A stretch of 64,000 nt of DNA, taken from contig CM059432.1 of NCBI GenBank assembly GCA_030390025.1, positions 67,396,001 to 67,460,000 of the forward strand, read 5' to 3'. Below the pieces are notes generated by a model. That model saw nothing but the letters and a program-made list of their open reading frames with translations. It was not told the DNA's origin and ran no database searches. The DNA is from Squalus acanthias (taxonomy: Eukaryota). Shown here in pieces: positions 1-64,000 of the stretch. The translations under genes and the position numbers were made by a program. Every line of letters begins with the position of its first letter. The first letter of the stretch is position 1.

Positions 1-2714
1 CCTCTAAACCTCCGACCAATTACTTTAAATCTATGCCCCCTGGTTATTGACCCCTCTGCTAAGGGAAACAGGTTCTTCCTATCCACTCTATCTAGGCCCC
101 TCATAATTTTATACACCTCAATTAGGTCTCCCCTCAACCTCCTCTGTTCCAAAGAAAACAACCCCAGCCTATCCAATCTTTCCTCATAGCTAAAATTCCC
201 CAGCCCAGGCAACATCCTCATAAATCTCCTCTGCACCCCCTCTAGTGCAATCACATCCTTCCTGTAATGTGGTGACCAGAACTGCATGCAGTATTCTAGT
301 TGTGGCCTAATTAGTGTTTTATACTGTTCAAGCATAACCTCCCTGCTCTTATATTCTATGCCTCGGCTAATAAAGGCAAGTATCCCGTATGCCTTCTTAA
401 CCACCTTATCTACCTGTCCTGCTACCTTCAGGGATCTATGGACATGCACTCCAAGGTCCCTCTGATCTTCTGCACTTCTCAGTGTCTTACCATTTAATGT
501 GTATTCCCTTGCCTTGTTAGTCCTCCCCAAATGCATTACCTCACACTTCTCCAGATTGAATTCCATTTGCCACTGTTCTGCCCACCTGACCAGTACATTG
601 ATATCTTCCCGCAGTCTGCAGCTTTCTTCTTCATTATCAACCGCACGGCCAATTTTTGTATCATCTGGAAACTTCTTAATCATACTTCCTACATTCAAGT
701 CCAAATCATTGATATATACCACAAAAAGCAAAAGACCCAGTACTGAGCCCTGCGGAACCCCACTGGAAATAGCCTTCCAGTCACAAAAACACCCTTCGAC
801 CATTACCCTTTGCTTCCTGCCTCTGAGCCAATTTTAGATCCAACTTGCCACTTTGCCTTGGATCCCATGGGCTTTTACTTTTGTGACCAGTCTGCGGGAC
901 CTTATCAAAAGCCTTGCTAAAATCCATATAGACTACATCAAATGCACTATCCTCATCGACCCTCCTTGTTACCTCCTCAAAAAATTCAATCAAGTTAGTC
1001 AGACATGACCTTCTCTTAACAAATCCATGCTGACTGTCCCTGATTAATCCGTGTCTTTCTAAATGAAAATTTATCCTGTCCCTCAGAATTTTTTCCAATA
1101 ATTTTCCCACCACTGAGGTTAGGCTGACTGGCCTGTAATTACTTGGTCTATCCCTTTCTCCCTTTTTAAACAACGGTACCATGTTAGCAGTCCTCCAGTC
1201 CTTTGGCACCACACCTGTAGCCAGAGAGGATTGGAAAATGATGGTCAGAGCCTCTGCTATTTTCTCTCTTACTTCTCTTAACAGTCTGGGATACATTTCA
1301 TCCGGACCTGGGGATTTATCCACTTTCAAAGATGCTAAATCCCTTAATACTTCCTCTTTCACTATGTTTATTTCATCTAATATTTCACACTCCTCCTGCC
1401 TGATTGCAATGTCTGCATCGTCCCTCTCTTTTGTGAAAACAGACGCAAAGTATTCATTAAGAACCATACCCATGTCTTCCGCTTCCACACACAGGTTACC
1501 TTTATGGTCCCTAATAGGCCTTACTCTTACTTTAGTTATCCTTTTTCTCTTAATGTATTTATAAAACATCTTTGTGTTTTCCTTGATTTTCCTTGCCAAT
1601 ATTTTTACATGCCCTCTCTTTGCTTTCCTAATTTCCTTTTTAATTTCCCCATCACTTTCTATACTCCTCTCGGCTTTCTGCAGTATTGAGTCCTCGGTAT
1701 CTGTCATAAGCTTCCCTTTTTTTCTTTATCCTACCCTGTATGCCCCTTGACATCCAGGGAGCTCTAGATTTGTTAATCCACCCTTTTTCTTTAAGGGAAC
1801 ATACTTGCTCTGAACCCTCACTATCCCCTCCTTGAATGCCTCCCACTGCTCTGACATTGATTTACCTTCAAGTTTCTGTCTCCAGTCCACTTTGGCTAAA
1901 TCACCTCTCCGCTTAGTAAAATTAGATTTCCCCCAATTGAGAACTTTAATTCCTGGTCTATCCTTGTCCTTTTCCATAACTACCCTACATCTAACTGAAT
2001 TAAGATCACTACCACCAATATGCTCCCCCACTGATACCCTTTCCACCTGCCCAGCTTCATTCCCTAAAACTAGGTCCAGCACCGCCCCCTCTCTTGTTGA
2101 GCTTGCTACGTACTGGCTAAAAAGTTTCTCCTGAATGCATTTTAAGAATTCTGCTCCCTCTATGGATTTCACACTAATTTTATCCCAGTTAATATTAGGG
2201 GTGTTGAAATCCCCTACTATTACTGCCCTATTTTTTCACGTCTCAGGAATTTGCCTACATATTTGCTCTTCTATCTCCCTCTGACTGTAATTGCCCCTTT
2301 TTTGTTTTTCAGTTCAACCCATATGGCCTCATTTGATGATCCTTCTAAGATATCCTCCCTCCTCACAGCTGTAATTGATTCTTTAATCAATATTGCGACC
2401 CCCCCTCCTTTTTTACCCCCCTCTCTAGCTCATCTGAAAACCCTGTAACCAGGAATGTTGAGCTGCCATTCCTGCCCTTTTTTTAGCCATGTCTCAGTCA
2501 TAGCTATAATATCATACTCCAACGTGTCAATCTGTGCCCTCAGCTCATCTGCTTTATTCCCTGGACTCCTTGCGTTGAAGTATATACTGTTTAGCACTGA
2601 CAAACTCCCTTGTTGTCTATTTTCTTGATGTGGAGATGCCGACGTTGGACTGGGGTGGACAAAAATGAGAAGTCGCACAACACCAGGTTATAGTCCAACA
2701 GATTTATTTAAAAT

Positions 2715-2750
2715 TACAAGCTTTCGGAGCTGTCGCCCCTTCCTCAGGTA
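2715..2750 (-). ncRNA. Minimal hammerhead ribozyme motif, mirror copy in the left arm
   Basis: Exact reverse complement of 3676-3711. Confidence 0.85.
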
Positions 2751-3186
2751 GAGTAGCTGTGAGAGAATCTCCCAGAATTCACAATATAAACACAGAAAAA
2801 ATGTATTCAAATCTTTCCCTACATCAAAGACACACTAAGAGCACAGCCAAGACAATGAGATGTGTCCCAGGGGGTCCAACGTGTCAAAACACCTGCTGGC
2901 TGCATATCCTCTGCAGTTGAGTTTGGTTCTTGTGTTAGTTTTTTTTTAAAAAAAAGCTGGAAAGACCGGCCATGATGTCAAGTCACGTTCTGTATCGTGA
3001 CATGAACCCGATATCGCGATTGAGGCCATCCTCATGAGTGCGGAACTTGGCTATCAGTTTCTGCTCTATGATTTTGCGCTGTTGTATATCCCGAAGGCCG
3101 CCTTGGAGAACGCTTACCCGCAGATCCGAGGCTGAATGCCCCTGACTGCTGAAGTGTTCCCCGACTGGGAGGCAACCCTCCTGCCT

Positions 3187-3447
3187 GGCGAGACCATGCA
3201 GACACTGAGACAACGTATGAACGGACACCGCACAACAATCGCCAGGCAGGAGGGTTGCCTCCCAGTCGGGGAACACTTCAGCAGTCAGGGGCATTCAGCC
3301 TCGGATCTGCGGGTAAGCGTTCTCCAAGGCGGCCTTCGGGATACACGACAGCGCAAAATCATAGAGCAGAAACTGATAGCCAAGTTCCGCACTCATGAGG
3401 ATGGCCTCAATCGCGATATCGGGTTCATGTCACGATACAGAACGTGA
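3187..3447 (+). pseudogene. C-terminal fragment of a Penelope-type GIY-YIG endonuclease
   Basis: GETMQTLRQRMNGHR...PVGEHF...H...RKIIEQKLIAKFRTHEDGLNRD fits the (YI)GET-R-H...E...GLN pattern of PLE GIY-YIG domains; mirrored on the minus strand at 2983-3191. Confidence 0.88.
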
Positions 3448-3675
3448 CTTGACATCATGGCCGGTCTTTCCAGCTTTTTAAAAAAAACTAACACAAGAAC
3501 CAAACTCAACTGCAGAGGATATGCAGCCAGCAGGTGTTTTGACACGTTGGACCCCCTGGGACACATCTCATTGTCTTGGCTGTGCTCTTAGTGTGTCTTT
3601 GATGTAGGAAAAGATTTGAATACATTTTTTCTGTGTTTATATTGTGAATTCTGGGAGATTCTCTCATAGCTACTC

Positions 3676-3711
3676 TACCTGAGGAAGGGGCGACAGCTCC
3701 GAAAGCTTGTA
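3676..3711 (+). ncRNA. Minimal type I hammerhead ribozyme motif (Penelope-associated)
   Basis: TAC-CTGAGGA-A-GGGGC-GACA-GCTCC-GAA-AGCT-T-GTA: CUGANGA and GAAA core, 5-bp stem II, self-complementary AGCT in place of stem III, stem I TAC/GTA. Confidence 0.85.
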
Positions 3712-4089
3712 ATTTTAAATAAATCTGTTGGACTATAACCTGGTGTTGTGCGACTTCTCATTTTTGTCTATTTTCTTGCCTTTGTTTCCTCTGCCTACCA
3801 AACTCGCTTACTAATTTTATGCCTTCTATTTCCAGCTTTGCTTCTCTCCCTTCTGAATCCACTCTCAGGTTCCCATCCCCCTGCCAAGCTAGCTTATACC
3901 CTCCCAACAGCACTAGCAAACCCCGCCGCGAGGATATTGTTTCTGGTCCTGTTGAGGGGGAGCTGTGAAAGGGATGCTTGGTTGTTTACAGGACTGCTTT
4001 TTGTTAGTGGAATTGGTTGGGGCGGGGTGGGGGGATGGTGGGGGTGGACAAAAATGGCTTTTGCATGTGTTAGTTAGATGGGTGCACTG

Positions 4090-7000
4090 GTTGAACCTAA
4101 GGGAACCTTGCAATAACTGAGACCTAGCTCAAATAAGGGCAGGATTGGATATTAAATATTCCTGATTATAAAGTGTTCAGGAAAGATAGGGAAGGAAAGA
4201 TAGGAGGTGGTGTGGCAGTATTGGTCAAGTAGAATGGAGAGAGAGGATGTCCTGGAAGGGTCAAGGACAGAATCTATATGGCTAGAGTTAAGAAATAATA
4301 GAGGTGCCATTACACTACTAGATGTATTCTATAGATCACCAAATAGTGGGAAAGATATGGAGGAGCAAATTTGCAGAGAAATTACAGAGAGGTACAAGAA
4401 CTATAGAGTAGTAATAATGGGGGACTTCAACTATCCTAATATAGACTGGGATCATAATAGTGTTAAGCTCAGAGACGGGGAAGAATTTCTGAAGTGTGTT
4501 CAGGAGAACTTTCCTGATCAGGATGTTTCCAGCCCGATGAGAGAGGAGGCATTGCTGGATCTGGTTCTGGGGAATGAGGTAGGTCAAGTGGAGCAAGTGT
4601 CAGTAGGTGAACATTTAGGGAACAGTGATCATAGTATCATAAGGTTTAGATTAGCGATGGAAAAGGACAGGGAGCAATCTATAGTAAAAATGTTTAACTG
4701 GCGGAAGGCCAATTTCAGTGGGATGAGAACGTATCTGGCCCGGGTAAATTGGAATCAAAGATTGGCAGGCAAAACTGTAATCGAACAATGATTCGAACCT
4801 TTAAAGAGGAAATAGTTCAGGTACAGTTGAGGTACATTCCCACTAGGGGGAAAAGCAGGGCAACTAAAGTCAGGGCTCCCTGGATGATGAAAGAGATAGA
4901 GAATATGATGAAGCCAAAAAAGAGCGCATATGACAGATGTCAGGTTGCAAATACATTTGAAAATCAGGCTAAATATAGAAAGGTCAGAGGAGGAGTGAAA
5001 AAGAAAATAAGAGGGGCAAAGATAGGGTATGAGAATAGAATGGCAGCCAACATAAAAGGTAATCCAAAAGTCTTCTATAGGCATATAAATAGTAAACGGG
5101 TAGTAAGCGGAGGGGTGGGGCCGATTAGGGACCAAAAAGGAGACCGATGCATGGAGGCAGAGGGTATGGCTGAGGTACTAAATGAGTACTTTGCATCTGT
5201 CTTCACCAAGGAAGAGGATGCTGCCATAGACATAGGGGGCGATTTTGCCAGCCCTGGGGAGATGTGTAAGGAGGCGGAACTGCCGGGAAAAATGGTAGAA
5301 TCTGGGGGCGGGTACTCATCCCGCCCCCAACCCGCCTCCGTGCCATCTTCCCAGGAGGCGGCTACCCCACCCGCGCTGGGAGCCGCCTCCCTGAGGCGGG
5401 AAGGGGATTAGTGCCAATTAACTGCCTGTTAACAGGTAGTTAACAGGCAGTTTTTTTGGATAATCCCTATTTTCAGCCCTGAAGTGTGGGCTTCCCGACG
5501 GCTCCGAACCACGCCAGGGTCAGCGAGGCGGGCTGTCGGTCTGCGGGGGTCGGAGGGGCCGAGATGTCCGGTGTGCAGGTGAGTGATGAGTGCAAGTGTG
5601 GAGAGGTAGGTGTGTGAGGTGAGTCTTAAGTGTTTTAATAAGTTTTACTTACCTTTACTTCTTCTTGCAGGTTTCAACCCTTCAGGTCTCGGAATCCCTC
5701 ATCTCACCGGCACAGAAAGCAGAAATGCCGCTGAATTGTCAAAAGCTGCAGCCTTCTGCTTTCTGCCCAGGAACGCTCTCTAACTGAGCCTGAGTGGAAG
5801 GGCTCAACTTAGAGGACAGATTGCCAGTGTTTGACAGCTTCACAGAGCTGTCAAACGCTGACATTTCATCTGTCAAAAGCTCTTGACAGATGAAACGTCA
5901 CTTGCTGACGTCACTTGTAACCGGCTTCCCCTTAATTGGCCTGCTAAGCCCGCTGGGCGGGTTTAACAAGGTCAATCAAGGGAAAATAGCATGGGTTGGC
6001 CACAAGTCGATGGAGGCGGGACTAAAACCCGACAAGTAGGAGTCCCGCCTCCAACACGCCCCCATTGGCAAAACCACCCCCATAGTGAAGGAGGAGGTAG
6101 TGGAGATACTTGATAGGATAAAAATTGATAAAGAGGAGGTATTCGAAAGGCTGGCTGTACTTAAAGTAGATAAATCACCAGGAGCGGATGGGATGCATCC
6201 TAGGATTCTGAGGGAATTGAGGGAGGAAATCACGGAAGTAATGGCCATAATATTCCAATCCTCCTCAGATATGAGGGTGGTGCCAGAATTGCAAATGTTA
6301 CACCATTGTTCAAAAAAGGGTGTAAAGATAAACCCAGCAATTACAGGCCAGTCAGTTTGACCTTGGTAGGGGGGAAGCTTTTAGACACAGTAATCAGGGA
6401 CAAAATTAACAGTCACTTGGATAAGTGTGGATTAATTAAGGATAGCCAACATGGATTTGTTAAAGGCAAATTGTGTTTAACTAACTTGATTGAGTTATTT
6501 GATGAGGTAGCGGAGAGGGTTGATGAGGGTAATGTAGTTGATGTGCTGTACATGGATTTCCAAAAGTCATTCGACAAAGTGCCACATAATAGGCTTGTCA
6601 GCAAAGTTGAAGCCCATGGAATAAAAGGGACAGTGACAGCATGGATACGGAATTGGCTAAGTGATAGGAAACAGAGAGTAATGGTGAACGGTTGTTTTTC
6701 GGACTGGAGGAAGGTATACAGTGGTGTTCCCCAGGGGTCGGTTCTAGGACCACTGCTTTGCTTGATATAAATTAATGACTTGGATGTGGGTGTACAGGGC
6801 ACAATTTCAAAATTCGCAGATGATACAAAACTTGGAAGTATAGTTACCAGTGATGAGGAGAGTGATAGACAGCAAGAAGACGTAGAAAAGCTGGTGAAAT
6901 GGGCGGACACGTGACAGATGAAATTTAACGCAGAAAAGTGTGAAGTGATACATTTTGGTAGAAAGAATGAGGAGAGGACATATAAACTAAATGGTACAAT

Positions 7001-7727
7001 CCTGAAGGGGGTGCACGAACAGAGAGACCTGGGGGGTATTTGTGCACAAATCATTGAAGGTGGCAGGGCAGGTTGAGAAAGCAGCTAAAAAGGCTTACGG
7101 GATCCTGGGCTTCATAAATAGATGTATAGAGTACAAAAGTGTGGAAATTATGATGAACCTGTATAAAACACTGGTTCAGTCCCAACTGGAGTACTGTGTC
7201 CAATTCTGGGCACCACACTTTAGGCCTTAGAGAGGGTGCAGAAAAGATTTACGAGAATGATTCCAGGGATGAGGGACTTCAGTTACATTGATAGACTGGA
7301 GAAGCTGGGGTTGTTCTCCTTGGAGCAGAGAAGATTGAGAGGAGATTTGATAGAGGAGTTCAAAATCATGAGAGGTCTGGACAGAGTAGATAGAGGGAAA
7401 CTGTTCCCATTGGCAGAAGGGTCAAGAACCATAGGACACAGATTTAAGGTGATTGGCAAAAGAACCAAACGCAACGTAAGAAAAAACTTTTTTACACAGC
7501 GAGTGGTTAAGATCTGGAATGCACTGCCTGAAAGGGTGGTGGAGGCAGATTCAATCATGGCTTTCAAAAGGGAGTTGGATAAGTATCTGAAGGAAATAAA
7601 TTTGCAGGGCGACAGGGAAAGGGCAGGGGAATGGGACTAGCTGAAGTGCTCTTGCAGAGAGCCGGCACGGGCTCGACAGGCCGAATGGCTTCCTTCTGTG
7701 TTGTAACCATTCTATGATTCTATGATT
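4090..7727 (+). mobile_element. CR1-clade LINE, ORF2 nearly complete but frameshifted, with 3' tail
   Basis: [34 protein letters not shown] and LEYCVQFW motifs in successive ORFs; ends in a 3' hairpin and (ATTCTATG)n repeat at ~7709-7727. Confidence 0.93.
5235..6081. mobile_element. PIF/Harbinger-type MITE nested in CR1
   Basis: TIRs GGGGGCGATTTTGCCA / TGGCAAAACCACCCCC (2 mismatches); 3-bp TSD ATA; CR1 coding sequence resumes on both sides. Confidence 0.85.
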
Positions 7728-7738
7728 TTATAATGAAA

Positions 7739-8186
7739 GAAAGACTTGCATTTATACAGCGCCTTTCATGACCACCAGACGTCCCAAAGCGTTTTACACC
7801 CAATGAACTACTTTTTGAAGTGTAGTCACTGTTGTAATGTAGGAAACGCGGCTACCAATTTGCGCACAGCAAGCTCCCACAAACAGCAATGTGATAATGA
7901 CAGATGTTTTTTTTTCAGTGATGTTGTTTGAGGGATAAATATTGGCCAGGACACCGGGGATAACTCCCCTGCTCCTCTTCTAAATAGTGCCATGGGATCT
8001 TTTATGTTCACCTGAGAGAGCAGACGGGACCGCGGTTTCACGTCGCATCCGAAAGATGGCACCTCCCTCAGTACTGCACCGAAGTGTCAGCCTAGATCTT
8101 TGTGCTCAAGTCTCTGGAGTGGGACTTGAACCATCAACCTTCTGACTCAGAGGCGAGGGTGCTACCAACTGAGCCACAGCTGACAC
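7739..8186 (-). mobile_element. tRNA-derived Deu-domain SINE (SacSINE1-like), full length
   Basis: Minus strand: A box TGGCTCAGTTGG, B box GGTTCAAGTCC, Deu-like core (CTCTCAGGTGAACATAAAAGATCCCATGGCAC...CCCCGGTGTCCTGGCCAA); four copies in the window. Confidence 0.85.
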
Positions 8187-8189
8187 TAT

Positions 8190-9985
8190 GAGGACAAACT
8201 ATGAACGCCACTGGTGGCGCATTGCCAGCATCACCTTCCGCCTCCTCTTCCTCCTCCCCCTCGGAATCGTCCGAAGAGGCTCTGTGATCTGCGCCTTGTT
8301 CCTCCTGCAGGTCCAAATCTTGCTGCTGCGCAATGTTGTTCAGAGCGCAGTACACCATGACCATTCTGGACACCCTGGCTGGTGCACACTGAAGGGCAAC
8401 TCCAGATCTGTCCAGGCCCTGAAGGATATCTTCAGCATGCTGATGGCTTGTTCGATGACACATCTGGTGGTGACATGGTATTCATTGTAATGCTTCTGGG
8501 CCTCATTCTCCGGGTTTCTGAGAGGTATCATTAGCCACATTTTAAGTGGGTATCCCTTGTCTCCGAGCAGCCAGCTGGTAACTCTGCTTCGAGGTGCGAA
8601 GAGATCAGGGAGAGTGGACTGCCGCAGGACAAAAGCATCATGGCAGCTGCCCAGGAATCTTGCGCATACCTGCATAAAGATCTTTTTGTGGTTGCACACC
8701 AGCTGCACATTGATGGAGTGGAAGCCCTTGCAGTTGATGAATACTCATAGGTGATCTGGGGGTGCCTTAATTGCCATGTGTGTGCAGTCGATAATGCCCT
8801 GCACCTGTGGGAAGGCAGCCAGAGACGCAAACCTGAGTGTTCGCTTATTCTGACTGGCATCATCGCAGGAAAAGTGTACATAATTGCCGGCCCTGGCAAA
8901 CAAGCCATCAAGCACCTCTCTTATACATTGTGGGCTGCTGACTGGGAGATCCTGGATATGTCTCCGGCAGATCCCTGGAAGGATCCAGAGCAATGGTCCC
9001 TTTAAGCTGTGCAGCTGTGCAGCTCTCTGCTGGTCCCACACAGCCCGGGACTGGCTTTTTAAGTGTTAAATTTTGCGCATGCATGAAACTGCGAATGGGC
9101 CACGCACCAAAAAAAAATTAGGGGGAACATTGATCTAGAGGCAAACAAGTTGAGGGCAGTGGTGACTTTGACAACCACTGGTAAAGCATGGCCACCAGGT
9201 CCAGTTGGCAGCAGGTCTTGTTCCAGCATACTGCAAATGTCTGTCACCACCTGACCCGACACCCTGAGCCTCCTGAGACACTGGTGTTCTGACATGTCGA
9301 GGAAGCTTATCCTCTGCCTGTAGACCCTGTGTGCCGGGTATGGCCTCCTGTGAGCTGCACCTCTCTGCTGATCTCCTTTCCCCTGTGGAACTGCAGGTAT
9401 GCGAGCAGCAGGCTATTGCTGGTGCAGCTGCTGCTTAGCTGGTGCTGCTGCTGCTGTTGTTCATCTTCGTCCTCATCTGAGGTCCAATCTAACACAGTGT
9501 AAGCGGCACTCATGCTGATCTGATAGACCAGAGCTCCAAAGTGCAGATCAGATCTCCAAAACTCCAAAGCGTAGATGAAACCTCTAACGTGTAGATGACA
9601 ACTCCAAAGTTAGTAAAGTAACCTCCAAAGTGTGTAAGGTAACCTCTCAGGACAAGTACAAACCCTTTCACACAAACAAGTAAGAAAGCAGCTGTGAGTA
9701 CTGAATACTTATTGGCAGTTTTCCCTGACATGGCTTCAGCCCCCTCGTCTTGCTTTCACTGGCGAGTTCCAGAAAGCCCGGGAAATCCATGGACACAAAG
9801 TTAAAGTAGAAATCCCATGTCAATATCGCTCTAATTGAGCAATTAACATATTGAAATTGACCACCAGCCTCTCCCAAGGGTGTTGCACGCACACAGCTGG
9901 CTTCCCGATGCGCTCGCATTTTTCCCCGATTTCACCCTCCACCCGCACCTAACCCCACGCGCTGTTCCAGCTTAAAATTCCCCCC
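8190..9985 (-). mobile_element. Harbinger DNA transposon relic with HARBI1-like DDE transposase pseudogene
   Basis: Minus ORFs: [55 protein letters not shown]-like TTAAAATTCCCCC near 9972-9985. Confidence 0.9.
8991..9132. mobile_element. Small hAT-type MITE nested in the Harbinger transposase
   Basis: Imperfect TIRs CAATGGTCCCTTTAA / TTAGGGGGAACATTG; 8-bp TSD ATCCAGAG (8983-8990) / ATCTAGAG (9133-9140). Confidence 0.75.
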
Positions 9986-10444
9986 AGAAATTCAGAAATA
10001 TTGGGAGAGACAGGAGTTCAGAGAGAGAGAGCACAATTTCAGAGAGAGAGAGAGTAGTTGAGATAAAGTAATAGAAAGAACCACAGTTCCACACAGGGAT
10101 AGCGAGGAAAAAAACCCTACATACATACATACAAAAATACATACAAAAATAGAGGGAAAAGTACCATAGAGAGAGAACCATAAACACGCACAAGAACAGA
10201 GAAATGTTTTGGTCATTTATGGCAATGGATATGCCTGCTGTGAGAGTGAACTGCCCATGTGGAAAGCTTAAATGAATGAAAACAAAATTATTTTGCTGCA
10301 GAGCATCAGGATTTTCCTCCAATAAAATCAGGTTCTCTTCCGTCTGACAGTTGTATCCTGTCTCACTTCATTTCTCCTTAGTTTTGAGCTGAAATATCAC
10401 CAAGCAAGTTTTATAAAGGTTCAGTCAATATTTTTTTTTAATTT

Positions 10445-13400
10445 GTTTTTTATGGGATGTGGGCATCACTGGCAAGGCCAGCATTTATTGCCCATCCCTA
10501 ATTGCCCTTGAGAAGGTGGTGGTGAGCTGCCTTCTTGAACCGCTGCAGTCCATGTGGCGAAGGTACTCCCACAGTGCTGTTAGGTGGGGAGTTCCAGGAT
10601 TTTGACCCAGCGACGATGAAGGATCGGCGATATACTTCTAAGTCAGGATGGTGTGTGACTTGGAGGGGAACTTGGAGGTGGTGCTGTTCCCAAGCGTCTG
10701 CTGCCCTTGTCCTTCTAGGTGGAAGAGGTCGCGGGTTTGGGAGGTGCTACCGAAGAAGCCTTGGCGAGTTGCTGCAGTGCATCTTGTAGATGGTACACAC
10801 TACAGCCACGGTACGCCGGTGGTGCAGGGAGTGAATGTTTAAGGTGGTAGATGGGGTGCCAATCAAGCGGGCTGCTTTGTCCTGGATGGTGTTGAACTTC
10901 TTGAGTGTTGTTGGAGCTGCACTCATCCAGGCAAGTGGAGAGTATTCCATCACACTCCTTACTTGTGCCCTGTAGATGGTGGAAAGGCTTTGGGGAGTCA
11001 GGAGGTGTGGCACTCGCCGCAGAATATCTAGCCTCTGACCTGCTCTTGTTGCCACAGTATTTATGTGGCTGGTCCAGTTAAGTTTCTGGTCAATGGTGAC
11101 CCCCAGGATGTTGATGGTGGGGGATTCAGTAATGGTAATGCCATTGAATGTCAAGGGGTGGTGGTTAGACTCTCGCTTGTTGGAGATAGTCATTGCCTGG
11201 CACTTCTGTGGCGCAAATGTTACCTGCCACTTATCAGCCCAAGCCTGAATGTTGTCCAGGTCTTTTTGCATGCGGGCATGGACTGCTTCATTATGTGAGG
11301 AGTTGTGAATGGCACTGCACACTGTGCAGGCATCAGCGAACATCCCCATTTCTGACCTTATGTTGGAGGGAAGGTCATTGATGAAGCAGCTGAAGATGGT
11401 TGGGCCTAGGACACTGGGGCTGTGATGATTGACCTTCAATCACCATAACCATCTTGCTTTGTGCTAGGTATGACTCTAGCCAGTGGAGAGTTTTCTCCCC
11501 AATTCCCATTGACTTCAGTTTTACTAGGGCTCTTTGATGCCAAACTGGGTCAAATGCTGGCTGGATGTCAAGGGCAGTCACTCTCACTTCTTCTCTAGAA
11601 TTCAGCTCTTTTGTCCATGTTTGGACCAAGTCTGTAATGAGGTCGGGAGCCGAGTGGTCTTGGCGGAACCCAAACTGCGCATCGGTGAGCAGGTTATTGG
11701 TGAGTAAGTGCCACTTGATAGCACTGTCGAGGACACCTTCCATCACTTTGCTGATGATTGAGAGTAGACTGATGGGGTGGTAATTGGCCGGATTGGATTT
11801 GTCCTGCTTTTTGTGGACAGGACATACCTGGGCAGTTTTCCACATTGTCGGATAGATGCCAGTGTTATAGCTGTACTGGAACAGCTTGGCTAGAGGTGTG
11901 GCTAGTTCTGGAGCATAAGTCTTCAGCACAATAGCCGGGATGTTTTCAGGTCCCACAGCCTTTGCTGTATCCAATGCGCTCAGCCGTTTCTTGATATCAC
12001 GTTGAGTGAATCGAATTTGCTGAAGACTGGCTTCTGTGAAGGTGGGAACCTCAGGAGGAGGCCGATATAGAAACATAGAAGATAGGAGCAGGAGTAGGCC
12101 ATTCGGCCCCTCGAGCCTGCTCCGCCATTCGATGAGATCATGGCTGATCATCCAAACTCAGTACCCTGTACCTGCCTTCTCCCCATATCCCTTGATACCT
12201 TTAGCTTTAAGAAATATATCTAACTCATTCTTGAATATATTTAATGACTTGGCCTCAACTACCTTCTGTGGTAGAGAATTCCACAGGTTCACCACTCTCT
12301 GGGTGAAGAAATTCTTCCTCATTTCTGTCCTAAATGGCTTACCCCTTATCCTTAGATTATGACCCCTGGTTCTGGACCATCGGGAACATTCTTCCTGCAT
12401 CTAGTTTGTCCAGACCTGTCAGAATGTTATATGTTTCGATGAGATCCCCTCTCATTCTTCTATACTCCAACAAGTATAAGCCCAATCGACCCAATCTCTC
12501 CTCATATGTCATTCCTGCCATCCCAGGTATCAGCCTTGTGAATCTTCGCTGAACTCCCTCCATGGCAAGAACATCCTTCCTCAGATAAGGCGACCAAAAC
12601 TGCACACAGTACTCAAGGTGTGGTCTCACCAAGGCCCTGCACAAGGATCGGCCACTCGGCACTTCTGGCTGAAGATGGTTGCAAACCCTTCAGCCTTGTC
12701 TTTTGTACTCACGTGCTGGGCTCCACCATCATTGAGGATGGGAATATTCATGGAGCCTCCTCCTCCCGTTAGTTGTTTAATGGTCCACCACCATTCACAA
12801 CTGAATGTGGCAAGACTGCAGAGCTTTGATCTGATCCGTTGATTGTGGGATCGCTTAGCCCTGTCTATAGCATGCTGCTTCCGTTTTTTAGCATGCATAT
12901 AGTCCTGTGTTGCAGCTCCCCAGTTTGGCACCTCATTTTTAGGTACGCCTGTTGCTGCTCCTGGCATGCTCTTCTACTCATTATTGAACCAGGGTTGGTA
13001 TCCTGGCTTGATAGTAATGGTAGAGTGAGGGATCTACTGGGCCATGAGGTTACAGATTGTGGTGGAATACAGTTCTGCTGCTGCTGATGACCCACAGCAC
13101 CTCATGGATGCCCAGTTTTGAGTTGCTAGATCTGTTCTGAATCTATCCCATTTAGCATGGTGGTAGTGCCACACAACATGATGGAGGGTGTCCTCAGTGT
13201 GAAGACATGACTTCGTCTCCACAATCACTGTGCGGTGGTCACTGCTACCATGGACAGATGCATCTGCGACAGGTAGATTGGTGAGGACGAGGTGAAGTAG
13301 GTTTTTCCCTTGTGTTGGTTCTCTCACCACCTGTCGCAGGCCCAGACTGGCAGCTATGTCCTTCAGGACTCTGCCAGCAGTGGTGCTACCGAGCCACTCT

Positions 13401-14073
13401 TGGTGATGGACATTGAAGTCCCCCATCCAGAGTACATTCTGTGCCCTTGCAAGTGGTGTTCAACATGGTGGAGTACTGAATCATCAGCTGAGGGAGGGCA
13501 GTAGGTGGTAATCAGCAGGAGGGCCTGAAGCCATGAGACTTCATGGGGTCCGGAGTCAATGTTGAGGACTCCCAAGGTCACTCCTTTCCGACTGTATACC
13601 ACTGTGCCGCCACCCCTGGTGGGTCTGTCCTGCAGGTGATGGAGGAGTTTGGGACCTTGGCTGAAAGGTATGATTCTGTGAGTATGACTATGTCAGGCTG
13701 TTGCTTGACTAGTCTGTGGGACAGCTCTCCCAATGTTGGTGAGGACTTTGCAGGGTTGACTGGGTTGGGTGTGCCGTTGCCGTGGTCTGCCCGGTTTCAT
13801 TTTTATTATTTTGTTTCGTAGCGGTTGGTTACAACTGAGTGGCTTGCTAGGCCATTTCAGAAGGCAGTTAAGAGTCAACCACATTGCTGTGGGTCTGGAG
13901 TCACATATAGGCCAGACCGGCAGATTTCCTACTAGCTTTTTATTCCAGATTTATTTAATTAACTGAATTAAAATTCCCCAGCTGCCGTGGTGGGATTTGA
14001 ACTCACGTCTTCCAGATCATTAGTCCAAGCCTCTGGATTACTAGCCCAGTGACATTATCACTATGCTACTGTT
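10445..14073 (-). mobile_element. Non-LTR retrotransposon of the CR1/L2 superclade (distinct from the dominant CR1), single endonuclease-RT frame, degenerate, tRNA-like 5' head
   Basis: MGDFNVHHQEWLGS, SSDH, NYHPISLLSIISKVME, QFGFR, SVLGPTIFSCFIND, FAD, YRAQVRSVMEY; 3' end AATAAA...CCCACATCCCATAAAAAA near 10445-10490. Confidence 0.88.
12066..12640 (-). mobile_element. CR1 3' fragment nested in the LINE above
   Basis: LVRPHLEYCVQFWSP...KGYGEKAGTGY plus CR1 3' hairpin and tail; closely similar to ~37803-38382. Confidence 0.92.
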
Positions 14074-14666
14074 TATAGTTGTAGTGCAGAGGAAAATCAA
14101 ATATAGCTCTAAAAGAACTTGTAAATGAAAAGAAATATGACTACTTCAAGAAATTAATGTTGAATATGTTTGCATAAACTTAATTTTTCTGCTTGTCATG
14201 TGATTTCAAATGATACTACAATGCTACAACCTTTATCACAATTATCATTGACAATGACTTTGCAAAAATAAATCAATTTTAGCCAACTGATTCTAGGGCG
14301 ATTTGTTTTTTTCACTCTATCGATTTGCTTCACATTTTTACAAGATTATTGCCTTTGCTGGAAAATTACAATTAAAGCAGCAACTGAGTTCCTAAAAGCT
14401 TTTTGGCTTGGTTTATTTCTGTTAATTAGTGCGAATGAGTACTAAATCTGAATGGTGCAAATGGAAATAGAAATTTCATACGAGCCAATTATCAGTGATG
14501 TTACACATGAGCAGTTGGACACTTTGATCAAAAGTATGGCTCTATCATGTACATTGCCAATTTCTAGTTCCTATTTTTGTGTTTGGTGTCAGATGTCCTT
14601 GGGTGGAAGGGAAAAGATACAGGCCGGAAAGTTTGATAAGGCCTGAAAACGGGCAGGAGCCCTGCG

Positions 14667-16513
14667 GGCTGAGATTTTCTCACGCCCGTTTAGAAAGTGT
14701 AGGCAGCACATTAAGTTGGTGCTGCCTGCTAATTTAAATGATTTTAGCGCACATCCCAGTGATTACTGCACTGCTGACTGGCTGTATGCTCAGCAGGAGG
14801 CCCAATGTCGCCTCGCTGCAGCGACACTGCATTTCCTTAAAGCAAGACTGTTAGTTTTGAAGGCAATCTCGCGCCCTGAAAGGTGAACTGAGAAAAAAAT
14901 TAAAAATCATTCCAAATTAAAAAATGGTAAAAGTGCTCCAGCACGAACACAAATGCCTCAACAGGCCAGAGAAAGGGCACCCAGGGTCTCGGATACAGCA
15001 CTCTAGCTTTGTGCAGGAGGTCAACACTGGAAGAGAGGTTCTCTACACACAGGGGGCCAGGAGGCTCTCCAGAAAGAAGGATGTGGGACCAGATGGCTGA
15101 GGCCCTCACTCCCAGCAATGTCACCCCCAGGACCTAGCTCCAGTGCCCAAAAAAGTTTCATGACCTCAGATGAGTGGTCAAGGTCAGTGAATGCATCTTC
15201 GAAAGCCATCTCCTACCATCTACATCACTAGCCTCACACACTGCTCAATGCATGACCCCTCAATCACTCACCTACCAACAATCTCTACCAAATACAAGGC
15301 ACACCTCACATTCCCAGCTTCACCTCAACCCCTTGGAGGAGATGGTGCTGGCCATTCTTGGTAGAGGCATGGTTGAGTCCTTGGCCGGTGGCGGGGCTGA
15401 AGGAATACAAGATGCCGGTATCCTCATACATTATCCTCCTTCTTACATCCCACTTCCCCCTAATCCCACAATATCTTCTGATTTACAAACTACACATGGT
15501 GTAAGCATGCACCTCTTGCTTTCAAGCCCTCCCCTCACCACAACCCTACCCTTGTGCCGTCCTCATTTCACACACCCAAGAAATGCAGCCTGCCCAGCCA
15601 GTGGTTGACCAAGAAGAGGGAGAGGAGAGCGAAGAAGAAGAAGAAGAAGAACCATCACTCGATTTCACACTCCCAGCCACCAGCTCCTCGAGGTCGTCCT
15701 GCAAGGCCATTTGCAGTGTCACCCACTGAAAGTCAGCAGCCTTCCACCAGCCATGCTGCAGCCACTGGGGTAGCGCTGCGTGACATCACTGGGATAGGCA
15801 AAGGCAGACCCAATACAGTCACTAAGGGAATGCACAAGGGTGATTAGTTGAATTTTTGATGTAATATTGGGTGTCTGTATGGATAAAGTTGGATTGGAAA
15901 GTTTGCTTTTTGGTGGCTTTTATTTCAGCATTGTGGCCAAGAGGACACTGTGATGGCCAATAACAGTAAGGTGTGGGACAAATGTTGAAAGGGGAATTGG
16001 GGTTGTGGTCACTGATACTGCAGGCGGATGATTCGATCCTGGATATCCCGAACAGAAAGAGGCAGTCTGGGTTGCCTGGTTCCTCCTCTTCTGCTTCTTC
16101 CACTTCCCTCTGCGAGCAGCTTGTCCCCTTTGCTGCCTCTACATCATCTCCATGTGATGTTGCAGCCCAAGAAGGACTGCAACTAGAGCCCCAAGGACTG
16201 TGAGCAAGTGGTGTTCTCAGAGGCCTTCCTTTAACATCAAATACCTTGCGTGCATCCAGCAGCACTCCCTACACTCCCTGTACACTTTAGCAACTTTTTA
16301 AATGTATTGCACCAAGCCACTACTCCAATAAAATGTACGAAACCAGTCCAAAATCTGAAATCGAAACTTACCTGAAAGATAGGTGTGTCACTTTAAGACA
16401 CACTGACAACATCTCTGCACATTCTTCTGTGCGTAGTTAGAAGAGGGCGGTAGTGAGGCGGCCGCCATTTATTCAACAAAACTAGCCTTAACGGCCGGCA
16501 CTATACCCCCGAA
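14667..16513 (+). mobile_element. Degenerate Harbinger element with Myb/SANT-like second-ORF relic
   Basis: 14975-15183 translates with stops to WDQMAEAL...PRT*LQCPKKFHDL followed by a GTCAGT donor; HLNPLEEMVLAILGR at ~15320; boundaries uncertain. Confidence 0.6.
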
Positions 16514-16777
16514 TTTTGCGGTAACAGTGTTACTTTAAAAAAATGATTTAGTGCATTTTTTTAGTTAAATACCAAAATATGAATTTGATTCCTTGGTGGC
16601 CTAATGTTGGCTAATTTTCCTACCAGTCTAAAAGCAATCTAGCAAATCCCTTAGAATGTGGCTTTAGAAACAATCCAGGTCCCTGGTAGTCTGCAGTTTC
16701 TCTTGTGCTTTGGCCTCATTTTTGTTGGATGGCTTAAATGTGAATTTTATTTCAAAATCTGAATTTATCTTAGAGCC

Positions 16778-17052
16778 TCTCAGGTGGATGTAAAAGATCC
16801 TATGACACTATTTTGCAGAAGAGCAGGTGAGTTATCCCTGGTGTCCTAGCCAATATTTATTCCCCAATCAACATCATTAAAGCATTAACTGGTCATTATC
16901 ACATTGCTGTTTGTGGGAGCTTGCTGCGTGCAAATTGGCTGTCGCATTTCTTACATTACAACAGTGACTACATTCAAAGTACTTCATTGCCTGTAAAGCG
17001 CGTTGGGACATCCGATGGTCGTGAAAGGTGCTATATAAGTGCAAGTCTTTCT
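16778..17052 (+). mobile_element. 5'-truncated Deu-domain SINE
   Basis: Matches the body and tail of the SINE at 7739-8186. Confidence 0.82.
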
Positions 17053-17292
17053 TTTTGTTTTGTATATCGTGGTGTAAGACACTGAACTATACAAAACAAG
17101 GAGGTCCCAAGTTCAATTCCTGTTCTGTGCTGAGTTAGCTAGTTGCATTGAAGGTGCCAAATTTACTCATTGACTCAATTCAAAGAAGGGGAATTATTTG
17201 GTACAGTTCCAGGTCCAGATTGTGTACAGTTACCCTTGCTGGATAGGAAGGACTGGATAAGGCTCAACTGTGATGCTGCTCCACCATTAACT

Positions 17293-19574
17293 GAGACAAA
17301 ATTAATTGTCACTTGGAAAAATATGGGCTAATAAAGGACAGCCAATATTGATTTGTTAAAGGTAAATCCTGTTTGACTAACTTGATTGAGTTCTTTGAAG
17401 AATTAACGGATAAGGCTGATGAGGGTAATGTGGTTGATGTTGCGTATATGGACATTTAAAAGGCGTTTGATAAAGTACCACATAAAACACTTGTTAGCAA
17501 AATTGAAGCCCATGGTATTAAAGGGAGAGTGGCTGCATTAATACAAAATTGACTAAGAGACAGAAAGCAGAGAGTAGTGGTGAACAGTTGCTTTACAGAC
17601 TGGATGGATGTATATAGTGATGTCTCCTAGGGGTTGGTATTAGGACCACTGCTCTTTTTGATATATATTTATGACCTGGGCTTGGATATACAGGGCATAA
17701 TTTCAAAGTGTGCAGATGATATGAAACTTGGAAATGTATTAAATGATAGGATAATAGACTTTAGGAGAACATAGACAGATTGGTGAAATGGGCAGACACG
17801 TGGCAGATGAAATTTAACCCAGATAAGTGTGAAGTGATGCATTTTGGTTGGAAGAATGAGGCAGTATAAACTAAATGGTACAGTTTTAAAGGGTGGCAGG
17901 AACAGAGAGACCTGGGGGTGTACGTATACAAATCTTTGAATGTGGCAGAGCAAGTTGAGAAGGCTGTTAACAAAGTATGCAGTATTCTTGTCTTTATAAA
18001 TAGAGGCATAGGGCTGGATTTTCAATGACCCGTGGAGTCGGGTTTGGAGGCGTGTGGGGGGTTAAAGTTGCAGATTCGGGGGTCCCGACCCCATCCTGCC
18101 TCCAACCCGCCTCCACGCAATTTTGATAAAATCGTGTGCGGTGTTCCCGACTCCGTCCCGCCTCCAAGAGGCGGGAGAGGCCATTAAAGCCCTTAACAAG
18201 CCCTAAATTGGCTCTGTAATGCCATTTTGAAACGTTTTAGCTAGTTTAACCCTTTTCTGACGTGAAGCACGCCCGATGTGAAACATGCCAGTGAAACCTG
18301 GCGGGAGCACAAGTGGATAGCTGACTATCAGCTGCAGGTCCACTATTACAATGGAGATGTGATGAAGGTAGTAGTAGTATTGTGATGAAGGTGGTAGTAG
18401 TAGTATTAGGTCTGAAAGTCGCCTCTGATGCTGCTGCATTGAATGTCTTCAGAGACTGCCGGGGCCTTTGGAGGACCTGGATGGAAAAAAAAATTCTCTC
18501 TCTCTCTCTCTCTCTCTCTCTGAGATGCTGCTCATTTTGCATCCAGGTCCTCTCACAGCAAAGGCCAGGCAATCTCTGAGACCTGGCAGTCTCTGACCTG
18601 CAATGATGACATCATCAGAGGCGACTTTCAGACTGAAACCACTAATTGGTTCATGGGTTCCCACATGCTGGAACTCAATTGCCCAATTAAGTGACAATTG
18701 CATCAATCTCCCACATCCAATTTCAGGTGGGCAGATAACACGAAATGCGGATGACACAACCCCAACCCGACCCCAAGACAAAATCCAGCCCATAGCGTGC
18801 AAAAGCAAGGAAGTTATGGTAAACCGTTACAAAACATAGGTTAGGCCCCAGCTGGAGTATTGTGTCCAATTCTGGATACCACACTTTAGGAAGGGATATT
18901 AAGGTCTTAGAGAGGGTACAGAGGATATTTACTAGAATATTACCAGGAATGAGAGACTTCAGCTACATGGATAGACTAGATTAGAGAAGCTGGAGTTGTT
19001 CTCCTTAGAAGGTTAAGGAGATATTTAAAGAGGGGTTCAAATCATGAAAGGTTTTTATAGAGTAAATAAGGAGAAACTGTTTCTCGTGTCAGAAGAGTCA
19101 GTCACCAGAGGACACAGATTTAAGGTAATTGGAAAAAGAAAAAGAGGGAAGATGAGGAGAAATCATCCTGAAATCTGACCTCTATTACTACAATAAAGTG
19201 TTCAAACGATGAGTTCCCAATCAGCAATGTCATAAACCTAACCTACCTCAAGAGTATCATGTGTACCAGTCCAGTTTGGCTGTACATGTACTATCTTCAG
19301 TATAAACTGATAGCTGACTCTTTAGACCATTCAATCATTACTTAAGGAACAATTATGATCTGGAACACACTGCCTGCAAGGGTGGTGGAAGCAAATTCAA
19401 TAATGACTTTCAAAAGGGAATTGGATAAATACTTGAAAAGGAAAAATTTACAGGGCTATGGGGAAAGAGCAGGGCAGTGGGACTAATTGGATAACTTTCA
19501 AAGAGCCGGCACAGGCACGATGGGCCGAATGGCCTCCTTCTGTGCTGTATCATTCTATGATTCTATGATTCTAT
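17293..19574 (+). mobile_element. CR1 3' portion, degenerate
   Basis: RT-region similarity to 6400-7727; (ATTCTATG)n tail at ~19552-19574. Confidence 0.88.
18011..18791. mobile_element. Harbinger-type MITE nested in CR1
   Basis: TIR GGGCTGGATTTT / AAAATCCAGCCC, TSD ATA; second copy at 50999-51541. Confidence 0.9.
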
Positions 19575-19740
19575 AAACTGCCTACCACTGCTCTCTGTCT
19601 AGGCTCAAACATGGAAAGTAAAAAGCCAGATAGCTAGGGGGTGAAGGATAGAATACCAGAGCCCAGTCTTTACTTGCTTACACCTTTTATATGTTGATTT
19701 CAGTGATTGATGGCTGGCACCATCACCAATAATAAAAGGA

Positions 19741-22700
19741 ATCAAGTGCCCCCTTTTAAAGGGGCGCAACCAATAAACCGTAAATTAAACCAAATTTAAA
19801 TGAAACTTAACAAATCAAATCAGAATGCGGTTTCCAGGGGTGATGAAGCACTTCAGTCCCTCCGGTCCCCCCCGGTCGCGGAAGGCCTGAAGCGTACCGG
19901 TGGATACCGCATGCTCCATCTCCAGGGACACGCGATAGCGAACATTGCTGCAGAAGAGAGGCAGGCAGTTGGGCCGAATGATCCCCTCGACCTGCCCACT
20001 GCCTGGACCTGTTAACGGCCTTCTTGGCCAGGCCCAGGAGCAGTCCAACAAGGAGGTCCTCCGATCTGCCCGCTCCCTTCCACACCGGGTGCCCAAGGAT
20101 CAGGAGCGTGGCACTGAAGGCAACCAAAAATTGAGGAGCAGCCCCTTCAAAAATTGGAAGAGGGGCTGCAACCTCTCACACTCTGTGTATACATGGAACA
20201 CGGACTCCTCCAGGCCGCAGAAATTGCAGGCGGCCTGGGAGTCCGTGAACCTACTTAAAAATTTGTTGCACGGGACTGCTCCATGCAACACCCCCCACGC
20301 CAAGTCCACCATAGAAAAGGGGAGAACTCCCGCGTAGAGAGCCCTCCACTGGGAGCGCTCGCCTCCTCCGGGTGGCAAGAGGGCACATCCTGATGGCCGA
20401 CAAGGAAGCCAAAGTGGAGAGTGTGCAAGAGCAACCCCTACAAGAAAACCCTCCGTGCAGAGTGAAAAGGCATGGAAGGGATCTCCGAGAGACGGCTCAA
20501 GCTGTGAAGCTCCAACTCCTGAGGGAGGTTTTGGTGCCTGGTGCCAATGAGAAATTCGATCCGAACGGAGGTCAGTTCAGACGGGGTCACTTCACACGCT
20601 TGAGCCTTCTCAACACACCTAGTGGAGTCATGGCTGAGTGCCTCTTTTAGCGTCTCGATGGCTTTGTCCGTGAGAAAGTATGCCATGTCAAGACATGTGC
20701 TGTGCCAGCTCCTCTGGCGACATCCAACCCGCTCCTCCGCAATCCAGTACGTCCCTGACTCTGGTTACCTTGCCAGCCAGGGCCCTCCCCTCCACCAGCC
20801 ACCCGATACGCGATCGTGGAGGTGTGGATTCCTGAGCAGCAGCTCCCGGAGGATAGCCACCAGTCCTGACAGGGGAGAACACCGGCTGGAGGCGTAAATG
20901 TTCCAGATCCTGATCAGTTCCTGGTAAAAGACAGGCAGCTCCTGCAAGGTGGCATGGCTATACCCCAGTTTTCTAAACAGGAGCTGCATGCTGTAATTGA
21001 GGCCGTGCAGCTACGGAAGAAATACGTCACCAGTGCACACCATCTGGGAGGATCCTCGACGTACAGGTATCTCTGTAGGGTCCGAAGACGGAAATTCGCA
21101 GCCTGGGAACGCACGCACACCAGCCCCTGACCGCCTTCCCTAAGCGGGAGACTCAGAACCATGGCAGAGACCCAGTGCTTCCTTTGGTCCCAGAAAAAGT
21201 CAACAAGCTTCTTCTGTATCTTGGCAACAAACTCAGGGGGAGTGATCAAAGTGACCGGCCGGTACCACAGCATAGCGGCCACCAGTTGATTTATGACCAG
21301 CGCTCGATCCCTGTAGGACAGCACTCGGAGCAGCCCTGTCCAGCACCCTAGGCGAGCGGTGACTTTGGCCTCCAGCTCTTGCCAGTTCACCGGCCAGGCT
21401 TCCTCGGCAGGGATAAGGTAGTCTCCCAGGTAGAGGAGTTGAGAGGTACTCCAGGCAAAAGGCCTGATCTCCTCTGGCAGGGAGTACATCCATCACTGAC
21501 CCATCAGGAGTCCGGAATATTTCTCCTAGTTGATCCTCGCAGAGGACATGGCAGAATAGACCAGCTGGCACTCGCGCATCTTCCGCAAGTCAAAAGATTC
21601 TGTGGCATGAGGAGCACGGCATCAGCGTAAGCCAAGCGGACGACCTCCACACCCGGCCCTCTGTGGAAAAATGTCGGGGAGGGAGCGGGCCCTGGGGAAA
21701 GTGCCGGGGAGGGAGCGGGCTCTGGGGAAAGTGCTGGGGAGGAAGCGGGCTCTGGGGAAAGTGCCGGGGAGGGAGCGGGCTCTGGGGAAAGTGCCGGGGA
21801 GGGAGCGGGCTCTGGGGAAAAGTGCTGGGGAGGGAGCGGGCTCTGGGGAAAGTGCCGGGGAGGAAGCGAGCTCTGAGGAAAAGTGCCGGGGAGGGAGCGG
21901 GCTCTGTGGAAAAATGCTGGGGAGGGAGTGGGCTCTGGGGAAAGTGCTGGGGAGGGAGCGGGCTCTGTTGAAAATGCCAGAGAGGAAGCGGGCTCTGGGA
22001 AAAAACCCAGAAACATCATGCTTCCGGTTTCAAATTCATGGGCAGTATGCTTCAGCACTGCTTCCAGTCGTTGGCAGCAGTCACTCCGTAACCTTAATCA
22101 GACACTCCACAGCGGCATACAGAAGTCGGATCAGGGTGACAAAATGCATTCCGAACCCAAAAGCGCACAGAGTCACGAAGAGGTACTCGTGATCCACCCT
22201 GTTGAATGCCTTCTCTTGATCCAGGGAAAGGAAGGCGACCGACAGACCAGCTCTCTGGGAATGGTGAACCAGGTCTGGACCAGATGGATGTTGTCATGGA
22301 TGGTCCGGCCCAGGACCATGTCGGACTTGTCGGGGTGGATCATGTGGGCCAGCACGGTGCCATGGTGAGCAGACATTGTCCTGGCAAAAATCTTGTATTC
22401 TGTGCCGAGAAGGGAGACCGAGCTCCAGTTCTCTTGGTAGCAGGACGATGACTGCCCTGCGTCAAGAGAGGGGTATCTCCCCGGTCGCCAGATTTTCCCC
22501 CAGGACCCACGCATAGTCGCCCCAACCCTCAGGACATTCCAGAATGCCCTGTTGAATTCCACGGTCAGCCCGTACAGCCCCGGGGATTTGCCGCTTGAGA
22601 GCTGGCTGAGGGAATCGGTCAGCTCCGCCAAGATTAGTGGAGCATCAAGCTGTTTGGCGTCCTCCGGGCTGACCTTCGGCTGGTCCTCCTATAAAACTCT

Positions 22701-25700
22701 GCGAGCATTCTCGCTGGATGGATCCGGAGAGAACAGAGCCCAAATATAGGCACGGGCCTCGGCACTGATGCCCACTGGATCCGAGACTAGGGATCCGTCG
22801 TTGGCCAGCAACCCCAAGAACTGCTTACGGACCCCCTGCTTTTTTTCCAGCAAGTAGAAGAAGGGGGAGCCGTGGTCCAGATCCTGCAGGAACTTGATCC
22901 GCGACCTCACGTATGTGCCTCAGGACCTGACTAGCTGCAGGTCCTTCAGCGTGCCCTTCTTCTCTTCGTACACCTTCTGCAGGGCCGGGTCTTCGGCGAC
23001 TTGACCGAGATGGGACTGCAGATCAAGCACCTCCTTCTCCAACCGCCCGACCTGGGCCTTCCCTCTCTTGGTCGACCCCCTCGCATACTCCTGACAGAAG
23101 AGACGGACGTGAGCCTTGCCCATGTCCCACCGTAGCCTCAAGGAGGGGAAGCCCCCCCGCTTCCTTCTCCAGTCAGGCCAGAATCGAGGGAACAAATCCT
23201 TGTCCTCCAGCAGCACGTTGTTAAAATGCCAGTACGGGGATTCCCCCCCCCCGCCGCGCGGAGTGGAGCGAGCTCCGCCCACACCAGGTGGTGGTCCGTG
23301 CGTGGTACTGTCCGCATGGAAGTCGCCAGAAAGCGGGAGACGTAAACCCGGGAAATGTAAAGACTGTCATTTCTGGACCTTCCTCCTCCAGACTTTGTGA
23401 GTGAAGGCGCTAGAGTCGGGATGGAGATTTCACCAGACGCCCAGCAAGGCCCCTCAACTTTCCCATCACCGCCATGCTGCGTGGGGCACCAGAGCGGTCC
23501 CTCGCCTCGAGGATGCGGTTGAAATCCCCCCGAGGATAATGCACTCGCTGGCGTCGATGGAGCATAAAAGAGCAGACACTTCTTCAAAGAAGCGCACTTG
23601 CTGCACACCGGTCTGTGGGGGGGGTGGGGCGTACACGTTCACTAGGTGGAGCGGCACGTCCCCCAGTTGAACAGTGAGATGGAGCAAATGGCCTGGTACG
23701 GGCTCCTTGACCCCCAAGATCTCCGGCTAAAAATGTGGGGCCAGCAAGATAGCCACCCCGCAAGAAGTGTTGAGCGAGGTGGCTCATGCAGACCCCTTCT
23801 TGCCATTCCAGGAGCCACGTAGCCTCATCTCCTGGAATGGTGTGGGTTTCCTGCAGGCATACTTCCCTTCCTTAAGGAGCAAGAAGTTAAGAAATCTGCG
23901 GCGCGCCTCTCTGCTGCCGTTGATGTTGAGACTGGCTATGGTTATCTTCATGAGAAGAGCATAGTGTAAACTCTACCTAACCTACTGTGGGGAGGGAGTG
24001 GAGTCTCTCGTTACCCTCCACTCTCTCAACAGCCCAGTGTGGAACATCTTGAGCCGGCACAGTTCACAAGGAACTACTATTAAATTTGTAGACCAGATCG
24101 AGCAACTCCCAGAGGATGCCAGGGTATGGCTGAGTGAGCGCAGCCTCATCGACCTCGCCCGCCCCAGCCTGTAGGATGCCCGACCTGGCGACGAGTGACT
24201 GTGTTATTTTGGGTGGATCGGCGACCCCCACCCCCACCCCTAATGGGTAGGGTCACCTTCCCACCCCCAGGCTGGGCAGACAGATCTGTCTCACCTTCCC
24301 GAGGGATGGGCAACTCCCGGCGACTGCACCTGGTGGTGGTTGCGTGGGGGGGGCGGCGCAGGACCTACGACGGGCGCCGTCTCCTCTTCCACGGAGGGAC
24401 ATGGGTCCTTCTCCACTTCCCAGGAGCGGTGCCTTCGTCTCTTCCTCCCGGAGGTCTGCAGAGGGAGGGAGACCTCCAGGTCAGCAGAGGCCTCCACTTC
24501 CACATCCTCCTTCTGTTTCTGGCTCCCGATCCACAGCCTGACTGTGGGATGCAAGTTTTCCGCAGAGTGGGCACGATCATGGGCCCGGACATGGTATCTA
24601 TCGTGGGCCCGGGATCAGGATCCCGAATGAGCGTGAGCATGAGACTGTATGCGCTCTCCGGGGGACTCAGCCCAAGGTATTTAGTCTTCCTCTGCACCTT
24701 CCTTCCACACAAACACGCTCCCCCACTCCCCACTGCAGTGACATTGGCCTCTGACATCGACCGTGCATTTGATGTTACTGGCGCGGGGATGGGGGTGGGG
24801 GGTGCAGTGGCGATGCCAGCCTTCGCAGCCTTAGTTGTTTTGGCGGCCTTGGAGTCGGAGCAGTTTTTATGTACATGCCCCACCTCCTTGCAGGCATTAC
24901 ACCGCATATTGTCTGACGTCCCCTATGAATCCACTCTCCGTGTCCTCCTCCCTCGCCTGCTGAATGTAAAGCTGGCGCCGGAAGGAGAAGACATGACGGG
25001 AGCTGGCCTCACCTCCCCCAGTTGACATAGGTGGGGGAGAGGAGCTCACTCGTGATAAAGGGCGGGATATTTGATAAAATAATTTGCTGCGCAGTGACCT
25101 CGAGAGGATCCACCGGCAGGAAGGTCCCGCCCACTGTGAGACCCTTATTAAGGGCCAGGAACACCACCTGCACAGACCTCAGAAAGAACACAGCCTTCCC
25201 GTACATTTTTGAGGCGGCAATGATGGCTGAAGGGCCGACAACCCCAGCCATGGCTTTGACGCATGCCTCGATGGTCATGGTGGGGTGAGTGTCGCTCTTT
25301 ACCCCATGTTTTTTAGTGATGGGGTGAAAGGTGACAGGGCAGCAGGAGTGTCTGTAGCTGCCATGCCTGCGTATGTCTTTTCTTTTTTCGTCACCGGCAA
25401 AGATGGAGTCACTATTGCTGTTAATTAAGGGTTACACTCAACCCAAGTTTTAGGCCTGAGATAATTATGGCATTTCTTTCAAACAGAGGAGTTTAGAATA
25501 AAAGGAGAAAACCCACCTCCCGCTGTGATGTCAGGATGGGAAAGGTGCCTTCTCCACTCCTCAAAAAAGGTGAAGAAAACAATAATAATAACAAAGGGAG
25601 AGGTTGCCTCTCAAGAATGAGAAAGGGAGAGAGAGGGAGGGAAGGAAGGAGGGAGGGAGGCTGCAGAAGTGGGGTCACCACTCAAAACGGGGCTTGATGG

Positions 25701-26246
25701 GTGGGTGGGTGTGTTGCAGGGATGCACTTTCTAGCTGTTAAATACAAGTCTTTAGGAGCTTCTTGGTAGGGGGAGGAGATGTTTTCACCCGGGACAGCTG
25801 GAACTGCCCAGACACAGTCTTCCACTAAGTCTTTTTAATAGGAAAAGAAAGAAAAACTTTACCCAGGCAGCTACAGATGTCCCAGGCCAGGGAGTCGGGG
25901 GGCTGCGGGACGGGGACGGGCGGTATTTATAAGTGAGTGGGGTCTAGTTGATTTTGAAAGAGCGCACACACACCCTTCACGATCTTTCAGTCTTTATCTT
26001 CTGTCCACCACCCCCCGCCCCCCCCCAACCTACAGGTAATAGTCTTGAAGAGAAAGTGCACCAACACCCACCCTATGTTGATTTTTAGTTGGTAGTAGTC
26101 TCCCTCCTTCCAAGCAGATGTTATTTTCTTCCAGTTGTTGTCGAAGTTGTGGTTGTGGTTCTCCCTCACTCGCCCTCTCCCAATACAGAGAGCCAACAAG
26201 CAAGCAAATTGCTTCCCTTCTCCCTCTTTCCAGTAGAGTCAGTAGC
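19741..26246 (-). mobile_element. Tx1-family (L1 clade) non-LTR retrotransposon, apparently full length, degenerate
   Basis: ORF1 relic (AASKMYGKAVFFL; zinc knuckle CNACKEVGHVHKNC); ORF2 starts MKITIASLNINGS at 23951, then LVNVYAP, KSPGLYGLTVEF, AYADAVL and C-terminal CNFCGLEESVFHVYTEC, ending at ~19815. Confidence 0.92.
21660..22000. repeat. G-rich minisatellite, ~30-31 bp unit, about 11 copies
   Basis: Tandem GGGGAAAGTGCCGGGGAGGGAGCGGGCTCT with minor variants. Confidence 0.95.
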
Positions 26247-26486
26247 AACACTATAGTCTAGTCTTTAGAAGCCTTTATTCACAGAGACGCACAGTACATA
26301 CTGCGCACGCACCCGCACCAGCATCCCACCACCCCAGCCATAGACCATTTAAGTACAATTAACAGTGACCACCACTTATTTTAAAACAGCAGACACCCTG
26401 AGAAATTAAAAACTGATCCAAATTCAGGTGTTTATGCATAAACAAAATTAATTATGTGGCACATATAATGGGGTAGAAATTGGCTT

Positions 26487-26628
26487 GAGTTCTGACGAAG
26501 GGTCATCAACCTAAAACGTTAACTCTGTTTCTCTCTCCACAGATACTGCCTGACCTGCTGAGTATTTCCAGCATTTTCTGTTTTTATTTCAGATTTCCAG
26601 CATCTGCAGTATTTTGCTTTTGTATTGG
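26487..26628 (+). mobile_element. Short 3' fragment of a second Penelope-like family with a decayed hammerhead motif
   Basis: GAGTT-CTGACGA-AGGGTCATCAACCT-AAA-ACGT-T-AACTC at 26487-26525 (GAAA changed to AAAA); 12-bp TSD AGAAATTGGCTT at 26475-26486 and 26629-26640. No coding sequence, so family assignment is inferred. Confidence 0.75.
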
Positions 26629-26649
26629 AGAAATTGGCTTAGGCCTGTT

Positions 26650-29625
26650 TTCGGGGCAGCTCGGCAGCATGGAGTGCTCCTCCTGTGTTATGTGGGAAGT
26701 CAGGGACACTTTCAGTGTCCAGGGCGAACACGTGTGCAGGAAGTGTCTCCAGCTGCAGCTACTCAAAATCCGCGTTTCGGAGTTGGAGCTGCGGCTGGAG
26801 TCACTGTGGAGCATCCGTGAGGCTGAGATCTTCGTGGATAGCACGTTTAACGAGGTGGTCACACTGCAGGTAAAGAGTGCACAGGTAGAAAGGGAATGGG
26901 TGACCGCCAGACAGAGTAAAAGAACTAGGAAGGTAGTGCAGGAGTCCCCTGGGTCCATCTCCCTCTCCAACAGATTTTCCGTTTTGGATACTGCTGGGGG
27001 AAATGGTTTCTCAGGGGAATGCAGCAAGAGCCAAGTCCATGGCACTACGAGTGGCTCAGCTGCACAGGAGGGGAGGAAAATGAGTGGGAGAGCAATAGTG
27101 ATGGGGGATTCTCTCGTAAGGGGAACAGATAGACGTTTCTGTGGCTGCAGACGTGACTTCAGGATGGTATGTTGCCTCCCTGGTGCCAGGGTCAATGATG
27201 TCACTGAGCGGCTGCAGGACATTCTGAAGGGGAGGGTGAACAGCCAGAGGTCGTGGTCCATATCGGTACCAACGACATAGGTAGAACGAGGGATGAGGTC
27301 CTGCAAGCAGAATATAGGGAACTAGGAAATAAATTAAAAAGCAGGACCTCAAAGTTAGTAATCTCAGGATTACTCCCAGTGCCACGTGCTAGCGAGAACA
27401 GAAATAGGAGAATGGACCAGATGAATGCATGGCTGGAACGATGGTGTAGGAGGGAGGGATTTAAATTCTTGAGGCATTGGGACCGATTCTGGGGAAGGTG
27501 GGACCTGTACAAGCTGGACGGGTTACACCTCAGCAGAGCTGGGATCAATATCCTCGCAGGGGTGTTTGCTAGTGCTGTTGGGAAGGATTTAAACTAGTTT
27601 GTCAGGGGGCTGGGAACCTAAGTGTGGGCCCAGAAAGAAAGAAACAAAGCTGGAAGTGCAAATTAGAAAAGTAGTCAGCAAAATTAGTAGGGAGCAGAAA
27701 CAAAGGCCAACAGTAAAGAGGGTCAAAGTGCAGAAAAATATTAAACAGGCAAAGTTGAAGGCACTTTATCTAAATGCAACAAGGCTGATGAATTAATGGC
27801 ACTAATAGAAGTAAATGGATATGATGTAATTGCCATTACAGAGACATGGTTGCAGGGTAACCAAAGCTGGGAACTGAATGTTCCAGGGTACTCAACATTT
27901 AGGAAGGACAGACAAAAAGGAAAAGGAGGTGGCATAGCGCTGTTAATAAGGGATGAGATCGGCACGGTAGAGATAAAAGATCTTGGCTTGGCAGATCGTG
28001 ATGTAGAACTGGAATTAGTTTGGGTGGAGCTAAGAAACAGCAAAGGGCGGAAAATATTGGTGGGAATTGTGTATAGGCCTCCAAACAGGCGTGGTAATGT
28101 AGGGCACAATATCAATCAAGAGATTAGAAGTGCAGGTAACAAGGGCAATACGGTAATCATGGGGGACTTTAATCTACATATTGACTGGGCAAATCAAATT
28201 ACCACTAATGGTGTGGAGGACGAATTCTTGGAAAGCATGGTTTCCTGGATCAGTATGTGGAGGAACCAACCAGGGAACAGGCTATTCTGGATCTGGTACT
28301 GTGTAATGAGAAAGGGCTAATCAATAATCTTGTGGTAAAGGGGCCTTTAGGGACAAGTGACCATAATATGATTGAATTTTATATTAAATTTGAGAGTGAT
28401 GTAGTCCAATCTGAAACTTAGGTCTTCAATCTAAACAAAGGAAACTACAAGGGTATGAGGGACAAGTTGGCCATGGTAGATTGGGAGACTACACTAAAAG
28501 GTATGAAGGTGGACATACAATGGCTAACATTCAAGGAAATAATGCATAATTTGCAACATATATTCCTCTAGGGCATAAAAACTCAAAAGGAAAAGTGATC
28601 CAACGATGGCTAACAAAAGAAATTAAAGCTAGTATTAAGTCAAAGGAGGAAGCTTATAAAGTTGCCAGAAAAAGCAGCCAGCTTGAGGATTGGGATCTTT
28701 TTAGAAATCAGCAAAGGGGGACCAAGAATTGATAAAGAAAGGGAAAATGGAATACGAGCACAAACTAGCGAAAAATATAAAAACGGATTGTAAAAGCTTC
28801 TATAGGTATGTGAAAAGGAAAAGACTGGCGAAGGTAAATGTAGGTACTTTACAGTCAGAGACGGGAGAATTTATAATGGGGAATGAGGAAATGGCAAGAG
28901 AAATTAAATAAATACTTTGTTTCTGTCTTCACGGAGGAAGACACAAAAAACCTCCCATAAATACGAGAAAACCAAGGGTGTGGCGAGAATGAGGAACTTA
29001 AAGAAATTATTATTAGTAAAAAAACAGTACTAGCAAAATTAATGGGACTAAAAGTCGATAAATCTCAAGGACCGGAAGACCTACATCCTAGGGTTTTGAA
29101 AGAGGTGGCCATTGGGATAGTGGACGCATTGGTTGTCATCTTCCAAAATTCTATAGATTCTGGAACGGTTCCTGCAGATTGGAGGATAGCAAAGGTAACC
29201 CCGCTATTTAAGAAAGGAGGGAGAGAGAAAACGGGGAACTACAGACCTGTTAGCCTCACATCAGTTGTTGGGAAAATGCTGGAATCTATTATAAAGGATG
29301 CAATAACTGGGCACTTAGAAACTAATAGTAAGATTGGGCAGAGTCAACATGGATTTATGAATGGCTAAAACCTGTTTGACAAACCTACTGGAGTTCTTTG
29401 AGGATGTAACTGGTGGAGTAGACAAAGGAGAACCAGTAGATGTGGTGTATTTGGATTTTCAGAAGGCCTTCGATAAGGTCCCACACAAGAGGTTGGTGAA
29501 CAAAATTAGGGCACATGGAATTGGGGGTAATATACTAGCATGGATTGAGAATTGGTTAACAGACAGAAAACAAAGAGTAGGGACAAACGGGTCTTTTTCA
29601 GGATGGCAGGCTGTGACTCGTGGCG
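26650..29625 (+). mobile_element. CR1 LINE with ORF1 and ORF2 truncated in mid-RT
   Basis: ORF1 and endonuclease/RT motifs; stops abruptly after WQAVTRGVP. Confidence 0.92.
26669..27597 (+). pseudogene. CR1 ORF1: zinc finger/leucine zipper plus SGNH-type esterase domain, one frameshift near 27230
   Basis: CSSC...CRKC, heptad leucines, GDSLVR, HIGTND, DGLHL. Confidence 0.9.
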
Positions 29626-29626
29626 T

Positions 29627-29903
29627 ACCGCTGTCCCTTTAAAGCCATGCGCTTCTATTTTCTGAATAAGTCTGCTATGTGGTACTTTATCAAATGCCTT
29701 TTGAAAGTCCATATATAAAACATCTACTGCACTACCTTCATCAACCCTCTCTGTTACTTCATCAAAGAACTCAGTCAGATTAGTCAGACACAATTTGCCT
29801 TTAACAAATCCATGCTGGCTGGCCCCTATTAGCCCATGCATCTCCAAGTGAGAATTAATTTTGTCCTTGGCAATTGCCTCTCGTAGTTTTCCTATCACTG
29901 ACA
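29627..29903 (-). mobile_element. Inverted CR1 RT fragment from a different subfamily
   Basis: Minus frame SQHGFVKGKLCLTNL...DFQKAFDKVPH. Confidence 0.85.
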
Positions 29904-30645
29904 TAGTACTTATGTACTACATAGTGTACTTAACCTTGTGCTATTTTACAATTGTATTGAGAAATTATTCCGCTGGTTCAATTAGTGCTATACAGTTTAA
30001 ATGAGATGAAAATGAACATGAATTCTAAGAGACGATTGTTTATTGATTTATGACAGAATTTAGCAAGATTAAAATTAGTTTTAACGGATAAAATTTAACA
30101 TCATATGTGCATTACAAAGTCTGATTTATATCCTAATGGCATACATATTTTGATGGATTATCTATTAACACTATCATTTCAGGAATATAATTATTTAAGG
30201 AAATCAAGCAATTTAAATTTAGATCCTTTGTTGGTGTATGCTCCTGCCACACATTGGCCCCAATGTTCTTCATCGCCCTTTGCCAGGGGTCAGGTAAAGG
30301 GAGTGCGCACGATGTGTGTTCTGCCTGACATGACCTGAACCTGAAAACAAAAACAGAAAATCTGGAAATAGTCAGCAGGTCAGACAGCATCAGTGAAAAA
30401 GCAAAACTCAGTCAGAATTGTCTTCTGTTTCTCCATGTATTTGGCTTTTTGTTTATGACCTGAGCCTGTACTGGATTTCCGGCTTCAGGTCATTTAACTT
30501 AGCTTGATGTTTTGGAGGCACACGCCCGACCCTTGGCAGGTGCCTCTGCCCAAAATCGTGGAGGAAATCCAGCTGTTAGCACCTGTTGCTGCTGTGCATC
30601 ATGAATTCATGTCCTACTGGCTCTGTGGAAGGAATCTATTTACAT

Positions 30646-31833
30646 TACTGGCAATCAGTAACTAGTGGTGTTCCACAGGGGTCAGTGCTGGGTCCCCAAC
30701 TCTTCACAATCTATATTAATGATTTGGAGGAAGGGACCAAGTGTAACATATCAAAATTTGCAGATGATACAAAGATGGGAGGGAAAGTAGTGAATGAGGA
30801 GGACATAAAAAACCTGCAAGGGGACATAGACAGGCTAAGTAAGTGGGCAGAGATTTGGCAGATGGAATACAACACTGGAAAGTGTGAGGTGATGCACTTT
30901 GGCAGGAAAAATCCTAGAGCAATTTATTATCTTAATGGCAAGAAACTGGAGAGTACTGAAGTGCAAAGGGATCTGGGGGTCCTGGTGCACGAAACTCAAA
31001 AGGTTAGTATGCAGGTGCAGCAAGTGATTAAGAAGGCAAATGGAATGTTGGCTTTCATTGCTAGGGGGATAGAATATAAAAATAGGGAGGTATTGCTTCA
31101 GTTGTACAAGGTATTGGTGAGACCGCACCTGGAATACTGCATACAGTTTTGGTGTCCTTACTTAAGGAAAGACATCCTTGCTCTCGAGGCAGTGCAAAAA
31201 AGGTTCACTCGGTTAATCCCGGGGATGAGGGGGGGTGGTCATATGAGGAGAGGTTGGGTAGATTGGGACTCTACTCATTGGAGTTCAGAAGAATGAGAGG
31301 CGATCTTATTGAAACATATAAGATTGTGAAGGGGTTGGATCGGGTGGATGCGGGGAGGATGTTCCCGATGACGGGTGAGACGAGAACTAGGGGACATAGT
31401 CTTAGAATAAGGGGCTGCTCTTTCAAAACTGAGATGAGGAGGAACTACTTCACTCAGAGGGTGGTAGGTCCATGGAATATGCTGCCACAAAAAGCTGTAG
31501 AAGCTACAACATTAATTAAATTTAAAACAGAAATAGACAGTTTCCTAGAAGTAAAGGGCATTAAGGGTTACGGGGAGCGGGCAGGAATTTGGACATGAGT
31601 CTAGGTTCGGATCGGTCATGGCCCTGTGGGTAGTGGAGCGGGCCCAGGGACTGTGTAGCCTGATTCTGCTCCTATTTCGTGTGTGCAATTCTGTTAGATG
31701 CAGGAGATGGTTCTGTGATAGATAGTAGATTGGCGGTTAGGATCAGATCAGCCATGATCTTATTGAATGGCGGAGCAGGCTCGAGGGGCCGATTGGCCTA
31801 CTCCTGCTCCTATTTCTTATGTTCTTATGTTCT
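30646..31833 (+). mobile_element. Young 5'-truncated CR1
   Basis: [14 protein letters not shown]; nearly identical to ~56436-57619; (TTCTTATG)n tail. Confidence 0.94.
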
Positions 31834-31997
31834 TATTTTGGCTGGCCTCCCCAAGGTCCCCAAACCCTGCTCATATCCTCCAATTCGAGCTGGATTGGGT
31901 GCAAAGCCTTAACACTTGCTTCTTCTGGGTGCTCATGAAATAGTCGCATGCCCATTGTTCTAGTAGGAATATGAGGTGGAAGGGCCCTTTAGGATCA

Positions 31998-32487
31998 TGT
32001 CAGCCATGGCTCAGTGGTAGTACTCTCGCCTCTGAGTCAGAAGTTTCAAGTCCTACTCCAGAGACTTGAGCACAAAATCTAGGCTGACACTGCAGTGCAG
32101 TCCTGAGAGAGAGCTGCACTGTCAGAGGTACTGTCTGTCGGATGAAATGTTAAACTGAGGCTCTGTCTGCCCTCTCACATGGACGTAAAAGATGACACTA
32201 TTTGAAGAATTGCAGGGAAGTTCTCCCCAGTTCTCCCCAGTGTCCTGGCCAACATTTATCCCTCAACCAGCACCACAAAAATACAGATTATATGGTCATT
32301 ATCATATTGCTGTTTGTGGGACCTTGCTGTGCGTAAATTAGATACCACATTTCCTACATTACAACAGTAACAACAACAATTTGTATTTATATAGTATTTA
32401 CACTTCAAAAGTACTTAATTGACTGTAAAGCACTTTGGGATGTCCTGAGGTTGTGAATTGTACCATATAAATGTAAGTCTTTCTTTT
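31998..32487 (+). mobile_element. Deu-domain tRNA SINE
   Basis: TGGCTCAGTGG A box, GTTTCAAGTCC B-box variant, same body as other copies. Confidence 0.85.
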
Positions 32488-33734
32488 TCATTAGAGTCCC
32501 TGGGACACATAAAGGGAGCAGAAACCTGGCATCATGGCTCTTCGACCCTTTTTCCTCTCCTTAGTGCCCAGGAACTGAACATTCCCCAGGTGCACAGAAA
32601 AGGAAAATTTGCCCATTTTTTTTCACGCAGGAAGACAGGGTATGATTATATTTAATAACATATCTTGAGAACACAATCTGATGTATGGGTAAGGTTGTTT
32701 TTTGACAATATTATATTCTACCGAGCTAAAGGAATCCATTATGACACATTGCTCCACCTGATCTCCTGGGCAAGAACTAATGAAACATTTAATGTTGGGC
32801 TGCCATGTTTGACTGTATGTGAAACTAGGATTTGAACTTGTGGCCATCTGGATGGAACTCCACAGGGTTTAATTTAATTTAGTAGTGTACTGGTTAATAA
32901 CCACACCCATGTAAAATTCCTTTTAATACAGTTATGAATATATTTAAAATAAACAGCTTAACGACTGCAAAAATAGCACCCAAAGGAATTTTAACAAAAT
33001 CGAGATTTCCCAATGTTTAATGTATGGTCTTTTTTGGAAGAGAAGACATTCTCTAAACTTCAAGGAAAAGTCATCACGTGTTTGGCCATAAATAGAAATG
33101 TAATGAAAGGATCATGGTGAAGGTGTCAAACATAATCTTATCGAGCTTGCAGAGCTTCTTCTTTTGATTCCTCCAATTGGTAGAAAGAGCTGATCTACAA
33201 GTTAAGCATTTTGAAAAACCATTATAAGCAGTGGTCTGTCAGTGGGAGTGCTCTGGATTGGCATGAGGCTACCACTCTCAGCAGCGCTACTCTCCTCCTT
33301 CAATCTGACCTGCCTCAGGAATCTGCAGAAGAGTAAAAAAAGAAAGAGAAAATAAAAGATCAGAAAAAAGGGGAGAGGCAGTAGAGAAGAAGAGTAGGCG
33401 AAAGAGAGAGATAAATGCAGAGGGAGACACACACACTGATGTGAAGGAGGAAATAGAAACTGAAGTGAAGGAGAGAAGGACTGCAACAAATCAGGAGTGA
33501 GATCAATTTAGGGTGTACTTAGCGTGCACCTTTAGCATTAGGGCAAAGCAGTTCAGTGTTATATGGGGTAGTTTTTGGACTTTGCACGCCTGAGCATGCA
33601 ATGCTCATAATTTTCCAGTCATTGAAAAATCATATGTCGCATGTAACTAAATGTATGAAAATTGGAAAATTATACTTACAGTGTAAATACACCCTTAATT
33701 AGACATTGTTGCATCACCAGGATCTGTCCCATTG

Positions 33735-33952
33735 CTGCAGTGTCCTAGGCCCAACCATTTTCAGCTGCTTCATCAATGATCTTCCCTCCATCATAAGATC
33801 AGAAGTGGGGATGCTTGCTGATGATTGCACAGTGTTCAGTTCCATTCGCAACTCCTCAGATAATGAAGCAGTCCATGCCCACATGCAGCAAGAACTGGAC
33901 AACATTCAGACTTGGACTGATAAGCGGCAAGTAACATTCGTGCCACACAAGT
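33735..33952 (+). mobile_element. RT fragment of the same LINE family as 10445-14073
   Basis: SVLGPTIFSCFINDLPSIIRSEVGMLADDCTVF. Confidence 0.85.
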
Positions 33953-36900
33953 GAGTAGTTAAACTCACTTTCACGGGCATTTTTTCAGAGGCCAGTGTCG
34001 GGAGCAGAGAGAGCAGCAGCACAGTGAGTATTTAAACTCACTTTTGCGGGCTTTTTTTCAGAGGCTTACCAATCTCACAGACTGGCGGCGGCGTTCCAGA
34101 GCCACGTCACAATTCAAAAAGTGACGCGGACAAGAGGAAGCAGCTGTTTGGGTGAGTACGGCCAGGTGAGTATTTATACTACTCTGTAGTTTGACAGTAA
34201 AGGTTAATAGTTTATAAAGTTTAGTAGGTCCTAATTTTTGTGGTTATACTTTCTAAGGTCTCTGTTGTGTAGCAGGGAGTGCTAGTATACAAGGGCCCTT
34301 GAATATATCATTTAATGGTAGTGTAATTTGTGGTATTGAATTGAGTTAATTTAAATTAATTAAAGGATAAGTCATGGCAGCACAGCTCAGCCCCATGGCA
34401 TGCTCCTCCTGCACTATGTGGGAAATCAGGGACACTTCCTGTATCCCTGTTGACCATGTGTGCGGGAAGTGTATCCAGCTGCAGCTACTGGCAGACTGCA
34501 TTGCGGCGCTGGAGCTGCGAATGGATGCATACTGGAGCATTCGCGATGCTGAGGACATCGTGGATAGCACGTTTAGGGAGTTGGTCACACCGCAGGTAAA
34601 GGCTGCACAGGCAGGAAGGGAATGGGTGACCACCAGGCAGAGTAGTAGGCGCAGGCAGGTAGTGCAGGGGCCCCTTGTGGACATCCCCCTCTCAAACAGA
34701 TATATCACTTTGGATATTGTTGAGGGAGATGGCTTATCGGGGGAAGGCAGCAGCAACCAACGTCCTGGCACCATGGGTGGTTCTGCTGCACAGGACGGGA
34801 GGAAAAAGAGCGGGAGAGCTATAGTGATAGGGGATTCTATTGTAAGGGGAATAGATAGGCATTTCTGCGGCCGCAAACGAGACTCCAGGATGGTATGTTG
34901 CCTCCCTGGTGCAAGGGTCAAGGATGTCTCGGGGTGGCTGCAGAGCATTCTGGAGGGGGAGGGTGAACAGCCAGTTGTCGTGGTGCATAAAGGTACCAAC
35001 GATATAGGTAAAAAACAGGTGAGGTCCTAAAAGCTGAATACAGGGAGTTAGGAGGTAATTAAAAAATAGGACCTCAAAGGCAGTAATCTCAGGATTGCTA
35101 CTGGTGCCACGTGCTAGTCAGAGTAGAAATAGAAGGATATTTTAGATGAATACGTGGCTAGAGGAATGGTGCAAGGGGGAGGGATTCAAATTCCTGGGAC
35201 ATTGGAACCGGTTCTGGGGGAGGTGGGACCAGTACAAACTGGACGGTTTGCACCTGGGCAGGACCGGGACCGATGTCCGAGGGGGAGTGTTTGCTAGTGC
35301 TGTTGGGGAGGGTTTAAACTAAAATGGCAGGGGGTTGGGAACCTGTGAAGGGAAACAGAGGAAAGGGAAGCAAGGATAGAAGCAAAAGACAGGAAGGAGA
35401 AAAGCAAAAGTGGAAGGCAGAGAAATCAAGGATGTAAATCAAACAGGGCTACATTAAATAATAATTCTAAAAGGAATAAGAGTGTGAAAAAAACAAGTCT
35501 GAAGGCTTTGTGTCTTAATGCGAGGAGCATTCGAAATAAGGTGGATGAATTAGCTGCACAAATAGATGTAAACGGATATGATATAATTGGGATTACGGAG
35601 ACATGGCTCCAGGGTGACCAAGGCTGGGAATTCAACATCCAGGGGTATTCAATATTCAGGAAGGACAGACAAAAAGGAAAAGGAGGTGGGGTAGCATTGC
35701 TGGTTAAAGAGGAGATTAACACAATAGTAAGGAAGGATATTAGCTCTGATGATATGGAATCTGTATGGGTAGAGCTGAGAAATACCAAGGGGCAGAAAAC
35801 ATTAGTGGGAGTTATATACAGACCCCCAAACAGTAATGCTGAGGTTGGGGATGGCATTAAACAGGAAATTAGAGATGCATGCAATAAGGGCACAGCAGTT
35901 ATCATGGGTGACTTTAATCTACATATAGATTGGGCTAACCAAATTAGTAACAATACTGTGGAGGAGGAATTCCTCGAGTGTATACGGGATGGTTTCCTGG
36001 ACCAATATGTCGAGGAACCAACTAGAGATCAGGCCATCTTAGACTGGGTATTATGCAATGAGAAAGGATTAATTAGCAATCTTGTTGTGCGAGGCCCATT
36101 AGGGAGGAGCGATCATAATATTATAGAATTCTTCTTTAAGATGGAGAGTGAAGTAGTTGACTCAGAGACTAGGGTCCTGAATTTAAATAAAGGAAACTAT
36201 GATAGTATGAGGCGCAAGTTGGCTAGGGTGGATTGGGGAGCGTTACTTAAAGGATTGACGGTGGATAGGCAATGGCAAACATTTAAAGTTCGCATGGATG
36301 AACTACAGAATTTGTTCATCCCTGTTTGGCATATAAATAAAGCAAAAAAGGTGGCTCAACCGTGGCTAACAAGGGAAATTAGGGATAGCATAAGATCCAA
36401 GGAGAGGACATATAAATTGGCCAGAAAAAGCTGCAAACCTGAGGATTGGGAGCAGTTTAGGATTCAGCAAAGGAGGACAAAGGGATTAATTAAGAGGGGG
36501 AAAATAGAATATGAGAGTAAGCTTGCAGGGAACATAAAAACTGACTGTAGAAGCTTCTATAGATATGTGAAGAGAAAAAGATTGGTGAAGTCAAGCGTAG
36601 GTCCCTTGCAGTCAGAATCAGGGGAATTTATAATGGGGAACAAAGAAATGGCTGACGAATTAAATACATACTTTGGTTCTGTTTTCACAAAGGAGGACAC
36701 AAATAAACTCTCAGAGATGTCGGGGAACATAGCGTCTAATGAGAGGGAGGAATTGAATGAAATCACTATTTGTAGGGAAATGGTGTTAGGGAAATTGACG
36801 GGATTGAAGGCCGATAAATCCCCAGGGCCTGATAATCTATATCCTAGGGTACTTAAGGAAGTGGCCCTAGAAATAGTAGATGCATTGCTGGTCATCTTTC

Positions 36901-38382
36901 AAAATTCTATAGACTCTGGAACAGTTCCCATGGATTGGAGGGTAGCTAATGTAACCCCACTATTTAAAAAAGGTGGTAGAGAGAAAACGGTAAGCCTGAC
37001 ATCGGTAGTGGGCCAAATGCTAGAGTCCATTATAAAAGATGTAATAGCAGAGCACATGGAAAACAGTGACAGGATCGGACAAAGTCAACATGGATTTACA
37101 AAAGGGAAATCATGCCTGACTAATCTACTGGAATTTTTTGAGGATGTAACTGGTAGAATAGATAAGGGAGAAACAGTGGATGTGGTGTATTTGGACTTTC
37201 AGAAGGCTTTCGATAAGGTCCCGCATAAGAGATTAGCGTGCAAAGTTAAAGCACATGGGATTGGGGGTGAGGTACTGATTTGGATAGAGAACTCGTTGGC
37301 AGACAGGAAGCAAAGAGTTGGAATAAACGGGTCTTTTTCCAAGTGGCAGGCAGTGACTAGTGGGGTATCACAGGGATCGGTGCTAGGACCCCAGCTATTC
37401 ACAATATATATTAATGATCTAGACGAGGGAACTAGATGTAATATCTCTAAGTTTGCAGATGACACAAAGCTGGGTGGGCGTGTGTGCTGTGAGGAGGATG
37501 CAGAGAAACTCCAGTATAATTTGGACAGGTTGGGTGATTGGGCAGATGCATGGCAGATGCAGTATAATGTGGATAAATGCGAGGTTATCCACTTTGGTGT
37601 CAAAATCAGGAAGACAGATTATTATCTGAACGGCAATAGATTGGGAAAAGGGGAAGTGCAATGAGATCTGGGAGTCCTTGTGCACCAGTCGCTGAAGGTA
37701 AGCATGCAAGTGCAGCAGGCGGTTAAGAAGGCAAATGGTATGTTGGCCTTCATAGTGAGAGGATTCGAGTACAGGAGCAAGGATGTCTTGCTGCAGTTGT
37801 GCAAGGCCTTGGTGAGACCACACCTTGAGTATTGTGTGCAGTTTTGGTCGCCTTATCTGAGGAAGGATGTTCTTGCCATGGAGGGAGTGCAGCGAAGATT
37901 TACCAGACTGATACCTGGGATGGCAGGAATGACGTATGAAGAGAGATTGGGTCGATTAGGCTTATATTCGCTAGAGTTTCGAAGAATGAGAGGGGATCTC
38001 ATTGAAACTTATAAAATTCTAACAGGTCTAGACAGACTAGATGCAGGAAGGATGTTCCCGATGGTGGGGGAGTCCAGAACCAGAGGTCACAGTCTAAGGA
38101 TAATGGGTAAGCCATTTAGGACTGAGATGAGGAGGAATTTCTTCACCCAGAGAGTGGTGAACCTGTGGAATTCTCTACCACAGACGGCAGTTGAGGCCAA
38201 TTCATTAAATATATTCAAGAAGGAGATAGATATATTTCTTAAGGCTAAAGGGATCAAGGGATATGGGGAGAAAGCAGGGACAGGGTACTGAATTTGGATG
38301 ATCAGCCATGATCTCATTGAATGGTGGAGCAGGCTCGAGGGGCCGAATGGCCTACTCCTGCTCCTATCTTCTATGCTTCTAT
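33950..38382 (+). mobile_element. Near-full-length CR1 LINE (5' UTR, ORF1, ORF2, 3' hairpin and tail)
   Basis: ORF1 ~34373-35322 with CSSC/CGKC, GDSIVR, GTND, disrupted after 35030; ORF2 35484-38291; tail at ~38365-38382. Confidence 0.96.
35484..38291 (+). pseudogene. CR1 ORF2 (APE endonuclease + reverse transcriptase), one in-frame stop
   Basis: The 726-aa and 203-aa ORFs share a frame and are separated by TGA at 37662-37664; motifs LNARS, ETWL, GDFN, SDH, QHGF, QGSVLGP, FADD. Confidence 0.93.
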
Positions 38383-38383
38383 A

Positions 38384-39277
38384 GGCAGCATTGTAGGCAG
38401 TGTAGATGAAAGCATAAAATTACAAAGGGATATTGATAGATTAAGTGAATGGGCAAAACTATGACAAATGGATTTCAATGTAGGCCAATGTGAGGTCATC
38501 CACTTTGGACCTAAAAAGGATAGAACAGGGTACTTTCCAAATGATGAAATCTAAAAACAGTGGAGGTCCAAAGAGACTTGGGGGTCCAGGTACATAGATC
38601 CATAAAATGTCATGAATGGTACAGAAAATAATCAAAAAGGCTAATGGAATGCTGGCCTTTCTATCTAGAGGACTAGGAAACAAGGGGGTAGAAGTTATGC
38701 TGCAGCTATAGAAAACCCTGGTTAGACCACACCTGGAGAACTGTGAGCAGTTCTGGGCACCACACCTTAGGAAGGATATATTGGCCTTGGAGGGAGTGCA
38801 GTGTAGGTTTACCAGAATGATACCCGGATTCCAAGGGTTAAATTACGAGGAGAGATTACACAAACTAGGGTTGTATTCCCTAGAATTTAGAAGGTTACAG
38901 GGTGATTTGATTGATGTTTTCAAGATATTAAGGGGAACAGATAGGGTAGATAGAGAGAAACTATTTCTACTGGTTGGGGAGTCTCGGACTAGGGGGCATA
39001 GTCTAAAAATTAGAGCCAGACCTTTCAGGAATGAAATTAGGAAACACTTCTACACACAAAGGGTGGTAGAAGTTTGGAACTATCTTCCACAAATGACAAT
39101 TGATGCTAGATCAATTGTTAATTTTAAATCGGAGATTGATAGATTTTTGTTAACCAAATATATTAAGGGATGTGGGGCAAAGGGGGGTATATGGAGTTAA
39201 GTCGCAGATGAGCCATGATTTCATTGAATGGCGGAACAGGGTCGAGGGGCTGAATGGCCTACTCCTGTTCCTATGTT
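38384..39277 (+). mobile_element. CR1 3' fragment (older subfamily)
   Basis: LEGVQCRFTRMIPG...RKHFYTQRVV; 3' hairpin and tail. Confidence 0.9.
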
Positions 39278-39289
39278 GCTTATGCCTGT

Positions 39290-40705
39290 GCTGCAATGGC
39301 AACCGTGACATCGCCCATCGCAGCATCGTGTCTGGGTCGACATGATCTCTCCTGGAGTTGTTCATCATTTCTAGAATGGTGGGTCCTCAATGTCTTCATC
39401 TGTACCGTGTGCAGCAGGGCTAGGATGCAAGCTGTCCCTCCGGTGAGCTGTTTCCTGGGCTGTCCTATCCCCCTACCCTCGCTCCTGCGCCCCAGTGCTG
39501 TGTGTTTCTCCACGTGCAGACCCGTGCAGCCTACCCTCTTAAATATGCATTGTGCCAGTCTCTGAGCTGATGTACTGTCAAGTGATGCCTTCTGTGGAGC
39601 AGTGCTGCCCTCTTTTTCTTCATCTGCTTTCTGAGGGCTTTGGAAATGGAAAACAGGGACAAGAGTTAGCATTTAGTTCCACGGGTACGCAGAGACAGAT
39701 GACTGGCTTCCGAAAGCAGCAGCAATTTGTCACGAATTAAAGGAATGACCTTTAACTGAGAAAGGAAGGTAGGAAAGATGGTTTAATAACTTGCAACAGT
39801 TCTCCTCCAGCCTCGCCAGATGCCATGCTCCTGAAACACCCCCTGCCCACGATGTCCATCACCTGCTCTTCAAGTGCACGGATGAATCGTGGCCCTCCTC
39901 TTGTGGCTGCCTGCTCCCCATTATTGTGTGCAAGCTTGGACTGCAAGAAAGAAGGAAGTGTGTCAGTGTTAGAGTAACAAAAAGTTTTGAGGACGTGCAT
40001 GTTAGGGTAGAATAGTGTTGTGTGAAATGTGACAGAGGTATGAGGAGGTGAAGGAAGTAATGGTGAAGTGAGTAGCAGGTGCAGAGTGCTGCAATGGGAG
40101 CAGAAGGAGGTGAAGTAAAAGAGTGGTACAGTGATTACAGAAGAGTGCTGGTAATCGGGGGAGGGAAGGGTTGTGAGTGCTGAGGCAACAGGTAGTGCAA
40201 GGCTAAGCAGAGAGTAATGAGAGATATGAGTTAGGAGACTTGACTTAGCTACCCTCGTAAGGTCATTAATCATTTTTTGGCCTTGCAGCCATCTCCTGGA
40301 GACGCTGCTTCTGGCACTCACATGCTCTGCTTCCTCTGCCCACTCGGCAGCTTGCCTACTGCCTGGTGGATCAAACATGTCCTCCTCTGCCAACCTCCTC
40401 CTGCAAAACCTGCAACACAGCATCCAAAAACCAGTGGGGGCCTTGCAGATTCTGCTGTGTCTGCCATTGCGCAGAATCTTCACTGACAGTTGCCTGCACC
40501 CAAAGCGTACCTCTGCTTTAAAAGGTGCAGGCTGTCTTCAAATTGTGTCAGCAACACGTGAAATTGATGCTGCTGATTAGGCAAGCGGTCAGTGAAGAGC
40601 ACGAGTAGTGGTGGAAGCCCACCTATTTATTGAAATTACAGAGTGGCATGAATTTGGGGCCTTCTTTGCGGTGCACGGAAATACACCTGCAGCAATTTCT
40701 ACCCT
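39290..40705 (-). mobile_element. Harbinger relic encoding a Myb/SANT-like protein fragment
   Basis: Minus frame WLQGQKMINDLTRVAK, intron-like spacer, then KLAHNNGEQAATRGG...LEEQVMDIVGR; AATTTCTACCC TIR-like end near 40694-40704. Confidence 0.65.
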
Positions 40706-40907
40706 GATATTTTATTTGGACCATGGCCATCTGACTGTACCTTAGATCCTGTGGTTGCTTGCACTGGTACTTCCTTCTGGTGAGAGAAAATAACAACATC
40801 TGTATTATGGCCTTTTCAATGTCTTCTGGAGTTGTGATGGCACCCTGCTTAGGTTCAGTGGTTGATGTAGTAGACTTCTCTGAATAGACAAAATAAATAT
40901 TTCATAT

Positions 40908-41108
40908 ATAATAAAAACAGAAAATGCTGGAAAAACTCAGCAGGTCAGGCAGCATCTGTGGAGAGAGAAACAGGGTTAATATTTCAGGTCGATGAACAGG
41001 AAAAAGTTAGAGATATAACAGGTTTTAAGCAAGAACAGAGGCAGGGAAGGGGGGAGGGGAGGAAAGAACAAAAGGGAAGGTCTGTGATAGGGTGGAAGGC
41101 AGGAGAGA
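40908..41108 (-). mobile_element. 3' fragment of the same Penelope-like family as 26487-26628
   Basis: 40910-40995 is the reverse complement of ~26505-26588; the CTGANGA half of the hammerhead core is deleted. Confidence 0.7.
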
Positions 41109-41401
41109 TATTTACATGGCTATATTTATAACTCTGCATGGTTTCTGTATGTCTTTCAGTTCAGAATGCAGAGCGCAAGTACTTCATTATTTTAATTGGC
41201 TACTAAACAAATGAAGACGTTACTGGCTAAGGATTAGCAAGGCTTTGCTACATATTGCAAGCTGTGGACTTTATAAATTCCCCAATAAGAAGACATCATC
41301 TTAATGACCTTTGTAACTGAGTGGTGCAGTCTACTTCTATCTGTTCTGTTCCAATTTACTGCTTGCTGAACAGTTCACATTATAGATTTTTATTTTGGCA
41401 G

Positions 41402-41499
41402 TTGTAGACATCTCAATCGATATTAGTGTAATGATTCACCCATCTAATGATGCTGGCTCATTCCTTAGTACATATGAGCTGGATGAAGTGGAAGCAAAG
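41402..41499 (+). other. Candidate internal coding exon of an unidentified host gene
   Basis: Non-repeat DNA; TTTTTATTTTGGCAG acceptor, open frame VDISIDISVMIHPSNDAGSFLSTYELDEVEAK, AAG|GTTTGT donor. Peptide not recognised. Confidence 0.3.
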
Positions 41500-41621
41500 G
41501 TTTGTTTCTATTTCTGTATACGAGAACATTTGATAAAGTTACCCTTTGTAAGAGCAATTGTGAGTGAAAATCACACTGATGTAATCAGAGTGTTCTTCTA
41601 ATGTTGGACTTAAGGTACATT

Positions 41622-43192
41622 GGCCTAGAAATTGGATCACACAGCACCCGATTTTAGAGTGAAAAACGGGTGCTTAAAGGTCCAATACAGTGTGCTCAGT
41701 TCACACAGGGAGAACAGCACATACCAAATTAGGGAGCCCGCCTGAAACTAATGATGGGCCAATTACCTACGCAAATAGAGACCCTAATGCTCGTTTCTGG
41801 CCTCTTTGGGAAATGGGATCGCGACTGATCACAGTGGCGTCATGCATGCTGTGGTCAGTTTTCTTGAGGCTAAAGCAGCCAAAACAGTGGTCCTTAAAGG
41901 GACCGCTGGAGGCAGACACCAAAAAGGAAAGTAATAAAAAGCAGGAGTGCTTCTTGTGGCTCCACATTGAAACTGCGGGCTGCTGCCAGCCTCTGCTCGA
42001 CCACCCTCCCAATCTTCTCTTCCCACCTTACACTCACCATAGGCCAGGTGCTAGCGTCCCTGCTGGCCGAATTTCCTCTTCTTCGCGACCTCTTGGGTGC
42101 GACTATTTCCATTGACTTCAAGATCTACCCTTAAGAATGAATCTCAAGTGCTAATAGCACTCAGTTTTCCAGTCTAATTTTGAACTCCAGCTGCAAACCC
42201 CAACGGGTCTCGGGATGTTAAGAGATGAAAATTGTATGTAAGTCAAATTTAAAAGGACGGGGACAATTAAAGGAAAATGTCACAATAGTGGTGGACTTCT
42301 GGAGAGCCTTATAAATATCATAACCCAAGGCTAAAGGAGCAGGGAATTATGACGTGGCAGATCAAGGTGACAGGAAAGGAACCCATAGGCGCAGATATGA
42401 GGCTGCAGATGAGTGATGACGTAGTCCAGAATTTGGCCTGTTCTTTGATGGCTGCTGAAGTCAAGCTGTTGCTGCATGTGATGCTTGCATGGAGGTTTTC
42501 CCTCTGTGCCACTCTACAGCACCATCCCATAGGTCAGTACTGCAGCATAACTGCAAGAAGGTGTAGGCAAGTTTCAGGCTACAGCTGACCATTTCTGTGC
42601 TTGCAAATGTACAAGCTCTATTTTATGTGGTAGCCAAAGGTATCCTTACAGCAGATGACGCAGCTCAGCATCTACCGCTCTGCTGATCCAGACCCTAAGT
42701 TGGGAGGTTACTACAATTGTTCCCAGGAGAATTTTCCAGGGCTGGCAGAAATAATTGGTGGCATCTTGGCAGGTGTGGCCAAACAGGCAACCCCAGCTCC
42801 TGATCACACTGGTGTACCTGCTTTCATGCAGTATCATGTAAAGAATGACATGCTATGATTGGGATGCTTCTAGCTAACCTTCCAACATAATAGTTTGTCA
42901 GGTATTTCCATCTCAATAATGTGACCGGGGGTCTGCTGGCACAGTCTCCTTTGGGAAGAGGAGTCTCGACCAGCACATCTGCCAATTCTGCACAGTGGGC
43001 TTCAAATAGGCATTAGGGCTTAATGCCTGTTTCAGGCGTGAGCTTTGGATACCTAATTTCTTGCCTATACCAATATAGCGGGTCTGCACCTCTGGCTCGT
43101 AATGAGTGTGTGCTTCCTACCCGCCATTTTGGAGGCTTAGGTGCCTGTTTAGCGCCTGAAAAACGTGAATGGCACAATCAGATTTCTAGGCC
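41622..43192. mobile_element. Degenerate non-autonomous Harbinger-like element
   Basis: Terminal inverted repeat GGCCTAGAAAT / ATTTCTAGGCC; TSD not clear. Confidence 0.55.
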
Positions 43193-44460
43193 AAGGTGTT
43201 TTATTTTTTAAAATAATCAAAATAATTGCTATTTAAATTTTAATGCAATTTTACTGTATCATTTTCTAATTTTAAAAGTCCATACACCACAAATTACTAT
43301 CTGGGCAAGAGGGCAGACAGGGTAAGGACCATTTTAACCCAGCAGTCTGGCATAAAACCAGGCGGAAGGTAATTAAAGTCTCTGGGCAACTTAGCCACTA
43401 ACATCTCACTACCTTCCAGCAGTCTTCCATTTTAACATGTTCCTCTGAGCAGGCAGGAAGAAAACTCACTGGAAGCTAGCAGGACCCTTCTTTAAACATG
43501 CTGTTTGGGTTCTGATGATGTCATCAAGGCCCTACTGCTATTTTAACCAGTAGCCCGAGTGGGGAAGCCATTGCGGTTTACCCGCCAGACGGACCTAGTA
43601 GGAGGAAGAGTCAGGGCCAGAAGTGGCCCAAACAGGTACATTTTTGTAAGCCTGCTCCGCGGGCCGTACAAGGAAAGTTTCGGCCTCTGCAGCCCTGAGC
43701 TCCCAAGGCCCTCCCAAAAACTCTGTCCCCGTGACTTACCTTGTTGCCAGCGACTGTCCTTCGGACCCCGACGGTGGCCTCCTGCCCCCCAACATTCGCT
43801 CCTGTCCACCAGCCAGCTGCTGCTTCCCACTGTTTTTGGGTAGGCGTGCAGGTGAGGCCCGGGCATTAAAATTGCCTGGGCCTTACATTGCCAAGGCGAG
43901 AATGGCTTGCCACCTGCCTCGTCTCCTGCCTGCCTAATTTCTGCCCAGAGTTAAAATTGGGGCTGTGCTATTTTTAAGCGGCTTCTAGAAGCTATTAGTG
44001 CGATATAGGTTAACATATCCACCAGTTTTTAAATTATTCATCTTATTGAAGTGCATTACCTCCACGCAACACCTTTCTTCTGTTGATCTGAGGGAAATTA
44101 AAATCTTAATCTGTAGATGATAGGCGCAATTCAGCATTCAACCTCGGAATGATACAGTATGATAGTACACCAAAATATAGTACCACCAATGTCGCTATTT
44201 TTAATTTTTGCACAGTAAGTTATAGCCTTGGTGATCTAGTAAAGGTTAAGGTACATTATGGTATTTGGTATTGAATCGCTATGTGCCTGTTCAATCCTTG
44301 GTTGGGGTACTGAGGAGGGTCACCAGGCAATCATCCTGCAGGCATAATAATAAGATGCCAACCACATTGGTCAGTAATACTGACCTATCCTATGCCCAGT
44401 AAACAATGAACAGATTGCATTTCATAATGTTACTGGTTTTCTAAGGCCCGTGAATATGAT

Positions 44461-47400
44461 TACATAGGATTACATAGGATATACGGCACAGAAACAGGCC
44501 ATTCAGCCCAACCAGTCCATGCCAGCATTTATGCTCCACCGAGCCTCCTCCCGTCTTTCCTCATCTAAATCCATCAGCATAACCCTCTATTCCCTTTTCG
44601 CTCATATGTTTGTCTAGCCTCCCCTTAAATGCATCTATACTATTCGCTTCAACCACTCCCTGTGGTAGTGAGTTCCACATTCTCACCACTCTTTGGGTAA
44701 AGAAGTTTCTTCTGAATTCTCTATTGGATTTCTTGGTGACTATCTTATATTGATGGCCTCTAGTTATGCTCTTCCCCACAAGTGGAAACATTCTCTCTGT
44801 ATCCACTCTATCAAAATTTTTCATAATTTTAAAGACCTCTATTAGGTCACCCCTCAGGCTTCTTTTTCCAAGAGAAAAGAGAACCAGCCTGTTCATCCTT
44901 TCCTGATATGTATACCCTCGCATTTCTGGTATCATCCTTGTTAACCTTCTCTGCCCCCTCTCCAGTGCCTCTATATCCTTTTTATAATATGGCGACCAGA
45001 ACTGTACGCAGTACTCTAAGTATGGTCTAAACAAGGTTCGATACAAGTTTAGCATAACTTCCCTGCTTTTCAAGTCTATGGGGAAAAAATGGGTTGCTTT
45101 GTGCAAAGCCCGTAGCGCCCGGGCGCGGTATCGCTAACGCCTGCCGCGAAATTCAGCGGGAGGTTAGCGGTGGCGGTAGCCTGTAGCGCCCCACAGTGCT
45201 GCGCCTCCAGCGCTGACATCATCACCATGCACAGCGCCCCGGCCGCAAACTTCAGCTGTGCCCTTGACCTATTGCCGGACGATATGTCCGACAGGGTCAG
45301 GGTGATGTTTTTGCATCCGCAGTGACGGTATTTAAAGGGGCAGCTGTTGGGCGTTCTTTTTTTTTGTGGCCGCCTGCCAGCACCTGCCCCCTTCCCCTCT
45401 TTTATTCCGGGTGCCGGCCGCGATCACTCAGCACGGCACTCCTCTTGAGTGCTGGGCTGCTTTCCCGGCATCCCGCTCCCCGGCGATCCAGCAGGGCCCC
45501 GGTGCGCGCAGCACTAGGCCCCTCCCCTTTAATCAGGGAAGGGAGGCCTGCAATACCACGGCGCTATGTGCTGACGTGCATGGCGCTGTTGCACATAGCA
45601 CCGCGATATTCACTGGTAGCGCCCCAGGAAGGAGGGGGAGCGCTTCCAGTAGCACCCCGCCTCCTCCCTGGGGCGCTACCACTGAAATTACGGCGCAGGG
45701 GTGCTAACTTTTTCGGGACGCTAAAAGTAGCGCCCCGGCAAAGTTAGCGTCCCAAAGGGGGCACCACCGAATTTTCCCCCCCATACCTCTAGAAATAAAC
45801 CCTAATGCTTAGTTTTTTTTTATGGCCTGGCTAAACTGTGTCGCAACTTTCAGTGATTTGTGTATTTGTACTCCTAGGTCCCTTTGTTCCTCTACCCCAC
45901 CTAGACTCGCGCCCTCCAAGTGATAAGTGACCTCCCTATTCTTCCCACCAAAATGTAATACCTCACATTTATCTGTGTTGAACTTCATTTGCCAATTATA
46001 TGCCTATTCTGCAAGTTTATTAATATCCTCCTGTAACGTGTTGCAGTCCTCCTCAGTATTGACTATCCCCCCCAATTTGGTGTCATCCGCAAATTTAGAA
46101 ATTGTGTTTTTGAGTCCTAAGTCTAAATCGTTAATGTAAATTGTGAACAGCAGTGGTCCCAGCGCTGATCCTTGTGGAACACCACTACCCACCTTCTGCC
46201 ACTATGAATAGCTACCCTTTACTCCTACTGTCTGCTTTCTGTCCTGAAGCCAGCCAACAATCCATTCTGCTACCTGTCCTCTGACTCCACATTCTCTGAC
46301 CTTGCTCATCAGTCTATTATGGGGTACCTTATCGAAGGCCTTTTAAAAATCCAGATAAATTACATCTAAAGCATTACCATTGTCTACTCTGTTACCTCTT
46401 CAAAAAATTCAATAAGGTTGGTCAAGCAAGACTTTTCCTTTTGAAATTCATGCTGACTATTCATTATTATATTTTTGGTTTCTAGATGTTCTTCTATTTT
46501 CTCCTTTAGTAGGGATTCCATTATTTTTCCTATCACCGATGTTAAGCTGACTGGTCTATAATTCCCTGGACATGTTCTAACCCCCTACTTAAATATCGCT
46601 ATTACGTTAGGAATCCACCAGTTCTCTGGCACTATACCTTTTTCTAATGAATTATTAAATATGCGCAGTAATGCCTCTGCTATCTCTTCCCTAGATTATT
46701 TTGAAATGCGTGGATGCAATCCATCCGGACCAGAGGTTTTATCCTCTTTGAGTTTGATTTGTTTATTTAATATTTCCCCTTTTTTATTTTAAATGCACTT
46801 ATCTCATTACTAATCTCATCATCCAATGTCATGTCCACCTGTTATATCTCCCTGGTAAATACTGAAGCAAAATAATTATTTACTATTTCTGCCATCTCTC
46901 TATCGTTACCTGTGGTATTATCCTCACTATCCCTTAATGGCCCTATTCCCATCCCAACCTTTCTTTTTTTATTGATGTGCCTATAAAATATTTTACTATT
47001 TTGTTTTATATTCTTTGATAATTTAATTTCATAGTTCCTCTTTGCCTCCCAAATTGTTTTTTTGACTTCTTTCCTAATCTTTTCGTATTCTCTCTTATCA
47101 TGCACTACCCTGCTGTCTATGTATTCCATGCATGCCACTTTCCCTACCCTTAATTGTTCCCTTATGGCTTTATTCATCCATGGAGTCTCATTAGTGTTTA
47201 GTTTGTTCTTTCCTTTTAGCGGAATATATTGTTCCTGCACTCTGTTGAACACCATTTTAAATGTTTCCCATTGCTGTTCTACATCATTGCTTGCCAATAT
47301 TGTTGCCCCTTTTTCCCCCAAGTTTTATTCTCAGCTCCTCAAAATCAGATTTTCTACAAACTATTAACCTGGTTTTTGTCATACTCATGTCCTTCTCAAT

Positions 47401-48325
47401 TATCATCTTAAAGCGTATTATATTATGGTCACTATTGCCTATATGTTCCCGTATCTTTACTTCTCTTATCTGCTCTGGTTCATTTCCCATTACTAGATCC
47501 AATAGCGCATCCTCCCTTGTTGGGCTTTTTACATATTGGGTTAGAAAGGAGTCCTGTACACATTTACCTACCTCTTCTGTCCAATTAATATCGGGGTAGT
47601 TGAAATCCCCCATGATTATTATTCTTTTTTTTTTACTAATTTCCCTAATTTGTCTGCTTATTTCTTCCTCCACCTCCCTTCCACTATTAGGTGGTCTGTA
47701 GACTAAGCCTATTAGTGCAATTGATCCTTTATTATCTTTTATCTCTATCCATATGGATTCTATTTTTGTCTTGCTGATATCTGCGTCACTTTTTTCTACT
47801 GCCATTATGTTATCCCTAATAAGTACAGCTACTCCACCTCCCCTTTTTCCCTCCCTATCTTTTCTAAATATGTTATACCCTGCAATGTTTAATTCCCAGT
47901 CCTGATTTTTCTGTAGCCATGTGTCAGTAATCCCTACTATCTCTGGTTCCTTGCAACGTATGATTGCCTCCAGCTCCCCTGTTTTATTATGGACACTGTG
48001 TGCATTGCTGTACAGACAGTTTAACTCATTTGTAATAGGATTTCCTCTCACTTTATGTTTAACCATCTTTTTAGACTTCTGTTCTATGACTCTATTTATT
48101 CCCTTGCCATGAATGTCTTCCCTTACTTTATTCTTTCCTATACTCTTTTTTCCTGTTTTGTTTATATTTAGGCTGGTTAACTTCCTTGTAGATCCCTCCC
48201 CCCATCTTACTAGTTTAAAGCCTTTGCCACCTCCCTATTTACCCTTTCCACTAGGACACGGGTTCCATCCAGGTTCAGGTGGAGCCCGTCCCATCAGTAC
48301 AGCTCCTTCCTGTCCCAGAACTAGT
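44461..48325 (-). mobile_element. CR1 LINE (ORF1 C-terminus plus degenerate ORF2 and tail)
   Basis: LYSNAHSV, MGDFNYP, GVPQGSALGP, FADD, LEYCVQFWSP; tail repeat ACATAGGATT at ~44460-44480. Confidence 0.92.
45080..45781. mobile_element. GC-rich Harbinger-type MITE nested in CR1
   Basis: GGGGAAAAAAT ... ATTTTCCCCCC termini, imperfect TSD TAT/CAT; CR1 resumes on both sides; resembles 52519-53411. Confidence 0.75.
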
Positions 48326-48842
48326 TGCACATATTAAACTATATGGTCCTTTGTTAATTTAAATCATTTTTTCACAAAAGGAAGGTTCACTATGGAAAGT
48401 TTTGTGCTAGTGCCATCATAAATATAGCAGAAATATTTCCTTAGATTGCTATTTCGACTGAAATCATAAATGTGTTCTTTTAGAACGCTTTTACAATTTT
48501 GCTATAAATAGCCAACAAGCTAACATATTGCCACCAGCAGAAATCCTCCTGGTATATTACATGTATTGACTGGTAACCCTTTCACATTCCAGTTTAATCT
48601 TCCTGGTATATTACTTGTATTGATTGAAACCCTCTCACATTCTAGTTTAATCTTCCCAATAAAAAATGTTCACAGCAAACCAGCGCATTCAAGGATAGCT
48701 GGCGGGTGATATTTGGAAAGGTCGGAAATGTTATCCTGTTATTCCATTCTTGAATATAGCAACAGCTGCTAAAAGCAGGTCATTGGTCTTACATTGCAGT
48801 CAGTAGCAGTAAAATCTTCTTGGTGCTGTTATAATATATTTA

Positions 48843-49065
48843 ATTGAGAGGTCGCACAACACCAGGTTATAGTCCAACAGTTTTATTTGAAATCACAAGC
48901 TTTCGGAGCTATCGCTCCTTCCTCAGGTGAAGTTTTTACTTCACCTGAGGAAGGAGCGATAGCTCCGAAAGCTTGTGATTTCAAATAAAACTGTTGGACT
49001 ATAACCTGGTGTTGTGCGACCTCTCAATTTTGTCCACCCCAGTCCAACACCGGCATCTCCGCATC
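48843..49065. mobile_element. Miniature palindromic Penelope-like insertion related to 2628-3763
   Basis: Perfect 92-bp inverted arms 48842-48933 / 48938-49029 with TTTT loop, unpaired 3' tail to 49065, TSD ATAATATATTTA at 48831-48842 and 49066-49077. Confidence 0.92.
48941..48978 (+). ncRNA. Minimal hammerhead ribozyme motif (mirror copy at 48893-48930, minus strand)
   Basis: TCAC-CTGAGGA-A-GGAGC-GATA-GCTCC-GAA-AGCT-T-GTGA. Confidence 0.87.
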
Positions 49066-50998
49066 ATAATATATTTACCCATAGTCTTGTCTTTTTGTTC
49101 TTACTTATCTCTTCAAATTTTATTTTTTGCCTGAGCTTTTATGCTCATTGTGACAAAGAATGTCGGTGTTCAGCATTGAAAATATTTTCTACTTTTAGCA
49201 ATCGAGAGCTGATTTTACAAGTTTCTGTTGGCGGTGCGGAGCCTCACTGGCTTGGAGTGCATGTCACTGAATCAGGCTCACAGCCCAGTGTGTCTGAGTC
49301 GCTGTGCACAAAGAATAATTCTAGTGTTTTTAAGGTTTGGCTGGTGTCCATTGCTAGCCTCATTATTGATACAAAAATACGTAAGTTTGTCCCGTGCTGC
49401 ATCTTGCAGCTTTCCAACAACTTTGCCCCTGGAAGTGCTGCTCGCCCATTTGAAACAGGCCCGGCAGTATGTGGATAGCCTGGCCTGAAGAAATCGGCTT
49501 CTTAAAGGAAAGTACTTTTCTGGTTTGAAAGTGACATTTTTTTTGCTTTCCATAAGGGGGATATTTAACTGGTAGTGGGATTCAGGGGTGGCGGGGGGGG
49601 GATGGGGAGAGCGGCAAATGCGTCTGATTCGGCAGCATGAATCGCGTGTGGTTTTTAACATCCAGACCTCACCTGCATGTCGCCGGTCAACTGCATGCCC
49701 GAAGTGGGTGGGAAGCTGGCTGTTGGGCGGAAGTGGAAGTTCAGGTGGCAGGAGTCTTACCCATAGGAAGGTAGGTCGGTGTAGGGAGGATTTTAGTGGC
49801 CGGTGGGGGGGGGCAACTTTTGGTCCCAGATTCTCTTCCCGCTGTCATCACCTACTGACAAAGCCGCAGAGGCTTTCCTGCTCGGGCCAGAGTTGAAATT
49901 ACAGTCAGGATCCGATGACATCATTGGAGTCCAATCTGCATATTTAGAGAAGGATTCCGTCAGCTTCAGGAGGGTGCCCTTGCCGCCTGCTTAGAAGCAC
50001 AGGTTAAAATTGAAGATGGCAGCATCTAGGTGGGACATCGGCGGGTAAGTTACCCAGCCAATTTTAACTGCCCACCCGCCCAGTTTCTGCCATGTGGGTA
50101 GGGTTAAAATTTGCCCGCTGTACCCGGTGGAAGGCAAAACCATATTAAGTTGTAGCAATAAAATAACTCCTGTAATTATTAACAGTGCAAACAGCTGATT
50201 AAAGATGCCTGAAGACCTGACTTTGCCTGAAATCAGGAGAGCTTTTAAATTGGTAAGTACTGAACTGTACAGAATAGTCGGGGCGCTTAATACGCTTTAA
50301 GCAATGCCTTTGTAATTGACCCCTATGGTGACGACAAATGGTTAGCGCCATTTGCCATATATAGTTGGCTGTCCATGATAAGCATGGTAGGCATTACACA
50401 TCTTTGCCCTTTCTTATCAACTAAACCCACTTTAAAAGTCAATACTCCCTGAAGTGACTGGCACTAGCAGAGTGGTCTGCACAGAGTGGTATTAAACAGA
50501 GTGCACTTAAACAGAGTGTTAAAATCGGGAATTTGGAGAGAGTGGAAGTCTCTGGTAAGTACTGGGTAAGCATTAGCTGTAAAAAGTTAAATTTAGTTTA
50601 ACATTTTGAATTTAACTTAGAACTTAAAAAATTATAGTTGACAGAAACTGCCCGTCAATGACAGTTAACTGTCAATCAGCCTTAAGTATTTGTCTTGAAT
50701 AGGTGCTTATAACTGTGAGCTGGAAGCTGAGTCAGCACTTGTAACTTGGGTGTGGCTCCAAGGTAAAAGTAAATAGTATCTGCTGATACACAGAGTGGTC
50801 TTAAATGGACTGCACTTAAACAGAGTGTTAAAGTTGGGAATTTGGAGAGTGGGTATTCGGAGCAGAGGGGGAAGGAGCTGCTGCTTTTTGCCTCCAATAC
50901 TTGTAGTGTTTTGGGTTACAGGTAATCTACCTATAACTTAAACTAGATCTAGTAATTAGTTAAAAACTAAACTATAGGCTAAGTTAATTAAATACTTA

Positions 50999-51456
50999 GG
51001 GCTGGATTTTCATTGACCCGTGGAGGCGGGTTTGGAGGCATGTGGGGGGTTAAAATTGCGAAAAGTGGTGGGCGGACCCGATCCCGCCTCCATTTCACCT
51101 CCACGCAATTTTGATGAAATCGTGTGCGGTGGTCCCGTCTCCGTCCCGCCTCCAAGAGGCGGGAGAGGCCATTAAAGCCCTTAACAAGCCCTAAATTGGC
51201 TCTGTAATGTCATTTTGATACTTTTTAGCTAGTTTAACCCTTTTCCCACGTGAAGCACGCCTGATCTGAAACACGCCAGTGAAACCTGGCGGGAGCACAT
51301 TTGGATAGCTGACTATTAGCTGCAGGTCCACTATTACAACAGAGATGTGATGAAGGTAGTAGTAGTATGAGGTCTGAAAGTCGCCTCTGATGCTGCTGCA
51401 TTGAAGGTCTTCAGAGGCTGCCTGGCCTTTGCTGTGAGAGGACCTGGATGGAAAAA

Positions 51457-51491
<35 letters not shown>

Positions 51492-51541
51492 GTAATGCGG
51501 ATGACATGACCCCAACCCGCCCCAGTATCAAAATCCAGCCC
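50999..51541. mobile_element. Harbinger-type MITE, internally deleted relative of 18011-18791
   Basis: TIR GGGCTGGATTTT / AAAATCCAGCCC, TSD TTA. Confidence 0.9.
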
Positions 51542-52518
51542 TTAAACTTTAATAAATTAAATAAATAAAACAAGGTTATATAGGGATGGCAGTGCAGGTG
51601 GTGTGCCGCAACTGCAGCATGCGGGAGTTTGTGGAGAGCATCACGATCCTATACGACTATGCCTGCAGTAAGTGTCTGCATCTCAAGGAACATCAGCTCT
51701 GAGTTGTTGAGCTGGAGTCCGAGGTGCAGACATTGCGGGGCATCAGGGAGGGGGAGAGTTACCTGTACACTTTGATCCAGGAGGCAATCACACCCCTTAG
51801 GTTAAGTAGTGATACAGGTCTGGTTAGTGGTCAGGAACAAGTGGGTGTGACTGCAACTCAGGTAGGTAAGGGGACCCCAGGTGCAGTGCTGGAGGAGCGT
51901 GGCACAGGAGTGAAACGGAATGTTGTAGTGGTAGGGGACAGTATAGTCAGGGGGATAGATACTGTTCTCCGCAACCACAACTGAGAGTTCCGAAAGCTGT
52001 GTTGCCAGGGTTCAGGATATCTCCTCGCAGCTGGAGAAGAATTTGGAGTGAGAGGGGGAGAATCCAGTTGTCGTGGTCCATGTAGGAACCAACAACATAG
52101 GCAGAACTAGGAATGAGGTTCTGCTGAGACATTTTGAGGAGCTAGGCTCCAAATTAAAATGCAGAAATCTTAAAGGTATTAATCTCTGGATTGTACCTGA
52201 GCCACACACAAATTGGCATAGGGACAAGCAGATCAGAGAGTTAAATGCGTGGCTGAAAGAGTGGTATGAGAGAAAGGGGTTTTGATTCATGGGGCACTGG
52301 CTCCAATGCTGAGGAAAGAGGGAGCTGTTTCGTTGGGATGGGCTGTGACCAGTGTCCTGGCGAATCAAAAAACTAGGGCTATAGATAGGGATTTAAACTA
52401 AAAAGTGGGGGAGGGGTCAGGTGAGGGGAAATTTAGAAATCTAAAGAGAAAAGTCAAGGCAATGGAGCAGTGTAGCAATTTGGGTAAAGAGAAGCAGAGT
52501 GTGACAGGAAGGGACATA

Positions 52519-53411
52519 GGGGGAGAAATTCAGTATCGCCCCATTTGGGGCGCAATTATCGGCCGGGCGCAAGTATTAGCGCCTGGCGCTAATTATCGCC
52601 ACCGACTGCAAACTTGACTTTTATCATCCCTGGAGGTGATTGCAGCGCTAAATCAGGCGCTTCACACCTGTCTTAAGGTGCAAAGGCCGAGGAGCGAGGC
52701 GCTACCTGAGAGCGCTGGCGAAGCTCATGTAATGTCAGTCAGCAATGGAACACACACACAATGGCACGGGCCAGTTCTTAAAGGGGATGGTTAATCTTGC
52801 TTTCCATCCACATCCTGCTCATTGCAGCCTTGAATCTCGGCCTGGAGAGACCTGCACATCAAATGTGCTGGAAAGAACAATGGAGAGTACCAGGCAAAGA
52901 GCTCAGAGTGCAGCCCCCACAGTCTCTGCTAAATCGATACAAGGAATGGCAAATCAAAATGAACCTGCAAAGTGCTGCTCAGTACCCAAAACTCCTTCAC
53001 ACAATGTTGAATCTCTCCAGAAGTCTCTCCCTCTCTCTCTCAGAATGCGTAGTTCAAAAATGGCACCAACAATTAAAGGCAGGAAGCGGTCACCTTTAAA
53101 TAGCGCTCCCCCTTTCCCTTCATGACTGCAGAACGCTCCCCTCAACCTGTTGTTGCTAGCATCAGGCGGTAAGGCAGGGGGCGCCACTCAATATCCGCTC
53201 CGGGGCGATACCGGGGCGTTGCGCACTCGAGTGACGTCATGATCTGCCAGCGCAGGAGATCGTGGCGGTAGTGTTTAGCGCCGCCGCAAAATGTCTAATT
53301 AATTTCGCGAGCGGCGCAAACTTCGCCGCGCCTGGGCGCTAGATGCTTTGCGCCCCATTAGCGCCCTCTTAAGGCGCTAACGGGAGGCGCAATCAACTGA
53401 ATTTTTCCCCC
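52519..53411. mobile_element. Harbinger-type MITE
   Basis: TIR GGGGGAGAAATTCAG / CTGAATTTTTCCCCC; flanks ATA / AAA. Confidence 0.82.
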
Positions 53412-55529
53412 AAAGTTCCAAAGTGACTAGGGTTGGGAACTAAATATTCCATGGTACTTGACATTTCAAAAAGACGGGCAGAATGGAAAAGGAGAGGGGT
53501 AGCCCTGATAAAGGATGACATAAGGACAATAGTAAGAAAAGATCTTGGCTCGGAATATCAGGAAGTAGAATCAGTATGGGTGGAGATAGGAAATAACAAG
53601 GGGCAGAAAACACTGATGGGAGTAGTTTGTCGGCCCCCTAACAGTACCTATACCATTGGACAGAGTATTAATCAAGAAATAATAAGAGCTTGCAACAAAG
53701 GTAATACAATAATCATGGGGAACTTTAATCTTCATATAGACTGGGCAAATCAGATTGGCAAAGGTAATCTGGAGGATGAGTTCATGGAATGCATTCAAGA
53801 CAGTTTCCGAGAACAATACATGGTGGAACCAACCAGGGAACAGGCTATTTTAGATCTTGTATTCTTTAATGAGACAGGGTTAATTAGTAATCTGATAGAA
53901 ATGATCCTCTGGGGAAGAGTGATCATAATATGATAGAATTTCACATCGAGTTTGAGTGAAAAATACTTAAATTCAAAACTAGAGTCGTAACCTTAAATAA
54001 AGCCAATTACATAGGTATGAGGGGCGAGTTGGCTAAGGTAGATGGGGAAATTAGATTCAAAGGTATGGTGGTAGATAAGCAGTGGCTAGCATTTAAAGAA
54101 ATATTCCAAAATTCTCAATGAATGTTCATTTCATTGAGAAATAAAAACTCCATGGGAAAAGTGATCCATCCGTGGCTAACTAAATAAGTTAATGATAGTA
54201 TTAGATTAAAAGAAGAGGCTTATAAGGTTGCCAAAAAGAGTAGTAAGCCTGAGGATTGGGAGAGCTTTACAAACTAGCAAATGATGGCCAAAAAATTGAT
54301 AAAAAGGGAGAAAATAGAATATAAGAGTAAACTAGCAAGAAATATAAAAACAGATTGTAAGAGCTTCAACAAGTATGTAAAAAGGAAGAGAGTGGCAAAA
54401 GTAAGTGTTAGTCCCTTAGAGGCTGAGACAGAAAGAAATGGCAGAGACTTTAAACAAATATTTTGTATCTGTCTTCACAGTAGAAGACACAAAAAGCATA
54501 CCAAAAATAGTGGGGAACCAAGGTGCTAATGGGAGTGAGGAACTTAAGGTAATTAATATCAGTAGAGAAAAAGTACTTGAGAAACTATTGGGACTAAAAG
54601 CCGACAAATCCCCATGGCTTACATCCTAGGGATATAAAAAAAGTGGCTGCAGAGATAGTGGCTGCATTGGTTGTGATCTTCCAAAATTCCTTAGATTCTT
54701 AAATGGTCTCACCAGATTGGAAGGTAGCAAATGTAACACCGCTATTCAAAAAAGGAGGGAAAACAAAATCAGGGAACTACAGGTCAGTTAGCCTGACATC
54801 AGGCATTGGGAAAATGCTGGAATCCAATATTAAGGAAGTGGTAATAGGGTAGTTAGAAAATCATAATATGATTAGGCAAAGTCAACATGGTTTTATGAAA
54901 GGGAAATCATGTTTCACAAGTTTATTGGTGTTTTTTGAGGATGTAACTAGCCGAGTAGATAAAGGGGAACCAGTGGATGTAGTATATTTGGATTTCCAAA
55001 AGGCATTTGGTAAGGTGCCACATAACAGGTTGCTACGCAAGATAAGGGCTCATGGGGTTGTGGGTAATATATTAGCATGGATAGAGGATTGGTTAACGGA
55101 CAGAAAACAGAGAGTAGGGATAAATGGGGCATTTTCAGGTTGGCAGGCTGTAACTAGTGGGGTTCCACAAGGTTCAGTGCTTGGGCCTCAGCTATTTACA
55201 ATTTATATCAATGACTTTGATGAAGGGACTGAGTGTAATGTATCCAAGTTTGCTGACGATACAAAGCTAGGTGAAAAAGTAAGCTGAGAGAGGACACAAA
55301 GAGCCTGTGCAGGGATATAGACACATTAAGTGAGTGGGCAATAAGGTGGTAGATGGAGTATAATGTGGGGAAATGTGAGGTTATTCATTTTGGTAGGAAG
55401 AATAGAAAAACAGAATATTTTTTAAATGGTGAGTAAGTATTAAACTGCTGTTCAGAGAGATTTAGGTGTCCTTGTACAGGAAACACAGAGTTAGCATGCA
55501 GGTACAGCAAGCAATTAGGAAGGCAAATG

Positions 55530-57619
55530 GTAAAAACTTTAAAAGGCAGCAAAAAATAACAAAAAGATTGATTAAGAAAGGGAAGATAGATTATGAAAGT
55601 AAATTAGCAAAAAATATAAAAACAGATAGTAAGAGTTTGTATCGTTATATAAAAAGAAAAAGGGTGGCTAAAGTAAATGTTGGTCCCTTAGAGGATGAGA
55701 CCGGGAAATTAATGGTGGGAAATATGGAGATGGCAAAAACACTGAATGAATATTTTGTATCAGTCTTTACAGTAGAGGACACTAAGAATATCCCAACACT
55801 GGACAAACAGGGGGCTATAGGGGGAGAGGAGCTAAACACGATCAAAATCACTAAGGAAGTGGTACTCGGTAAAATAATGGGACTCAAGGCGGATAAATCA
55901 CCTGGACCTGATGGCTTACATCCTAGAGTCTTGAAGGAAGTGGCGGTAGGGATTGTAGATGCATTGGTAATAATTTTTCAAAACTCCCTGGATTCCGCTA
56001 AGGTCCCGGCAGACTGGAAAACTGCTAATGTAACACCCTTATTTAAAAAGGGCAGTAGACAGAAGGCTGGTAACTATAGACCGGTTAGCCTAACATCTGT
56101 GGTAGGTAAAATTTTGGAGTCCATTATTAAGGAAACAGTAACAAGACATTTGGATAATCATAATTTAATAGGACAAAGTCAGCATGGTTTTACGAAGGGG
56201 AAGTCATGTTTGACAAATTTGCTGGAGTTCTTTGAGGAAGTAACATATAGAGTGGATAAAGGGGAACCAGTGGACGTAGTGTATTTAGACTTCCAAAAGG
56301 CATTTGACAAGGTGCCACACAAAAGATTATTGCTTAAGGTAAAAAATCACGGGATTGGGGGTAATATTCTGGCATGGATAGAGGATTGGCTATCTAACAG
56401 AAAGCAAAGAGTTGGGATAAATGGTTCATTCTCAGACTGGCAATCAGTAACTAGTGGTGTTCCACAGGGGTCAGTGCTGGGTCCCCAACTCTTCACAATC
56501 TATATTAACGATTTGGAGGAAGGGACCAAGTGTAACATATCAAAATTTGCAGATGATACAAAGATGGGAGGGAAAGTAGTGAGTGAGGAGGACATAAAAA
56601 ACCTGCAAGGGGACATAGACAGGCTAAGTAAGTGGGCAGAGATTTGGCAGATGGAATACAGCACTGGAAAGTGTGAGGTGATGCACTTTGGCAGGAAAAA
56701 TCCTAGAGCAATTTATTATCTTAATGGCAAGAAACTGGAGAGTACTGAAGTGCAAAGGGATCTGGGGGTCCTGGTGCACGAAACTCAAAAGGTTAGTATG
56801 CAGGTGCAGCAAGTGATTAAGAAGGCAAATGGAATGTTGGCTTTCATTGCTAGGGGGATAGAATATAAAAATAGGGAGGTATTGCTTCAGTTGTACAAGG
56901 TATTGGTGAGACCGCACCTGGAATACTGCATACAGTTTTGGTGTCCTTACTTAAGGAAAGACATCCTTGCTCTCGAGGCAGTGCAAAAAAGGTTCACTCG
57001 GTTAATCCCGGAGATGAGGGGGTGGTCATATGAGGAGAGGTTGGGTAGATTGGGACTCTACTCATTGGAGTTCAGAAGAATGAGAGGCGATCTTATTGAA
57101 ACATATAAGATTGTGAAGGGGTTGGATCGGGTGGATGCGGGGAGGATGTTCCCGATGACGGGTGAGACTAGAACTAGGGGACATAGTCTTAGAATAAGGG
57201 GCTGCTCTTTCAAAACTGAGATGAGGAGGAACTACTTCACTCAGAGGGTGGTAGGTCCATGGAATATGCTGCCACAAAAAGCTGTAGAAGCTACAACATT
57301 AATTAAATTTAAAACAGAAATAGACAGTTTCCTAGAAGTAAAGGGCATTAAGGGTTACGGGGAGCGGGCAGGAATTTGGACATGTGTCTAGGTTCGGATC
57401 GGTCATGGCCCTGTGGGTAGTGGAGCGGGCCCAGGGACTGTGTGGCCTGATTCTGCTCCTATTTCGTGTGTGCAATTCTGTTAGATGCAGGAGATGTTTC
57501 TGTGATAGATAGTAGATTGGCGGTTAGGATCAGATCAGCCATGATCTTGTTGAATGGCGGAGCAGGCTCGATGGGCCGATTGGCCTACTCCTGCTCCTAT
57601 TTCTTATGTTCTTATGTTC
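55530..57619 (+). mobile_element. Young 5'-truncated CR1 with an uninterrupted RT region, nested in the older CR1
   Basis: About 620 codons open to the stop at 57391 with all RT motifs; host CR1 frame breaks at RKANG (55530) and resumes at IARELDYKSKEVLLQ (~57626). Confidence 0.94.
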
Positions 57620-60600
57620 TTCCTAATTGCAAGGGAGTTGGATTACAAGAGTAAGGAAGTCTTGCTACAATTGTACAGGGCTTTGGTGAGACCACACCTG
57701 GAGTACTGTGCACAGTTTTGGTCTCCTTATCTAAAGAAGGATATACTTGCCTTGGAGGTGGTGCAACGAATGTTCACTAGATTAATTCCTGGGATGAGAG
57801 GGTTGTCCTATGAGGAGAGATTGAGTAGATTGAACCTATACTCTCAAGTTTAGAAGAATGAGAGGTGATCTAATTAAAAAAACGAGATTCTGAGGGGGAT
57901 TGACAGGGTAGATGTTGAGAGGCTGACTCTAATGGCTGGAGAGCCTAGAACTAGGGGGCATCATCTCAGGATAAGGGGTCAGCCATTTAAGACTGAGATG
58001 AGGAAGAATTTCTTTACTCAGAGGGTTGTAAATCTTTGGAATTCTCTACCCCAAAGGGCTGTGGATGCTGAGTCTTTGAGTATATTCAAGGCTGAGATGG
58101 ATAGATTCTTGGACTCTAGGGGAATCAAGGGATATGGAGATCGGGGGGGAAAGTGGAGTTGAGGTCGAAGATCAGCCATTATCTTATTGAATGGTGGAGC
58201 AGGCTCAAGGTACCATTTGACCTCCTCCTGCTCCTAATTCTTATGTTCTTAAACTTTAGAAAGCGAGACCTTTCTGTCTCACTATGAGAGTTCCAGGCTC
58301 AATCTGCCCATGACTGACTTTTTCCAGAGAAAAACAGAGGAACAAAGCTGATTTCTGATGCCTTCCTTAGCTTTGTGTGTGGAGGATTGCCTTCTGAGTA
58401 CCTTGAATGAGAAACCTTCCCCATTGGCGTAGGAACTACGTCAACTACATTGTTTATTCAGCTAAGCCTCCCTCACTGTATAAACAGCTCTGGACTGTGC
58501 TCAATGGTCTCGATTGTTTCAAAACTACACTGATATGTGAGAACACACACATCTGAAATGGCTGAATGTCTGTTTGTCCAACTAAATTGTCCCAAACAAC
58601 ATTCCAGATAGCTTGCGTATCTCTGGAAGTTTACCCTTTGTGAACAGAATTTAAATTCATAGCAGCATCATAATAGAAATTAAACCAAAATTCCTTCCAG
58701 TCCAAATAGGTTTAATTCTCAAAATATCATGTGCCCAAATTCTTTTGGGGATTGCAATGCCACTCCTAGATTTTGGAAGATGAAGTGCAGTTCTTGAGAG
58801 GACAGAAAAGCAGGTCCAACTGTATGTCATAGATTATATATGTACCTGTACTTACCCCAGGACCCAAATTTGCTAACGCAGAGCGCTGAATTTTCCTCTG
58901 CTGTCAGGCAGGATTGCAGTACAATAGGCAAGAGAAATGGGCCTGCCACCACATTCCCTACAGCAACCTCAATTTTCGTCCTCCCACACCTGCCAGGACA
59001 GCCATCCCTAGCCCAGCCACTGCACATAAATGCGAGTGGGAAGACAGGGCCCAGAAAGCCGCCACATTTTCCTTCCGATCTCTATTGTCATCACCAATTC
59101 CATGGGCAACCAGTAGAAAGGTGGTACTTCCTTCTCCAACAAAGAAATCATAAAGAGGGTAACCCCCATATGGAATAAGCATTTTGCAGTCTTCCACTTC
59201 CTTTTAGGGAAATTCCCCAAGGCAGAAGCAATCTTAAGGGAGACTGCTAATTGAAGCTAGGAACCTCTAAAATAAAGTGCAAAAAACATTTTGATAGAAG
59301 ACCAATCAAAACTAAACTTACGAGTCTCTATCTAACAACATAATGAAACACTTAAGGTTCCAGCATTAACCTTCCTCAGCTGCTGTTCTAAGTCACCACA
59401 TGGCTGCGTTCAGGTAAAACAGGTCTACATGTGGGATAACCAACGGTTCTTAAAGGGACCGCTGCAAGCTGCCACCAAAAAGGTAAGTTTAAAAAAAATA
59501 TTTACCTGTGTGTGGAACCGGAAGGTGCAGGACCTCTTCTCCTGGCTCCATTGCAGTGCTGCAGGCCATTGCCGCCCCCGTCGCCTTCCTGACCAATCAC
59601 CCTCCTGAGTACCTTCCTTTCCGATTGTGCTCCTTCCCGATCACCCTGCTCCCGATCGCCCATGTTCCTTGTCGCCTCCCCTCCCGCTTGCTTTCCTTTC
59701 CCCTTTAAGCACCTGCCTGAGGCTGCTGCCGGTGATGTAGCATCCCAAAATGTCAGGCCTCTTCACCAGGGAGTCACCTGGGGGCACCCAGCAGGTGTTC
59801 GCAGCTCGTCAGTCCCATTTAAATGAGGCTCAAGGCCCAATATTTGGTGCGCCTCTGTCCTGCCCGTTCAAGCGCACAGATCGTTTCCTGCACCTAATTT
59901 GTGCTGGTAGGCTGGCACAAACAAATTTCTAGGCCCTTGGCTCAAATCCCCATTGTTACAACAAGAAAATGAACAATTGCATATGCACAATGACACTGCC
60001 TGTGTGCGAAGGGATGTTTTATAGAAGGCAACTTTATTCCCTTCCAATCTTTCTTTCTAGATTTCTCTGCTTGTCACTACTTAGAACGGGGAATCATGGA
60101 ATACCGAAGCACACTGCTTACAAAATAACTAAAAGTGGGAAATATTTTGTTTTTTGGCACTTTGACCCTGTTTGGTTAACTTAAGGTACAAACTCAGTTT
60201 AGCACTTGTCCCAGTTCAGATTTTCTCAAAAGGCACTGTTATACTTGTGTGAATACAATAGCTCGCTGCATCATTTATACACTGGTCTGGTTTTCAGAAT
60301 CTGTGATGTTTTTGTTGGCATCATGAAGTCATACTGTAACCTTTCTTATTGAACTATTATGTTAATGATTTTAATACAGTGAAGAATTGTATTTTTTTTT
60401 ATTACCAGCTCTGTAAAGTTTCAGTCCAGAAGTTTCTGACATCAGTCTGGCTCAACCTGCAGTTATTAATGTAATGTTGGATTTAACACAACCTTTGACT
60501 TTATTGATAATGAAAGTCTCAGTGGAGGAAGATAAGCAATGTGAAGGTGACATTGCATTTATTTGTAATAATAAAGTCTAGGTCTGGATTTTTTGCACTG

Positions 60601-61470
60601 ACTCACTCATGAACTGTGGTCTGATGAAAATCCAAAATATATTAATACTTTTCAGTTGTAATGAATGTTTAACAGAATGGAGTATTTTTGTAGGATTTTT
60701 ATTAACCCCTGCAAAGCAAAGCAGGAGGACTTATTATGACCCATTTATTTGAATTGTGTACACATTTTCCTGCTCATTTATTAACATTTATAACTAACCT
60801 AGTAGCTGTAGCTGGTGAAAGTGAAGAATTGAAGTTTATGAAGGGTTATGATAAGGCAAGTATCGATAGATTGTTTCAACTGGTCAGTGAGACAGTAACC
60901 ATGAGGCACAGATTCAAGATAATCACAAAATGAATTATAGTGGAGGTTAGAAAACATTACTTTACACAGTGGAATTCTGGCCATAAACTGTTGTTGAAGC
61001 CAAATCCATAAATACTTCTAGAAGGGAATAGCCTGTTAATTGAAGAAGGGGAATAATAAAGGTTATGGGGATTGAGCAGGAAAGTGGGATTAGAAAACCC
61101 AACAGCCAATATCCATTCACGTTGCTGCAGGCCCATCAGCTTTGAAGCAACAGCTGGATTTCTATTCTCCCTCATCCCCGCAACTATATTCTGGGAGCAA
61201 GCTTCTGCAGGAGGTAGATTGGCATCAGCCGCACGTTGGGACCATGCTAATGACTTGAACCTGGAGATACTGGCCGGTTGATGTCAGGTCAGGAGTTGTG
61301 TGCATTCCACCTGACTAAGCCTGGGTGACAGAGGAAAAGGAATATCTGGGCCAATGCACTTGTGCATGTGTGTGGGGTAGGGAGAGAGTAAATGTGTAAA
61401 TGTTGACCAAGTTTTAGAATGACATATAATATATTTATATATAGACCAGGTCCAGTATAATAAGCATGTA

Positions 61471-61742
61471 ATTGGTAGAAGGATTAGAGGGGAGTTGAGG
61501 AGAATTTTTTTCACCCAGAGGTTGGTATGGGTCTGGAACTCACTGCCTGAAAGGGTGGTAGAGCCAGAAATGCTCATCATATTTAAAAAGTACTTGGATA
61601 TGCACTTGAAGTGCCGTAACCTACAAGGCTATGGACCAAGAGCTGGAAAGTGGGATTAGGCTGAATAGCTCTTTTTCAGCTGGCACAGACACGATGGGTT
61701 GAATGGCCTCATTCTGTGCCATAAATTTCTATGATTCTATGA
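61471..61742 (+). mobile_element. CR1 3'-terminal fragment
   Basis: RRIFFTQRL...WNSLPER-like sequence, hairpin, TTCTATGATTCTATG tail. Confidence 0.82.
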
Positions 61743-63185
61743 ACATGTGGGTAGTGGCAATTTGGAAAAAGAGTGAATCTAGTGCTGATAATTGGTTGAT
61801 TAAATGCTTAACTCAGTTCTGGCCCTTCAAGGAATATTTTATAAAATTTCCCTCTATCTACTGCAAAAATTGAGGACCGTCAGCGGAATAGCCAATTCCT
61901 GACAATAACATTTACATTTTATGTTTACATAATTTACGAAGTGGAAAAGTCGTTCCATGAACATGAGATAGAAAAAGCAACAGATCTTTCTCCTCCATGT
62001 AATCTTCAGAGCTGCTGACATTTTCTTCCCCTTAATTTGATACAAATTAAATAAGTTTCAGGCTGAAGATATTAAGCTCATCTGATCCACTATTTGAATT
62101 AGTTTGAAAGTGAACCCTGCCATCATGAGAAAATTCTAACATTTACTTAGTAAGATCAGGATATTTGACAATCGTATCTTCTGCAGAGCTGTTTCTTTCA
62201 ACCTGAGGCAATTTCTATCTTTTTAATACTGTCTGTATCTTGCTTAGACGTATTCCTGTTGGAGATTTCTTCCACCCTCATTACCTACTCCTTGGCATTA
62301 CCTGATTATTTTCAATGGGTCCCATATCACTTGATCTTTTTATCTAGGAGAGTAATATAGCCCAGGGAATCTCAGAGCAAAGTGATGTATTATCTTGAGA
62401 AAGTGTTTTCAGTGAAATCCAGCAACTGGCAAAAAGGAATGAATTTATAAATCTCGACTTATTTTTCTGGAAAGTAACAGTGGATTATGTTCCAGTGGGT
62501 GTTGGCGCTGAAGGGCAGAGCAATTATCTTTTTCTTTCATTTAAAAAAAAAATCTGCTGCTTTCATTTAACTGATCTTCCTGCTTGTATCACACATTATA
62601 CGTAGGTTTCCAATGTTTTTGAAGACCACTTTGAGCTCCAGGGAGACGGTGGTATACCAATTAGTAATAAGAAGAATATTAAAATATAATGAGACTCTGT
62701 TAAATACTGAGACAGATAGGAAAAACAAACCAGATCATATACAGTATTTTCACAGAAGTCAAAGATTATTGGCTTATGAAACATCTGAGGAGGGATAATT
62801 CGCTGGATGTTATTTTAACGCTGACTTATTGCCATTTGGAAAATGCCATTATGTTGAACTTGGACAGTATTTACACCATTTCACAAATCCTGAGATAGGT
62901 TTAACATAACAATAATTATTTTATGTCGCAGGAGCAAAAATAGTCATTTAACTAATTAATTCAGACAATATGGGGGGAATTTTAATCCTCCCATGAGGTT
63001 TGGGAGAAGGATGGGGTATATAAATTATTATTATTTTTTTTTATATCGCAAAACGCGACCCCAACCCACCGTGTACGTGCCAGGTGCCACTTTTACAATG
63101 GCAGATTATGTGACGTGTCTGTGTCCCACTCTCAAGAGGAGGGACACCTCATTATAATATTTAAATCAGGCTCCAACAGTGTACT

Positions 63186-64000
63186 TGAACACAAGAATAC
63201 AAGAAATAGGAGCAGGAGTAAGCCATTTTGCCCTTCGAGCCTGCTCTGCCATTCAATAAGATTATGGCTGATCTTCTAACTCAACTCCACCTTCCAGCGT
63301 TATCCCCATATCCCTTGATTGCCTTCGTATCCAAAAATCTATCGCTCTCTATCTTGAATATACTCAACGACTGAGCATCCACAGTTCTCTGGGGTAGAGA
63401 ATTCCAAAGATTCACAACCTTTTGAGTGAAAAGAAAGAAAATAAAATAAAGACTTGCATTTATATCGCACCTTTCACAACCACTGGATATCACAAAGCAC
63501 TTTACAGCCAATGAGGTAGTGCAGTCATTGTTGTAATGTAGGAAACGCAGCAGCCAATTTGTGTACAGCAAGCTCCCACAAACAGCAATGTGATAATAAG
63601 CAGATGATCTGTTTTAGTGATGTTAATTGAGAGATAAAAATTGACTAGGACACTGGGGCTAACCCCTCTGCTCTTCTTCGAAATTATGCCATAGGATCTT
63701 TCACATCCACCTGAGGGCAGACGTGGGCTCGGTTTAACATCTCATCCAAAAGATGGCCTCTCTGACAGTGCAGCACTCCCTCAGCACTGCACTGGAGTGT
63801 CAACCTAGATTTTTGTGCTCAAGTCTCTAGAGTGGGACTATGAACCCACAACCTTCTGCCTCAGAGGCTAGAGTGCAACCAACTGAGCCACGGCTGACAC
63901 CTATGTGAAGAAATTTCTCCTCATCTCAGACCTAAATGGCTGACCCCTTATTCTGAGACTGTGACCCCTAGTTCTAGACGCTCCAGCAAGGGGAAACATC
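63186..64000 (-). mobile_element. CR1 3' end, interrupted by a SINE, runs off the right edge
   Basis: FTQKVVNLWNSLPQRTV...KGYGD; continues at ~63905. Confidence 0.88.
63449..63900 (-). mobile_element. Deu-domain tRNA SINE, full length, nested in CR1
   Basis: Same family as 7739-8186; GTGAA repeated on both flanks. Confidence 0.87.

Follow-up and report, generated by a model that had tools for sequence, protein, structure and literature searches.

A Penelope-like element (PLE) insertion almost certainly occupies positions 2613-3778 of the analyzed stretch of Squalus acanthias DNA (64,000 nucleotides of contig CM059432.1, referred to below as the window). Its 1.1-kb palindromic structure is best explained as a young, 5′-truncated insertion that a single event placed within an older LINE. 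We consider it reasonably probable that both target nicks primed reverse transcription, at sites ~35 nt apart, and that the two products were joined at a 5-bp microhomology.

Structure of the palindromic insertion

The insertion consists of two inverted arms, separated by a 47-nt spacer (3192-3238) and framed by a target site duplication (TSD). The left arm (2658-3191, 534 nt, minus strand) is an inverted, 5′-truncated copy of the element 3′ end, which carries a tail and has no spacer. The right arm (3239-3768, 530 nt, plus strand) is a sense copy of the element 3′ end, with a tail-less terminus at 3763, or at 3768 when five bases shared with the TSD are included. Global alignment of the left arm with the reverse complement of the right arm revealed four substitutions, all of them transitions (left-arm positions 2759, 2817, 3083 and 3086), and a sole gap of four columns within one T/A homopolymer (2947-2950). 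An earlier reading, made from the sequence only, had described near-identical arms, a 47-bp spacer and a 15-bp TSD, and all three are present as claimed.

The TSD is perfect: the 15-mer at 2613-2627 is repeated exactly at 3764-3778. Its first five bases (TTGTC) double as the end of the right arm, which agrees with the overlap between far junction and target noted in the sequence-only reading, and the last one or two bases of the left copy also match the end of the element tail. The tail itself (2628-2657, minus strand) is AC-rich and comprises 30 unpaired nucleotides. It is matched by the tail of a second insertion in the window (see below) and is therefore element sequence; the 30-nt tail proposed previously does exist, but its length comes to ~35–37 nt when the TSD-shared bases are counted.

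At the head-to-head junction, the left arm finishes with the motif GGCGA (3187-3191), which also opens the Gly-Glu-Thr codons, as had been seen for the turn-around point. Loose ends of public contigs (three of four runs, among the 24 of 809 rows listed) show what stands at these places in the ordinary element: ...TACATC (Tyr-Ile) in front of 3187 and, on the left arm, TTGTTG... following 3191. Because the ordinary element letters are thus known on both sides of the junction, the microhomology can be set at exactly 5 bp. Microhomology of at least 5 bp was found in 0.43% of 28,175 simulated head-to-head junctions of this sequence. The spacer is ordinary element coding sequence on the plus strand, in frame with the endonuclease fragment described below, and belongs to the right (tail-less) arm, an ownership read from the 2613-3778 insertion alone.

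Endonuclease fragment and element family

The region 3187-3447 (plus strand) codes for 86 residues followed by a stop codon, and represents the C-terminal part of the GIY-YIG endonuclease that is cut inside the YIG motif: the fragment begins at the G of this motif and has neither the GIY nor the YI residues. A shorter copy was located on the minus strand by six-frame translation and tblastn with the relative P0005 (2983-3191; the lower end was taken from arm symmetry). A Pfam search with the 86-aa fragment alone gave no match. Comparison with 1.84 billion representative proteins yielded 372 matches at E ≤ 0.001, including 73% identity (E 4.7e-32) to residues 797-880, the C-terminal end, of the 881-aa protein P0005, which bears an RVT_1 domain and a DKG motif. 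The identity of the fragment is drawn from full-length relatives and not from a Pfam profile of the fragment. The single PLE insertion with a GIY-YIG fragment suggested by the sequence-only reading is upheld by the P0005 match, the TSD and the tail; as to the profile match expected of the peptide, the fragment alone gave none, and the similarity to the reverse transcriptase (RT)-bearing P0005 stands in its place.

Eight relatives were scanned with Pfam; RVT_1 was matched in six and GIY-YIG in five (only one of these above the Pfam cut-off), and no RNase H match was found in the eight. The relatives show Y-[IV]-G-E-T at the position where the fragment starts. They also contain a CCHH zinc-finger motif in the endonuclease, of which both His residues are kept in the window fragment; the two Cys residues precede YIG in the relatives, and this part has been lost here to truncation. 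With GIY-YIG predicted on the same ORF as the RT in the relatives, the element fits the RT-endonuclease architecture of EN+ PLEs. A CX2-5CxxC motif within the linker that joins RT to endonuclease (EN) was present in all nine long relatives examined, a motif that the available text of PMC8557442 attributes to Neptune and Nematis but not to Penelope/Poseidon. The element is thus probably Neptune-type, an assignment that uses the linker of the relatives only and does not separate Neptune from Nematis. A tblastn search with P0005 detected no RT of the inserted element in the window.

Insertion site

The palindrome is flanked by two colinear halves of one older, minus-strand LINE, as judged at both the protein and the DNA level. 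The downstream half, which covers the endonuclease region, lies at 2000-2612 (by tblastn and by aligning the DNA with LINE paralogs from the window), and the upstream half, colinear with the left flank, at 3779-3957. Pfam domains Exo_endo_phos_2 and RVT_1 were identified further along this host LINE, which we take to be CR1-like. The empty site was rebuilt with 0, 1 or 2 copies of the TSD; two paralogs ranked the three versions oppositely, and the 15-bp length keeps the reading frame. No host gene was recognized among the 24 of 38 long ORFs scanned, which had LINE domains or no match at all, with one sub-threshold match as the exception; short exons would escape such a scan. Our literature search found no publication on Penelope elements of sharks.

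A second insertion with the same layout

A second, related insertion (~91% identical, opposite orientation) was identified at 48831-49077. It is framed by a 12-bp TSD (48831-48842 and 49066-49077) and consists of two fully complementary 92-bp arms (48842-48933 and 48938-49029), a 4-nt spacer and a tail reaching ~49065, with a hammerhead motif in both arms. Alignment placed the tail-less end and the tail end of the two insertions at the same element positions, so they represent an element family with two fixed termini. An inverted, 5′-truncated copy with a tail at one end and a TSD of variable length is therefore found in both of the two insertions in the window. The numbers of bases shared with the target at their four ends are 5, 1–2, 1 and 1.

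In public sequencing data, 16 contigs of run X8 leave the tail end at 2626 and continue into unrelated flanks. Run X8 was guessed to be RNA and is not used here as evidence of transcription. In all four public runs, summed contig depth rises twice, first at the tail and then at the arm, which we read as a hint and not as a copy number. The search for further insertions produced no matches to a 24-nt end pattern in metagenome and viral contigs, and protein alignment against metagenome contigs left no confirmed locus among 128 pattern matches.

Hammerhead motifs

Each arm contains one predicted minimal type I hammerhead motif, at 3676-3711 (plus strand; predicted cut after 3708) in the right arm and at 2715-2750 (minus strand) in the left. 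The motif, defined according to PMC4209133, is composed of a 3-bp helix I, the box CUGAGGA, an unpaired A, a 5-bp helix II, the box GAAA and a palindromic AGCU. A descriptor scan of both strands of the 64 kb, supplemented by a pairing table, detected four motifs, all within the two insertions' four arms, against zero in 30 block shuffles; the descriptor was written after the motif had been seen. The motif occurs on both strands because of the palindrome, and the sequence-only reading, which had reported it on both, holds at the level of one descriptor-predicted motif per arm, though an Rfam search returned no hammerhead match. Pairs of minimal hammerheads on opposite strands, 100–700 bp apart, are reported for metazoan PLE repeats (PMC4209133).

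Between the two insertions, helix I shows a two-sided change that preserves pairing and helix II a one-sided change, a pattern that was equaled in 85 of 500 shuffles and is not significant with so few sequences. Predicted folding of six stretches covering the hammerhead and the tail was no better than that of shuffles (z from 0.05 to −2.0). The tail is predicted to pair back with the repeat end, in a stem that is not significant against shuffles (z about −1). Other Rfam candidates were rejected: a mir-2545 microRNA precursor scored 53 bits against a gathering cut-off of 94, and its match reflects the pairing of the palindrome center, while the SNORA74 and PhrS matches fell below their cut-offs. 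If both arms were transcribed, the hammerhead would most likely be buried in the resulting hairpin.

Authenticity and age of the locus

We regard it as hardly credible that the palindrome is a fold-back read or an assembly artifact. The contigs listed (32 of 31,242 pieces, four runs) include none that spans the palindrome's own junctions and no empty allele, a result obtained with runs of which the best contain only 0.53–0.58 of the sampled words. An artifact would, however, have mirrored the flank as well, and the actual flanks are different, colinear halves of the LINE. Nor would it account for the TSD, the one-sided, element-derived tail and the arm-specific transitions. The insertion at 48831-49077, which repeats both the layout and the two end points, likewise makes this explanation unlikely. 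An opposite-strand joint in run X1 (3191/3225) was considered as support for the palindrome; it is most simply ordinary element sequence and was not counted.

The four differences between the arms look split two and two. At 3083 and 3086, the right-arm letters make up ~99% or more of the family contig depth in all four runs, and one contig of run X16 equals the left arm without a difference over 2753-2833, a stretch that covers 2759 and 2817. This split suggests that the arms were identical at insertion and have each acquired ~2 mutations since, and hence that the insertion is young. Homogenization between the arms would give the same picture.

Formation of the inverted repeat

In the reading that we favor, the endonuclease would cut the two target strands 15 bp apart, a distance given by the TSD. 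The bottom-strand nick would prime at the tail-less start site, helped by five matching bases, and yield a cDNA of ~577 nt (3763 to 3187). The top-strand nick would prime at a second start site ~35 nt further 3′ and yield the tail-bearing strand, of ~564 nt (2628 to 3191) if extended to the junction. The two products would then join at GGCGA/TCGCC, followed by fill-in. From the TSD, the two fixed termini, the microhomology and the division of tail and spacer between the arms, all directly visible in the DNA, we infer the two priming events and their coupling. Priming from both nicks is favored by the position of the element-derived tail on the spacer-less arm, and by the fact that the two insertions in the window share both of their end points in the element. 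It is also consistent with the properties reported for a purified PLE protein: both strands of the target are cut and extended by it, RT begins at two sites separated by the length of the 30–40 bp tail, and modelling predicts a dimer (PMC11167929). For L1 twin priming, microhomology between the ends of two cDNAs is described as a signature (bioRxiv 10.1101/2024.08.27.596794). The in-vitro data concern a Poseidon-clade element, in which RT starts without target homology, unlike the five matching bases seen here (PMC11167929).

This difference counts against priming from both nicks, as do the spacers and a predicted fold. Spacer length is small at every junction seen (47 nt at this locus, 4 nt at 48831-49077 and ~48 nt in one low-depth X1 contig), which would be unexpected from independent truncation of two cDNAs, so the two syntheses would need to be coupled. 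Moreover, the minimum-energy DNA fold predicted for the last 57 nt of the bottom cDNA closes exactly the GGCGA/TCGCC stem (−3.5 kcal/mol). The similar cDNA lengths, 564 and 577 nt, suggest coupled synthesis. To our knowledge, PLE RTs lack RNase H, which would permit strand displacement on one RNA. We tentatively propose, as possible rather than probable, that the two RTs of one dimer begin on a single RNA at sites ~35 nt from each other, each from its own nick; they would travel together, the trailing enzyme displacing the cDNA of the leader, and stop together. If true, this would explain the one-sided tail, the near-equal cDNA lengths and the short spacer on the tail-less arm. Such a model was not found stated in the literature searched, as far as the available texts go.

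The predicted cDNA fold mentioned above suits a rather unlikely route in which one cDNA folds at GGCGA/TCGCC and copies itself, leaving the left arm mostly a copy of the right. The short spacers at all three junctions seen and the near identity of the arms agree with it as well. As the spacer is in sense on the plus strand, the template of such a snap-back would be the right-arm cDNA. This template has no tail, yet the copied left arm has one, so a pure single fold-back fails, and an added step is needed: either a second priming at the other nick, from which a short extra cDNA would provide the tail, or endonuclease trimming of a larger intermediate with two tails. The latter has a counterpart in PMC8557442, in which the tail is ascribed to EN-mediated resolution of an intermediate. 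With an open loop, however, the stem has only −0.8 kcal/mol and is thus weak. The sequence-only reading had envisaged one event of microhomology-driven fold-back or template switching; the 5-bp microhomology and the annealing of two cDNA ends fit this, whereas a pure fold-back is contradicted by the tail on the copied arm.

The copied arm could include the tail if an antisense transcript had primed itself and built the head-to-head repeat before integration, as is proposed for the inverted junctions of rotifer Penelope palindromes (PMC3846280). We consider this improbable: the purified PLE protein is described as using transposon RNA and nicks on both strands (PMC11167929), and the contigs, which give no strand, show no antisense transcript. 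The arms both terminate where copies of this family normally do, as would be expected if two insertions had hit one site separately, or if an inverted duplication or gene conversion had followed later. Such separate events are nevertheless very unlikely, given that the unit as a whole lies within a single TSD, only four of ~530 positions differ between the arms, and the insertion at 48831-49077 shows the layout again. We thus retain priming from both nicks as the preferred explanation.

Functional significance

Most likely, the insertion is an inert remnant that lacks RT and has a cut endonuclease motif. The sequence-only reading had suggested that read-through from either strand would yield ~530 bp of dsRNA, a possible siRNA or ADAR substrate, or that the DNA would be prone to form cruciforms. 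A read-through transcript is predicted to form a very long and very stable hairpin of 547 pairs; no locus-specific RNA was seen in the public contigs listed. The locus itself, a dead fragment arranged as is standard for its class, is of little importance. Its value is that of a clean data point on how PLEs make inverted copies, a step that the available literature calls unresolved. The positions of tail and spacer exclude the simplest one-step fold-back. Were such palindromes abundant and transcribed, long double-stranded RNA would arise from them.

Comparison with known systems

Layout, short tail and small ribozyme motif are each known from earlier descriptions, and the locus is an instance of a recurrent published architecture. 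According to the available texts, an inverted truncated copy, a one-sided 30–40 bp tail, a TSD and a hammerhead are the norm for canonical PLEs (PMC3846280, PMC8557442, PMC4209133), which matches the statement of the sequence-only reading that PLEs often insert with an inverted truncated copy and a short 3′ tail. Elements of the Neptune/Nematis type, as described in PMC8557442, share with the insertion the 5′ truncation, the adjacent inverted truncated copy, the 30–40 bp tail at one end, the hammerhead in the terminal repeat and the C-terminal GIY-YIG, and the linker motif is found in the closest long relatives. Unlike in that description, only the last 86 codons remain here, RT and linker being seen in relatives, and the target is an old LINE and not a microsatellite.

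Pen2a_Av/Pen2_Av of Adineta vaga likewise have inverted terminal repeats, a 31-bp tail on one repeat and an overlap at the inverted junction, with a TSD of 9–10 bp; Pen2a_Av retains a whole ORF between the repeats, whereas the arms described here are truncated and nearly equal, and form an almost pure palindrome (PMC3846280). PAc, a Poseidon element of Anolis carolinensis, also possesses two termini separated by the length of the tail, in an AC-rich region downstream of the hammerhead (PMC11167929). The tail end lies ~91 nt past the predicted cut in our locus, and one PAc start region 85–92 nt past its cut, by subtraction from the numbers given in PMC11167929. In contrast, PAc belongs to a different clade by its linker motif and is reported to start RT without target homology (PMC11167929). 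The minimal hammerheads of metazoan PLEs share with the predicted motif the core boxes, the unpaired base before helix II, the G10.1-C11.1 pair and a tiny palindromic helix III (PMC4209133); the motif in our locus differs in its helix I of 3 bp and its helix II of 5 bp.

In L1 twin priming, both nicks likewise prime, the products are joined by microcomplementarity and one TSD surrounds the inverted product (bioRxiv 10.1101/2024.08.27.596794). The second L1 primer is described as annealing deep within the RNA, and most of the inverted part is consequently different sequence; in the insertion studied here, the start sites would lie ~35 nt apart, and the arms therefore duplicate each other.

Repeats surrounding the palindromic insertion

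The Penelope-like palindromic insertion at 2613-3778 lies within an older, CR1-like LINE on the minus strand, and is flanked by oppositely oriented old LINE copies at 16-2277 and 4354-7456 that share 65-76% identity. Together, these copies form a large imperfect inverted arrangement enclosing the palindrome. Many contigs from public runs that were aligned to the locus carry an extra 28-39 nt at 2286-2294, a point within the host LINE, which indicates that this LINE copy, compared with the rest of its family, carries a small deletion.

An exact 16-nt repeat of 2652-2667, the sequence spanning the boundary between the tail and the left arm of the insertion, was found at 4041-4056, approximately 260 bp beyond the right-hand end of the insertion. 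The surrounding patch is G-rich, and the match may be due to chance; alternatively, it may be a tiny remnant.

Other repeats and palindromes

Two LINE 3′ pieces of 1.19 kb each (30647-31834 and 56436-57621), located 26 kb apart, are 99% identical, pointing either to a LINE family that is very young or to duplication within the region. The high-GC stretch at 20-26 kb contains a GC-rich tandem repeat (21659-22004) and several long ORFs, one of which gave a weak zf-RVT match; this stretch is possibly another retroelement.

Short palindromic sequences were also distinguished. Two hairpins, one with 18-bp arms and a 6-nt loop and the other with 21-bp arms and no loop, lie side by side between LINE fragments (5822-5900). 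An imperfect short palindrome at 5412-5449 is built around repeated GTTAAC sites. A GC-rich stretch of 78 nt (45609-45686) is 82% self-complementary, and the hammerhead motif was absent from it in a scan with our own descriptor.

A smaller head-to-head insertion, assigned to a related Penelope-like subfamily, is present at 48831-49077. It has a 12-bp TSD, a tail and hammerhead motifs, and its turn-round lies upstream of the hammerhead, only a few bases away.
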